From the NCBI GenBank assembly GCA_031422955.1, contig JANPEN010000088.1:1-40380 (forward strand): a stretch of 40,380 bases of DNA, read 5' to 3'. The notes below the pieces were generated by a model. It did no database searches and had not been told where the DNA came from. It was given only the letters and a program-made list of their open reading frames with translations. Below, piece by piece: positions 1-40,380 of this stretch; the first letter of the stretch is position 1, and the number at the start of each line of letters is the position of its first letter. Both the position numbers and the translations under genes were made by a program. Source of the DNA: Acidimicrobiia bacterium (GTDB lineage: Bacteria > Actinomycetota > Acidimicrobiia > Acidimicrobiales > CAIXPF01).

Positions 1-152
1 GGGTTGTTGGTGGTGCCGAAGATGGTGTTGAAAGCCTGGGCGTCACCAGACCAGCGGGGCAGGTTGGTCTTGCCGAACACCACCGCGCCGGCTGCTTTCA
101 CCGCTGCCACCACCGGAGCGTCTCCGGCGGGGACATTGTCGCCGGCAGTCTT
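1..152 (-). pseudogene. amidase-signature family fragment (continues past window start; 5' part absent)
   Basis: Minus-strand translation of 152..1 gives KTAGDNVPAGDAPVVAAVKAAGAVVFGKTNLPRWSGDAQAFNTIFGTTNNP, the AAGAV-xx-GKTN...FG-x-T-x-NP block typical of amidase-signature enzymes. The same frame has a stop at 153-155 and only about 90 nt remain before the next gene. The N-terminal ~80 residues, including the catalytic Lys region, therefore cannot be encoded here. Confidence 0.4.
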
Positions 153-245
153 TCAGCTCTCCCTGCGGGTTCGCTCCCAGGAAACCTGGCCGCCTGCGCC
201 TCGTGGTCGCCAGCGGCGTGCTCTGTCAGCCAAGCGGTAGAGGAG

Positions 246-1112
246 CTAAAGGAAATCCAACAGCGCGGCGAGGGTTGCTTCGGGGGCTTCTTCGGCCAGG
301 AAGTGGCCGCAGGGTAGCGAGTGACCGCGCACGTCGTCGGCCCAGCGGCGCCACACATCGAGCAGGGACGGACGCTGACCGGATGGGTCACCCCACAGAG
401 CCAACATCGGGCAGGCGATCCGGCGGCCGACGTCGCGGTCGGCTCGGTCCAACTCGACATCAATGGTCGCGCCGGCCCGGTAATCGTCACAGGTGGCCCG
501 GATGGTGTCGCCCACGAAGGCGGCAACATAGTGGGCCATGTTGGGTTGCAAGGCAGGGTTGGGCTCGAGGGTCCCTGCCGCCCATTTTCCGCACAACGTA
601 CGCAGGAAGTACTCAGGATCCGCCCCAATGAGACGCTCCGGGAACGGGTGGGGCTGGGCCAGCAGCATCCAATGAAAGGCACCAAGGCTGGCCGTGCCCC
701 GTAACGTGTCCCATTGCTCCACGGTGGGAGTGATATCCATCGTGGCCAAGCGGGTCACCACCCCCGGATGATCTAGCGCCATGCGGTAGGCCACCCGCCC
801 ACCCCGATCGTGGCCGACCACGGCGAAACGTTCGTGACCCAAAGCGGCCATCACCTCGACCAGCTCGGCCGCCATGGCCCGCTTGGAGTAGTTGACGAAA
901 CCATCCCCAGCTGGTGGCTTGTGGCTACGGCCATAGCCGCGCAGGTCCGGACAAACCACGGCGTGGCCCCCATCACGCAGACCGGGAGCGACCTGGGACC
1001 AGATCACGTGGGTCTGGGGATAGCCGTGCAATAGCAGCACTGGCGAACCCTCGCCGCCGTGGCGCAAATGGATACCGGCCACCTCGGTCTCAACGAAACC
1101 TTCGAACATCAC
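246..1112 (-). CDS. alpha/beta hydrolase, haloacetate (fluoroacetate) dehalogenase / epoxide-hydrolase-like family
   Basis: 288-aa ORF with LLLHGYPQTH, nucleophile block GHDRGGRVAYR, FHWMLLAQP, DDYRAG and C-terminal GHFLAEE. From memory these line up with the Asp nucleophile, Arg pair, His-Trp and Tyr halide/carboxylate ligands and catalytic His of fluoroacetate dehalogenase. Confidence 0.85.
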   Translation of the reverse strand: MMFEGFVETEVAGIHLRHGGEGSPVLLLHGYPQTHVIWSQVAPGLRDGGHAVVCPDLRGYGRSHKPPAGDGFVNYSKRAMAAELVEVMAALGHERFAVVGHDRGGRVAYRMALDHPGVVTRLATMDITPTVEQWDTLRGTASLGAFHWMLLAQPHPFPERLIGADPEYFLRTLCGKWAAGTLEPNPALQPNMAHYVAAFVGDTIRATCDDYRAGATIDVELDRADRDVGRRIACPMLALWGDPSGQRPSLLDVWRRWADDVRGHSLPCGHFLAEEAPEATLAALLDFL

Positions 1113-1209
1113 GACCCCCGCGTCCTGCGCCGCACCCTACCGGTCACTCGAGCGAGCGCCCCGAACCAGCCGTTGGGGCCACCAACCCCCCGAAGAAACG
1201 GGACCAAAA

Positions 1210-1345
1210 GAGACTTGGGCGGTTTTCTTGCAGGTACCAGATGGTATGGCTAAAGAAGTTCAACGGATAGTGGTATTTACGAGCCACAACGGGCGCTTCG
1301 AGCAGCTCATAGCGCGTACGCCGCGCGGAAAACCGCCCAAGTCTC
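1210..1345. repeat. 18-bp perfect inverted repeat (1210-1227 / 1328-1345) with a 100-nt AT-richer spacer
   Basis: GAGACTTGGGCGGTTTTC at 1210-1227 is the exact reverse complement of GAAAACCGCCCAAGTCTC at 1328-1345. It lies in the intergenic region between the helicase stop (1441) and the hydrolase start (1112). Confidence 0.85.
1212..1246 (-). promoter_or_regulatory. candidate -10 box plus conserved 21-nt core, copy A, upstream of the hydrolase gene
   Basis: The minus strand reads TACCAT-ctggtacc-TGCAAGAAAACCGCCCAAGTC. The same architecture and an identical 21-mer occur at 21969-22003 (+). The core ends 100 nt upstream of the ATG at 1112. Confidence 0.35.
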
Positions 1346-1440
1346 GCAACGTGTCTGCGCATCTCGCCGATAGCGACGCCTACAGCACAGCGAGCGGCCG
1401 GGAACGGCCACAGGAACCGGAAGGGGTCGAAATCGAGGCC

Positions 1441-3291
1441 TTACGCGCAGCGACAAGCGACAGTCTCGTCCATTACCTGCCAGCGGAAGCGCACCGGGGC
1501 CGAGCACTCCCCGCAGCCGGTGCAGCGCATGTGCCACGTGGTGCCCTGCTTGGCGATCTCCAACGGGGCCTGGCCGGTGGACAGCCGCTTGGGCTCGACC
1601 TTGGGGCGGGTGATCTCGGGTAGGTCGATCAGCTCCAGCTCCAGGTAGGGGGCGTCGTCGGGCTCGACCTTGGTCAGGGAACCTTCCAGCTGACGCCACA
1701 CCGAGCGCTGCCACGGAGGGGCGCCACCAGCCTCGGGCGGGTAGGCGAAGCTGGCGTAGGCGTACAGGGTCTCGGCGCCCAGCTCGTGGGCCAAACCGAG
1801 GACGTGATCGTCGAGTTCAGGGCCCTCGACCAGAGCGGACAAGGCGCGCATCGCCGCCCCTGGCCCACCCAGCAACCCAGCCAGACCAGCCACCCCCGCC
1901 AAGCCGATCGTCACGGCCCTGTGGAAGTCCTCGAGGCGTTCCGGCTCCGCCACCACCGCGGGGCCCGGCTCGGCCAAGAAGGCGTCCAGCTCCTCGAAGT
2001 GGGCACCGTCGAAGGTACTGGCCGCCTCGGAAATGCGCTCGATCTCATCCAGAAAGCCGTCCCGCTCGAAGCGGGCATTGGGATCTTCCAGCGTGTCCTT
2101 GGCGAACATGATCACAAAGCGGGCGCCCACCCCTGGACGCTTGCGGCGCAGGATACGGCCCATGCGCTGCACCATCTGGCGGCGGGTCCGACTGGCGCTC
2201 ATGACGATGCCCAGGTTGGCGTCGGGTACATCAATGCCCTCGTCGAGGACCCGGGGGGCGGCCACCGCGTCGAGACGGCGGGTACGCAGATCCTCCAGGA
2301 TGTCGCGGCGGAAGCGTCGGGCTGTGCTCCCGGTGATCAGCTCGATGGCCACCAGCGGATCGAGTCGATTGATGGCGTGGTTGGCGGCCCGCACCGTCTC
2401 GGTGAACAGCAACGCCCCATCGGCCGCTTTGATGGCGGGGGCAAAGCGGCCCAGCAGCTCGTACTTGCCGCTGCTCTGGGCCACGATGAGGCGGCGTTTG
2501 GCGAAGGCGTCGAGGTAGTCCCGGGCGGCCCGACCATCCGCGCCCGTGTCGTGTTCGGCCAGGTGACCCACGGCGGCCAGGAAAGCCCCGAAGGGTTCGA
2601 GAGGCACCCCTCGAACCGAGCGCAGGTGATGGCGAGCGCCCACCAGTTGCTGCTCGGTGGCGATGTACTCGGCCCGTTCCTCAACGGAGAGGGCCACCCC
2701 CACGAAGGCCACCCGGGGTCGGGCGCAGACCCCGTCGGCGATGGCGGCCTCGAAACCGTAGCGGTAGCAGATTCCCCCAAAAAAGGGCAGCAGCAGATCC
2801 GTCACCGCGTCGTCGGAGCGCTCCAGCGTGGCGGTCAGACCCAACCGCTCCTGGTACTGGGTCAGCAAGGCCCGCCGCAGCACCACCCCGCCCAGGCCAT
2901 GGCATTCGTCCACGATGAGCAGCCCGCCGGCCGGCCCGGGGGGGATGGGCTTGTGGGAGGCAGCAGAATGACGGGTGGCCACCAACAGGTCACAGTCCGC
3001 CGGTTGGTCCTTGCCGCTATCGCCCAAACGGCCGATGCGGACGTCGGGCAGGGCCACGGTCAAACGCCCATACCATTGTTCCATCAGCACTCGAGAGGGA
3101 ACCAGCACCAGCACGAAACATCCCCGCCGCAGCGCGTCGGAGGCGGCCGCGATGGCCACATCGGTCTTGCCCGACCCGGTCACGGCCTCGATCACGCCCC
3201 GCCGGCCGCAGGCCAACCAGCTGATGAGGGCGTCGAGCTGCCAGCGATAGAGATCGGGTCGAACCGGCACGGTCGTGGACAGTCCGTTCAT
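1441..3291 (-). CDS. SF2 DEAD/DEAH-box helicase (ResIII / XPB-like core) with a Cys-rich C-terminal extension
   Basis: 616 aa with Walker A AVTGSGKTDV, DECH (motif II), LGLTATLER (motif III) and QRMGRILRR (motif VI). After residue ~430 comes an Ala/Gly-rich linker, then a tail WHMRCTGCGECSAPVRFRWQVMDETVACRCA with five Cys (CxxCxxC...CxC). Confidence 0.85.
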   Translation of the reverse strand: MNGLSTTVPVRPDLYRWQLDALISWLACGRRGVIEAVTGSGKTDVAIAAASDALRRGCFVLVLVPSRVLMEQWYGRLTVALPDVRIGRLGDSGKDQPADCDLLVATRHSAASHKPIPPGPAGGLLIVDECHGLGGVVLRRALLTQYQERLGLTATLERSDDAVTDLLLPFFGGICYRYGFEAAIADGVCARPRVAFVGVALSVEERAEYIATEQQLVGARHHLRSVRGVPLEPFGAFLAAVGHLAEHDTGADGRAARDYLDAFAKRRLIVAQSSGKYELLGRFAPAIKAADGALLFTETVRAANHAINRLDPLVAIELITGSTARRFRRDILEDLRTRRLDAVAAPRVLDEGIDVPDANLGIVMSASRTRRQMVQRMGRILRRKRPGVGARFVIMFAKDTLEDPNARFERDGFLDEIERISEAASTFDGAHFEELDAFLAEPGPAVVAEPERLEDFHRAVTIGLAGVAGLAGLLGGPGAAMRALSALVEGPELDDHVLGLAHELGAETLYAYASFAYPPEAGGAPPWQRSVWRQLEGSLTKVEPDDAPYLELELIDLPEITRPKVEPKRLSTGQAPLEIAKQGTTWHMRCTGCGECSAPVRFRWQVMDETVACRCA

Positions 3292-3415
3292 CGTGGCTTT
3301 CGCGGAGGCATGCGGCCATCAAGGCTACGGCGCCGCTGACCCACTGCGGGCGGTGGCGGAAACAATCGGCCAGGAACCCGACCGCGCCAGCCCCGCCGAG
3401 CGGTAGCATCGCGGT

Positions 3416-4072
3416 GTGGAGTCGGCCAACAACCCAGCCTTCGCCCATTACTGCCAGGCCATCTTCGAGCTCGACGAAGACGAGATCGACGTCATCCAGG
3501 CCCGAATCGCCGAGCGTCTCGAAGTTTCTCGCCCCGCGGTGTCGGAGATGATCCGCCGCTTGGAAACGGCTGGGCTGGTTGAGGTCGATCGCAGCCGCAT
3601 CGCGCTGTCCCACGCCGGCATGCGCCTGGCCGAGCAGGTCGTGCGCCGCCATCGACTGGCAGAACGCTTCCTCACCGACGTGTTGCATGTGTCCTGGGCC
3701 GAAGCCCACACCGAGGCAGAGCGCTGGAGCAGCGTCATCTCCGAGTCGGTCGAAGCGGCCATGATGCAGCTGTTGGGCGAGCCGACCACCTGCCCCCACG
3801 GCAATCCCATCCCCGGTTCGGACTACCGCTCCCCCGGCGCCACCGCCCTGGCCGCGGTGGCCGTCGGCGGCAGCTTCGTGGTCTCCCGCATCCCCGAGGA
3901 GCTCGAGTTCACCCCCGGCCTGCTCGACTTCCTGGAACGCTCCTGGATCGTGCCCGGCCGACGGGGCACCGTCACCGCCCAGTCCCCCGACGGCACCCTC
4001 ACCGTGGAGATCGATGGCCGTTCGGTTGGCTTGGGCGAGTTCGCCAGCAGCCGCATCCTGGTCACCGTCTAG
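3416..4072 (+). CDS. DtxR/IdeR/MntR-family metal-dependent transcriptional repressor with C-terminal SH3-like (FeoA) domain
   Basis: GTG start. ARIAERLEVSRPAVSEMIRRLETAGLV (wHTH), RRHRLAERFLTDVL, AHTEAERW and CPHGNPIPG align residue-for-residue with DtxR/IdeR. A ~70-aa C-terminal domain is present. Confidence 0.9.
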   Translation: MESANNPAFAHYCQAIFELDEDEIDVIQARIAERLEVSRPAVSEMIRRLETAGLVEVDRSRIALSHAGMRLAEQVVRRHRLAERFLTDVLHVSWAEAHTEAERWSSVISESVEAAMMQLLGEPTTCPHGNPIPGSDYRSPGATALAAVAVGGSFVVSRIPEELEFTPGLLDFLERSWIVPGRRGTVTAQSPDGTLTVEIDGRSVGLGEFASSRILVTV

Positions 4073-4114
4073 TCGGGTCTGGAGCGGGTCCGCCCGGTCC
4101 ACCCCAGCGAAGGA

Positions 4115-4900
4115 TCAGCGGCCGTGGAATGGTCCGGGTTCGCGCTTTTCGGCAAATGAACGTGCCGCTTCTTGGAAATCTTCGGTTAGGTACAGTTTGA
4201 GCGGGGCGGTCTGCATCTCCATCTCCCGAGCCAGCTTGGCCAGGTAGCCGCGTCGGCTGCGCACAGTGGCTCGCACTGAAAGCGGCGGGTTGCGGTCAAC
4301 CTCTTGGGCCATCTGGTGGGCGACGGCCACCGCCTCACCGGCGGGAGCCAGGCGGTTGATCAGGCCATGTTCAAAAGCCTCCTCGGCGCTGAACCACCGA
4401 CCGGTGAGGGCCATCTCGGTGCCGAAGGCGGCCGCCCCCCGAAACTGCATGACCGCCCAGTAACGCGACCCGCCCAGGCCCCTGGACACCTCGGTGATCT
4501 GCAACTTGGTGCCGGCTTCGGCCACCACCAGATCACTGTCCAACATGATGCCGGTGGCCAGACCCATCACGTAGCCGTGGACGGCGGTGATGACTGGTTT
4601 CCAGTTCACCGAGTCCAAGAACAGCTCACCGGCCTTGGCTCCGTGGCCCTGCGGCCCTCCCAACGCTTCGAACTCTTCACGGGAGCGCAGTTGGCGCTGC
4701 TGCACATCGGCCCCGGTGGAAAAGGCCCGTCCGTTGCCGCACAGCACCGCCACATGAGCGGCCGAATCGGCGTCGAATCGCCGTAGCTGGGCGCCGAGGG
4801 CGATGACCATCTCGTCGCTGAACGCGTTGAGCTTGTCGGCTCGGTTGAGACGCAAGGTGACAACGGCACCTTCACGTTCGTACTGCACGAGTTCATCCAT
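4115..4900 (-). CDS. enoyl-CoA hydratase/isomerase (crotonase) family protein
   Basis: 261 aa. LNRADKLNAF, GNGRAFSTGADV and AVHGYVMGLATGIMLDSDLVVA are typical crotonase-fold oxyanion-hole segments. Confidence 0.9.
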   Translation of the reverse strand: MDELVQYEREGAVVTLRLNRADKLNAFSDEMVIALGAQLRRFDADSAAHVAVLCGNGRAFSTGADVQQRQLRSREEFEALGGPQGHGAKAGELFLDSVNWKPVITAVHGYVMGLATGIMLDSDLVVAEAGTKLQITEVSRGLGGSRYWAVMQFRGAAAFGTEMALTGRWFSAEEAFEHGLINRLAPAGEAVAVAHQMAQEVDRNPPLSVRATVRSRRGYLAKLAREMEMQTAPLKLYLTEDFQEAARSFAEKREPGPFHGR

Positions 4901-4988
4901 GGCGGAAACCTACCGCCCTGGCGGCGACCCCCGACTCGGAACTCTGGCGAGAAACCCTGACGGCGTGATCACGCCGTAGATTGGCAGC

Positions 4989-5915
4989 ATGGACCGCCAT
5001 GACGACTTGCCCGAGGCGTTGGCCGAACAGCCCATTCGCTACATCGATCGGACCCGGCGCTGGTATCAGCTACTCGGTTACCAGCCCTACCGCTGGCCCC
5101 AGTTCGACGAGGTGGCCTTCACCGAGTTGACCAAGCCGTTAGCGGCCAGCAAGGTCGCCCTCGTCACCACCGCCGCCCCTTTTCAGCCGGGAGCCGGCGA
5201 CCAGGGGCCCGGCGCGGCCTACAACGGGGCGGCCAAGTTCTTCGAGGTCTACGCCCAGTCCTGTGATGAGCCGGCCGACGTGCGTATCTCCCACATCGGC
5301 TACGACCGAGTTCATAGCACCGCCGCGGATCCCGGCACCTGGTTTCCCCTGCGTCGCTTGCAGGAGGCGGCCCGGGCCGGCCGCATCGGCGGTGTGACGG
5401 CACGGTTTTATGGTGCTCCCACCGTTCGCCGGCAGCGCAGCACCACCGAGGAACACGCCCCCCAGCTGGCGGCGATGCTGCAAGCCGATGGGGCCGATGT
5501 GGCGTTGTTGGTGCCGGTTTGACCGGTGTGTCACCAGACCGTGAGTCTGGTTGCCCGCCATCTGGAAGCGGTCGGGATCCCCACCGTGATCCTGGGGGCG
5601 GCCAAAGACATTGTGGAAACGGTGGGAGTCCCCCGGTTCGTGTTTTCTGACGTCCCTTTGGGAAACTCCGCCGGTCTGCCCTTTGACGAGGTCTCCCAGC
5701 GCACCGCCCTCGAGTCCGCCTTGCGGTTGCTGGAAACCGCCCCCGGTCCCCGCACCACGTGGCAGAGCCCGCTGCGCTGGGGCCCGCCCGGGGACCATGG
5801 CTGGAAGCGAGATTTCAACAATCCGACCGCCCTCAGCACCGAACAACGAGACGAGGCCCGACGGCGTTTCGAGGAACAGAAACAAGCGGCCCGGCCCGGC
5901 CCCGTCACTGGCTGA
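4989..5915 (+). CDS. GrdB/PrdB-like (glycine/sarcosine/betaine/D-proline reductase B family) selenoprotein; TGA 5520-5522 read as selenocysteine
   Basis: ORFs 4989..5522 and 5526..5915 share one frame and are separated only by TGA. Read-through gives ...ADVALLVPV-U-PVCHQTVSLVARHLEAVGIPTVILG..., a UxxC pair at the position where family members carry [C/U]PxC. A hairpin follows the UGA. Confidence 0.8.
5533..5551 (+). promoter_or_regulatory. candidate bacterial SECIS hairpin for UGA 5520
   Basis: ACCAGAC-CGUGA-GUCUGGU forms a 7-bp perfect stem with a 5-nt loop containing GU, starting 10 nt after the UGA. G5530-C5554 and U5531-G5553 could extend it across a C/U mismatch. Confidence 0.55.
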
Positions 5916-6741
5916 TGCTGACCGCTCGAGCCGTTCCCACCGCGCATTGACGAGCGTCGCGACCCAGATCGAGCAGCTCCACCATGCTCAGCACCGCGTC
6001 GGGCTCGAGCCGCATCGGCGAGGCCACCACCCGAAAGGGGCCGTCGGTAGCGGGAGCAAGATAGGAAAAGTGCAGATCGACCGTTCGGGTCCCAACACCG
6101 AGCTGCCGCTGCCCACACAGCGACGCACCGCGTTCCAACAACGCCCCCATGGCCCCGCCCTGGATGGATCCGAAGCTGTTGTAGATGCGCTCGTGATGGT
6201 CGAGCTCGAAGCTGACCTCAACCGGATCGATGCGCAGCCCGTAGTACTCGTCGAGCACCAACCGAGGCTCCTCATCGGGATGGGTGTAGTCGACCGATCT
6301 CGCTTTCGGCGGAGGACTCACCGGGCCGTCACCCCGGCGGGGTAACCGGCTGAAGGTGACATGGGCAACGGCGGCGACGCGCCCCTCGTCGTCGAGGAGA
6401 GTGTTCTCCGACAGGACCGTGTTGGTCCCCACCCGCAAGGGTCTGGCAGTGCCGTGGACGCGCCCCTCCGACGGCGGATGCACCAGATGAAGCTTGAAAT
6501 CGAGGGTGGCCGTCCAGTCCGGGTAGGCGGCCCGGGAGCCGAGCACACCGGCGCACAGATCCACCAGCGGCGTCAAGGCGCCCATCCGCATGAGGCCACC
6601 GGCGTCGAGATGATCGGCCAGTACCGGCATCGACCCCTTGACGGTGCCGTCCTCGCACAACTCGTGGGCGATACGGCTGTACGAAAGGATCGAGCGGGGA
6701 TGAGGATAACGGCGCGGCGGCTTGTCGGTTTCCTTGGCCAT
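5905..6741 (-). CDS. double hot-dog fold thioesterase (PaaI/4HBT-like) family protein
   Basis: 278 aa with two repeated hot-dog-like halves (LMRMGALTPLVDLCAG... and NSFGSIQGGAMGALLE...). The 3' end overlaps the convergent selenoprotein gene by 11 nt (5905-5915). Confidence 0.65.
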   Translation of the reverse strand: MAKETDKPPRRYPHPRSILSYSRIAHELCEDGTVKGSMPVLADHLDAGGLMRMGALTPLVDLCAGVLGSRAAYPDWTATLDFKLHLVHPPSEGRVHGTARPLRVGTNTVLSENTLLDDEGRVAAVAHVTFSRLPRRGDGPVSPPPKARSVDYTHPDEEPRLVLDEYYGLRIDPVEVSFELDHHERIYNSFGSIQGGAMGALLERGASLCGQRQLGVGTRTVDLHFSYLAPATDGPFRVVASPMRLEPDAVLSMVELLDLGRDARQCAVGTARAVSISQ

Positions 6742-7038
6742 GTCGGCAACGTAGTGCGCATCGCACCGGATTCACCCGACCACGCCCTTGCCCGGGCCAT
6801 CATCCTGTTCCCCCGAGCGCCGATCGCACTACTGAGCGCCGGCCTTGGATCGAGGCGGAGTCGCACGTCTGCTCAGCGAGTCGCCGACTTCACTGCTTGA
6901 GGAAGAGGCCCAGATTTCGCCTCCTTGGACATCTGGCTCGCTGCAGCGGTCCCGGCGTCGCTCGGTAGCGTGAAGCCGGGCCTTTTCCCCAGCTTGTGGG
7001 TCGAACTCCGGCTCTGGACCTGGCGATAACGAAGATAC

Positions 7039-9390
7039 ATGGCGTATCCCCGACCGCTGGGCCCAAACCAGAGCAGTTCCCAATCCAGCGATCTGGTTGT
7101 CCTGGGCGCGGCCGTAGTCCTCATCGTGGTGTTGGTGGGGTTGCGTCCGTTCGGGGAAGCTTTCGTGGCGGCCGCCGCCAACATCATGATGGTGATCGCC
7201 CCTGCTATCAGCGGTTGGTGGTGCCTGCGCTCGAACCGGCGGGCTCCCTGGCTATTGGTCGGCTCCGGCCTGTGGTGCTGGGCATCCGGCCAGGCCATCT
7301 TGACCTGGTATGAGCAGGTCGCTGGGCGCGCCGCGCCGTTCCCCTCCTTCGCCGACTTCGGGTATCTGGCTGCCCTACCGGTCATCGTCGTGGGCCTGGT
7401 GGCAATGCTGCATCTTCCGGCGACGCGGTGGGGCCGTACCCGGGTGGGTATCGAAGCGGGGCTGATAACTGGCGCAGTGTTGCTGGTGCTTTGGCCGCTG
7501 ACCCTGGGCCAGGTCATCACCGACCGCTCGGCCGGGACGGTGGCCTGGTCGGTGGCGGCGGCCTATCCGGTGGCCGACGCGGTGTTCGTCGCGGCGACCT
7601 TGCTGCTGATAGTGCGCAGCGGAAGCCGGGGGACATCTCTGCGGCTGCTCGGCGTTGGCCTCCTCGCCTTCGCCGTGAGCGACGTTGCCTTTGCGCAGCT
7701 GACCAGGACCGACAGCTCCGTGAGCGGCGGATGGTCCGACGCGGGTTGGATCCTGGGCTCGCTGCTGATGGGTGTCGCCGCCCGTCAGGACCGCCAGGGC
7801 GCCTCCGCCGCCGATGGGAACGAAGCCGGGAGGTTCTCGGTGGTTGTCGGAGTCATACCCCACGCCTGCTCTGTCGGTGCCACGCTGGTCACGTTGTCAT
7901 CGTTGGCCATGGGGGGCAACGTCATTGAGGTTCAGCTGTGGTTGTTGGGGCTGTTAGTCGTGCTGATGGGCGTCAACCAGCTTCCGGTGCTGGCGGAGGC
8001 CTCCGCTTGGACCCAGCTGTTGGAGGATCGGGTACTGGCTCGCACGGCTGAGCTGCACGCCACCGCGGAAACCCTCAAACAACAACAGTCTCGCCTGGCC
8101 CATCTGGCCCAGCACGACGCGCTGACCGGCTTGCCCAATCGTCGAGCCCTGTTCGATGCGCTGGCTGCCCCCGGCGCCGAAGGATGGATCCGTTGGATTG
8201 TCCTCATCGACCTCGACAACTTCAAATCCGTGAACGACGGGGCCGGTCACGCCGTCGGCGACGCGGTGTTGCAGATGGCGACGGCCCGACTGCAGCGAGC
8301 CCTTCCGTCGGGGGACATGGTCGCCCGACTCGGCGGCGATGAGTTCGCCGTGCTCTGTAGTCGGCCCGCAGAAAGGGGGGCCCCTACCGAGGTAGCGGAC
8401 CAGTTGCTCAGCACCCTGCGAGAACCTTACGCGTTGGAGGATTCAACGTTTGTGTTAGATGGCAGTGCTGGCATTGCCAAGGTGGTTGAAGGCCACAGCA
8501 CCGAGACGGCCTTGCGAGACGCAGATGTGGCCATGTACGCCGCCAAGTCTGCTGGGCGGGGTCGTTGGGTTGTGCACACCGAGCAGATGGCGGCCATCTC
8601 CATGAAACTGCGCACGCTGGTGACCGAGCTGTATGGAGCCATCGAGCGAGACGAGTTTGTGGTTCATTTTCAGCCCATCGTTCGCCTGGACACCTACGAG
8701 GTCGTCGGGGCGGAGGCACTCGTGCGGTGGCAGCACCCGCAGCGCGGCCAACTCGCACCGGAACACTACATCGGGATCGCGGAATCTACCGGAGCCATCC
8801 TCGGTCTGGGCGCTCTTGTGCTTCGTAAGGCCTTGGCCACCTTGCACGGCTGGCAACAAGAGGGGCTGGTGGACCCGACACGGTTCTTCATGAACATCAA
8901 CCTCTCGACCAAACAACTGGAAAAGCCCGGATTTGTGGAGGAGCTGGCGCTGTTGCTCGAGTCCTACCACCTCGACGCGGCCAGCCTCGTCCTTGAGGTC
9001 ACCGAGACGTCGTTGCTGAGCAGCGATGAGGCGGTGCTGAGCCGATTGGAAGGGCTGCGGGAAATGGGTGCCCGGCTGGCTGTCGATGACTTCGGCACCG
9101 GTTATGCCGGATTCGAATACCTCACGCGGGGCTTGTTTGAGGTGGTCAAGCTAGATCGCTTGCTGGTGGCCGCCGAGGCCGAGCAACAGAACTGGCCCTT
9201 GGCCCGCGCCGTGATTGGACTGGGCGAAGCGATGGGTTTCGAGGTGGTCGCGGAGGGAGTGGAGCATCGCCGTCAGGCTGATGCCCTCCAGACGCTGGGC
9301 TGTCTCAAGGCCCAGGGCTTCCTGTTCAGCGCGGCGGTACCCGCTGATGCATTCCCGGCACTGATGTCGAAGCTGGAGGTGAGTCGATGA
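7039..9390 (+). CDS. polytopic membrane diguanylate cyclase/phosphodiesterase (GGDEF-EAL)
   Basis: 783 aa. About 300 aa of N-terminal hydrophobic helices are followed by a coiled linker. The GGDEF domain carries RLGGDEFAVL. The EAL domain carries GAEALVRW, DDFGTGYAG, KLDRLL and EGVE. Confidence 0.9.
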   Translation: MAYPRPLGPNQSSSQSSDLVVLGAAVVLIVVLVGLRPFGEAFVAAAANIMMVIAPAISGWWCLRSNRRAPWLLVGSGLWCWASGQAILTWYEQVAGRAAPFPSFADFGYLAALPVIVVGLVAMLHLPATRWGRTRVGIEAGLITGAVLLVLWPLTLGQVITDRSAGTVAWSVAAAYPVADAVFVAATLLLIVRSGSRGTSLRLLGVGLLAFAVSDVAFAQLTRTDSSVSGGWSDAGWILGSLLMGVAARQDRQGASAADGNEAGRFSVVVGVIPHACSVGATLVTLSSLAMGGNVIEVQLWLLGLLVVLMGVNQLPVLAEASAWTQLLEDRVLARTAELHATAETLKQQQSRLAHLAQHDALTGLPNRRALFDALAAPGAEGWIRWIVLIDLDNFKSVNDGAGHAVGDAVLQMATARLQRALPSGDMVARLGGDEFAVLCSRPAERGAPTEVADQLLSTLREPYALEDSTFVLDGSAGIAKVVEGHSTETALRDADVAMYAAKSAGRGRWVVHTEQMAAISMKLRTLVTELYGAIERDEFVVHFQPIVRLDTYEVVGAEALVRWQHPQRGQLAPEHYIGIAESTGAILGLGALVLRKALATLHGWQQEGLVDPTRFFMNINLSTKQLEKPGFVEELALLLESYHLDAASLVLEVTETSLLSSDEAVLSRLEGLREMGARLAVDDFGTGYAGFEYLTRGLFEVVKLDRLLVAAEAEQQNWPLARAVIGLGEAMGFEVVAEGVEHRRQADALQTLGCLKAQGFLFSAAVPADAFPALMSKLEVSR

Positions 9391-9782
9391 AGATCCTGCT
9401 GGTCGACGACGATCAGAACATGCGCCGCGCACTGCGACGTTTCTTGGAACGCTACGGCCACCAGATCGCGGGGGAGGCCTACGACGGGGAGGTTGGCCTG
9501 TCCCTGGCGCGCGAGCTGAATCCCGATGTGGTGGTCATGGATCTCAAGATGCCCCACATGACCGGTACCGAAGCGGCCCGGCTGCTGCGCAAGAGCCATC
9601 CCCACATTGACGTCATCATCCACTCCGCCTACGACGAGGCGGCGTTCAAGGCCGTGGCCGCCAAAGCGGGAGCGGTCTGCTACATCGTCAAGGGCGAGGG
9701 CCCAACTCAGCTGCTCAAGCTGCTCCACGAACTGGAGAACCGTCGAGCCGAGGTTCGAGTGCCCTCCCCGATCGCGCCGTGA
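9387..9782 (+). CDS. stand-alone response-regulator receiver (CheY-like) protein
   Basis: 131 aa with LLVDDD, VVVMDLKMP (phospho-Asp), HSAY and YIVKG, and no output domain. The start overlaps the upstream stop (ATGA), with GGAGGTGAG as RBS. Confidence 0.9.
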   Translation: MKILLVDDDQNMRRALRRFLERYGHQIAGEAYDGEVGLSLARELNPDVVVMDLKMPHMTGTEAARLLRKSHPHIDVIIHSAYDEAAFKAVAAKAGAVCYIVKGEGPTQLLKLLHELENRRAEVRVPSPIAP

Positions 9783-11521
9783 GAAGCAAGCCGCTTTGCT
9801 CGCGGCCCTGCACGCTCGCCGCCGGGCTCGGAGGCATCGGCGCGGTGGGCTACCAGTTCGTGCCCAGGGTGGGTCCGTCCAGCATAGCTTTCTTCGGTTA
9901 TGGAGTGGTCTGCGCCCTGACCGTTATCCTCACCGCGCCATCCCAGCCCAGGCACGCCCGCGCCGCCTTGGTGCTAATCGGCCTCGGCATCCTCGCCATG
10001 GTAGCTGGGGACGGGGTGTGGGCGTTCTATGAGGTTTTCCGCGGACAGCCCGCTCCCTTCCCCTCCGCGGCCGACGTCCTCTACCTCGGCGGCTATCCGC
10101 TGCAATTGCTCGGATTATCGATCCTGCTGCGACGAGGCTCTCCCAGTCGGGATGGTGCCGCCCTGATCGACGCGGCGATCATTGCCTGTGGCGCCGCATC
10201 GCTCGGTTGGACGTTCATTATCCGCTCCTCAGCCCTCGATGACGGCCTGACCTTTCTGGAACGTGCCGTTTCGATCTCCTACCCGATTGCCGATGTGCTC
10301 CTACTCGCGGTGGTCTCCCGCATGTTGCTCAGCGCAGGCCGACGAGGGGCCGAAGCGTGGTTCGCCGCCGCCCTGCTGGCCACCTTGGCCGCCGATGTCA
10401 TCTATTCCGTGCAGACAGTAGGCAGCACCTACAGCTCGGGGTCTTGGGTAGACTCGATCTGGCTGGTCGGCTACGCCTGTTGGGCCATCGCCGCGCTGCA
10501 CCCAGCCAGCGAACCTGCCGAACAACGTGAGGCGAGCGGCCCGGTAACCTTCGGGCCCTTACGGGTTGCATTGTTGGGTTCGGCCGCGCTTCTCGCTCCC
10601 GCGTGCATGCTGTTTTGGTTCGACGAGCGCAGCGCCCCGGACATTCTCATCGTCGCCGCCACCTCAGCGGTCGCCTTCGGCTTGGTCATGGTACGACTGG
10701 TGTTGGCCCTGCGGGCGCTGCAAGCGGCCCATGCCACCATCAAGGTCGCGCAACATGACCGACAGCGCCTGCTCAGCCAGATAGTTGAGGCGGCCGAGTA
10801 CGAGCGAGTTCGCGTCGCCACGGAGCTCCACGACGGTCCCGTGCAGGCCCTGTCCGCGATTGGGTTCGATCTGCAACTCGGCCTGCTCTCGTTGCATGAC
10901 GGGGACAACGCCGATCTCGATGCCATCATCCGACGCACGGCCGCCACCATCGCCCACGAGGTGGCCGACATCCGCCAGCTCATGTCTGGCCTGCGCCCGC
11001 CCATCCTCGATGAGGGCGGCGTGGTGGTGGCCATTGAAGAGCATCTGCGCACAGTGGCCCAGCGGTCTGGTGTCGACATCAACTTCGTGAGCGACGTAAG
11101 GGAGGAGGTTCCCAGAGCCATCGAGACCACCTTGTATCGCGTGACCCAGGAGGCGATGTCCAACGTCGTCCGCCATGCCGGCGCCGCTCACGCCCGGGTG
11201 GAGCTGCGGATCAGCAACGGGTGGGCGAAGCTGATCGTGGCCGATGACGGTCGAGGTTTCAGCCCGCGCTCCACGGGGGAGCTTCTGCGCGGTGGCCACT
11301 ACGGATTAGCCGGGGTCTCCGAGCGGGCCGCTATCGCCGGCGGATCCCTGCAGGTGCAGACCGCGCCCAACAGGGGGACCACGTTGGTGGTCGCCCTACC
11401 CAACACCGGCCCAGCTCGGTTGCTTGAGGTCGCGGGGATGAACCGGGGACTTCTCAAACCGTTTGAGCTTCGCAATCCTGAACCCGAGCCTACGGACCAT
11501 GACGCGTTCATCCCCCGATAG
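9779..11521 (+). CDS. polytopic membrane sensor histidine kinase (HisKA_3 / HATPase_c)
   Basis: 580 aa with a GTGA overlap onto the receiver gene. H-box RVATELHDGPVQ, N-box EAMSNVVRHAGA, DDGRGF and GHYGLAGVSERA are present. The N-terminal membrane region is paralogous to that of the GGDEF-EAL protein. Confidence 0.9.
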   Translation: MRSKPLCSRPCTLAAGLGGIGAVGYQFVPRVGPSSIAFFGYGVVCALTVILTAPSQPRHARAALVLIGLGILAMVAGDGVWAFYEVFRGQPAPFPSAADVLYLGGYPLQLLGLSILLRRGSPSRDGAALIDAAIIACGAASLGWTFIIRSSALDDGLTFLERAVSISYPIADVLLLAVVSRMLLSAGRRGAEAWFAAALLATLAADVIYSVQTVGSTYSSGSWVDSIWLVGYACWAIAALHPASEPAEQREASGPVTFGPLRVALLGSAALLAPACMLFWFDERSAPDILIVAATSAVAFGLVMVRLVLALRALQAAHATIKVAQHDRQRLLSQIVEAAEYERVRVATELHDGPVQALSAIGFDLQLGLLSLHDGDNADLDAIIRRTAATIAHEVADIRQLMSGLRPPILDEGGVVVAIEEHLRTVAQRSGVDINFVSDVREEVPRAIETTLYRVTQEAMSNVVRHAGAAHARVELRISNGWAKLIVADDGRGFSPRSTGELLRGGHYGLAGVSERAAIAGGSLQVQTAPNRGTTLVVALPNTGPARLLEVAGMNRGLLKPFELRNPEPEPTDHDAFIPR

Positions 11522-11630
11522 GCCCACCCTCCTCGGATCTACCGATCGATCTCCCGTCCCCGCCCATCTCGAGGCCCGCGGTCCCCCGTCGAAGGAGGAA
11601 AGGTGACAAGGAGCACGCAAACCCGCTCAA

Positions 11631-12677
11631 CTAATTTGTTGCGCCAACGGCCAAGGTCGGCGCTACTTCTTCGGCGAACAGTTGCATGGAACGGGCCGAG
11701 TCGGCCTGGGCGATGGAACCCCAGGCGAAGGCCAGGGCCACATAGTTGAGCCCACCCTCGGCAATGGTGGCAGCCAGACCCTCTCGCACCGTTTCGGGGG
11801 ATCCGACCAGCAGGGCGCCGGCGCCGCGGAACTTTTCGATTGTGGGGATGCCCACCGCCACCGGCTCGCTGTTGTTGGCCACCCACAGCTTGATGAAGCT
11901 GTGCTGCCAGCGATCGAAGGTGTCCGCCAACAGCCGCTCGGCCTCCTCGTCGGTGTCCGCCACGATGATCTGGCGCATCATGCCAATGGTTGGGTCGGCC
12001 ACGTGGGCGTTGTAGCGACCCGGGTCGTGGCGGTGCGCTTCGACCTCGATGCGGTACTGGGCCACCGCTTGGCCGAACAACGAGGCCGGGCCCAATCCCA
12101 TTAGGTTGAGGCCGTGGCGAGCGGCCCAGCTCAGGCCTTCGGGGGAACTGGTGGCGTGCCAAATGGGCGGATACGGCCGCTGCACGGTGGGCAACTCCAT
12201 GGGAGCGCCATCGATGCTGGCTAGCCGCCGTCCGGTGTGGCTGAGGGTGGCGTTGGAAAGTCCTTTGACGACGATTTCCAGCGTTTCTTCGAACAATTCT
12301 CGCGAATCGGCTGCGGCGACGCCGTAGTAGCCCAGCTCCCAAGGGCTCACCCCCCGGCCCACCCCCAGCTCCAAACGACCGTGGGAGAGTTGGTCCAACA
12401 TGGCGATCTCGCTAATCAAACGGAGCGGGTCATATAAGGGCAGCAGATACACCAACGGTCCGAGGCGGATGCGGGTGGTTTCCCTGGCCACCGCGGCCAG
12501 CCAAACGCTGGGTGAGGGCGCCCCACCCAGCGGCGTGAAATGGTGCTCGGCCACGTGGTACGTGGAGAAACCGAGCTCATCGGCCAAGGCGGCCAGGGCC
12601 AGCCGTTCCTCGAATAGCCGCGTGGGCGACTCCTCGTCGGAGAAATCAACCCAATCAAAGACGCCGAAATGGACCAT
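11631..12677 (-). CDS. LLM-class (luciferase-like) flavin-dependent oxidoreductase
   Basis: The homologous protein starts at ATG 12677 (MVHFGVFDWVDFSDE...STYHVAEHHF...). The ORF-track start at 12947 would add 90 low-complexity Arg/Gly residues and overlap the upstream gene. Confidence 0.85.
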   Translation of the reverse strand: MVHFGVFDWVDFSDEESPTRLFEERLALAALADELGFSTYHVAEHHFTPLGGAPSPSVWLAAVARETTRIRLGPLVYLLPLYDPLRLISEIAMLDQLSHGRLELGVGRGVSPWELGYYGVAAADSRELFEETLEIVVKGLSNATLSHTGRRLASIDGAPMELPTVQRPYPPIWHATSSPEGLSWAARHGLNLMGLGPASLFGQAVAQYRIEVEAHRHDPGRYNAHVADPTIGMMRQIIVADTDEEAERLLADTFDRWQHSFIKLWVANNSEPVAVGIPTIEKFRGAGALLVGSPETVREGLAATIAEGGLNYVALAFAWGSIAQADSARSMQLFAEEVAPTLAVGATN

Positions 12678-12760
12678 GGGCCGGCACTGTAACCCTCCTC
12701 CGGCGCGGCTGTCGGGCCTCCCCGACCCCCGACCCGCCTGCCCCGACCGGCCCGAACCGC

Positions 12761-14893
12761 TCAGCCGGCCCGGAAAGTTGACCCGGCTGCGGCCAGCCCG
12801 GCCAGGCGGGGAGAGATATTCCAGTGCTCGCCCCCGAGACGCTGGTGATAGGCGTTGATCTTTTCCGCCACCTGGTCCAATCCCACGGTGTCGGACCAGA
12901 ACATGGGCCCACCGGTGTAGAGCGGCCAGCCGTAGCCGTTGATCCACACCACATCGATATCACTAGCCCGAATGGCAATGCCCTCATCGAGGATCTTGGC
13001 TCCCTCGTTGACCATGGGCAACAGGCAGCGCTCCAACACCTCCTCGTCGCTCACCGGGCGGGGGGTGATGCCCCGCCGAACCCCCAACGCAGCGATGAGG
13101 GCCTCGACCTCGGGATCGGGGGTGGCGGCCCGGGTAGCGGGTTCATAGGTGTAGTAACCCCGCCCATTCTTCTGGCCCCGCCGGCCCGATTCGCACAAAA
13201 CCTCGCGCACGGTCGATCCAGTGGAGCCTTCTGCCTTCCAGCCGATGTCGAGCCCGGCCAGGTCGCTCATGGCGTAAGGGCCCATGGGGAAACCGAAGTC
13301 GTAGATGACCCGGTCGATCTGGGACGGGGTGGCACCCTCCAGCAGCATGCGGTCCGCCTCGATGCGGCGCATGGCCAACATCCGGTTGCCGACGAAGCCA
13401 TGGCACACCCCGACCAACACCGCAATCTTGTTGATGCGCTTGGCCAGAGCCATGGTGGTGGCGATGACCTCCTTGGAGCTTTTGTCCCCCCGCACCACCT
13501 CGAGCAGCTTCATGACGTTGGCCGGGGAGAAGAAATGCATCCCGACCACGCCTTCGGGCCGGGTCGTGGCCGCGGCGATGGCGTTGACATCCAGCGCCGA
13601 GGTGTTGGTGGCCAACAACGCCCCCGGCTTGCAGATCCGGTCCAGCTCGGTGAAAACCTGGCGTTTAAGCTCCAGATCTTCGAACACCGCCTCGATGACG
13701 ATGTCGAGATCGGCGAAATCTCCTTGATCCACCGAGCCGGTGATAAGGGCCATCCGGGTGCCGACGTCGTCGGAGGTGATCGAGCCCCTGGCCGCGGAGC
13801 GCTCGTAGTTGCTGCGAATAACGCCCAGACCCCGCTCCAGCGAAGCCCGGTCTCGTTCCACGATGGTGACGGGAATGCCGACGTTGGCGAAGTTCATGGC
13901 GATGCCCCCTCCCATGGTCCCCGCCCCCAACACCCCGGCCGAGGCGATAGGCAGTTGCGCGGTGTCCTTGGCCACGTCGGGGACCTTGGCCGCTTCCCGC
14001 TCGGCGAAGAAGTAGTACTGCTGAGCCTTGGCTTGAGAACCGGCCATCAGCTCGCCGAACAGCTCGCGCTCGCGGGCCACTCCCTGATCGAAGGGCAAGG
14101 TGGCGGCGGCCTCGATGCAACGGATGTTGTACTCAGGGGCCAGGAACCCTCGGCTGCGATGGGCGATCTTCTGGCGGAACTGGGTGAAAATCCCCGGATC
14201 GTGGTCGAGCTTGTCGTTGCGGTCCCGAATGGCCCGCAGCGGCCTGGCCTCGGCCAGCACCTGACGGGCGAAGGCGATGGCGCCGGCCTCGAGGGTGGCG
14301 GCCTCGAGGGTGGCGTGGTCCCTTCCCGTCTGCCCGGTAGGGTCGGTCACGATCTGGTCGATGAGCCCGCAGGCCAACGCCTCCTCGGCGCCGATGGGCT
14401 CGCCCGAGGTCATCATCTCCAGTGCTTTGGCGATACCGGTGACCCGGGGCAAGCGCTGGGTGCCACCCGCGCCGGGCAATAGGCCCAGCTTCACCTCGGG
14501 CAGCCCGAAACGGGCAGTGGGCACCGCCACCCGGAAATGGGCGCACATGGCCACCTCCAACCCGCCGCCCAGGGCGGTGCCGTGAATGGCGGCGATGACC
14601 GGTTTGGGGCAGTTCTCCATGGCCGCCTGGGCCCCTTGCAGGGACGGCGGCTGGGGCGGCTTGGCGAACTCGGTGATGTCGGCGCCGGCGATAAAGGTTC
14701 GCCCGGCGCAGAGCAACACGATGGCGGCCACTGCGGGGTCCGCCACCGCCGCGCTCACCCCATCGAGGATGCCTTGGCGTACATGAAAGCTGAGGGCGTT
14801 GACCGGCGGGTTGTCCACCGTGATCACCGCCACCGTGGGCTGGCCATCGGCGTCGTGCAGGTCGAGCCGAACAGATTGGGTCAGTGCATTCAT
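12761..14893 (-). CDS. bifunctional enoyl-CoA hydratase / 3-hydroxyacyl-CoA dehydrogenase (FadB/FadJ-type)
   Basis: 710 aa. The N-terminal crotonase domain has DNPPVNALS and [12 protein letters not shown]. The central Rossmann fold has [17 protein letters not shown]-terminal 3HCDH domains follow. Confidence 0.9.
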
Positions 14894-15843
14894 CGTGCTC
14901 CCTTGGCAGTTGCAGCCGCGGTTCCGGCGCGCGGCGCGCGCTCCCCCGCGTTACCGGGCTCAGCGACTGGCTCAAAGCCGGTGACGTACTGCTGCTCGTA
15001 GCGGTCCCAGGCCGGGTAGTCGATCAGCTCGTAGAGCTCCGCCCGGGTGGCCATACGCTCCAGTATGGCCTGCTGGCTACCGGTGCGGGCCAGTTCGGCG
15101 GCGCCCTCGCGCACGGCATGCAACATCAGCCTAAAGGCCATCATGGGAAAAATTACGGTGGCGAAACCGAATGCTTCGAACTGCTCGGCGCTGAAGTATG
15201 GAGTCTTCCCGAACTCGGTCATGTTAGCCAGCAGTGCCACGGCGGGCAGGGCCTGAGCGAACGCGCGAAACTCGCCTTCACTGCGCAACGCCTCGGCGAA
15301 GATCATATCGGCGCCGGCCTCGACGTAGGCGCCGGCCCGATCGATGGCACCGGCCAGGCCTTCAGTGGCGGCTGCGTCGACCCTGGCAATGATGACAAAG
15401 CTTTCGTCGCGGCGGGCGTCGAGGGCGGCGTGCAACTTGCCAACCATCTCCGCCACCGGCACGGTCCGCTTGCCGTCAAGGTGGCCGCACCGCTTGGGGC
15501 TTTCCTGGTCCTCTAGATGAATCCCAGCCACCCCGGCCCGTTCGAAGGCCCGCACGGTGCGCACCACGTTGACGGCGTTACCGAAACCGGTATCGGCGTC
15601 GCAGAACACCGGCACATCAACCACGTCGACCATACGGCCAGCGTTTTGCACGAACTCGTCGAGGGTGCCCAAAGCGATGTCGGGCAGACCCAAATGGGCG
15701 TTGACGGTGCCGGCACCGGTCATGTAGATCGCCCCGAACCCAGCGGCGGCCATAACCCTGGCGGTGATGGCGTCATAGGCACCGGGAGCGACGAGTATGG
15801 CGGGATCCGCGATGAGTTGGCGCAGCCGCCGGCCGGGGCTCAC
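14890..15843 (-). CDS. isocitrate lyase / PEP mutase superfamily protein (methylisocitrate lyase / carboxyPEP mutase / dimethylmalate lyase-like)
   Basis: APGAYDAITARV, GIHLEDQESPKRCGHLDGK and GADMIFAEAL. The GTG start at 15843 makes a GTGA overlap with the upstream stop, and the stop makes an ATGA overlap with the FadB-like start. The ORF-track start at 15921 lies inside the upstream gene. Confidence 0.85.
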   Translation of the reverse strand: MSPGRRLRQLIADPAILVAPGAYDAITARVMAAAGFGAIYMTGAGTVNAHLGLPDIALGTLDEFVQNAGRMVDVVDVPVFCDADTGFGNAVNVVRTVRAFERAGVAGIHLEDQESPKRCGHLDGKRTVPVAEMVGKLHAALDARRDESFVIIARVDAAATEGLAGAIDRAGAYVEAGADMIFAEALRSEGEFRAFAQALPAVALLANMTEFGKTPYFSAEQFEAFGFATVIFPMMAFRLMLHAVREGAAELARTGSQQAILERMATRAELYELIDYPAWDRYEQQYVTGFEPVAEPGNAGERAPRAGTAAATAKGAR

Positions 15844-16895
15844 AGGTGCGCCGTTCCGGTGAGCAGGCGACGGGCGGTGCGGACCACCCCAGCGGAGCGG
15901 ACCTGGTCGCCCTCGATGCACACGGTGGCCTGCACCGATCCCTTGGGGTGCCAGATCCGGACCACCTCACCGGCGGGCGAGACGGCCCCGGTGGCGGGCC
16001 GGGCGAGCGCGTGGACCAGGGTGCCCGGGAGGCGAGCGGCGGCGGCGATGCACAGCGCCCCGGTCATCGGCACCGCGTGGTGGACCCGGCCCATGGAGGT
16101 GGCCAGGACCCGCAGGTCCTCACCCGGGCTGACCAACACCAGCCGGGGAATGGCCAGGCTGTCCACCCCGATGCGACGCCCGGCGGCGACCCGCAGCGCC
16201 TCGAGCGCGGCCAGAAGTTCGGGGCGGGCGTTGAGCTCGGCCGGGCTCTCGGTGCCCGCCAGCCCGAAGGCGCTGGCCGCGGCGAACACGTAGGGGCTAG
16301 CCACATCAACGATGGACACGTCGTGGCCGTCGAGACCCTCGCGTCGGGCCCCGGTGGGAAACAGCGCGCCGGTAACCGAACCGGCCGGCTCCAGATAATC
16401 CGTGACCAGCGCGGCGCCCGAACCAGGCACCCCGTCGATAACGGTGTCGCCCTCCCAGGCGGCTCGACCGTCGCGCACCACCACCGTGGCCCGCACCACC
16501 ACCGCGGTGTTGAGGTTGCGCAGCCGTACCACCGTCTGGGGCGGGCACGGCGCAACCAGCCCCTCGTCCACCGCGTAGTGAGCCACCGCGGCGGTGAGGT
16601 TGCCGCAGTTGCCGGTGTAGTCGACCACCGCCTGGTCGACGGCGACCTGGGCGAACAGGTAATCCACATCGGCGCCCGGCTCCGCCGAGGGACCCACCGC
16701 CATTACCTTGGAGGTGGAGCTGTGGGTGCCGCCCAGACCGTCGAGCTGCATGGGGTCAGGGCTGCCCATCAGCCGCAGCAGCAGCCGATCGCGCCGGGCC
16801 GGGTCAACGGGCAGATCCGCCATGCGGATGAACACCCCTTTGGAGGTGCCCCCGCGCATCAGCACCACCGGTAGATCGCACGGCAGGTCAGTCAT
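15840..16895 (-). CDS. PrpF / 3-methylitaconate isomerase / 4-oxalomesaconate tautomerase family protein
   Basis: MTDLPCDLPVVLMRGGTSKGVFI... and GNCGNLTAAVAHYAV are hallmark PrpF-family segments. ATG 16895 overlaps the upstream stop by 8 nt (ATGACTGA). Confidence 0.85.
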   Translation of the reverse strand: MTDLPCDLPVVLMRGGTSKGVFIRMADLPVDPARRDRLLLRLMGSPDPMQLDGLGGTHSSTSKVMAVGPSAEPGADVDYLFAQVAVDQAVVDYTGNCGNLTAAVAHYAVDEGLVAPCPPQTVVRLRNLNTAVVVRATVVVRDGRAAWEGDTVIDGVPGSGAALVTDYLEPAGSVTGALFPTGARREGLDGHDVSIVDVASPYVFAAASAFGLAGTESPAELNARPELLAALEALRVAAGRRIGVDSLAIPRLVLVSPGEDLRVLATSMGRVHHAVPMTGALCIAAAARLPGTLVHALARPATGAVSPAGEVVRIWHPKGSVQATVCIEGDQVRSAGVVRTARRLLTGTAHL

Positions 16896-18402
16896 GGGCG
16901 GCGACCAGGGCGGTGGCGGTTTGGGCCGCACCCCGCCCGGCGATGCGTCCGAAGGTGGCCCCCCGCATCAGGCCAGACCCGGCCGCGTAGTTGTGGAAGA
17001 AGAATCCTCCGGCGATCTCACCGGTAGCGAACAAGCCCTCCATGGGCTCACCCACGTTATCGATGACCTGAGCGTGGCGATCGATCCGTAAACCGCCGTA
17101 GGTGAAGGTGATCCCGCAGGTGACGGCGTAGGCCACGAAGGGAGCGCTATCCAAGGTGATGGCCCAGTTCGACTTGGCCGGCTGACCGGGGGCGTCGGCC
17201 CGCACCCCGTCCTTCGCGAAAGCGTCGAACCCGGACCCGTCGTCACAGGCGGCGTTGAACTCCGCCACGGTAGTGGCCAACCCGTCGGCAGAGATGCCCA
17301 GCTTGGCGGCCAGATCTTCCAGCGTGTCCGCCTCCACCGGGATGCCGGTGGCGTAGCGGGGCTCCAGCAGATGGATCGTCTTTTGATCAAAGATCTGCCA
17401 TCCTCGGGCGCCGTTCTGGGCCCGGATGGCCCAACCGGTCTTGGCGTATGTCAGCCACACCTCGTCCTCACCCTCATCGACAAAACGGCGACCGTCGCGG
17501 TCCACCAGAAGGCAATAGGGGTAGGAGTAGCGGCTCATCCGGTCGGTCAGGGACAGCTCGCCCACGTCGGGGGCGTGGGCGTCGAGGGGTGAGGCGTGGG
17601 CGCCGCCCCAGTGCCCCGCCGGCGCCGCCCCCGCGGCCAGGGCCTGCATGAGCATTGTCCCCTGGTTGAAACGGGTACCGCGCACCTTGACCAGGTCCCA
17701 CCCGGCGCCCAGGTAGCGCAGCCGCAGCTCGGGGTTGGACTCGAAACCGCCACAGGCCAACACCACCGCACCGGCCCGCAGATCCTCAAAAGCGTCGCGA
17801 CCCCGGACTCGCACCCCCACGCAGCGCGACCCTTCCATGAGCAGCTCCTGCACCGGGCAGTCGTAACGCAGCTCGATACCGGCCGTCTCGGCCGCGTTGA
17901 ACAGGTCGTACATCAGCCCGATGCCCTCGTTGGTGGCCCGCACGGCGCCGCCCGGGGGAACCGCGTAGCGCTCCCCGGCCGGCAACTGGGCCGGGTCGAA
18001 CAGCTTGTCCACGACCAGCTCCCAACGCACCCCGTAGCCCTGCATCCAGGCCATGGTTTCGTAGGAGGTGTCGATCAGGGTGCTGATGAGCTCGGGGTCG
18101 GAGCGGCCCTGGCAGACCAGGTCGATGTCTCCAGAGAAGCGGGCCGGCTCATAGGGGGCCACCGTGACCCGGTCCACCCAGCGGGCGCCCTCCTCGCTGA
18201 GCAGGGGCTGGAGATGGTCCAGACCACCATGAGCGAAACGGAAGATCCCGCCGGAAAAGCGGCTGTTGCCACCCCGGAGTTCCTTGGGCGCTGCTTCGAG
18301 CACGGTCACCCGGGCGCCGAGCTCCCGAGCTTGCAGGGCGGCAGTCAACGCCGCATTGCCTGCTCCCACCACGATCACGTCGGCCACCGGTGCGCTGTCC
18401 AT
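16888..18402 (-). CDS. FAD-binding dehydrogenase, tricarballylate dehydrogenase TcuA-like (fumarate-reductase flavoprotein fold)
   Basis: 504 aa with VIVVGAGNAALTAALQARELGARVTVLEAAPKELRGGNS, ACGGFESN, RGTRFNQG, DEGEDE, ITFTYGGL and TFGRIAG. As far as I recall the TcuA sequence, these match that family. Confidence 0.8.
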   Translation of the reverse strand: MDSAPVADVIVVGAGNAALTAALQARELGARVTVLEAAPKELRGGNSRFSGGIFRFAHGGLDHLQPLLSEEGARWVDRVTVAPYEPARFSGDIDLVCQGRSDPELISTLIDTSYETMAWMQGYGVRWELVVDKLFDPAQLPAGERYAVPPGGAVRATNEGIGLMYDLFNAAETAGIELRYDCPVQELLMEGSRCVGVRVRGRDAFEDLRAGAVVLACGGFESNPELRLRYLGAGWDLVKVRGTRFNQGTMLMQALAAGAAPAGHWGGAHASPLDAHAPDVGELSLTDRMSRYSYPYCLLVDRDGRRFVDEGEDEVWLTYAKTGWAIRAQNGARGWQIFDQKTIHLLEPRYATGIPVEADTLEDLAAKLGISADGLATTVAEFNAACDDGSGFDAFAKDGVRADAPGQPAKSNWAITLDSAPFVAYAVTCGITFTYGGLRIDRHAQVIDNVGEPMEGLFATGEIAGGFFFHNYAAGSGLMRGATFGRIAGRGAAQTATALVAAHD

Positions 18403-18580
18403 GCCGGCACGCTATTCGATCCCTCGCCGTGGCGGGCGGCCTGGCCCTCGGCCCCGCCGATTAGGGTCGGCGACCATGCTTTTTGGACCGGTTGCCGGAC
18501 CCGGTCGGCCCTCGCCCGGTGGGTGGTCGCACGGTGGGTGGTTGGGCGGCCTGGTACATAGGAGTTTCTCCGGTGACGAA

Positions 18581-19660
18581 ATGGCGGGGTTTGCATCGAC
18601 GGCGGGCGACGGAACCCCGGCTAACCGAGACGCCGTCATGATCAGCAGGGATCCCGGCGGCGGCGGGTCGGAGCGCCTGCGCCTGCGGGTGGAGATCGAA
18701 CGGGTACATCGACTGCGCTTCGACGATGGGTCCCCGGTCCGGGCGGCGTCGGGCCTGGCTCGTCTGGGTGAGGGCTGGCTGGTGGTGCAAGACGACGCCA
18801 ACCACGCGGCCTGGTGCCACCGGGGCGGGGTCCAGCGGCTGCGGATCTTTCCGACCCTCGACGGCCTCGACCACTTCGGTGAGGCCGACGCCACCAAGCA
18901 CCTCAAGGCCGACCTCGAGGCCGCCTGCGAGCTGCAGGTCGCCGGTGAGCCGGCGGTGTTGGTGTTCGGTTCCGGCTCCAGCCCGCTGCGCGCGCGGGTG
19001 GCGCTGGTTCGCCCGGGCGATGGCGATCCAGCCGTGTTGGTGGCCGAACTCGACGGGCTCTATGCCGCCTTGGCCGACGCCCTGGGGGTCGGCCTGGAGG
19101 AAATCAACGTCGAGGGGGCCTGTTGGCGGGGCCAGCACATCCGGCTGTTCAACCGGGGCAACCGGCGTCGAGGGGCGGCCTCTGCCAGTGCCGATGTCGC
19201 CGTGGCCGACCTCCTGGCCGCCTTCGATGCGGCAGCCAACGCAGGCGGTGCCGCTCGGCCGATGCCCGCACCCGATCGGACCTACCCCGCGGTGGTGGCG
19301 TGGCCACTGGCCGTGGACAACGTCCGCCGTTATGACCTGGGAACCATCGAGGGTGTGGGGCTGTCGGTGACCGACGCCCTGTGGTTGCCCGACGGGCGCA
19401 TCGTGGTGAGTGCCGCCGCCGAGGACTCCGGCAACAACATCGACGACGGCCCCGTCACCGGCGCTGCTCTGGCGCTGTTCGATGGTGCGCAACGCTTGGC
19501 CGTGGCCACGCTGCCGACCGTGTCCGGCCGGGTAGCCAAGCTCGAGGGCATTGCCCTGCTGGAAACACTGGTCGACGGCTTCCGCTTGCTCGGCGTGGTC
19601 GACGACGACGATCCAACCCAAGCATCGCTGCAACTGGTGCTGCGGCTACGTCTGGACTGA
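18581..19660 (+). CDS. conserved hypothetical protein, probably a beta-rich repeat fold
   Basis: High GC3 and protein-like composition on the + strand, whereas the antisense ORF looks like a shadow. Start uncertain: ATG 18581 is chosen, ATG 18476 is possible, and the ORF-track start at 18266 lies inside the divergent TcuA-like gene. No motif I can name with confidence. Confidence 0.55.
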   Translation: MAGFASTAGDGTPANRDAVMISRDPGGGGSERLRLRVEIERVHRLRFDDGSPVRAASGLARLGEGWLVVQDDANHAAWCHRGGVQRLRIFPTLDGLDHFGEADATKHLKADLEAACELQVAGEPAVLVFGSGSSPLRARVALVRPGDGDPAVLVAELDGLYAALADALGVGLEEINVEGACWRGQHIRLFNRGNRRRGAASASADVAVADLLAAFDAAANAGGAARPMPAPDRTYPAVVAWPLAVDNVRRYDLGTIEGVGLSVTDALWLPDGRIVVSAAAEDSGNNIDDGPVTGAALALFDGAQRLAVATLPTVSGRVAKLEGIALLETLVDGFRLLGVVDDDDPTQASLQLVLRLRLD

Positions 19661-19733
19661 GGTATCTACAATCAGCCAATCTGGATTCACGAGCGTTTGA
19701 TTCCCAAATGAAGGTAAGCGGCGCCGGCAGGCG

Positions 19734-20937
19734 TCATTGGACCGGGTAACGCAGGGGCAACATGCGGGGGCCGCGGACCTGGCCGCCGGCGAAGGTCACC
19801 TCGCCTTGGGGATCGAGGACGAAGTCGGGCAAGGCGGCTAGCCATTCCTCGACGGCGACCTTCATCTCCATGCGAGCCAGGTTGGAGCCAGCACAGCGGT
19901 GCACGCCCACTCCGAAGGCCACGTGGCGGTTGTGGGCGCGCTCGATGATGACCTCATCGGCCCGTTCGAACTGGGCCGGGTCGCGGTTGGCGGCGGGGAA
20001 GGGCAACAACACCCGGTCTCCGGCGTGGATGGTGCGCCCGCCGATCTCGGTGTCCACCGTGGCGATGCGAGCCATGGTCACTGGTCCATAGGCCCGCAGG
20101 AACTCCTCCACCGCCGACTCGATGAGCTCGGGCTGGGCCACCAGGCGGGCCCGGTCTTCAGGGTGGGTGGCCAGATGCAACAGGGCGGATCCAATGGAGG
20201 ACCAGGTGGTGTCGATCCCGGCCACCAGCAACAAGGTGATGGTGCCGACCACATGACCGTCGCGCAGCGGGGCGCCGTCCACCTCTTGGTCCAAAAGAAA
20301 CGAGGTGATGTCGTCCTGACGCTGTTGCTTGCGGCTCTCCAACAGACCGTAGAAATAGGTGAGCATCTCCTTGCGGGCTGAGAGGCGGCGCTCCGGGTCG
20401 ATGGGGCCGTTCTCCAACACGGCCCTGACCCATTCGACGAACATCTCAGTGTCCTCGTAGGGCACCCCGATGACCTCAGCGATGATGCGGGGCGGGATCT
20501 GCTGGGCGTACTCGACGGCGGCGTCGGCGTGGGAGCGGCCGGAGGCGGTGATGGCGGCCATCAACTGCTGGCAGAGTTCACGGGTGAAAACCTCGTAGCG
20601 GTCCACGGCCCGGGGCGAGAAGTAGGGCAGGATCAGCCGGCGATGCCAGGTGTGGTCGGGCGGGTCCGAAGTGGGGCGAGGCGGGCTGGCGTTCCAGACC
20701 TTCGAAGGGCAACACCCCCACCTCACGAGACGAAAAGCGTTGCGTGTCGTACGCAATGGTGACGATGTCCTCATACCGGGTGGGCAGCCAGGCGCCCCCC
20801 CATCGCTCGGTGCGGGCCAGGGGGCTGGTCTGACGCAACTCGGCGTACACGGCCGACGGATCGGCCGTGAAGGACGGGTCGAGCACGTCGAAATCGTTGG
20901 CCCAGTCGGCTACCGCAGGTCGTTCGGAAACGGTCAT
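19734..20937 (-). pseudogene. cytochrome P450, frameshifted (or carrying a sequencing error)
   Basis: The N-terminal ~80 aa (MTVSERPAVADWANDFDVLDPSF...YDTQRFSSREVGV) lie in the frame of ORF 20578..21453. The remainder (PPDHTWHRRLILPYFSP ... FGVGVHRCAGSNLARME) lies in ORF 19734..20774. The span is 1204 nt, which is not a multiple of 3. An AAGGA RBS precedes ATG 20937. This is a paralogue of the intact P450 at 34471..35730. Confidence 0.75.
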
Positions 20938-21092
20938 CGGACAATCCTTTTCTGGCCGGACAACACCCCGGTTGGCGAGACAGCTCCCGCCATTCTCGCA
21001 CAGCAGACCGTCATTCCCACCCCTTGGCAACACCAGCCAGTTAACGGGGCAGGCGTGGTCCGCGGCCGCAATAGCGTCCGCCGCAACGGAGC

Positions 21093-21113
21093 CCCGCGAG
21101 CGAAGATCGCGGG
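21093..21113 (-). terminator. hairpin downstream of trmL (weak terminator candidate)
   Basis: CCCGCGA-gcgaaga-TCGCGGG forms a 7-bp stem 24 nt after the trmL stop. There is no U-tract. Confidence 0.3.
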
Positions 21114-21136
21114 CCCTGTTCCTGGCCGAGTCTCGC

Positions 21137-21703
21137 TCACCCGTCCGGCTCGCCGTCGAAGGCGGTCGAGGCCAACGATTCCGCCAGCGAGTTCGGTGGC
21201 CTGGCCGGGGACCCGACACCGTCGCCATCACGGGCGCCGGCGCCGGCGAAGCCGAGCTGACGCCAACCTTCGTAGAGCACAACGGCCACCGCATTGGCCA
21301 GGTTGAGACTGCGATTGGCGGGCCGCATGGGAATGGCCAGGCGGCGATCGGGCGCGAAGCCGGCCAGCACATGCTCGGCCAGGCCGCCGCGCTCTGCCCC
21401 GAACACGACCACATCGTCGGCCTGGTAACAGACTTCGTCGTAGCGCCGCTCACCGCGGGACGACAGGGCGAAGCAACGCCCCATCGTGTTGCTCAGCGCA
21501 GCCAGGCAGGTACCCAGATCGGCATGGACCCGGACCTTGGCCAGCTCGTGGTAGTCGAGGCCGGCCCGGCGCAGGTTGCGCTCCGCCAGGTCGAACCCGA
21601 GTGGCTCGACCAGGTGCAACCCGGCGCCGGTGTTGGCGCACAATCGGATGATGTTGCCGGTATTGGCCGCGATCTCCGGCGCATTCAACACAACCTGCAG
21701 CAC
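21137..21703 (-). CDS. trmL: tRNA (cytidine/uridine-2'-O)-methyltransferase TrmL (SpoU/TrmH family)
   Basis: (M)LQVVLNAPEIAANTGNIIRLCANTGAGLHLVEPLGF...LRRAGLDYH...RSLNLANAVAVVLYEGWRQLGF parallels E. coli TrmL from its first residue. GTG 21703 is chosen as start. GTG 21712 or 21841 are possible but would add non-homologous sequence. Confidence 0.8.
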   Translation of the reverse strand: MLQVVLNAPEIAANTGNIIRLCANTGAGLHLVEPLGFDLAERNLRRAGLDYHELAKVRVHADLGTCLAALSNTMGRCFALSSRGERRYDEVCYQADDVVVFGAERGGLAEHVLAGFAPDRRLAIPMRPANRSLNLANAVAVVLYEGWRQLGFAGAGARDGDGVGSPARPPNSLAESLASTAFDGEPDG

Positions 21704-21968
21704 GTCCGGCACGCTACACAGCCGTGTAAGGCCGCCGAGGGGCCCACCTCGACCGGGGCCGACACGTCGTCCCGCCCCAACATACCCACAAGTGTGGAAA
21801 TGAAAGCATCCGAGCCGCCCGCGGCCTCGACTTTGGGACACAGAAAGATATGAAAGTTATTAATATGCCGCTAACCCGGGCTGATTTCTGCAGCCGACCC
21901 CCGGCAAAGACCCGAAAGCTCGACACTGGGCGACCGTGCCACCACTCCATGTCGACGCTTTCTCGACG

Positions 21969-22003
21969 TACTGTTCGGTATGTGCAAGAAAACCGCCCAA
22001 GTC
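21969..22003 (+). promoter_or_regulatory. candidate -10 box plus conserved 21-nt core, copy B, upstream of the DUF2510/RDD gene
   Basis: TACTGT-tcggtatg-TGCAAGAAAACCGCCCAAGTC, with the core ending 60 nt before ATG 22063. The architecture matches the minus-strand copy at 1212-1246. Confidence 0.35.
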
Positions 22004-22062
22004 CAAAAGCTGGGTCCCCGGAACCATCTACGGTGGCGACGCCCCAACCAAGGAGAGCCAAC

Positions 22063-22911
22063 ATGGCCGAAAGCGGCTGGTATCCCGACCCCAACAGCGG
22101 CGAACTCGAGCGCTACTGGGATGGCAACGCCTGGAGCACCTCCACCCGCCCCCGCGCCGCGGCCGAGCCGGTGTACCCGGCCGCCCCGGTTTATCCCGCC
22201 GCCCCGACCTATCAAGCCGACCCGGCGGTTCAAGCCGACCCGGGCTACCCGGCCGCCCCCAGCTACCAACCCAACCCCGGTTACGGCGTCGATCCCGGCT
22301 ATCCCGCTGCCCCGACTTACCAACCCAACCCCGGCTACTCAGCCCCGCCCGGCTATCCGGCCGCTCCCGCCAACCAGGGCTACCAGGCCTATCCGGGCCC
22401 ACAGCAGACTGGTCAGTACGTACCCTTTGGTACGCAGGCCCAAGTGGGAACGGTGGGCGCCACTTGGGGGCGACGATTTCTGGCCTATTTGATCGACGCG
22501 GCCATCGGTGGGGTGCCACTCGCCATCGCCTACGCCATCTTCGTTGTCACCCTCACCGCCAGTTCGGCTAGCGACAACGGTGGCCCCGCCGCCATCGGCC
22601 TTCTGGTCGTGGCCGTGGGCGGGCTGTGGGCGGTCGGGTTTTTCATCTACAACGTGCTGATCCGCCAGGGCAACACTGGCCAGACCATCGGCAAGTCCAA
22701 GATCGGCCTCCGGCTCGTCACGGAAGCCACCGGCTCGCCCCCAGGCCTTGGCATGTCTTTGGCCCGGTACTTCGCCGCCTCTGCGGTCAGCAGCCTGACC
22801 TGTGGGATCTTCGGGGTGCTGGACTACCTGTGGCCGTTGTGGGATCCCCGTCGCCAGCGCATCGTGGACAAGTGGTTCCACCTCATGGTGGTGGACCTCA
22901 AACAAGGCTGA
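22063..22911 (+). CDS. DUF2510 / proline-rich repeat / RDD-family membrane protein
   Basis: AGGAGAG RBS followed by ATG 22063. The N-terminus GWYPDPNSGELERYWDGNAWS is the DUF2510 motif. Degenerate YPAAP-x-YQ-x-(N/D)PG repeats follow. The C-terminal domain has WGRRFLAYLIDA, three TM helices and DxxxxT (RDD). Confidence 0.85.
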   Translation: MAESGWYPDPNSGELERYWDGNAWSTSTRPRAAAEPVYPAAPVYPAAPTYQADPAVQADPGYPAAPSYQPNPGYGVDPGYPAAPTYQPNPGYSAPPGYPAAPANQGYQAYPGPQQTGQYVPFGTQAQVGTVGATWGRRFLAYLIDAAIGGVPLAIAYAIFVVTLTASSASDNGGPAAIGLLVVAVGGLWAVGFFIYNVLIRQGNTGQTIGKSKIGLRLVTEATGSPPGLGMSLARYFAASAVSSLTCGIFGVLDYLWPLWDPRRQRIVDKWFHLMVVDLKQG

Positions 22912-23027
22912 CCGGCACCGGGCGGGGCGCCAAGGGACGCGACCGGCTGCCGCACGAGTAAGGTGGCGTCAAAACGCGGGCTCGTTTCGTGGGGTACGGC
23001 CGAGAACCTGCTGGTTGGGGGAACGAT

Positions 23028-24212
23028 ATGCCTGCCACACTCGATGCACCGGTCAACGCGGTCGCCGAACGAATTGTCTCAGCCGATTCTCACATCACCG
23101 AGCCGCCCAACTGCTACATCGATTACATCGACCCGGCCTACCGGGACGAGGCGCCCCACGTCGTACACAGCGAGACCAAGGGTGACCTGTTCATCATCCC
23201 CGGCATGAAGCCCATCCCGGTGGGCCCGCTCTCCGCCGCCGGCATCCCGAGCGACCAGCTCAGGACCGCGACGGGCCGGCGCTTCGAGGATCTCCACCCT
23301 TCGGGCTGGGACCCTGCCACCCGCGCCGCGGACCAGGCCCGAGACGGGCTCATCGGGGAGATCCTGTATCCGTCGGTCGGCATGCTGATCTGCAACCACA
23401 AGGACAACCAGTACAAGCAGGCCTGCATGATGGCCTACAACCGCTGGATTTCCGAGTTCTGCGCGGCGGACCCCAGCCGGCTCTTCGGCCTCGGCCAAAG
23501 CGCCCTGCTCAGCGTTGAAGAGGGCATTGCCGACCTGGTCCGCATGAAGGAGATGGGCCTCAAGGGCATCATGATGCCGGGCTTCCCGGGCGACGCCTAC
23601 AACGGCAACACGCCCGACTACCACGACGAGTACTGGGATCCGTTCTACCGGGCTTCGGTCGAGCTGCGCATGCCCATCAGCTTCCACATCCTCACCATGG
23701 GCGGCCAGCGCCACCGCGGGCCCAAGATCGCAAGTTTCCTGTCCATCATCCGGGGCAACCAAGACGTCATCGCCATGTTCGTGTTGGGCGGGGTGTTCGA
23801 GCGGGTGCCCGAACTCAAGGTGGTCTGCTCCGAGGCCGATGCCGGCTGGATCCCCCATTTCATGTATCGCATGGACCACGCGGTGGACCGTGAAGGGGGG
23901 ATCATGGGCTACAAGCGGCTGTCGAAAATGCCCTCGGAGTTCTGCTTGGACAACGTGCGCCTCACCTTCCAAGACGATTGGGTGGCGTTCAAGATGTGCC
24001 GCCTCGACGACAGCCCCATGCACAAGATGTTGACCTGGGCCAACGATTTCCCCCATCTAGATTCCACCTGGCCCTGGAGCCAGGACCTGTTGCGGGAGCA
24101 CACTGCTCACCTCAGCCAAACCGAGCTGCAAGCCATCCTCCACGACAACCTGGCCGAGCTCTACGACCTGCCCACCTCACCCGCCGTTTCCAGCCCCACC
24201 CCTGCTGCCTGA
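23028..24212 (+). CDS. amidohydrolase-2 (ACMSD/TIM-barrel metal hydrolase) family protein
   Basis: ATG 23028 follows a GGGGGAA RBS. IVSADSHITEP, WDPFY, ISFHI and a conserved Asp near the C-terminus (ANDFPH) are typical of PF04909-type enzymes. Confidence 0.85.
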   Translation: MPATLDAPVNAVAERIVSADSHITEPPNCYIDYIDPAYRDEAPHVVHSETKGDLFIIPGMKPIPVGPLSAAGIPSDQLRTATGRRFEDLHPSGWDPATRAADQARDGLIGEILYPSVGMLICNHKDNQYKQACMMAYNRWISEFCAADPSRLFGLGQSALLSVEEGIADLVRMKEMGLKGIMMPGFPGDAYNGNTPDYHDEYWDPFYRASVELRMPISFHILTMGGQRHRGPKIASFLSIIRGNQDVIAMFVLGGVFERVPELKVVCSEADAGWIPHFMYRMDHAVDREGGIMGYKRLSKMPSEFCLDNVRLTFQDDWVAFKMCRLDDSPMHKMLTWANDFPHLDSTWPWSQDLLREHTAHLSQTELQAILHDNLAELYDLPTSPAVSSPTPAA

Positions 24213-24229
24213 GCGAAGGAAAAACTTCA

Positions 24230-25906
24230 ATGGCCTATGACCTCAAGATCACCGGCGGCACCATCGTCGACGGAACCAAGGCACCCCGCTTCGTGGGCGA
24301 TGTCGGCATCAAGGGCGGCAAGGTGGTGGCACTGGGCAACGCCCCCGAAGAGGCGACCCGCACCATCAATGCCACCGGCCGGGTGGTCAGCCCCGGCTTC
24401 GTGGACATCCACACCCACTACGACGCCCAGATCATCTGGGACCAGCTGGTCAGCTGCTCGCCTTGGCACGGGGTGACCACGGTGGTCATGGGCAACTGCG
24501 GGTTCTCGGTGGCCCCCACCCGGCCCATGCATCGCGACCTGATCATGCGCACGCTGGAAAACGTCGAGGGCATGAGCGTGGCCGCCCTCAAGGCCGGACT
24601 CAGCATGGAGTGGCCCTTCGAGACCTTCCCCGAGTATCTCGACGTGGTCGAGGCCAGGGGATGCGCGGTGAACGTGGCCGCGCTGCTGGGTCACACCGCC
24701 CTGCGCATGTACGTGATGGGTGAAGACGCCGTCGAGCGCGAAGCCACCCCAGAGGAGATCGCCGCCCAGAAGGCCATCTTGCGTGAGGGCTTGGAGGCGG
24801 GGGCACTCGGCTTCGCCACCTCCAAGGCCAACACCCACATCGGCTACGACGGCAAGCCGGTCCCTTCCCGCATCGCCAGCAAGGAAGAGATCTACGCCAT
24901 CGCCGAGGCGTTGGGCGAAGTCGAAAACGCGGTCATGCAAGCCACCGTGGGTCGGGGACTTTCCCACGACGAGTTCGCCCACATCGCAGAGATCACCGGC
25001 AAAGCAGTGAGCTGGACAGCGTTGCTTTCCGGCCAGCCCCGGCAGGACTACCGGGTCGAGCTGGCCCGGGCGGCAGAGATCCAGGCCCGCGGCCTTCGGG
25101 TGTTTCCGCAGGTGGCGGTACAACCGGTGCAGTTCGAGATGAACTGGAAGGCGCCCTTCATCTACGAGGCGCTGAGCTGCTTCAAGCCCGTTTCAGCCGC
25201 CGATCTCGATGGTCGCAAGGCGCTCTACGCCGATCCCGACTGGCGAGCCAGCTTCAAGGCGAAGGCCGGCCAAGGCGGCATCATCTACGACCGCTGGGAG
25301 CGCACCACCGTGTCCTACTACCCCAGCGACACCTCCTTCGAGGGACGCAACGTACAAGAGCTGGCCGACCATATGGGCCAGGATCCCGTCGACGTGATGA
25401 TGGACATGGCGCTGGACGCCGACCTGGACATGCGCATCACCCAAGACGTCGTCAACTACAACCGCGATGACATCCAGGCCCTACTGGCCGACCCCACCAC
25501 GGTAATCGGCCTGTCCGACGCCGGGGCACACGCCAGCCAGCTTTGCGACGCCAAGTACTCCACGGAGTTCCTCTCCACCTTCATCCGTGAACGGGAAGCG
25601 TTTACCTTGGAAGAGGGCGTGCACATGCTCACCCAGCGCCCAGCGCAGGTGTTCGGCATCACCGACCGCGGCACCCTTGAGGTGGGCAAGCCCGCCGACG
25701 TGGTGGTGTTCGACTCGGCTGAGGTCGGCCACCTCGGCAAGCGCCGGGTGTACGACCTGCCCGGTGGCGCCGATCGCATCATCTCCGACGCCAAGGGCAT
25801 CAACGCAGTGGTCGTCAACGGCACCGTCATCCGCCAGGAAGGCGTGGACCAGGTCTCCCCCGGCACCAAACTCCCCGGCGCCCTGCTGAGAAACGGCCAC
25901 GCGTAG
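24230..25906 (+). CDS. N-acyl-D-amino-acid deacylase (D-aminoacylase) family amidohydrolase
   Basis: AAGGAA RBS followed by ATG 24230. MAYDLKITGGTIVDGTKAPRFVGDVGIKGGKVVALG, PGFVDIHTHYD and LSDAGAH. The ORF-track start at 23978 overlaps the upstream gene. Confidence 0.85.
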   Translation: MAYDLKITGGTIVDGTKAPRFVGDVGIKGGKVVALGNAPEEATRTINATGRVVSPGFVDIHTHYDAQIIWDQLVSCSPWHGVTTVVMGNCGFSVAPTRPMHRDLIMRTLENVEGMSVAALKAGLSMEWPFETFPEYLDVVEARGCAVNVAALLGHTALRMYVMGEDAVEREATPEEIAAQKAILREGLEAGALGFATSKANTHIGYDGKPVPSRIASKEEIYAIAEALGEVENAVMQATVGRGLSHDEFAHIAEITGKAVSWTALLSGQPRQDYRVELARAAEIQARGLRVFPQVAVQPVQFEMNWKAPFIYEALSCFKPVSAADLDGRKALYADPDWRASFKAKAGQGGIIYDRWERTTVSYYPSDTSFEGRNVQELADHMGQDPVDVMMDMALDADLDMRITQDVVNYNRDDIQALLADPTTVIGLSDAGAHASQLCDAKYSTEFLSTFIREREAFTLEEGVHMLTQRPAQVFGITDRGTLEVGKPADVVVFDSAEVGHLGKRRVYDLPGGADRIISDAKGINAVVVNGTVIRQEGVDQVSPGTKLPGALLRNGHA

Positions 25907-25918
25907 CCGATCATTTTG

Positions 25919-25964
25919 GAGAGGGCCCTCGCTGCTTCGGTGGCGGGGGTCCTCTCGGCCTTTT
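25919..25964 (+). terminator. candidate intrinsic terminator after the D-aminoacylase gene
   Basis: GAGAGGGCCC (25919-25928) pairs with GGGGUCCUCUC (25947-25956), giving 10 bp including one G-U, followed by GGCCTTTTCGG. Confidence 0.4.
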
Positions 25965-25977
25965 CGGCAACCTTGAT

Positions 25978-26538
25978 GTGACCGTGTTGCTAGCCTTTTC
26001 GGGGATGCGTTCGGTGACCCGGAGCGATGATGACAAGGCGTTCGATCGCCTCGTCCAACGTGGCGCCCTCTACGACTACGAGTTGGGGGATCGCTACGTC
26101 GTGGCACCCGCCGCAGCCCGGGCCCACGCAGCCCTGCAAGCCGAGATCATCGCGATTTTGCGATCAAAATTCAGCGGTGGCCAAGTGACGGCGCCGACCA
26201 ACCTCGGGGTGCTCGGCCGGAAAGCCCGACGCTGGTATGTGGTGCCCGACGTCGTGGTGTTTCCCGGTCCGTCAACGGGAGGCGAGCGGGCTTCGCTGCA
26301 CGCGGTGTTGGCCATCGAGATCCGCTCGCCCGACGAAGACGCGGCCAAGAAGCTGGCCGACTATCGCACCGTCTTCGAGCGCAGTGGCCTCGTGGTCGAG
26401 GAGGTCTGGTACGTCCAGGGCACCGAGGTCACGGTGCACCCGGGAGCGGCGGCCGTACCTGGTGACAGTACCCATGCTGCGGCCCTCGAGGCGGTTCGGC
26501 GCGCGGTGATCGAGTTCGCCGCTGAGGGTTCGGGCTAA
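25978..26538 (+). CDS. Uma2-family (DUF820) PD-(D/E)xK putative endonuclease
   Basis: YELGDRYVVAPAAARAH...EIIAIL, WYVVPDVVVFPG and LAIEIRSPDEDAAKKLADY...EVWYV follow the Uma2 D...E-x-K pattern. GTG start. Confidence 0.7.
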   Translation: MTVLLAFSGMRSVTRSDDDKAFDRLVQRGALYDYELGDRYVVAPAAARAHAALQAEIIAILRSKFSGGQVTAPTNLGVLGRKARRWYVVPDVVVFPGPSTGGERASLHAVLAIEIRSPDEDAAKKLADYRTVFERSGLVVEEVWYVQGTEVTVHPGAAAVPGDSTHAAALEAVRRAVIEFAAEGSG

Positions 26539-26651
26539 CCGACAGCTGTTTCGGCCCTGTTAGCGCCACGGCCCACGTCGATGGTGGAAAGCTCCAGTTC
26601 CTCGAAATGTGATTGGCCGTCGCCGCCGGTGTAGATACGGGTGATTCTCAT
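26535..26651 (-). pseudogene. 38-codon ORF resembling the N-terminus of small cupin-like proteins (truncated remnant?)
   Basis: The minus strand gives MRITRIYTGGDGQSHFEELELSTIDVGRGANRAETAVG*, starting 20 nt after the SDR stop. The MRITRIYTG-DG-SHFE-LE opening is familiar from ~120-aa cupin-type proteins, but here it ends where the Uma2 gene ends. It is below the ORF-track length cut-off. Confidence 0.3.
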
Positions 26652-26671
26652 GATGCTGTCCCGGCTCCGGC

Positions 26672-27520
26672 TCAGGCCTTGGTAAGGGAACCGTCTTCGA
26701 GCATGGCGTCCACCTGGCGGGTGAGCAGCTTGGCCATGCGGGGGTGGGTGAGCACCCAGAACGTGTCGCGCTGCACCGCGTCGAGCACCAGGTGGCCGAC
26801 CTCGTCGGGATCCATACCCTGCTCCAGCATGGACTGGATGTTGGCCCCGGCCCGGCTGGCAGGAGCGCTCCCCTCAGCGTCGGCCTGGCGGGGAGGGCGG
26901 GCGTCAGGCTTGGGTGGGCGATACTCCACGGAATGGCGGCTGATGTTGGTGTTGATCGGCCCCGGGCACAGCAGCGACGCCCGCACCGGGCTCTTGCGGC
27001 CCCGCAGGTCGCGCTCCAAGGTGGTCATAAGGGCGGTGACCCCGTGCTTGGCCACGTTGTAGGCGCCCATCATCCCGCCCGCCACCAGCCCCGCCAGCGA
27101 TGAGGTGGCGTTGATGTGACCCTCGCCCTGGGCCTCCATCAACGGCAGGAACACCTTCACCCCGTAGATCGGACCCCACAGATCAACGTCGATCATCCAA
27201 CGCCAGTCATCGAGGTTCAGCTTGTGAGTGGGGGTGGGGATACCGATGCCGGCGTTACTGCACAGCACGTGCACTGCACCAAACCGGTCGATGGTGGCCT
27301 GGGCCAAGGCCTCGATCTCCTCCAGCTTGGACACGTCGACCTTGCGGGTGAACACCTGGGCACCGTCCGCCGACAGCTCAGCCGCGGTGCTCGCCAGCAT
27401 CTGCTCGTCGAGATCGGCCAGCATCACCGACATGCCCGCTCCGGCGAAGGCCCGGGCCATACCCCGCCCGATCCCGCTCGCTCCCCCGGTAACCACCGCG
27501 ACCTTGCCCTGCGTGTCCAT
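26672..27520 (-). CDS. SDR-family NAD(P)-dependent oxidoreductase
   Basis: VAVVTGGASGIGRG, NAGIG and the Y-xxx-K motif in GAYNVAKHGV. Confidence 0.9.
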   Translation of the reverse strand: MDTQGKVAVVTGGASGIGRGMARAFAGAGMSVMLADLDEQMLASTAAELSADGAQVFTRKVDVSKLEEIEALAQATIDRFGAVHVLCSNAGIGIPTPTHKLNLDDWRWMIDVDLWGPIYGVKVFLPLMEAQGEGHINATSSLAGLVAGGMMGAYNVAKHGVTALMTTLERDLRGRKSPVRASLLCPGPINTNISRHSVEYRPPKPDARPPRQADAEGSAPASRAGANIQSMLEQGMDPDEVGHLVLDAVQRDTFWVLTHPRMAKLLTRQVDAMLEDGSLTKA

Positions 27521-27603
27521 GGCCCGGAGCGTAGCGGCCGGCAGGTCCAGCCGTCCTCAAGCGATGTCGCCCCCAACTACGGGCCGGGTGCCCGTACCCG
27601 CCC

Positions 27604-29265
27604 TCACCCCAGCAGGACCACGCCGCGGTTGCCGTCCACCGTGATCGTCATACCATCTCGGATGGTACGGGTGCCGGTCTGGGTGCCGACCACGGCGGGC
27701 AGGCCGAACTCTCGGGCCACGATGGCGCAATGGCTCATGACCCCGCCGGTGTCGGACACCACTGCGGCGGCCAGGGCGAACAACGGCACCCACGGAGGCA
27801 GGGTCATCTCGCAGACCATGATGTCGCCCTCGCTGAGCTTGGACGCCTCGGCCAGGCTGCGCACCACTCTGGCGGTCCCGGTGACCACCCCCGGGGAAGC
27901 GGCCAGGCCACTCAGAATGTCCGGGTCCTCAGGCCCTTCAGCGGGTGGCCGCCGCCCGGCTAGGCGTACGGCGATGGCCTCGTAGAGGGGGTCGATCGGG
28001 CCTGGCGAGGGCGGGGGTGGCGTGCCCAGGACGCGTGGCGCGTCGGCCTGGGCAGCGGCCTGCACGCTGCGGCGGCGGGCCTGAGACGCACCCCGCCAGT
28101 CCCCGCCGTGGGACAGCGCCAGGTCGACCTCCTCCCGCAACAGGAAGAATATGTCGGAGGGCTCAGCCAGGCAGCCGTCGAGCACCAGGCGTTCGCCGAC
28201 CTGTAAGAGGAAGCGCCGGAAGTTGACCACGCCGCTCTGATCGATCCAGAAGGCGTGGTCCTCGGTCAGCGGGAGGTTGTAACTAGCCGCCTCGTAATAC
28301 CGCTCGAAGGTGGCCAACGCCTTTGGGTCCACGGCCAGGCGGAAGCGAGCTGCGGCCAGCAATGCTTCACGACGGGCCACGGCGGCGTCGAAAGAGCGCG
28401 CCGGGTCGTGGTCATCGTCGAGGCCGATGTAGCCCCGCAGCGCGTCGAGGGGGATAGTGGGATCTTCCCGCCAGCTCACATCGGCTACGTCGTACACAGC
28501 GTCGCTACGCCAACCGAACTCATCGAGGTAGGTCTCGAAGGCGTGAAGGAACCGTCCGAATGCCACGGGGGCATCAGCCGCCCGCAATGCGGTCAAAACC
28601 CCGATGTTGTCCCTCTCGTCGAACAGCGGCTGTAGTGATGACTCCCGGCGGACCAGGCGGCTGAGCATCCACAGCTGGTGGCTGGTGTCAACTGATCGGG
28701 TCGCGAAACCCTGCAATAGCTGATAAGACTCGGTGCCGTCCTCTGGCTGGAAGCGCTCGTTGTAGTAATCGGAGAAACGGGCGCCGGCCACCACCGAGAA
28801 GTTAATCTTCCCATGAATGGTCCACTGATCGATCATGTGGAGCCGCTGGCGTTCGATCTCCTCGATCAACTCGGCGTTGCTCAGCTGTCGATAATCGGCG
28901 CGGCGATCGTGCATGACCCGCTCGATCAGCACTGGCTTCCACTCGTTCTCCCACCGGGGACCGACCTCGTCGAGGATCCGGTCTAGGTGCTGGTAGCGCT
29001 CGGCCCGGCGATCGAGCTCGGCGGGGTCCCGCAGGGGTCGCATGGCCGAGAACAGGTAGTGACCGACGGCCCTGGTGTGCATGACCAGCGGTGCACCATA
29101 GTCCTGGTGAGCCCGGTTGAAGCCGATGGCCATGGTATCGGTGATGAGCTGCACCGCCAACGGCGACAACGGCCGAGGAGCGTGGATGCGGTCCTGGGCC
29201 CAGAACCCCTCCACCGTGACATCGGGAAAGCCCAGCCCTTCCCTACCGGTCCGCGCCGCGGTCAT
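27604..29265 (-). CDS. PEP-utilising enzyme, mobile (swivel phospho-His) domain protein lacking an ATP-grasp domain
   Basis: 553 aa. The C-terminal ~90 aa (GVVTGTARVV...GDIMVCEMTLPPWVPLF...VVSDTGGVMSHCAIVAREFGLPAVVG) form the PEP_mobile domain with its catalytic His. The preceding ~440 aa contain no ATP-grasp (PPDK_N) motifs that I can recognise. Confidence 0.8.
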   Translation of the reverse strand: MTAARTGREGLGFPDVTVEGFWAQDRIHAPRPLSPLAVQLITDTMAIGFNRAHQDYGAPLVMHTRAVGHYLFSAMRPLRDPAELDRRAERYQHLDRILDEVGPRWENEWKPVLIERVMHDRRADYRQLSNAELIEEIERQRLHMIDQWTIHGKINFSVVAGARFSDYYNERFQPEDGTESYQLLQGFATRSVDTSHQLWMLSRLVRRESSLQPLFDERDNIGVLTALRAADAPVAFGRFLHAFETYLDEFGWRSDAVYDVADVSWREDPTIPLDALRGYIGLDDDHDPARSFDAAVARREALLAAARFRLAVDPKALATFERYYEAASYNLPLTEDHAFWIDQSGVVNFRRFLLQVGERLVLDGCLAEPSDIFFLLREEVDLALSHGGDWRGASQARRRSVQAAAQADAPRVLGTPPPPSPGPIDPLYEAIAVRLAGRRPPAEGPEDPDILSGLAASPGVVTGTARVVRSLAEASKLSEGDIMVCEMTLPPWVPLFALAAAVVSDTGGVMSHCAIVAREFGLPAVVGTQTGTRTIRDGMTITVDGNRGVVLLG

Positions 29266-29274
29266 CGACGGACC

Positions 29275-29811
29275 CTAGCGAGTCGCTGGGCGGTTGCGCC
29301 GGCCTTCGAGAACGATGGGCTCGGCCACGGCAACCCGGGCGGCGGCATCGAGCACCTTACCGAGCAGCTTGAGTAACGTGGCTTGCTCGGCCCGGCTGAG
29401 CTCCCCGAGGACGGCCTGTTCCAACTTCCGGATGCCCGGCAGGAATCGGTCGGTGATGGCTCGGCCTTCATCGGTGATCTCGATGAGTAGGCTGCGCCGA
29501 TCGCCGGGGTTGGGCACCCGCCGCACCCACCCCCGGTACTCCAAAGCATCGAGCGTCGCAGTCATGGTGGCGGAGGAGGAGAACGTTCTTTCACCGATCT
29601 GGCTCGGGGTGAGCGGCGCCTCCGCTCCCTCGATAACCGCCAAACTGTTGAGCACGTTCTGCGGCACGCCGAAGGTTGCGACCATCGACCGCTCGACCTC
29701 GTCGTAGAGACATTGACCGGCGCGAATGGTGGTGGCGTAGACCTCGGCGGCAGCGGGGTTTCCGTCGGGGTACTCATCGACGAAATCCGAGCCGACGCGC
29801 ACGACGCCCAT
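29275..29811 (-). CDS. MarR-family transcriptional regulator
   Basis: ATG 29811. LNSLAVIEGAEAPLTPSQIGERTFSSSATMTATLDALEYRGWVRRVPNPGDRRSLLIEITDEG is a winged-HTH with the DRR wing. The stop lies 9 nt before the PEP-utilising gene start. Confidence 0.85.
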   Translation of the reverse strand: MGVVRVGSDFVDEYPDGNPAAAEVYATTIRAGQCLYDEVERSMVATFGVPQNVLNSLAVIEGAEAPLTPSQIGERTFSSSATMTATLDALEYRGWVRRVPNPGDRRSLLIEITDEGRAITDRFLPGIRKLEQAVLGELSRAEQATLLKLLGKVLDAAARVAVAEPIVLEGRRNRPATR

Positions 29812-29863
29812 CGACGCTCTAGACGACGATATCGATCTCGCCGAGCGTCGCGGGCGCCGTGGT

Positions 29864-30136
29864 TCAGACACTTTCGAAGATCTCGATTCGAGGAGGCGAG
29901 GTAACCCCGGCGCGCTGCATGGCGGCGGCGAAGGACGGATCCTGGGCAAAGGCACCGGCCTGCTCGACGGTGGGAAACTCGTGGGTGATGAACAGGTCGT
30001 TGGCATCTTCCGGTGAACGGAGCACCTGCTCGGCCAGGCACCCGTGTTGCGAACGGATGGTGCCAACCTCCTCGTACACGGCGCGCCAAGCGCTGTAGTC
30101 GGAAACGGAATGTCGGACGGCAAGGGTTGCGGTCAT
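29864..30136 (-). CDS. small dimeric alpha+beta-barrel (ABM/cyclase-like) protein
   Basis: AGGAG RBS followed by ATG 30136. The 90-aa protein is MTATLAVRHSVSDYSAWRAVYEE...LFITHEFPTVEQAGAFAQDP...PPRIEIFESV. Confidence 0.65.
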   Translation of the reverse strand: MTATLAVRHSVSDYSAWRAVYEEVGTIRSQHGCLAEQVLRSPEDANDLFITHEFPTVEQAGAFAQDPSFAAAMQRAGVTSPPRIEIFESV

Positions 30137-30302
30137 GGCTGTTGTGCTCCTGTCTCCCCGGGAGCGTAGTCGCTCCGGTCGGTGAAACCACCGTACCACT
30201 AGTTCACCTCCGTAGCACGTGTTTTATCTCCGAACTATCTAATCTAGCTCTGAAGGGACTCGGGGAAGCGTGGATCCGAGGGAGTCGGTAGGGTCCGGGG
30301 TC

Positions 30303-30986
30303 ATGGACTCCCGGTACGGCTTGCGCAGCAACGTGATCGGTACCACCGGCCGCGGTGACCGGCTGCTGCTGTTGATCCACGGGTACGGCGCCGACGAGTA
30401 CGACCTGGCCGGTCTGACCCCGATGCTGGACCCGACCGGGCGTTGCTTCACGGTGTGTCCCCGGGGCCCGATCGAGCTGGACTTCGGGGGTGCCGGTTGG
30501 TATCAGCGCTCCGAGGATGGCGTCATCGATCCCGCCAGCCTGGCCAGCTCGGTGGCGGCGCTCGACACGCTGGTGGACGAGTTGTGCCAGCAGCGCTCGA
30601 GCCCGCGGGGCCAGGCTGTGCTGATCGGCTTTTCCCAGGGTGGGGCCATGGCCCTGGCGGTGGCGCTGGGTCGCTCGGCGAGAGCCCGCCCGGCAGGGGT
30701 GGCGTGTCTTTCCGGCATGCTGCAGACGCCGGTCGGGATCAGCTACGTGTGGGACGACCCGGACTGGGCGCCCGCCGCCACCGCCACCTCGCCGCTGCCG
30801 TCGGTCTACGTACAACACGGCACCCACGACCCCATGGTCGGCATCGAGCGGGGGCGGCACACCCGGGCGGTGCTGGCAAGCCATGGCATCGAAGCCGAAT
30901 ACCACGAGTACCCGATGGGCCACGAGATCCGCCCCGAGTCCATCCTCGATCTGCGGGTGTGGCTGGATCGGGTGCTCAGCGGCTGA
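30303..30986 (+). CDS. phospholipase/carboxylesterase-family alpha/beta hydrolase
   Basis: LLLLIHGYGADEYDL, nucleophile elbow GFSQGGAMAL, and HGTHDPMV...H. The start may be GTG 30270 or ATG 30303. Confidence 0.8.
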   Translation: MDSRYGLRSNVIGTTGRGDRLLLLIHGYGADEYDLAGLTPMLDPTGRCFTVCPRGPIELDFGGAGWYQRSEDGVIDPASLASSVAALDTLVDELCQQRSSPRGQAVLIGFSQGGAMALAVALGRSARARPAGVACLSGMLQTPVGISYVWDDPDWAPAATATSPLPSVYVQHGTHDPMVGIERGRHTRAVLASHGIEAEYHEYPMGHEIRPESILDLRVWLDRVLSG

Positions 30987-31050
30987 TCCCAGCCGTTCGA
31001 TGGCCGCTGCGTGGGGTCAATGACAACGAAAAGCGATCAGAACCTTGCCA

Positions 31051-31173
31051 TTGTGCGGATCTGGGGCGGCCGTTGTGCGGATCTGGGGTTTCGGGCTCAG
31101 GGCCCGTTGGCGAATGTCCTGGTCATCGCCCTGGGGCCTGCCGGGATCGCCCGGCAAAACCCCAGATCCGCAC
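31051..31173. repeat. three copies of a 14-16-nt motif (two direct, one inverted) between convergent genes
   Basis: TTGTGCGGATCTGGGG occurs at 31051-31066 and 31073-31088. The reverse complement CCCCAGATCCGCAC occurs at 31160-31173. Confidence 0.8.
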
Positions 31174-31235
31174 GGCAGTCCCTGATCGGCCCAGAACTGA
31201 CCGCGGAGCGACCGAGACCACCACGCGCCGCGCGT

Positions 31236-32510
31236 TTACCGGCTGGTGCGTTCCTCGGTGCTCTCGACCAGCACGCCTCGGTCAGACAACTGCGCCACCG
31301 CATCGGGGTCCAGCCCCAACACGTCGGCGAGGACCGCGGCGTTGTCGGCTCCGAGATGGCTGACACCACTTCGTGGCCCGCAGTCGCTTTCGCTGATACG
31401 CAAGGCCGAACGATGCACCACCGCCGTTCCTGTACCGCACGGTATGTTGACGAAGGCGTCGCGATCCACCGCCCAGTCCGAGTTCAAGGTATCGGCCGGG
31501 CTGACCAGGCGGCCGATGGGTAGCCGGGCCCCTTCCGACAAGGTCTTTTCGAACACCTCGAAGCTGGTGAAGGTAGCCGCCCATTCCTCCAGGTACGCCA
31601 GGCAGAGATCGAAGTGCGCTGAGCGCGCCTGCATGGTGGCGAAGCGTTCGTCCTCCAACAACTCGATCCGGCCGGACAGGCGAGCGAAGCTGACGAACAC
31701 CGCGGTGGGCGAACCGGGAATAGCCACCCAGGTGCGCTCGGCATCACCGAGTTGGACCACGGCGGCCTTGGCCGGGCGGAAGGGGCTGCGCTCGTAGTCA
31801 GGCCCGCCGTTGATCTCCACCGTGGTCCATTCGTTCTGGGCGACCATCGCTTCGCACATGGAGGCGTCGACGTGGGCACCCTGACCGGTGCGTTCCCTGC
31901 GCCACAGCGCGGCCAGCACCCCGTGGGCTCCGGCCATGCCGGCGGCGATATCGGCATGGGACACCGGCTCGGGCTTGGGCTCCGTCTCCCACTCGCGGGC
32001 CTTGAACTGCAACAGACCCACCTCGGCATGCACCACCGGGGCGTAGGCCCGGCGCTGGGCGGCGCGGCCGTGCTGGCCGTAACCGGATACCGAGCAGTAG
32101 ACGATGTCGGCCTTGCGGGCCCGTATCTGTTCGAAACCAATGCCCAACCGGTCCGCTACCCCAGGCCGGAAGTTCTCCACCACCACGTCACAGCGTTCGG
32201 CCAACTGCAGGGCCAACTCGACCCCCTCGCCCAGGCGCAGGTCGAGGGACATGAACCGTTTGCCGGCGTTCTGGCCGGCGAACAGGACCGAGATGTCGCC
32301 TCGGCGGGGCCATCCCGTGCGCAGCAGATCACCCTCGGGGGGTTCGATCTTGATCACCTCCGCCCCCAGATCGGCGAGGACCCGGGTCAGGCAGGGGCCG
32401 GCCACCACCCGGGTGAAATCCAGCACTCGCAGACCGTCGAGAATCCCGGGACCGATGTCGAGTGTCGCTGCCACCGCGGCGACGGTAGCCGGCCCGCTAC
32501 CGTCGCCCAC
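31236..32510 (-). CDS. CoA-transferase family III (CaiB/BaiF) protein
   Basis: LDGLRVLDFTRVVAGPCLTRVLADLGAEVIKIEPPEGD and SGYGQHG are present. The start is either GTG 32510 or GTG 32474. Confidence 0.85.
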   Translation of the reverse strand: MGDGSGPATVAAVAATLDIGPGILDGLRVLDFTRVVAGPCLTRVLADLGAEVIKIEPPEGDLLRTGWPRRGDISVLFAGQNAGKRFMSLDLRLGEGVELALQLAERCDVVVENFRPGVADRLGIGFEQIRARKADIVYCSVSGYGQHGRAAQRRAYAPVVHAEVGLLQFKAREWETEPKPEPVSHADIAAGMAGAHGVLAALWRRERTGQGAHVDASMCEAMVAQNEWTTVEINGGPDYERSPFRPAKAAVVQLGDAERTWVAIPGSPTAVFVSFARLSGRIELLEDERFATMQARSAHFDLCLAYLEEWAATFTSFEVFEKTLSEGARLPIGRLVSPADTLNSDWAVDRDAFVNIPCGTGTAVVHRSALRISESDCGPRSGVSHLGADNAAVLADVLGLDPDAVAQLSDRGVLVESTEERTSR

Positions 32511-32511
32511 G

Positions 32512-33495
32512 ATGAACCCACCTCAGGGCGATGCGTCCGCCGGCCACACCCCCGACCCTGACACGACCAGGCCGAGGACGGCGGCCGGGGACTCGGAACG
32601 AATCGACGCCGAATCGGCGGGCGACCGTACCGCGCGGTACTGGGGTCGGCATGACCTGACCCGAACGGTGCTCGATGCGCTGGCCGCGGCGGGCAAGGAC
32701 CTCGACCTTCTGAGCGTGGATGACCTGGCCGCCACCGACCAATTCCACGGCGGTGGCCGGCCCGCCACCCTGCGCCTGGCCGAGCTGGCCGGCCTGGCCG
32801 GTCGAGCCGACATCGCCGAGCTGGCCGGCGAGTCCGGCCCGAACGAACCCGGCGGGGACGGTCCCGAACCCGGCGGGGGGCGGCGGGTGCTGGATGTGGG
32901 CGGGGGGCTGGGCGGCCCGGCTCGGGTCTTGGCCGATCGTTTCGGCTGCCTGGTTACCGTCATCGACCTGACCCCCTCCTACGTCCTCACCGCCCAGGTG
33001 CTCACCGATTTGGTCGGCCTGGCTGATCGGGTCACCCACCAGGTGGGCGACGCCCTGGACCTGCCCTTCGCCGATGAATCCTTCGACCTGGTGTGGACCC
33101 AGAACAGCGGTATGAACATCGCCGACAAGGAGCGCCTCTACCAGGGCTTTTACCGGGTGCTTCGGGCCGGAGGCACGTTGGCCTTCCAGGAGCCCATGGC
33201 CGGAGCGGCCTCCCCGCCCCACTTTCCGCTCATGTGGGCGGCGGAGGCGGACCTCAGTTTCCTTTGGGCTCCTTCGGCTATCCGCACGCTGCTGGCCGGC
33301 ATCGGTTTCGAGGAACGAACCTGGGAGTTGGTCTCCGAGGCGGTCTCCAGCGCGGTAACGCCCAACCCGCCCCCCCATGCCGTGCAGCGCATCATCATGG
33401 GCGACGAGCACCTGGCCGCCATCGCAAAGACCACCCGACGCAACCTCAATGAGGACCGCATCGCCACCGTGCATGGCGTGTTCACCAAACGCTGA
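32512..33495 (+). CDS. class I SAM-dependent methyltransferase
   Basis: RVLDVGGGLGGPARVLA (motif I), DESFDLVW and VLRAGGTLAF. The N-terminal boundary is uncertain: ATG 32512 abuts the divergent CoA-transferase start, and the ORF-track start at 32104 lies inside that gene. Confidence 0.7.
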   Translation: MNPPQGDASAGHTPDPDTTRPRTAAGDSERIDAESAGDRTARYWGRHDLTRTVLDALAAAGKDLDLLSVDDLAATDQFHGGGRPATLRLAELAGLAGRADIAELAGESGPNEPGGDGPEPGGGRRVLDVGGGLGGPARVLADRFGCLVTVIDLTPSYVLTAQVLTDLVGLADRVTHQVGDALDLPFADESFDLVWTQNSGMNIADKERLYQGFYRVLRAGGTLAFQEPMAGAASPPHFPLMWAAEADLSFLWAPSAIRTLLAGIGFEERTWELVSEAVSSAVTPNPPPHAVQRIIMGDEHLAAIAKTTRRNLNEDRIATVHGVFTKR

Positions 33496-33574
33496 TGGCG
33501 CCGTCGCGCTACCGTCCGAACGCGCCCCGCAAACCCGCCAGGCTGCCAGCCTGCCCATCTCAGGAGTCCACGCC

Positions 33575-34441
33575 ATGAAAATCGGATTGTTCACACCATT
33601 GCGCTCACCGGTGGCCACCCCTGAGTTCCTCAGTGAGCTGGGCCGCCAATGCGAGGCCCGGGGGGTGGCGTCGTTGTGGTTGGGCGAGCATGTGGTCACC
33701 TTCCCCGACTACGAGTCCCGCTATCCCGGCTCCCACGACGGGGTGTTCCGTTTCCCGGCCGGTTCGGGGCTGTTGGACATGGTTGCCTCCATCGGCTTCC
33801 TGGCCGCCTGCACCACCACCCTGCGCCTGGGCACCGGCATCTGCATCCTGCCCCAGAACAACCCCGTCTACGCGGCCAAGGAATACGCCACCTTGGACTT
33901 CCTCTCCAACGGCCGGCTCGACTTCGGGGTGGGCGTGGGCTGGAGCTGGGAGGAGTTCGCCGCCTGCGGCGTCCCCTTCGAAGAGCGGGGGGCTCGCTGC
34001 GACGAATACCTGGAGATCATCCGGCGGCTGTGGTGCGACGAGGTCAGCTCCTTCGAGGGCCGCTTCTACACGTTGGCCCCCTGCCACCTCTACCCCAAGC
34101 CCGTGCAGCAGCCCATGGTTCCCATCACCATCGGCGGCCACTCCAAAGCGGCCCTGAAACGTGCGGCCCGGGTGGGCGCCGGCTGGTACGGCATCAACCT
34201 CAGCCCGGCCGAAACGGTCACCGTGCTCGCCGACTTGCGTGGCTACCTCGAGGCGGAGGGCCGCAGCCTGGAGGGCTTCAAGATCATCATGGGCGCCACC
34301 AACGATTCCATCGCCCCGGAACTGGTCGACCAGTACGCGGAGGCCGGGGTGACGGAACTGCTCATCCCGTTCCTGCGCCAGGGCAGCAAGCATCTTGAAG
34401 CCAACCTGGACAAGCTCACCCCTTACCTCGAGGCGGTCTGA
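33575..34441 (+). CDS. LLM-class F420-dependent oxidoreductase
   Basis: AGGAG RBS followed by ATG 33575. MKIGLFTPL...LWLGEHVV...GTGICILPQNNP...RLDFGVGVGW...TIGGHS. Confidence 0.85.
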   Translation: MKIGLFTPLRSPVATPEFLSELGRQCEARGVASLWLGEHVVTFPDYESRYPGSHDGVFRFPAGSGLLDMVASIGFLAACTTTLRLGTGICILPQNNPVYAAKEYATLDFLSNGRLDFGVGVGWSWEEFAACGVPFEERGARCDEYLEIIRRLWCDEVSSFEGRFYTLAPCHLYPKPVQQPMVPITIGGHSKAALKRAARVGAGWYGINLSPAETVTVLADLRGYLEAEGRSLEGFKIIMGATNDSIAPELVDQYAEAGVTELLIPFLRQGSKHLEANLDKLTPYLEAV

Positions 34442-34470
34442 GCGACGGCGTTGGCGGGTCCCGGCGCCGC

Positions 34471-35730
34471 TCAGTTGCCGGTGGGATCCAACAGCACCGG
34501 GACCTGCCGCGGCCCACGCACCTGTTGGCCGCCCCAGAGCACCTCGTGGCCGGGCCGCAGGGTGAAGTGGGGGAAGCGCTCCAGCCAGGCGGCGATGGCC
34601 ACCTGCAACTCCATGCGGGCCAGGTTGGAACCGATGCAACGATGTACGCCGATGCCAAAGGCGAAATGGCGGTTGTGGGCACGGTCGATGAGGACCTCGT
34701 CGGGCCGCTCGAACTTGGACGGATCACGGTTGCCGGCCGGGAAGGCCAACAGCACCCGCTCACCGGCTTTGATGGGACGGCCGGCCACCTCGGTGTCAGT
34801 GCTGGCCACCCTGGCCATGGTGACGGGGGCGTACGCCCGCAGGAACTCCTCGGTGGCGGAGGGGATGAGGGTCGGGTCCGCCACCAGCCGGTCGCGATCC
34901 TCGGGGTGGGTGGCCAGGTGCCACAAGCTCGACCCGATTGAACTCCAGGTCGTGTCGATGCCGGCCAGCAACAGCAAAAAACATGTACCCAACAGATGCT
35001 TCTCGCTGAGCGGAGCCCCGTCGAGCTCCGCCGCCAGCAGCTCGCTGATCAGGTCGTCGCGCGGTTCCAGCCGGCGCTGGTTGATCTGCTCGGCGAAGTA
35101 AGCCAGCACCTCACGGGTGGCGGTGCGGCTGATGTCGGCGTTGCCGGCACCGTCTTGGAGAATGCGCACGGTCCAGTCGGTGAACATGGCCTCGTCGGCG
35201 GCGGACACGCCGATGAGCTGGGCGATGACCCGAACCGGGATGTGCTGGGCGTAGTCACCGGCCGCGTCGGCCTCGGCCCGGCCAGCCAGGCCGTCGAGCA
35301 GCTCGGCGGTGATGATCCGGGTCTGGGTCTCCAGCAGGGCAACCGCCTTGGGGCTGAAATGAGGCAAAAGCAGGCGACGGGCTTCGGTGTGGAAGGGCGG
35401 ATCGTTGGTGATGGGCGGGGCGACCAACAAGCCGGAGCCTGGCGGGCCCGGGATCACCCCAATGTCACGAGACGAAAAGTGTTCCGTGTCGTAGGCAACG
35501 GCGGCGATGTCGTCGTAGCGGGTGGGCAGGTACGCACCTTGCCGCCGGTCGGTATGGGCTACCGGATGGTTCTGACGTAGTTCAGCCCAAATCGAATACG
35601 GAGCGGCCTGGTAAGTGGGATCGGCCACGTCGAAATCGGTGGACCAATCGGCCACCGGCGGGATGGGGCCGGGCACGGGAAGCTCCGCATGGACGGCTGG
35701 CGGCGATTGCACCGACTGCTGGACGCTCAT
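34471..35730 (-). CDS. cytochrome P450
   Basis: GGAGGA RBS followed by ATG 35730; 419 aa. The I-helix is LLLLAGIDTT, with EEFLR (ExxR) and heme loop FGIGVHRCIGSNLA. Confidence 0.9.
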   Translation of the reverse strand: MSVQQSVQSPPAVHAELPVPGPIPPVADWSTDFDVADPTYQAAPYSIWAELRQNHPVAHTDRRQGAYLPTRYDDIAAVAYDTEHFSSRDIGVIPGPPGSGLLVAPPITNDPPFHTEARRLLLPHFSPKAVALLETQTRIITAELLDGLAGRAEADAAGDYAQHIPVRVIAQLIGVSAADEAMFTDWTVRILQDGAGNADISRTATREVLAYFAEQINQRRLEPRDDLISELLAAELDGAPLSEKHLLGTCFLLLLAGIDTTWSSIGSSLWHLATHPEDRDRLVADPTLIPSATEEFLRAYAPVTMARVASTDTEVAGRPIKAGERVLLAFPAGNRDPSKFERPDEVLIDRAHNRHFAFGIGVHRCIGSNLARMELQVAIAAWLERFPHFTLRPGHEVLWGGQQVRGPRQVPVLLDPTGN

Positions 35731-35826
35731 CACGATCCTCCAAAGAGACAACTTCCGCTCAGTGTATCGCGGGGCGAATCCGCAAGTCCGGGCTCGTCGG
35801 AGACGCTCCTCTACGGTGGCCTGGTG

Positions 35827-37116
35827 ATGTTGGCCTCTGCCCACCCCCCACGGCCGCCGGTGGCGGCGCGACTGCTCGCCGGTAAGGGCTTTTACGGCTG
35901 GTACGTCGCCCTGGCCTGCTTGGTCATGATGTACGTAACCGTGGGGGTCAGCTACTACGGCCTTTCGTTGTTCCTGCGGCCGCTACGCGACGAGCACAAC
36001 TGGTCCAACGCCGTCGTGTCGGGGGCGACCGGGGCATTTTTCCTTATCTCGGGACTGGCCGCCTTCGTGGCCGGACCGTTCATCGACCGTTTCGGCCCCC
36101 GCCGCTTCCTGGCCGCTGGCATCGTGCTCACCGCGGTCGGCGCCGCCGCGGTGGGCTTCATTGAAACCATTTGGCAGCTCTACGCGGCCTACACCGCGCT
36201 GGCCGTTGCCTACGGCTTGGGAGCGGTGGTGCCGGTCTCAACGCTGATGTCGCGCTGGTTCATCCAGAACCGAGCCAAGGCCATGATGATCTCCTCCACC
36301 GGGGTGTCCCTGGGTGGGGCCACCCTCGTTCCCTTGGGCGCCGCCCTCATCGAGCGGGGCGGTCTGCGCTTGGCTGCGCCCGTGTTGGGTGCGTTGGTAT
36401 TGGTGGTGGCCATGCCGGTGTTGGTGCTGGTGGTGTCGGCCTCCCCCTCCGACCTTGGCCTCGAACCCGATGGCGCCTTGATCCAAGCGGGGCCATCACG
36501 GGTAAGCGTGGCCTCCCAGTACCGGGTCTGGACGCGGTCCCAGGCCATGGCCACCACCGCTTTTTGGACGGCCAACCTGGCCTTCTTCCTGGCCCTCGGA
36601 GCCCAAACGGCGGTGCTGATTTATCAGCTCGCCTTCCTCCAGGAGCCGGACAAGCTGGGCACCCGGACCGGCGCCGCCCTGGCCGTGACGGCCACCACCA
36701 TTGGCTCCATCGTGGCCAGGGTGGCGGTGTCGATGGTGGCGGACCGGTTGGACAAGCGGGTCATGTCCGCCGCGCTGTTCGTGCTCCAGGCGGTGGCCAT
36801 CTGCGCCTACCTAGTGGTCCATCAGCAGGTGTGGATCTACCTCGCCGCGCTGCTGTTCGGCTTCACCGTCGGCAACATCTACTTGGCCCAATCGCTCCTG
36901 GTGGGTGAGCTATTCGGGTTGGTCAGTTTCGCCACCGTCTACGGCATGGTCGCCCTGGCCAGCCAGGTGGGCAGCGGGCTGAGCCTGATTGCGGTCGGTC
37001 GTTTGATCGACGCCCACGGCTACGCGGTGCCCTTTCTGGCCATGGCCGCCTTGGACGTGGTGGCCGCGCTGGTGGTGCTGTTCTGCCGACCCCCACCGGC
37101 GCTCACGGGTTCCTGA
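35827..37116 (+). CDS. MFS transporter (OFA/MFS_1-like)
   Basis: About 12 predicted hydrophobic helices, with GPFIDRFGPRR between TM2 and TM3 as the MFS signature. ATG 35827 is chosen as start; the ORF-track start at 35689 overlaps the divergent P450. Confidence 0.85.
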   Translation: MLASAHPPRPPVAARLLAGKGFYGWYVALACLVMMYVTVGVSYYGLSLFLRPLRDEHNWSNAVVSGATGAFFLISGLAAFVAGPFIDRFGPRRFLAAGIVLTAVGAAAVGFIETIWQLYAAYTALAVAYGLGAVVPVSTLMSRWFIQNRAKAMMISSTGVSLGGATLVPLGAALIERGGLRLAAPVLGALVLVVAMPVLVLVVSASPSDLGLEPDGALIQAGPSRVSVASQYRVWTRSQAMATTAFWTANLAFFLALGAQTAVLIYQLAFLQEPDKLGTRTGAALAVTATTIGSIVARVAVSMVADRLDKRVMSAALFVLQAVAICAYLVVHQQVWIYLAALLFGFTVGNIYLAQSLLVGELFGLVSFATVYGMVALASQVGSGLSLIAVGRLIDAHGYAVPFLAMAALDVVAALVVLFCRPPPALTGS

Positions 37117-37120
37117 GCGT

Positions 37121-38206
37121 TCAGCCCAGCAGCTCCAACGCTCGGGCCCGGCCCAACCCAGATCGTTCGGCGGCGGCGAGGATGGCCTGCCAGGTGTCTT
37201 CGGGGATGGTCAGGCCGTGGGCCAAACGATGGGCCTTCTTGGTCCGTTCGGGATCGCCAGGGCTGAGCACGGGGGTGTCGCCGGAGGCGGGACGAGCGGT
37301 AATGAACCAGTCCACGTAGGCCTTGATATCGGCGGCGATGTGGCCCTCCACGTCGAGCACGGCCGGATCGACGTAGATCGACAGCATGCCGTTGGCGAAA
37401 CGGTGACGGTCAGGCCCGGCCGTGCCCGAACCGGTCAGGGCCCCGGCCAGCAGCTCACACAGCATGGAAAGGCCCGATCCCTTGTGCATGCCCATGGTCA
37501 CCATGGCGCCGCGGCCCTTGCGCGGGTTGGGCGAACGGCCCGGTTCGGTTTCGCCGTAGAGGAGACGGGGGTCCTCGCTGAAGCTGCCGTCGTCGCCAAT
37601 CAAAGCGCCGGCGGGCAAGGTCGCCCCACCCTCCAAGGCCACCTGCTCCTTGCCCTCCGCCACCAACGAGGTGGCTAAGTCCAAGATCACCGGGGGACGG
37701 TCCGTCACCGGCACCCCGATGCAGACCGGGTTGGTGGCCATGCGCCGGTCGATGCCTCCGAAGGGCGCTACCAACAAGCCCCCAGCCACGTTGACGAAGT
37801 GGATGGAGATCATCCCCGCCTCCACCGCCATCTCAGCCCAGTCCCCAATGCGGCCGAGATGGCCGCTGTGACGCAAGGCGATGACGGCCACGCCGGCCTG
37901 GCGGGCCTTGTCGATGCCCAGTTGCACGGCCTGCACGCCGATGGTTTGGCCAAAGCCGTAGTTGCCGTCGATGAGGGCGAAGGCGTCTGCCTCGGCCAAC
38001 ACGGTGATGTTCTGGTCCGCCACTTGCACGCCTTCTTGCAACCATTCCGTGTAACGCAAGGTGCGTCCCACCCCATGGCTGTCGTGGCCCACCAAGTTGG
38101 CGTTGACCAAAGCGGCGGCGATGCGCTGGCCCTCGGCCGGGGAGGTTCCCGCCGCCGTAAAGATCTCGGCCACGATGGTGCGCAATGGTTCGGCTTGGAC
38201 GAGCAC
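37121..38206 (-). CDS. Ldh_2 family (malate/L-lactate/sulfolactate dehydrogenase type 2) oxidoreductase
   Basis: LVGHDSHGV, GFGQTIG, ALRHSGHLGR and HKGSGLS. GTG 38206 follows GGGGG; GTG 38266 is an alternative start. Confidence 0.8.
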   Translation of the reverse strand: MLVQAEPLRTIVAEIFTAAGTSPAEGQRIAAALVNANLVGHDSHGVGRTLRYTEWLQEGVQVADQNITVLAEADAFALIDGNYGFGQTIGVQAVQLGIDKARQAGVAVIALRHSGHLGRIGDWAEMAVEAGMISIHFVNVAGGLLVAPFGGIDRRMATNPVCIGVPVTDRPPVILDLATSLVAEGKEQVALEGGATLPAGALIGDDGSFSEDPRLLYGETEPGRSPNPRKGRGAMVTMGMHKGSGLSMLCELLAGALTGSGTAGPDRHRFANGMLSIYVDPAVLDVEGHIAADIKAYVDWFITARPASGDTPVLSPGDPERTKKAHRLAHGLTIPEDTWQAILAAAERSGLGRARALELLG

Positions 38207-38319
38207 AACTACCCCCGGTTTGAACGATACGGCGACGGCCCAACGGTGCAACGCGCCGCTGCCCACAGCCCGGACCCTACCGCCGAAGCCAGCCCGGACG
38301 CGCCAACTAGCCTCTGGTC

Positions 38320-38799
38320 ATGACCGACTTCTACGAGCTGAAGCTGACCTCGATCACCGGTGAAGCGGTCGACTTCGCCCAGTACCGGGGCAAGTTCTGC
38401 CTCATCGTCAACGTGGCCAGCAAATGAGGCCTCACCCCCCAGTACGCAGGTCTGCGTGCGCTCCAAGACACCCTCGGTGACCGCGGCCTCGTGGTCATGG
38501 GCTTTCCCTGTAACCAGTTCGGCGCCCAGGAACCGGGCACCGATGAGGAGATCCTGGCCTTCGCCACCACCAACTACGGCGTCACCTTCCCCCTGTTCTC
38601 CAAGATCGAGGTGAACGGCGAAGGCGCCTGTGCGCTGTTCCAGTGGCTCACCGCGGCGTTGCCCAAGGCCGATGGCGATCCGAGCGTGGCCTGGAACTTC
38701 ACCAAGTTTCTCGTGAGTCGAGACGGCACCCCGTTGCAGCGCTTCGAGCCCAAGACCACCCCGGAGGAGGTCGGCCAAGTGCTCGACGCGCTGCTCTAG
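38320..38799 (+). CDS. glutathione peroxidase (GPx/BtuE family) with selenocysteine at TGA 38425-38427
   Basis: ATG 38320 opens [47 protein letters not shown]...[16 protein letters not shown]...WNFTKFLV. The TGA aligns with the catalytic Cys of E. coli BtuE ([15 protein letters not shown]). The ORF track shows only the C-terminal 102 aa. Confidence 0.85.
38442..38459 (+). promoter_or_regulatory. candidate bacterial SECIS hairpin for UGA 38425
   Basis: GUACGCA-GGUC-UGCGUGC forms a 7-bp stem (one G-U) with a GGUC tetraloop, starting 14 nt after the UGA. The apex GCAGGUCUGC is identical to the apex of the E. coli fdhF SECIS as I recall it. Confidence 0.6.
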
Positions 38800-38824
38800 T
38801 ATCAGCGCCGTGGCGGGCCCACGG

Positions 38825-39172
38825 TCAGGTGAGCGCCTGCGCCCCGAGGTCGGGGTTGTCGGTGAAGAAGCCGTCCATGCCCGCCAGTTCCGTCGACAAT
38901 TGGATTATTCATGTTGTGTCTATTTGGTGGTCAACTCCGCCTTTCAGATCAACGCCGGATGCGTCATCCACGGCGGAAATGTCCTTCGATCCCGCGGCCT
39001 GACGGCTCCATCCAAGCGCTCCGACGTTGCGCGCCGTAGATGGGTGAGCAACGTCGAAGATGGACACTTCCGGTCCGTTGCGGGGTAGAAGTGGAGCCAT
39101 TAATTGCACGTTCAGATGCAAACCGCGGGCGACCCCCCGGGCAAGGCCCGAGGGGTCACTCAGAATCCGCAC
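38825..39172 (-). pseudogene. possible glycerophosphodiester phosphodiesterase (GDPD)-like C-terminal remnant
   Basis: The minus strand ends ...IIQLSTELAGMDGFFTDNPDLGAQALT*, a GDPD-type C-terminus (G-x-DG-x-FTD-x-PD). It is joined in frame through TGA 38909-38911 to ORF 38909..39172, with an in-frame TAG directly upstream of 39172. The GDPD N-terminal catalytic half is absent, and there is a locally AT-rich patch at about 38895-38935. Confidence 0.3.
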
Positions 39173-39213
39173 CTATTCACCAATCAGCGGTGCTCAGTTG
39201 TCGTTGTCCTCTT

Positions 39214-39249
39214 CGCCACGATCCTCGCCACGATCCTCGGCACGATCAT
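39214..39249. repeat. 12-nt tandem repeat x3 spanning the stop codon of the PhoX-like gene
   Basis: CGCCACGATCCT (39214-39225), CGCCACGATCCT (39226-39237), CGGCACGATCAT (39238-39249). Confidence 0.85.
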
Positions 39250-40380
39250 TCGGCATCGTCACCGCCCGCGATGGTGATCTCGATGGTCCGATCGTTGCCA
39301 CTGGTGGGGTGCTGGATGTTGACCCAGGCGCGGCGCTTGTTGAACGGATCGAAGTACAGACCGGTGAACTCCGAGCCCGGCGTGCCGTTGGAAGCCCAGC
39401 GGCCCAGGCCTTCGCCCTCGTCGGCCAGGTCGCCGTCGCCGTTGACGTCCTTGGCGAACCAGATGTCGTCATCGACGCCACCGTTGCGGTCCTCAATGAT
39501 GTAGATATTACCGTCGTGGTCGATGGCCAGGTTGTCCGGGCTGGCCAGCGCGGCGCCTACCGCAACACCGGTGGCGAGGTCCTTGGTAAAGCGGTCCGCC
39601 CAGCGCGAGATGGAGCCGGCACCGAGGTCGAGGCGGAACACGTCATTCGTGGTAGTCGCGGCGAAGTAAAGGTACTCGCCGCCCTTGCTGGTTTTGAGTT
39701 GCATATCCTCGGGGCGCTGGTAGTCCGTGCCCTTGAAGGCGGCCAGGTTGGTGGTGTTACGGCCGTCTACGGACTTCACGCCGTTGGGGTCCGTGATGGT
39801 GAGGGCACCGGGCAGGGCCTTGCCGTCAGCGTCAGTGAAGGGCACCCAGCTGTAGGCACCCACCGCGTTAGGGGTGTTGCCGTCGCCCACCCGCAGCACG
39901 GAGGTCTGGCCCGCCGCGAAGTAGTCGGCGCGACCGTTCTTGACCTTGCTCATATCGGCCTTGGAGGTGTACTTGTAGATGCTCCCTCCGTTCAGCTCGT
40001 CGATGACGTACATGTTGCCGGCCTTGTCGAACTGCACGCCTTCATGCGAGGTGCGCGGGATGACGTTCTGATGCACGAAGTCGGCGCCGGCGTTGCTTGC
40101 TGCGATGACCGGATTGGTGATGGCGGGTGCGGTGGTCGGGTTCTTGAACTCGAAGAAGCGACCATAAGGATTGGTCGTGCAGCCGGCGGGGGCCTCACAC
40201 CAGCTCTCCTCGGCGGTCACCAGCGTGCCCCACGGGGTCCAGTAGGACGCATCGAAGGCCACGTGACCAAGGAAAGTGGGACTTTGCCAGATGGTGTCGG
40301 TCGTGCCGGTCTCCAGATCGTGGCGTTGCACCCCGGACTGGCCAGTCTCGAACACCGTGAACAGGAAACGGCCCTTGTCC
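39246..40380 (-). CDS. DUF839 / PhoX-like beta-propeller protein (putative phosphatase), 5'-truncated by the window end
   Basis: The frame stays open to the window edge (…DKGRFLFTVFETGQSG…). SHEGVQFDKAGNMYVIDE, PDNLAIDHDGNIYIIED and AWVNIQHP are PhoX/DUF839-type propeller motifs. Confidence 0.75.
   Translation of the reverse strand, partial: DKGRFLFTVFETGQSGVQRHDLETGTTDTIWQSPTFLGHVAFDASYWTPWGTLVTAEESWCEAPAGCTTNPYGRFFEFKNPTTAPAITNPVIAASNAGADFVHQNVIPRTSHEGVQFDKAGNMYVIDELNGGSIYKYTSKADMSKVKNGRADYFAAGQTSVLRVGDGNTPNAVGAYSWVPFTDADGKALPGALTITDPNGVKSVDGRNTTNLAAFKGTDYQRPEDMQLKTSKGGEYLYFAATTTNDVFRLDLGAGSISRWADRFTKDLATGVAVGAALASPDNLAIDHDGNIYIIEDRNGGVDDDIWFAKDVNGDGDLADEGEGLGRWASNGTPGSEFTGLYFDPFNKRRAWVNIQHPTSGNDRTIEITIAGGDDAE

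What the first reader, a model, noticed from the sequence alone, without database searches (positions are those of the whole stretch)
4989..5915. In-frame UGA on a UxxC motif with a downstream hairpin: a GrdB/PrdB-like selenoprotein that ORF callers split in two
ORFs 4989..5522 and 5526..5915 are in the same frame and are separated only by TGA 5520-5522. Read-through gives ...GADVALLVPV-U-PVCHQTVSLVARHLEAVGIPTVILGAAKD... This places a U-x-x-C redox pair at the position where the glycine/sarcosine/betaine/D-proline reductase B family (Pfam GRDB) carries [Cys/Sec]-P-x-Cys after a hydrophobic strand. The second ORF has no RBS and would begin 3 nt after the stop, so neither half looks like an independent gene. 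Ten nt after the UGA there is a perfect 7-bp hairpin (ACCAGAC / GUCUGGU, loop CGUGA, 5533-5551), a position compatible with a bacterial SECIS. No grdA/C/D/E or prdA partners are nearby. The neighbours are a crotonase (4115..4900) and a double hot-dog thioesterase whose 3' end overlaps this gene by 11 nt. This is therefore an orphan GrdB-like selenoprotein of unknown substrate, possibly acyl-CoA linked.
Basis: partly seen in the sequence, partly recalled or inferred. Interest (0 to 1): 0.8.

Follow-up and report, generated by a model that had tools for sequence, protein, structure and literature searches.

The report
Split PrdB-like selenoprotein gene in Acidimicrobiia
The two adjacent ORFs are really one 308-codon gene whose in-frame UGA almost certainly encodes selenocysteine in a PrdB/GrdB-related redox enzyme; this kind of selenoprotein is already catalogued, and its substrate is still unknown.

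Summary
ORFs 4989..5522 and 5526..5915 are one gene interrupted by UGA 5520-5522.

- The UGA aligns with a nearly invariant Cys (LVPN-C-PVCHQT) in thousands of ~311-aa homologues.
- It is conserved in 20 of 20 Sec-type loci (39-97% aa identity).
- It is followed by a hairpin (5530-5554; core 5533-5551). The hairpin shows no synonymous variation, has two compensatory pair changes, and is absent from 12 of 13 Cys-type loci.
- The downstream half is under purifying selection (dN/dS 0.17).
- UGA is the normal stop for 22 of 31 genes in the window.
- A second gene (glutathione peroxidase, 38320..38799) has UGA at its peroxidatic Cys plus a hairpin, so the organism very probably decodes Sec. The Sec machinery itself could not be checked.

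The protein belongs to the Pfam GRDB superfamily. It fails the curated PrdB, GrdB and selenoprotein-B cut-offs and has no PrdA/GrdE/GrdA partner, so it is an orphan PrdB-like protein. "PrdB" UxxC selenoproteins outside Stickland fermenters have been catalogued since 2005, so this is a new member of a known kind.

New lead: gene fusions, an operon arrangement and neighbourhoods all tie the family to acyl-CoA chemistry.

The parts
4989..5915 (+). Complete coding sequence of the orphan PrdB-like selenoprotein (308 residues including Sec178; terminal stop TGA 5913-5915)
   Evidence: frame; PrdB model TIGR04483 aligns residues 42-250 across the UGA, E=4e-27; about 311-aa full-length homologues, 58-63% id; dN/dS 0.26 upstream, 0.17 downstream of the UGA
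5520..5522 (+). In-frame UGA, inferred Sec codon (residue 178)
   Evidence: Aligns with nearly invariant Cys in LVPN-C-PVCHQT. TGA in 20 of 20 Sec-type loci, TGC/TGT in Cys-type loci. Database N-halves of diverged relatives end exactly here. All 9 cluster members are 177 aa.
5529..5531 (+). Cys181 codon (TGT), resolving partner of the U-x-x-C redox motif
   Evidence: Invariant in all aligned full-length and C-half sequences. The AF2 model places U178 in the loop after strand 171-175 and C181 at the start of helix 181-194.
5530..5554 (+). SECIS-like hairpin: outer pairs G5530-C5554 and U5531-G5553, a 1x1 mismatch, a 7-bp stem 5533-5539/5545-5551, and apical loop CGUGA 5540-5544
   Evidence: structure; 99.3% of cells paired; compensatory C-G>U-A in L002 and A-U>U-A in L035; 0/500 shuffles. 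(no synonymous variation at codons +5..+9, fixed AGT Ser codon). (dG -10.6 to -13.6 in 20/20 TGA loci; mean -5.1 in 13 Cys-type loci, only L023 comparable).
4115..4900 (-). Divergently transcribed crotonase/enoyl-CoA hydratase family gene (context)
   Evidence: Pfam ECH_1/ECH_2; NCBIfam crotonase family only, below equivalog cut-offs. Adjacency conserved only in L012 and L001.
5905..6741 (-). Convergent double hot-dog thioesterase gene, overlapping the 3' end by 11 nt (context)
   Evidence: coordinates; Pfam 4HBT/4HBT_3; TIGR00369. Adjacency present only in L012.

Best explanation
Positions 4989..5915 are one gene for a 308-residue selenoprotein of the GRDB (glycine/sarcosine/betaine/D-proline reductase protein B) superfamily.

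Decoding. When the ribosome reaches UGA 5520-5522, the hairpin 10 nt downstream (5530-5554; 7-bp stem, G-containing CGUGA loop) acts as a bacterial SECIS. It recruits SelB-GTP-Sec-tRNA(Sec), so selenocysteine is inserted instead of terminating. This step is inferred by analogy with E. coli fdhF.

Protein. Sec178 and Cys181 form a U-x-x-C redox pair at a strand-loop-helix junction. By analogy with PrdB and GrdB, the selenolate attacks the substrate, Cys181 resolves the adduct as a selenenylsulfide, and a thiol system re-reduces it. This is inferred.

What it is not. The protein is not an orthologue of PrdB or GrdB. It lacks any pyruvoyl-subunit (PrdA/GrdE), GrdA or PrdC partner. It belongs to a large stand-alone subfamily that is mostly Cys-type in Proteobacteria and Sec-type in Acidimicrobiia.

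Substrate. Unknown. The most likely candidate is a CoA-activated carboxylic acid, because the family is recurrently fused to acyl-CoA ligases, co-operonic or adjacent with a family III CoA-transferase, and neighboured by crotonase, thioesterase and acyl-CoA dehydrogenase genes.
For: Shown:
- Single in-frame TGA, same frame on both sides.
- One PrdB-model alignment spans the TGA.
- Cys at this column in full-length homologues.
- TGA conserved in 20/20 loci at 39-97% aa identity, TGC/TGT elsewhere.
- Database N-halves end and C-halves begin at this column in many 50%-identity clusters.
- Downstream half has dN/dS 0.17 at dS about 1.
- GTG 5526 is not conserved.
- Hairpin: no synonymous variation, fixed AGT Ser codon; two compensatory pairs, 0/500 shuffles; present in 20/20 TGA loci against 1/13 Cys-type loci.
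- TGA terminates 22/31 genes in the window, so there is no global reassignment.
- A second gene (GPx, 38320..38799) has TGA exactly at the peroxidatic Cys of solved GPx structures, plus a 7-bp hairpin with a GGUC loop 14 nt downstream.
- The AF2 model (pLDDT 80, pTM 0.84) puts U178 between strand 171-175 and helix 181-194.

Literature:
- PrdB carries UxxC and GrdB carries UxxCxxC (PMC13188914).
- 'PrdB' (pfam07355, UxxC) is an abundant selenoprotein family in oxic ocean metagenomes (PMC1088965, PMC2398784).
- Actinomarinales, an order of Acidimicrobiia, carry selA/B/C/D (bioRxiv 10.64898/2026.04.03.716425).

Acyl-CoA link:
- AMP-binding ligase fusions P0122-P0124.
- CoA-transferase III is the immediate downstream neighbour in L002, L003, L005, L007, L014, L029 and L031. 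It overlaps the stop codon in L029. The L031 copy is 63-65% identical to the Acidimicrobiia copies, against about 30% for paralogues.
- ECH, 4HBT, ACAD and 3HCDH neighbours.
Against: - No selA, selB, selD or tRNA-Sec was found in the window or in 316 kb of related loci. The rest of the genome could not be searched, so the Sec machinery is only inferred.
- The window's own hairpin has an unremarkable folding z-score (-0.69).
- The stem is nearly invariant, so covariation rests on two events.
- One Cys-type homologue (Bradyrhizobium, L023) has an equally stable hairpin. Part of the pairing potential therefore comes from the conserved HQTVSL coding sequence.
- Most TGA loci belong to one clade and are not independent.
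- The catalytic mechanism is entirely by analogy. No structure of any family member exists.
- The acyl-CoA neighbours are mostly on the opposite strand, their identity varies between lineages, and these genomes are rich in such genes.
- Three contexts have no acyl-CoA gene nearby: L004, the L008/L015/L016/L018 group, and Bradyrhizobium.
Confidence: 0.85

Rival explanations
1. The UGA is recoded locally but inserts something other than selenocysteine. Examples are Cys delivered by a SelB/tRNA(Sec)-like system, or near-cognate Trp/Cys read-through stimulated by the hairpin.
For: The Sec machinery was not observed directly. Cys is the residue at this column in most homologues, so Cys insertion would give a functional protein. 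Natural Cys recoding of UGA through Sec-like machinery has been reported; this rests on my own knowledge and was not checked here.
Against: A second gene in the window has UGA at the catalytic Cys/Sec position of GPx, a classical selenoenzyme, with its own hairpin. Sec machinery is documented in another Acidimicrobiia order (bioRxiv 10.64898/2026.04.03.716425). If Cys were wanted, a one-base TGA>TGC/TGT change would serve. Conservation of TGA plus the hairpin over 39-97% identity argues for a benefit specific to Sec.
Confidence: 0.06
2. The UGA is a genuine stop. The locus makes a 177-aa N-terminal protein, with or without a separately initiated C-terminal protein (from GTG 5526 or the conserved GTG 5541). 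That is a split gene, as current annotations show.
For: Gene callers annotate it this way in every public assembly. A GTG at codon +7 (5541-5543) is conserved in nearly all TGA loci.
Against: - GTG 5526 is not conserved.
- The conserved GTG 5541 lies in the hairpin loop. Starting there would delete the invariant Cys181 and His182.
- No Shine-Dalgarno-like sequence precedes either GTG.
- The split point coincides exactly with an invariant catalytic-motif Cys of full-length homologues.
- Fixed third-codon positions over the hairpin and compensatory changes that cost amino-acid substitutions (L035) are not expected for a simple stop.
Confidence: 0.05
3. The gene is a pseudogene or the TGA is a sequencing/assembly error: a TGC/TGT>TGA nonsense change in a Cys-type gene.
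For: TGA is one substitution away from TGC/TGT. The source is a metagenome-assembled genome.
Against: The same TGA occurs in 20 independent loci from different studies, at 39-97% aa identity, and in all 9 near-identical assemblies. The downstream half is under stronger purifying selection than the upstream half.
Confidence: 0.01
4. Sec is inserted, but the hairpin 5530-5554 is a by-product of the conserved HQTVSL coding sequence and is not the functional SECIS.
For: The Cys-type Bradyrhizobium gene (L023) has an equally stable hairpin at the same place. The single-sequence z-score is not significant. No curated bacterial SECIS model was available to score it.
Against: 12 of 13 Cys-type loci encoding the same or similar peptide lack the hairpin and use AGC or other codons where all Sec-type loci use AGT. 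L035 changed Thr>Ser and Ser>Gly together and kept pairing. The loop is small and G-containing, the feature the Sargasso study names as common to bacterial SECIS elements (PMC1088965).
Confidence: 0.03

Closest known systems
PrdB, the selenocysteine subunit of D-proline reductase (Clostridium/Acetoanaerobium sticklandii, C. difficile; NCBIfam TIGR04483)
   Same: Best-scoring curated family (E=4e-27, one alignment over residues 42-250, model positions 18-220 of 238). Similar size class: it corresponds to the C-terminal half of GrdB. Same U-x-x-C motif (PMC13188914). Sec is encoded by in-frame UGA with a downstream hairpin.
   Different: Score is 95 bits against an equivalog cut-off of 300. No PrdA pyruvoyl proprotein, PrdC, PrdD/E or proline racemase nearby in any of about 30 loci. 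It has extra N-terminal (about 40 aa) and C-terminal (about 55 aa) conserved extensions. It occurs in aerobic-type Acidimicrobiia and Proteobacteria rather than Stickland fermenters.
GrdB/GrdF/GrdH, selenoprotein B of glycine/sarcosine/betaine reductase (Pfam PF07355, TIGR01917, TIGR01918)
   Same: Passes the Pfam GRDB gathering threshold (33-35 bits against 22). The Pfam alignment runs to model position 344-345 of 347 at residues 174-175, three to four residues before U178. NCBIfam GrdB models align residues 34-251 to positions 204-423.
   Different: Only the C-terminal half of GrdB is present. It is below the TIGR01917 (49.5 vs 602) and TIGR01918 (48.9 vs 65.45) cut-offs. The motif is UPVCHQT, so the third Cys of GrdB's UxxCxxC (PMC13188914) is missing. 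There is no GrdA, GrdE or GrdC/D.
'Proline reductase PrdB' selenoprotein family of selenoproteome surveys (Sargasso Sea 2005, GOS 2008; also listed for Anaeromyxobacter and Geobacter, 2006)
   Same: pfam07355, UxxC motif, Sec/Cys homologue pairs, abundant in oxic environments and in non-Stickland organisms (PMC1088965, PMC2398784, PMC1794560). This is very probably the same kind of orphan PrdB-like protein.
   Different: Those surveys give no sequences in the text I could compare, so identity of subfamily was not tested. They do not discuss the missing PrdA partner, Acidimicrobiia, or any link to CoA-transferases or acyl-CoA ligases.
Bacterial SECIS of E. coli fdhF and the bSECISearch consensus (Zhang & Gladyshev 2005)
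   Same: A hairpin immediately downstream of UGA within the coding sequence, with a small apical loop containing G (PMC1088965). The loop starts 17 nt after the UGA, inside the 16-37 nt range I recall for bSECISearch (own knowledge).
   Different: No sequence similarity to the fdhF element. No bulged U. It could not be scored with bSECISearch or any Rfam model.
FarB/FarE fluoroacetate reductase of Cloacibacillus porcorum (GrdB-like)
   Same: It shows that GrdB-type selenoproteins have been recruited to cleave bonds other than C-N at a carbon next to a carboxyl group (PMC10838667). That supports the idea of a different substrate here.
   Different: FarB keeps a GrdE-like partner and feeds the GrdA/GrdC/D system. 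The protein here has no such partners.

Membership tests
Bacterial selenoprotein gene (Sec-encoding UGA) | In-frame UGA aligned with Cys in homologues (Sec/Cys pair) | tested here: met
   nearly invariant Cys in LVPN-C-PVCHQT. TGC/TGT in 12 Cys-type loci (13th, L011, frameshifted).
Bacterial selenoprotein gene (Sec-encoding UGA) | Coding conservation continues downstream of the UGA in the same frame | tested here: met
   dN/dS 0.17 downstream against 0.26 upstream; one domain alignment spans the UGA.
Bacterial selenoprotein gene (Sec-encoding UGA) | SECIS-like stem-loop shortly downstream of the UGA, with a small apical loop containing G | tested here: met
   7+2 bp stem, loop CGUGA starting 17 nt after the UGA, two compensatory pairs; conserved and nearly specific to TGA forms. 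Not scored with bSECISearch (unavailable).
Bacterial selenoprotein gene (Sec-encoding UGA) | Genome encodes tRNA-Sec, SelA, SelB and SelD | not testable with these tools
   None found in the window or in 316 kb of related loci. Indirect support: a second UGA-at-catalytic-Cys gene (GPx) in the window, and sel genes in Actinomarinales (bioRxiv 10.64898/2026.04.03.716425).
Bacterial selenoprotein gene (Sec-encoding UGA) | Selenium demonstrated in the protein (75Se labelling or MS) | not testable with these tools
   Experimental.
Pfam GRDB (PF07355) superfamily | Score at or above the gathering threshold (22 bits) | tested here: met
   33.3 bits for the read-through and 35.4 bits for the N-half, profile positions 206-345 of 347.
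D-proline reductase PrdB (TIGR04483 equivalog) | Score at or above the equivalog cut-off (300 bits) | tested here: not met
   95.2 bits.
D-proline reductase PrdB (TIGR04483 equivalog) | U-x-x-C motif at the Sec site | tested here: met
   U178-P-V-C181. The motif for PrdB is taken from PMC13188914, PMC1088965 and PMC2398784.
D-proline reductase PrdB (TIGR04483 equivalog) | Encoded with the PrdA pyruvoyl proprotein (and PrdC/D/E/F) | tested here: not met
   Searches (window; Sec-type loci; Cys-type loci): no such neighbour anywhere.
Glycine reductase GrdB (TIGR01917) / selenoprotein-B subfamily (TIGR01918) | Score at or above the curated cut-offs (602 and 65.45 bits) | tested here: not met
   49.5 and 48.9 bits.
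Glycine reductase GrdB (TIGR01917) / selenoprotein-B subfamily (TIGR01918) | Full-length architecture of about 430 aa, including the N-terminal about 200 residues | tested here: not met
   alignments start at model position 204. The protein is 308 aa.
Glycine reductase GrdB (TIGR01917) / selenoprotein-B subfamily (TIGR01918) | UxxCxxC motif; partners GrdA, GrdE, GrdC/D | tested here: not met
   The motif is UPVCHQT. No partners are present.
Sec column equivalent to the Sec of authentic PrdB/GrdB | The UGA aligns with the Sec residue of a characterised PrdB or GrdB sequence | tested here: inconclusive
   No named reference sequence could be obtained. Model coordinates are consistent: Pfam GRDB ends 3-4 residues before U178, and linear mapping puts U178 at about position 348-350 of the GrdB models and about 148-154 of the PrdB model. 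The expected Sec positions come from memory only.

The most novel reading that the evidence does not exclude
The orphan PrdB-like family (Sec-type in Acidimicrobiia, Cys-type in Proteobacteria) could be a pyruvoyl-independent reductase. It would use its U/C-x-x-C pair to cleave reductively a bond next to the carbonyl of a CoA-activated acid. The thioester would then play the activating role that the PrdA/GrdE pyruvoyl imine plays in Stickland reductases. Substrates would be supplied by the fused acyl-CoA ligase or the co-travelling family III CoA-transferase. That would be a new selenium-dependent step of acyl-CoA metabolism in aerobic bacteria. It would also explain why 'PrdB' is among the most abundant selenoproteins in oxic oceans.
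Probability: 0.2. Interest if true: 0.7.

Novelty: new member of a known kind. Interest (0 to 1): 0.35.

Why it matters
1. Annotation. Every public assembly I saw splits this gene into two unnamed ORFs. NCBIfam has no model that captures the subfamily above cut-off. The Sec forms are therefore systematically mis-annotated, and the selenoproteome of Acidimicrobiia is under-counted.

2. Trait. Together with the Sec-type glutathione peroxidase in the same window, the gene indicates that this Acidimicrobiia lineage uses selenocysteine. So far that is documented only for Actinomarinales, in a 2026 preprint.

3. Function. The gene belongs to a very large family: more than 5,000 clusters at 90% identity and 1,246 representatives at 50%. 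Selenoproteome surveys file it under 'proline reductase', yet it has no PrdA partner and no known substrate. The acyl-CoA ligase fusions and the orthologous CoA-transferase neighbour found here give a concrete, testable direction.

Tried and rejected
- Rfam: nothing at gathering thresholds for the whole window. A permissive search of 5450-5650 gave only chance hits. Bacterial SECIS elements are not covered.
- Single-sequence folding significance: not significant (z = -0.69 for the target, +0.18 for GPx). I did not use it as evidence.
- First covariation test on 16 sequences, including a 4-bp lower extension: not better than shuffles. The lower extension was dropped because 9 of 15 sequences break pair 12-40. 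Only after adding the diverged L034 and L035 did the 9-pair structure beat all shuffles.
- Terminator or promoter reading of the hairpin: no U-tract follows it, and no promoter-like sites were found.
- Sec machinery: ARAGORN on the window and 12 loci, then tblastn with E. coli SelA/SelB/SelD against 316 kb. Nothing found. This is uninformative about the rest of the genome.
- PDB by sequence, by profile and by fold: no relative. The weak diphthine synthase and designed-repeat hits are noise.
- The idea that the crotonase/thioesterase pair is a conserved operon partner: rejected. The crotonase adjacency is conserved only in L012 and L001, and the thioesterase only in L012.
- Genome-wide scans for other in-frame TGAs: in the window only the target and GPx are real, and 17590 lies in a shadow frame antisense to the FAD-oxidoreductase gene. 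The other hits in the related loci are gene ends or shadow frames.
The homologue P0001 was used instead.
- A direct residue-by-residue alignment to an authentic, named PrdB or GrdB could not be made, because none was retrievable.
Full report
OBSERVATION. The window carries ATG 4989..TGA 5522 (177 codons). One codon later comes GTG 5526..TGA 5915, in the same frame. The read-through is ...ADVALLVPV-U-PVCHQTVSLVARHLEAVG.... The minus-strand thioesterase ORF (5905..6741) overlaps the 3' end by 11 nt, and the crotonase lies at 4115..4900.

ONE GENE, NOT TWO. The read-through aligns as a single stretch (residues 42-250) to NCBIfam PrdB TIGR04483 positions 18-220 of 238 (E=4e-27). It also aligns to the GrdB-type models from position 204 onwards. 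Pfam GRDB matches the N-half above its gathering threshold and ends three to four residues before the UGA. A database search returned more than 5,000 homologues. The best are full-length proteins of about 311 aa at 58-63% identity, mostly from Bradyrhizobium, Xanthobacteraceae and Acetobacteraceae. In their alignment the UGA column is a nearly invariant Cys in the motif LVPN-C-PVCHQT. Among 15 distinct Sec-type sequences the 'start' GTG 5526 is GTG in only 7. The half downstream of the UGA has median dN/dS 0.17 at dS about 1, lower than the upstream half at 0.26. It is therefore translated in this frame and is under selection.

THE UGA IS CONSERVED. Scans of genome and metagenome collections and look-ups of diverged representatives gave 20 loci with TGA at this codon, at 39-97% aa identity to the window. 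Nearly all named ones are Acidimicrobiia or Acidimicrobiales MAGs from unrelated studies. Thirteen Cys-type loci were examined; twelve have TGC or TGT (Ramlibacter, Poriferihabitaceae, Bradyrhizobium, Acetobacteraceae and others), and the thirteenth, L011, is frameshifted at this point. All nine members of the 90%-identity cluster of the window's N-half are 177 aa in independent NCBI, ENA and Logan assemblies. A search of 1.8 billion representatives found 1,246 relatives. Many of them end exactly before this column (LLVPT, LLVPS, LVAN, LLTPV). Others begin M-CHQTVSL, which is the mis-called second half. Sequencing error and pseudogene are excluded. TGA terminates 22 of 31 Pfam-supported genes in the window, so there is no genome-wide reassignment and the recoding must be local.

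THE HAIRPIN. On its own, the window's 64-nt segment folds no better than shuffles (z = -0.69). The case is comparative.
- Codons +5 to +9 (Q-T-V-S-L), the core of the stem-loop, show zero synonymous variation in 15 distinct sequences. Flanking 4-fold sites carry about 1-1.9 bits of codon entropy. Ser is always AGT.
- The consensus structure is a 7-bp stem plus two outer pairs across a 1x1 mismatch.
- A first pair count on 16 sequences was not better than shuffles, because the stem is almost invariant.
- Adding the two most diverged Sec-type loci changed this. L034 (39% aa identity) has the identical hairpin. L035 (48%) reads ACCAGUCC-GUC-GGACUGGU. There an A-U pair has become U-A through simultaneous Thr>Ser and Ser>Gly substitutions.
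- With L002 (C-G>U-A), two of nine pairs carry compensatory double changes and 99.3% of cells pair. None of 500 shuffles reaches the observed values on four of five measures. The tool's caveat about relatedness applies.
- Stability is -10.6 to -13.6 kcal/mol in all 20 TGA loci, against a mean of -5.1 in 13 Cys-type loci.

There is one exception. The Bradyrhizobium Cys-type gene L023 has an equally stable hairpin and also uses AGT. Part of the pairing potential is thus latent in the HQTVSL coding sequence. L023 may carry a fossil SECIS or may be a coincidence.

The loop is small and contains G, the common feature of bacterial SECIS elements named in PMC1088965. It begins 17 nt after the UGA, within the range I recall for bSECISearch (own knowledge). 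Rfam has nothing to offer here. The hairpin is not followed by a U-tract.

DOES THE ORGANISM DECODE SEC? No tRNA, selA, selB or selD lies in the window or in 316 kb of related loci.

The window does supply an independent witness. While annotating it I found that the glutathione peroxidase gene (ATG 38320..TAG 38799) is also interrupted by a TGA (38425-38427), in FCLIVNVASK-U-GLTPQY. The read-through aligns end to end with solved GPx structures. The UGA falls on the peroxidatic Cys of yeast Hyr1/Gpx3 (LIVNVASKCGFTPQY, PDB 3cmi). A 7-bp hairpin with a GGUC loop starts 14 nt downstream (38442-38459). A systematic scan found no other credible in-frame TGA in the window. So the window has two unrelated genes, each with UGA at a catalytic Cys position of a known selenoprotein family and each with a hairpin. 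That makes a Sec-decoding host very likely. A 2026 preprint reports selA/B/C/D in all 84 complete genomes of Actinomarinales, another order of Acidimicrobiia (10.64898/2026.04.03.716425).

WHAT THE PROTEIN IS. It passes Pfam GRDB. It falls far below the curated cut-offs of PrdB (95 vs 300 bits), GrdB (49.5 vs 602) and the selenoprotein-B subfamily TIGR01918 (48.9 vs 65.45). It corresponds only to the C-terminal, PrdB-like half of GrdB. It has UxxC rather than GrdB's UxxCxxC (motifs from PMC13188914). It carries conserved N- and C-terminal extensions of its own. No PrdA, GrdE, GrdA, GrdC/D or PrdC homologue is near it in the window or in about 30 related loci. It is therefore a member of the GRDB superfamily but not of the PrdB or GrdB families: an orphan PrdB-like protein.

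An AlphaFold model from the homologue alignment (pLDDT 80, pTM 0.84) places U178 in the loop between strand 171-175 and helix 181-194, with Cys181 at the helix start. That is the usual geometry of a redox CxxC/UxxC pair. Nothing in the PDB resembles it by sequence, profile or fold.

HOW IT PROBABLY WORKS. Shown: local recoding signals and a U-x-x-C pair at a strand-loop-helix junction. Inferred from the E. coli fdhF paradigm: SelB-GTP-Sec-tRNA(Sec) binds the hairpin and delivers Sec at the UGA. Inferred from the PrdB/GrdB mechanism (Kabisch 1999 and Andreesen 2004, as cited in PMC13188914 and PMC10838667): the selenolate attacks the substrate, Cys181 resolves the adduct as a selenenylsulfide, and a thiol system re-reduces it. 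The FarB case shows that GrdB-type selenoproteins can act on bonds other than C-N (PMC10838667).

SUBSTRATE LEAD. That adjacency is conserved only in the nearest relatives (crotonase in L012 and L001; thioesterase in L012 only). Three independent kinds of association nevertheless point the same way.
1. A family III CoA-transferase is the immediate downstream neighbour in L002, L003, L005, L007 and L014 (convergent) and in two Cys-type loci on the same strand. These are L029 (Acetobacteraceae), where start and stop overlap as ATGA, and L031, an unnamed MAG carrying FixP/FixS. The L031 enzyme is 63-65% identical to the Acidimicrobiia ones, whereas paralogues share about 30%. NCBIfam gives no equivalog. 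The nearest models are succinate-glutarate, oxalate and formyl-CoA transferases.
2. Three distinct representatives (P0122, P0123, P0124) fuse an AMP-binding acyl-CoA-ligase module to the N-terminus of the PrdB-like domain through a short linker.
3. Other neighbours include crotonases (L003, L007, L013, L020, L021), a 3-hydroxyacyl-CoA dehydrogenase fusion (L001, L017) and an acyl-CoA dehydrogenase (L020).

Against this: most neighbours are on the opposite strand, these genomes are rich in such genes, and several contexts have none. Those are L004 (MFS transporter), the L008/L015/L016/L018 group (amidohydrolase, CMD) and Bradyrhizobium (HIT/HAD, ClpA). I rate a CoA-thioester substrate as the best available hypothesis, not as a finding.

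COMPARISON WITH WHAT IS KNOWN, AND NOVELTY. The Sargasso Sea (2005) and GOS (2008) selenoproteome surveys list 'proline reductase PrdB' (pfam07355, UxxC) among the most abundant selenoprotein families of oxic surface ocean, with 42 and 235 Sec sequences. The 2006 comparative study lists 'proline reductase' selenoproteins in Anaeromyxobacter and Geobacter (PMC1088965, PMC2398784, PMC1794560). Sec-containing PrdB-like proteins outside Stickland fermenters are thus an established entry in selenoprotein catalogues, even though no paper I could find discusses their missing partner or their function. The finding is a real, well-supported new member of a known kind, in a lineage (non-Actinomarinales Acidimicrobiia) where Sec use is barely documented. 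Its practical value is for annotation. Its scientific value lies in the still-open function of a very large family, for which the ligase fusions and the CoA-transferase partner are a new lead.

VERDICT. Observation confirmed; interpretation supported. Confidence that this is a single gene with a Sec-encoding UGA and a functional SECIS-like hairpin is about 0.85. The catalytic mechanism and the substrate are inference. Novelty: new member of a known kind. Interest: 0.35.

Noticed in passing
window 38320-38799 (+); TGA 38425-38427; hairpin 38442-38459: A second split selenoprotein gene: glutathione peroxidase with in-frame TGA in FCLIVNVASK-U-GLTPQY. The TGA falls exactly on the peroxidatic Cys of solved GPx structures (3cmi). 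A 7-bp hairpin with a GGUC loop starts 14 nt downstream. Gene callers would report only the 123-aa C-terminal fragment.
   Followed up: partly
L023:6543-6580 (Bradyrhizobium, Cys-type, TGC): This Cys-type homologue has an 8-bp hairpin (ACCAGACU-GUC-AGUCUGGU, -14.2 kcal/mol) at the same position as the SECIS of the Sec forms, and it uses the AGT Ser codon. It may be a fossil SECIS from a Sec ancestor, or a coincidence.
   Followed up: partly
L002, L003, L005, L007, L014 (about +400..+1600 from the TGA, minus strand); L031:2498-3703 (+); L029:1927-3120 (+): A family III CoA-transferase is the immediate downstream neighbour of the PrdB-like gene in Sec-type Acidimicrobiia and in two Cys-type loci. 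The L031 copy is 63-65% identical to the Acidimicrobiia copies, against about 30% for paralogues. In L029 the two genes overlap (ATGA).
   Followed up: partly
P0124 (805 aa), P0123 (514 aa), P0122 (403 aa): Natural fusions of an AMP-binding acyl-CoA-ligase-type module (PF00501 + PF13193) to the N-terminus of the Cys-type PrdB-like domain.
   Followed up: partly
P0139 (480 aa): A Ser/Thr protein kinase domain (residues 12-249) followed by part of the PrdB-like domain (268-467). It could be a real fusion or a gene-calling artefact; this was not examined.
   Followed up: no
P0014 (342 aa), alignment A1 columns 191-221: An exact internal tandem duplication of 31 residues (QTISLVARHLEANGISTVVMGCAKDIVEHAA) directly after the CxxC motif. 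It is probably an assembly artefact.
   Followed up: no
P0169, alignment A3 column of U178: A distant full-length homologue has Arg at the Sec/Cys column (LLPYR-PVCHQT). The codon was not inspected; CGA would be one step from TGA.
   Followed up: no
L011:50-90 (Tabrizicola MAG, coverage about 3.8): The homologue is frameshifted just at the Cys codon. Read with a one-base shift it gives LVPNCP. This is likely a sequencing error in a low-coverage MAG.
   Followed up: no
L004:10903-12213 (+): In this Sec-type locus an MFS transporter gene starts 4 nt before the end of the selenoprotein gene on the same strand. This is the only clearly co-operonic partner seen among the Sec-type loci.
   Followed up: no
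window 12761-18411 (-): A same-strand run of ECH/3-hydroxyacyl-CoA dehydrogenase, PEP-mutase/isocitrate-lyase family, PrpF and an FAD_binding_2 oxidoreductase. It looks like an organic-acid or acyl-CoA catabolic cluster about 7 kb from the selenoprotein gene.
   Followed up: no

Follow-up and report, generated by a model that had tools for sequence, protein, structure and literature searches.

The window analysed here is a stretch of DNA of 40,380 nt from an Acidimicrobiia bacterium (contig JANPEN010000088.1, assembly GCA_031422955.1), in which two genes on the forward strand are each interrupted by one in-frame TGA codon followed closely by an RNA hairpin. One is a glutathione peroxidase (GPx) gene predicted to specify selenocysteine (Sec) at its peroxidatic position, and the other encodes a PrdB/GrdB-like protein. 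These features, together with the evidence on which each is based, are as follows.

38320..38799, forward strand: Sec-GPx coding sequence, complete, 159 codons/residues (translation, Pfam GSHPx, alignment to 3cmi, catalytic tetrad)
38425..38427, forward strand: in-frame UGA at the peroxidatic residue, predicted Sec36 (alignment to a TGC/TGT codon, conservation in relatives)
38442..38459, forward strand: SECIS hairpin GUACGCA-GGUC-UGCGUGC (minimum-energy fold, conservation, identity with the fdhF apex)
4989..5915, forward strand: PrdB/GrdB-like predicted selenoprotein gene with a U-P-V-C motif (translation, Pfam GRDB, homologues in metagenome-assembled genomes, MAGs)
5533..5551, forward strand: SECIS-like hairpin ACCAGAC-CGUGA-GUCUGGU, starting 10 nt after the UGA at 5520 (folding, conservation)

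The genes of the window, among them P450s, luciferase-like monooxygenases, and a DUF2510/RDD protein, are in keeping with an actinobacterial host. TGA serves as the ordinary stop codon of 22 of the 31 predicted genes, by which a reassignment of this codon is ruled out.

The GPx gene occupies a single frame from ATG 38320 to TAG 38799, and translation reveals TGA 38425-38427 as its sole internal stop. The coordinates initially proposed for the frame, the TGA, the hairpin, and the downstream open reading frame (ORF) were each found to be correct; the 102-aa ORF that begins at GTG 38491 is merely the C-terminal part of the gene. With Cys placed at the TGA codon, the product matches Pfam GSHPx (PF00255) with an E-value of 6.2e-43 and 145 bits (cut-off 27), and the match continues unbroken across the TGA, residues 4-110 falling on profile positions 1-107 of 108. 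Its best match among solved structures is yeast Hyr1/Gpx3 (PDB 3cmi; E 9e-42), with which it is collinear over 159 residues. Both the reading frame and the family are matters of direct observation. All four residues of the catalytic tetrad (U36, Q66, W125, and N126) are present, their columns being kept in 191-197 of 197 aligned homologues, the FPCNQF motif is the same as in 2-Cys GPx of the 3cmi and BtuE types, and the redox motif, U-G-L-T, fits U-x-x-T. Together with the comparative data below, these sequence features indicate that the gene very probably encodes a 159-residue enzyme of the GPx family in which peroxidatic position 36 is Sec.

Among relatives of this gene, Cys forms dominate. 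In a collection holding one genome per species, TGC or TGT occupies the aligned codon in 76 of the 80 closest loci, in keeping with the original prediction that most bacterial GPx use Cys. The few TGA loci among these 80 are L002, L005, and a second gene in L011, all with a near-identical stretch of 18 nt downstream, and their proteins are just ~55-60% identical despite the near-identical hairpin. A protein search found no near-identical full-length protein; its matches were the 100-residue fragments P0002 and P0008, with 98% and 94% identity. The contigs that encode these fragments, seven independent metagenome contigs (L081-L087; 94-98% identical), carry the same TGA and an identical hairpin, and in all of them gene callers break the GPx into products of 35 and 100 aa. 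The longest of these contigs, L081, shares the neighbouring genes of the window, an Ldh_2-family dehydrogenase and PhoX.

The hairpin begins 14 nt downstream of the UGA. Positions 38442-38448 pair with 38453-38459 in a stem of 7 bp that includes one U-G pair, enclosing the loop GGUC (38449-38452), which starts 21 nt after the UGA. With its small, G-containing apical loop just 3' of the UGA, it has the form described for bacterial SECIS elements (PMC1088965). The hairpin appears in the minimum-energy fold, and the 22-nt hairpin alone reaches -9.9 kcal/mol (z -2.4 against shuffles), while the 56-nt region is no stabler than its shuffles (z -0.09). No Rfam family was matched in the whole window at gathering thresholds or in 38300-38560 at E-values up to 10, an empty result that is expected, since Rfam covers bacterial SECIS elements poorly. 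One copy of the 10-mer GCAGGTCTGC is present in the window, where 0.19 would be expected. Within this single sequence, the case for a hairpin beyond chance is weak; its significance comes from comparison, in which the hairpin is found downstream of TGA only, in all 119 listed loci, and never in Cys forms.

The hairpin had been described as fdhF-like, a description that holds for the apex and not for the rest of the element. The E. coli fdhF sequence (L295) reads TGA CAC GGC CCA TCG GTT GCA GGT CTG CAC, and GCAGGTCTGC is identical there and at positions 38446-38455 of the window. Both elements thus share the apex GCAGGUCUGC, a GGUC loop on the three closing pairs GCA/UGC, which in both cases lies within the coding sequence just 3' of the UGA and is read in the frame Ala-Gly-Leu. 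They differ in that the loop starts 18 nt after the UGA in fdhF, 3 nt less than in the GPx gene; in that fdhF GGUUGCAGGUCUGCACC folds with one unpaired (bulged) U, whereas the stem in the window is a perfect 7 bp; and in that the window hairpin has no long lower helix reaching back to the UGA. SelB from E. coli and Moorella contacts the loop mainly through its G-U, and in both hairpins of the window, whose loops are GGUC and CGUGA, positions 2-3 of the loop are G-U, as read off the sequence.

The association between hairpin and UGA was examined in 185,579 species genomes with the pattern TGNGGNNNNACNCCNCARTAYGCAGGTCTGCG, whose first codon was left free (TGN). At least 119 loci were found, and the first codon is TGA in 119 of the 119 matches listed; TGC, TGT, and TGG do not occur. 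Like the conservation of the UGA, this exclusive link is observed directly. Of 80 listed loci, 54 belong to Actinomycetota, nearly all of them Acidimicrobiia, 22 to Gammaproteobacteria or other Pseudomonadota, and 4 to Myxococcota or 'Deltaproteobacteria'; cultured carriers include Ilumatobacter nonamiensis YM16-303 (L132) and Salinilacustrithrix flava EGI L10123 (L126, complete chromosome NZ_CP133888.1). The Sec-GPx proteins found by the scan are 44-69% identical to that of the window, the closest among the matches listed being from L164, an Actinomycetota MAG.

GPx genes from the fetched loci were pooled, giving 129 unique Sec forms and 73 unique Cys forms, in whose alignment the TGA sits on the Cys codon and the hairpin is confined to the Sec forms. 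All seven pairs form in 122 of 129 Sec forms and in none of the 73 Cys forms, where the number of pairs ranges from 0 to 5 of 7 with a mode of 1-3; the loop GGTC is present in 126/129 and 5/73, respectively. At the hairpin codons, the Sec forms use GCA (122), GGT (126), CTG (126), and CGT (121 of 129), whereas the Cys forms employ every synonymous codon, and the usual peptide is QYAGLR in the former and QYEGLE in the latter. The four codons that follow the TGA (Gly-Leu-Thr-Pro) show all synonymous alternatives in the Sec forms with the amino acids kept, and the frame is therefore translated through the TGA. Synonymous freezing is limited to the hairpin, with its frozen GCA-GGT-CTG-CGT; the fixed codons GCA, GGT, and CGT have A or T in third position, in a window of ~66% G+C whose coding frames mostly have G or C there. 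Selection at the hairpin codons acts on the RNA rather than on the protein, and this contrast between Sec and Cys forms is the strongest argument for recoding. The two central proposals of the original prediction are upheld in this way: a Sec codon at the peroxidatic position by the Pfam match across the TGA, the retention of TGA in relatives, and the Sec/Cys contrast, and a downstream SECIS by a hairpin that is tied to TGA, fully paired in Sec forms, and absent from Cys forms.

Most of the pooled Sec forms came from a pattern that fixes the hairpin core, and a second scan of the collection was therefore run without a hairpin constraint, with only N-[VL]-A-x-x-TGA-G-x-T-P constrained. It returned at least 119 stretches, including 77 new loci, re-found about 42 consensus-hairpin loci, and yielded nine new loci that are Sec-GPx with variant hairpins. 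In L223, L260, and L280, the hairpin reads GUACACA-GGUC-UGUGURC, a compensatory change from G-C to A-U at one pair that costs two amino acids, Ala becoming Thr and Arg becoming Cys. The hairpin of L256 has two wobble substitutions, and those of L254 and L283 have a 6-bp stem and a 6-nt loop. L218, L233, and L271 have other sequences at the hairpin site; short hairpins form in L218 and L271, and no clear hairpin was found at the SECIS site of L233. Across 33 representative sequences, 92.6% of the cells are paired and one pair is changed on both sides, in four sequences, while pairing is far lower in controls slid by 1 and 3 columns in either direction. When RNAalifold was given a deliberately mixed alignment, it returned only the three inner pairs and a trivial UGAGG/CCNCA pairing that the coding sequence imposes. 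By the pair counts, covariation of the hairpin is real but limited; in an element that hardly varies, it is confined to one pair.

The second TGA-interrupted gene of the window bears on whether the organism decodes Sec. Its frame, 4989-5915, contains one internal TGA (5520-5522) in the motif LLVPV-U-PVCHQT. Pfam GRDB matches the C-terminal part only (E 4e-8, 33 bits, cut-off 22), and the scores lie below the curated cut-offs of TIGR04483 PrdB (95 bits against 300) and TIGR01918 (48.9 against 65.45), for which reason the product is classed by sequence as a distant PrdB/GrdB-like protein outside the characterised reductases. Its hairpin (5533-5551) folds with -9.7 kcal/mol and z -2.9, and both TGA and hairpin are kept in eight of eight Acidimicrobiia MAG homologues (65-78% identity), with a compensatory C-G to U-A change in L285. 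This retention agrees with the earlier view of the gene as a sign of Sec use, and the gene favours Sec decoding by the organism, as far as its sequence indicates; the homologues also make Acidimicrobiia the most probable home of the organism. A scan of the window for further TGA-split pairs of high-GC3 frames returned the GPx and one spurious antisense frame at 40069, and none further; its high-GC3 threshold left out the PrdB/GrdB-like gene, which was found by eye.

No selA, selB, selD, or tRNA-Sec gene lies within the 40 kb window, which holds no tRNA gene at all, and neither tRNA-Sec (searched with Aragorn) nor SelA/SelD (simple motif searches) was found in the fetched loci. Related Acidimicrobiia have selA, selB, selC, and selD, and the Sec trait is documented for the class; in Actinomarina, another Acidimicrobiia lineage, the Sec machinery is reported from all 84 complete genomes (bioRxiv 10.64898/2026.04.03.716425). 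From what is established about Sec insertion in bacteria, we infer that selA, selB, selC, and selD lie elsewhere in the genome and that SelB binds the hairpin. By the standard bacterial mechanism, with a ribosome at UGA 38425-38427, the 18-nt hairpin 14 nt downstream would sit at the mRNA entrance. SelB with Sec-tRNA(Sec) would bind the apex, formed by the GGUC loop and its G-C rich closing pairs, and Sec would be delivered in competition with release factor 2, after which translation would run to TAG 38799.

A different outcome at the same codon would be the insertion of another amino acid, for instance by near-cognate Trp or Cys read-through, with the hairpin merely stimulating read-through or pausing the ribosome. 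Bacterial UGA read-through by Trp or Cys is known under selenium limitation, and Sec machinery was seen neither in the window nor in the fetched loci. Such read-through is nevertheless very improbable here: the site is the redox-active Cys/Sec position, active with Cys or Sec only, the apex matches exactly the one that SelB binds in E. coli fdhF, G-U stands at loop positions 2-3 in both window hairpins, and related Acidimicrobiia possess selA, selB, selC, and selD.

Less probable still is that the TGA arose by sequencing error or by a nonsense change from TGC/TGT that turned an ordinary Cys-GPx into a pseudogene, as the Cys codon of most relatives and the two fragments produced by automatic gene callers might suggest. 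This TGA recurs in seven independent assemblies and in 119 of the 119 listed hairpin loci, both halves are under purifying selection at the protein level with synonymous change free and the full tetrad kept, and relatives show neither frameshifts nor a loss of constraint 3' of the TGA; moreover, the Cys forms from which such a pseudogene would derive have no hairpin. An equally slight chance attaches to a split gene, in which translation would stop at the TGA to give a 35-residue peptide and a separate protein of 100-102 residues would start at GTG 38491 or ATG 38497. The ORF 38491-38799 exists and databases list a 100-aa protein (P0002, P0008), yet codons 37-57, between the TGA and the restart, would go untranslated although they are conserved GPx sequence with synonymous variation, and the C-terminal fragment would be without the peroxidatic residue. 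Finally, that the hairpin is conserved merely through the peptide Q-Y-A-G-L-R and codon bias, with no RNA element, has next to no likelihood, for although QYxGL is conserved in Cys forms as well, these use all synonymous codons and pair 0-5 of 7 positions, no Cys-form gene carries the 18-nt sequence among the 119 matches listed, and in the Sec forms the rare codons GCA, GGT, and CGT are fixed, the G-C to A-U changes alter two amino acids jointly, and Ala and Arg stand at two positions that are usually Glu in Cys forms, so that the protein appears bent to suit the RNA.

With Sec insertion as the preferred reading, the history of the family can be considered. In a neighbour-joining (distance) tree of 124 Sec and 73 Cys forms, 121 of the 124 Sec forms fall into one clade of 123 sequences, and the whole tree requires just five Sec/Cys changes. 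The position of the resolving Cys (yeast Cys82, about 46 residues past the peroxidatic residue) is Ala82 in the window GPx, whereas 97% of the Cys forms and 2% of the Sec forms have Cys in this column. None of the 121 main-clade Sec forms has the resolving Cys; it is retained by the three Sec forms that lie outside the clade, which have hairpins of their own, and the two Cys forms inside the clade are without it. Cys27 and Cys104 are more frequent in Sec forms (58% and 44%) than in Cys forms (3% and 5%) and could, judging from the sequences, be alternative partners of Sec. As the main clade has no resolving Cys, its selenenic acid is probably reduced by an external thiol or another Cys of the protein, and not through the usual intramolecular disulfide.

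The simplest reading of this distribution would be that Cys was converted to Sec once, long ago, and that the resolving Cys was then lost and the gene spread between phyla, with a few reversions and a few recent independent conversions; the three Sec forms outside the clade fit such recent independent conversions. There is an even chance that the main clade represents a self-contained 'selenoperoxidase cassette', which would have a single origin, would have been transferred horizontally across Acidimicrobiia, Gammaproteobacteria, and Myxococcota, and would have lost its resolving Cys while keeping a near-invariant 18-nt SECIS, maybe readable by SelB of distant phyla, because apex and reading frame are identical to those of E. 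coli fdhF. If this is true, the clade has followed in bacteria the same route that is proposed for animal Sec-GPx, namely gain of Sec, loss of the resolving Cys, and change of reductant. In a limited literature search, neither a near-invariant SECIS nor loss of the resolving Cys was found described for bacterial Sec-GPx.

These results have consequences for annotation, for the study of SECIS elements, and for the biochemistry of the enzymes. The GPx gene is systematically mis-called as fragments of 35 and 100 aa, as seen in all seven related contigs, and both the selenium use and the antioxidant capacity of Acidimicrobiia, a class that abounds in freshwater, marine, and soil samples, are underestimated as a result. 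An 18-nt sequence that is exclusive to UGA in more than 100 genomes of three phyla, with one compensatory pair and a few independent replacements, further provides a natural experiment on what a SECIS needs. Additionally, loss of the resolving Cys in bacterial Sec-GPx predicts a reductant unlike that of the common Cys-GPx.

The window GPx may be compared with three groups of known enzymes. With the 2-Cys thioredoxin-dependent GPx (Gpx3/Hyr1/Orp1, 3cmi, and BtuE-type enzymes), it shares a monomer-sized protein, the catalytic tetrad, and FPCNQF, and it differs in its peroxidatic residue, which is predicted to be Sec, and in Ala82, which replaces yeast Cys82. With animal Sec-GPx4, which it matches at E-values of about 3e-33 to 1e-30, it shares a monomer-sized enzyme with (predicted) Sec and without a resolving Cys, whereas the animal enzyme depends on a eukaryotic SECIS in the 3'-UTR and on other insertion machinery. 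A 2021 study of GPx evolution reported that bacterial GPx have both cysteines and proposed that in animals the resolving Cys became dispensable through Sec (PMC8614756); the same pattern, gain of Sec accompanied by loss of the resolving Cys, is seen here, and the Sec-GPx clade would be a bacterial parallel to that scheme. The features common to the window GPx and animal GPx4 are most likely convergent, judging from sequence, because the window enzyme is less similar to animal GPx4 than to the yeast and bacterial enzymes.

Bacterial Sec-GPx itself is rare, yet it is a catalogued selenoprotein family (PMC1088965, PMC1794560, PMC13188914). It was earlier reported from Treponema denticola and in five sequences from the Sargasso Sea, together with a UxxT motif and a bacterial SECIS (PMC1088965, PMC1794560), and a 2026 review places it among the families 'predicted with high confidence' (PMC13188914). 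By their published descriptions, these enzymes (T. denticola WP_010957027.1 and the Sargasso sequences) are like the window GPx in belonging to PF00255, in U-x-x-T, and in having an in-frame UGA followed directly by a small hairpin that carries G in the apical loop. By the same descriptions, the window GPx is set apart by its host lineage, Acidimicrobiia, and by its membership of a large clade with a near-invariant SECIS and without the resolving Cys. The findings extend a known family and do not overturn current understanding, the GPx gene being a new and well-supported addition to Sec-GPx, a bacterial family already predicted since about 2004.

Selenocysteine-containing glutathione peroxidases (Sec-GPx) also occur outside the main clade, the group that includes the window gene, carries a near-invariant SECIS and lacks the resolving Cys (the yeast Gpx3 Cys82 column). 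Such genes were found in L218 (a Pirellulaceae MAG), L233 (a Planctomycetota MAG) and L271, all of which retain the resolving Cys and carry, at the same spacing from the UGA, sequences unrelated to the main-clade hairpin. Downstream of the UGA, L218 has the hairpin CCUGC-AGUU-GCAGG and L271 has CUCC-GGUCU-GGAG, while no clear hairpin was found at this distance in L233. Each of the three genes seems to have switched from Cys to Sec independently. In L278, a GPx-like frame of more remote similarity, reading NVAEA-TGA-GYTPQM ... FYSNDFGNQ, is likewise interrupted at its active-site codon by an in-frame TGA (about 6916).

The opposite direction of change is suggested by L011 and L089, from the Ilumatobacteraceae MAG JBEBGL010000007.1, where two GPx genes, a Cys form and a Sec form, sit side by side in tandem (L011, about 3001-3444 and about 3460-3930). 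Although it encodes Cys, the Cys copy groups with the Sec clade; it has no resolving Cys, and its hairpin survives in a decayed form, CAGTACACGGGTCTGGTTGCG. This copy looks like the product of a duplication followed by reversion from Sec to Cys.

Beyond the window GPx gene, a short A+T-rich stretch at 38880-38945, attggattattcatgttgtgtctatttggtgg, separates it from the convergent PhoX gene; the rest of the window is 66% G+C. Further genes and open frames noted in the window are the following:

4989-5915, plus strand: PrdB/GrdB-like gene, the second TGA-interrupted gene of the window (TGA 5520-5522, hairpin 5533-5551)
12761-14950: FadB-like enoyl-CoA hydratase/3-hydroxyacyl-CoA dehydrogenase, adjoining the next run
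14890-18411, minus strand: same-strand run of a PEP-mutase/isocitrate-lyase family gene, PrpF and an FAD-binding_2 flavoprotein
18233-19660, plus strand: protein with Pfam matches to DUF6910 and DUF6929 (each about E 1e-60), both domains of unknown function
20834-21853, plus strand, or 21137-21856, minus strand: open frame of coding-like composition, for which no Pfam match was found

The 14890-18411 run and the adjoining FadB-like gene may form an organic-acid catabolic cluster.

The PrdB/GrdB-like protein contains the U-P-V-C motif, and both the TGA and the CGUGA-loop hairpin of its gene are kept in eight Acidimicrobiia MAGs, with a compensatory change in the hairpin of one of them. Scoring below the curated cut-offs for the B subunits of those glycine and proline reductases that have been characterised, the predicted product is best described as a distant PrdB/GrdB-like protein.
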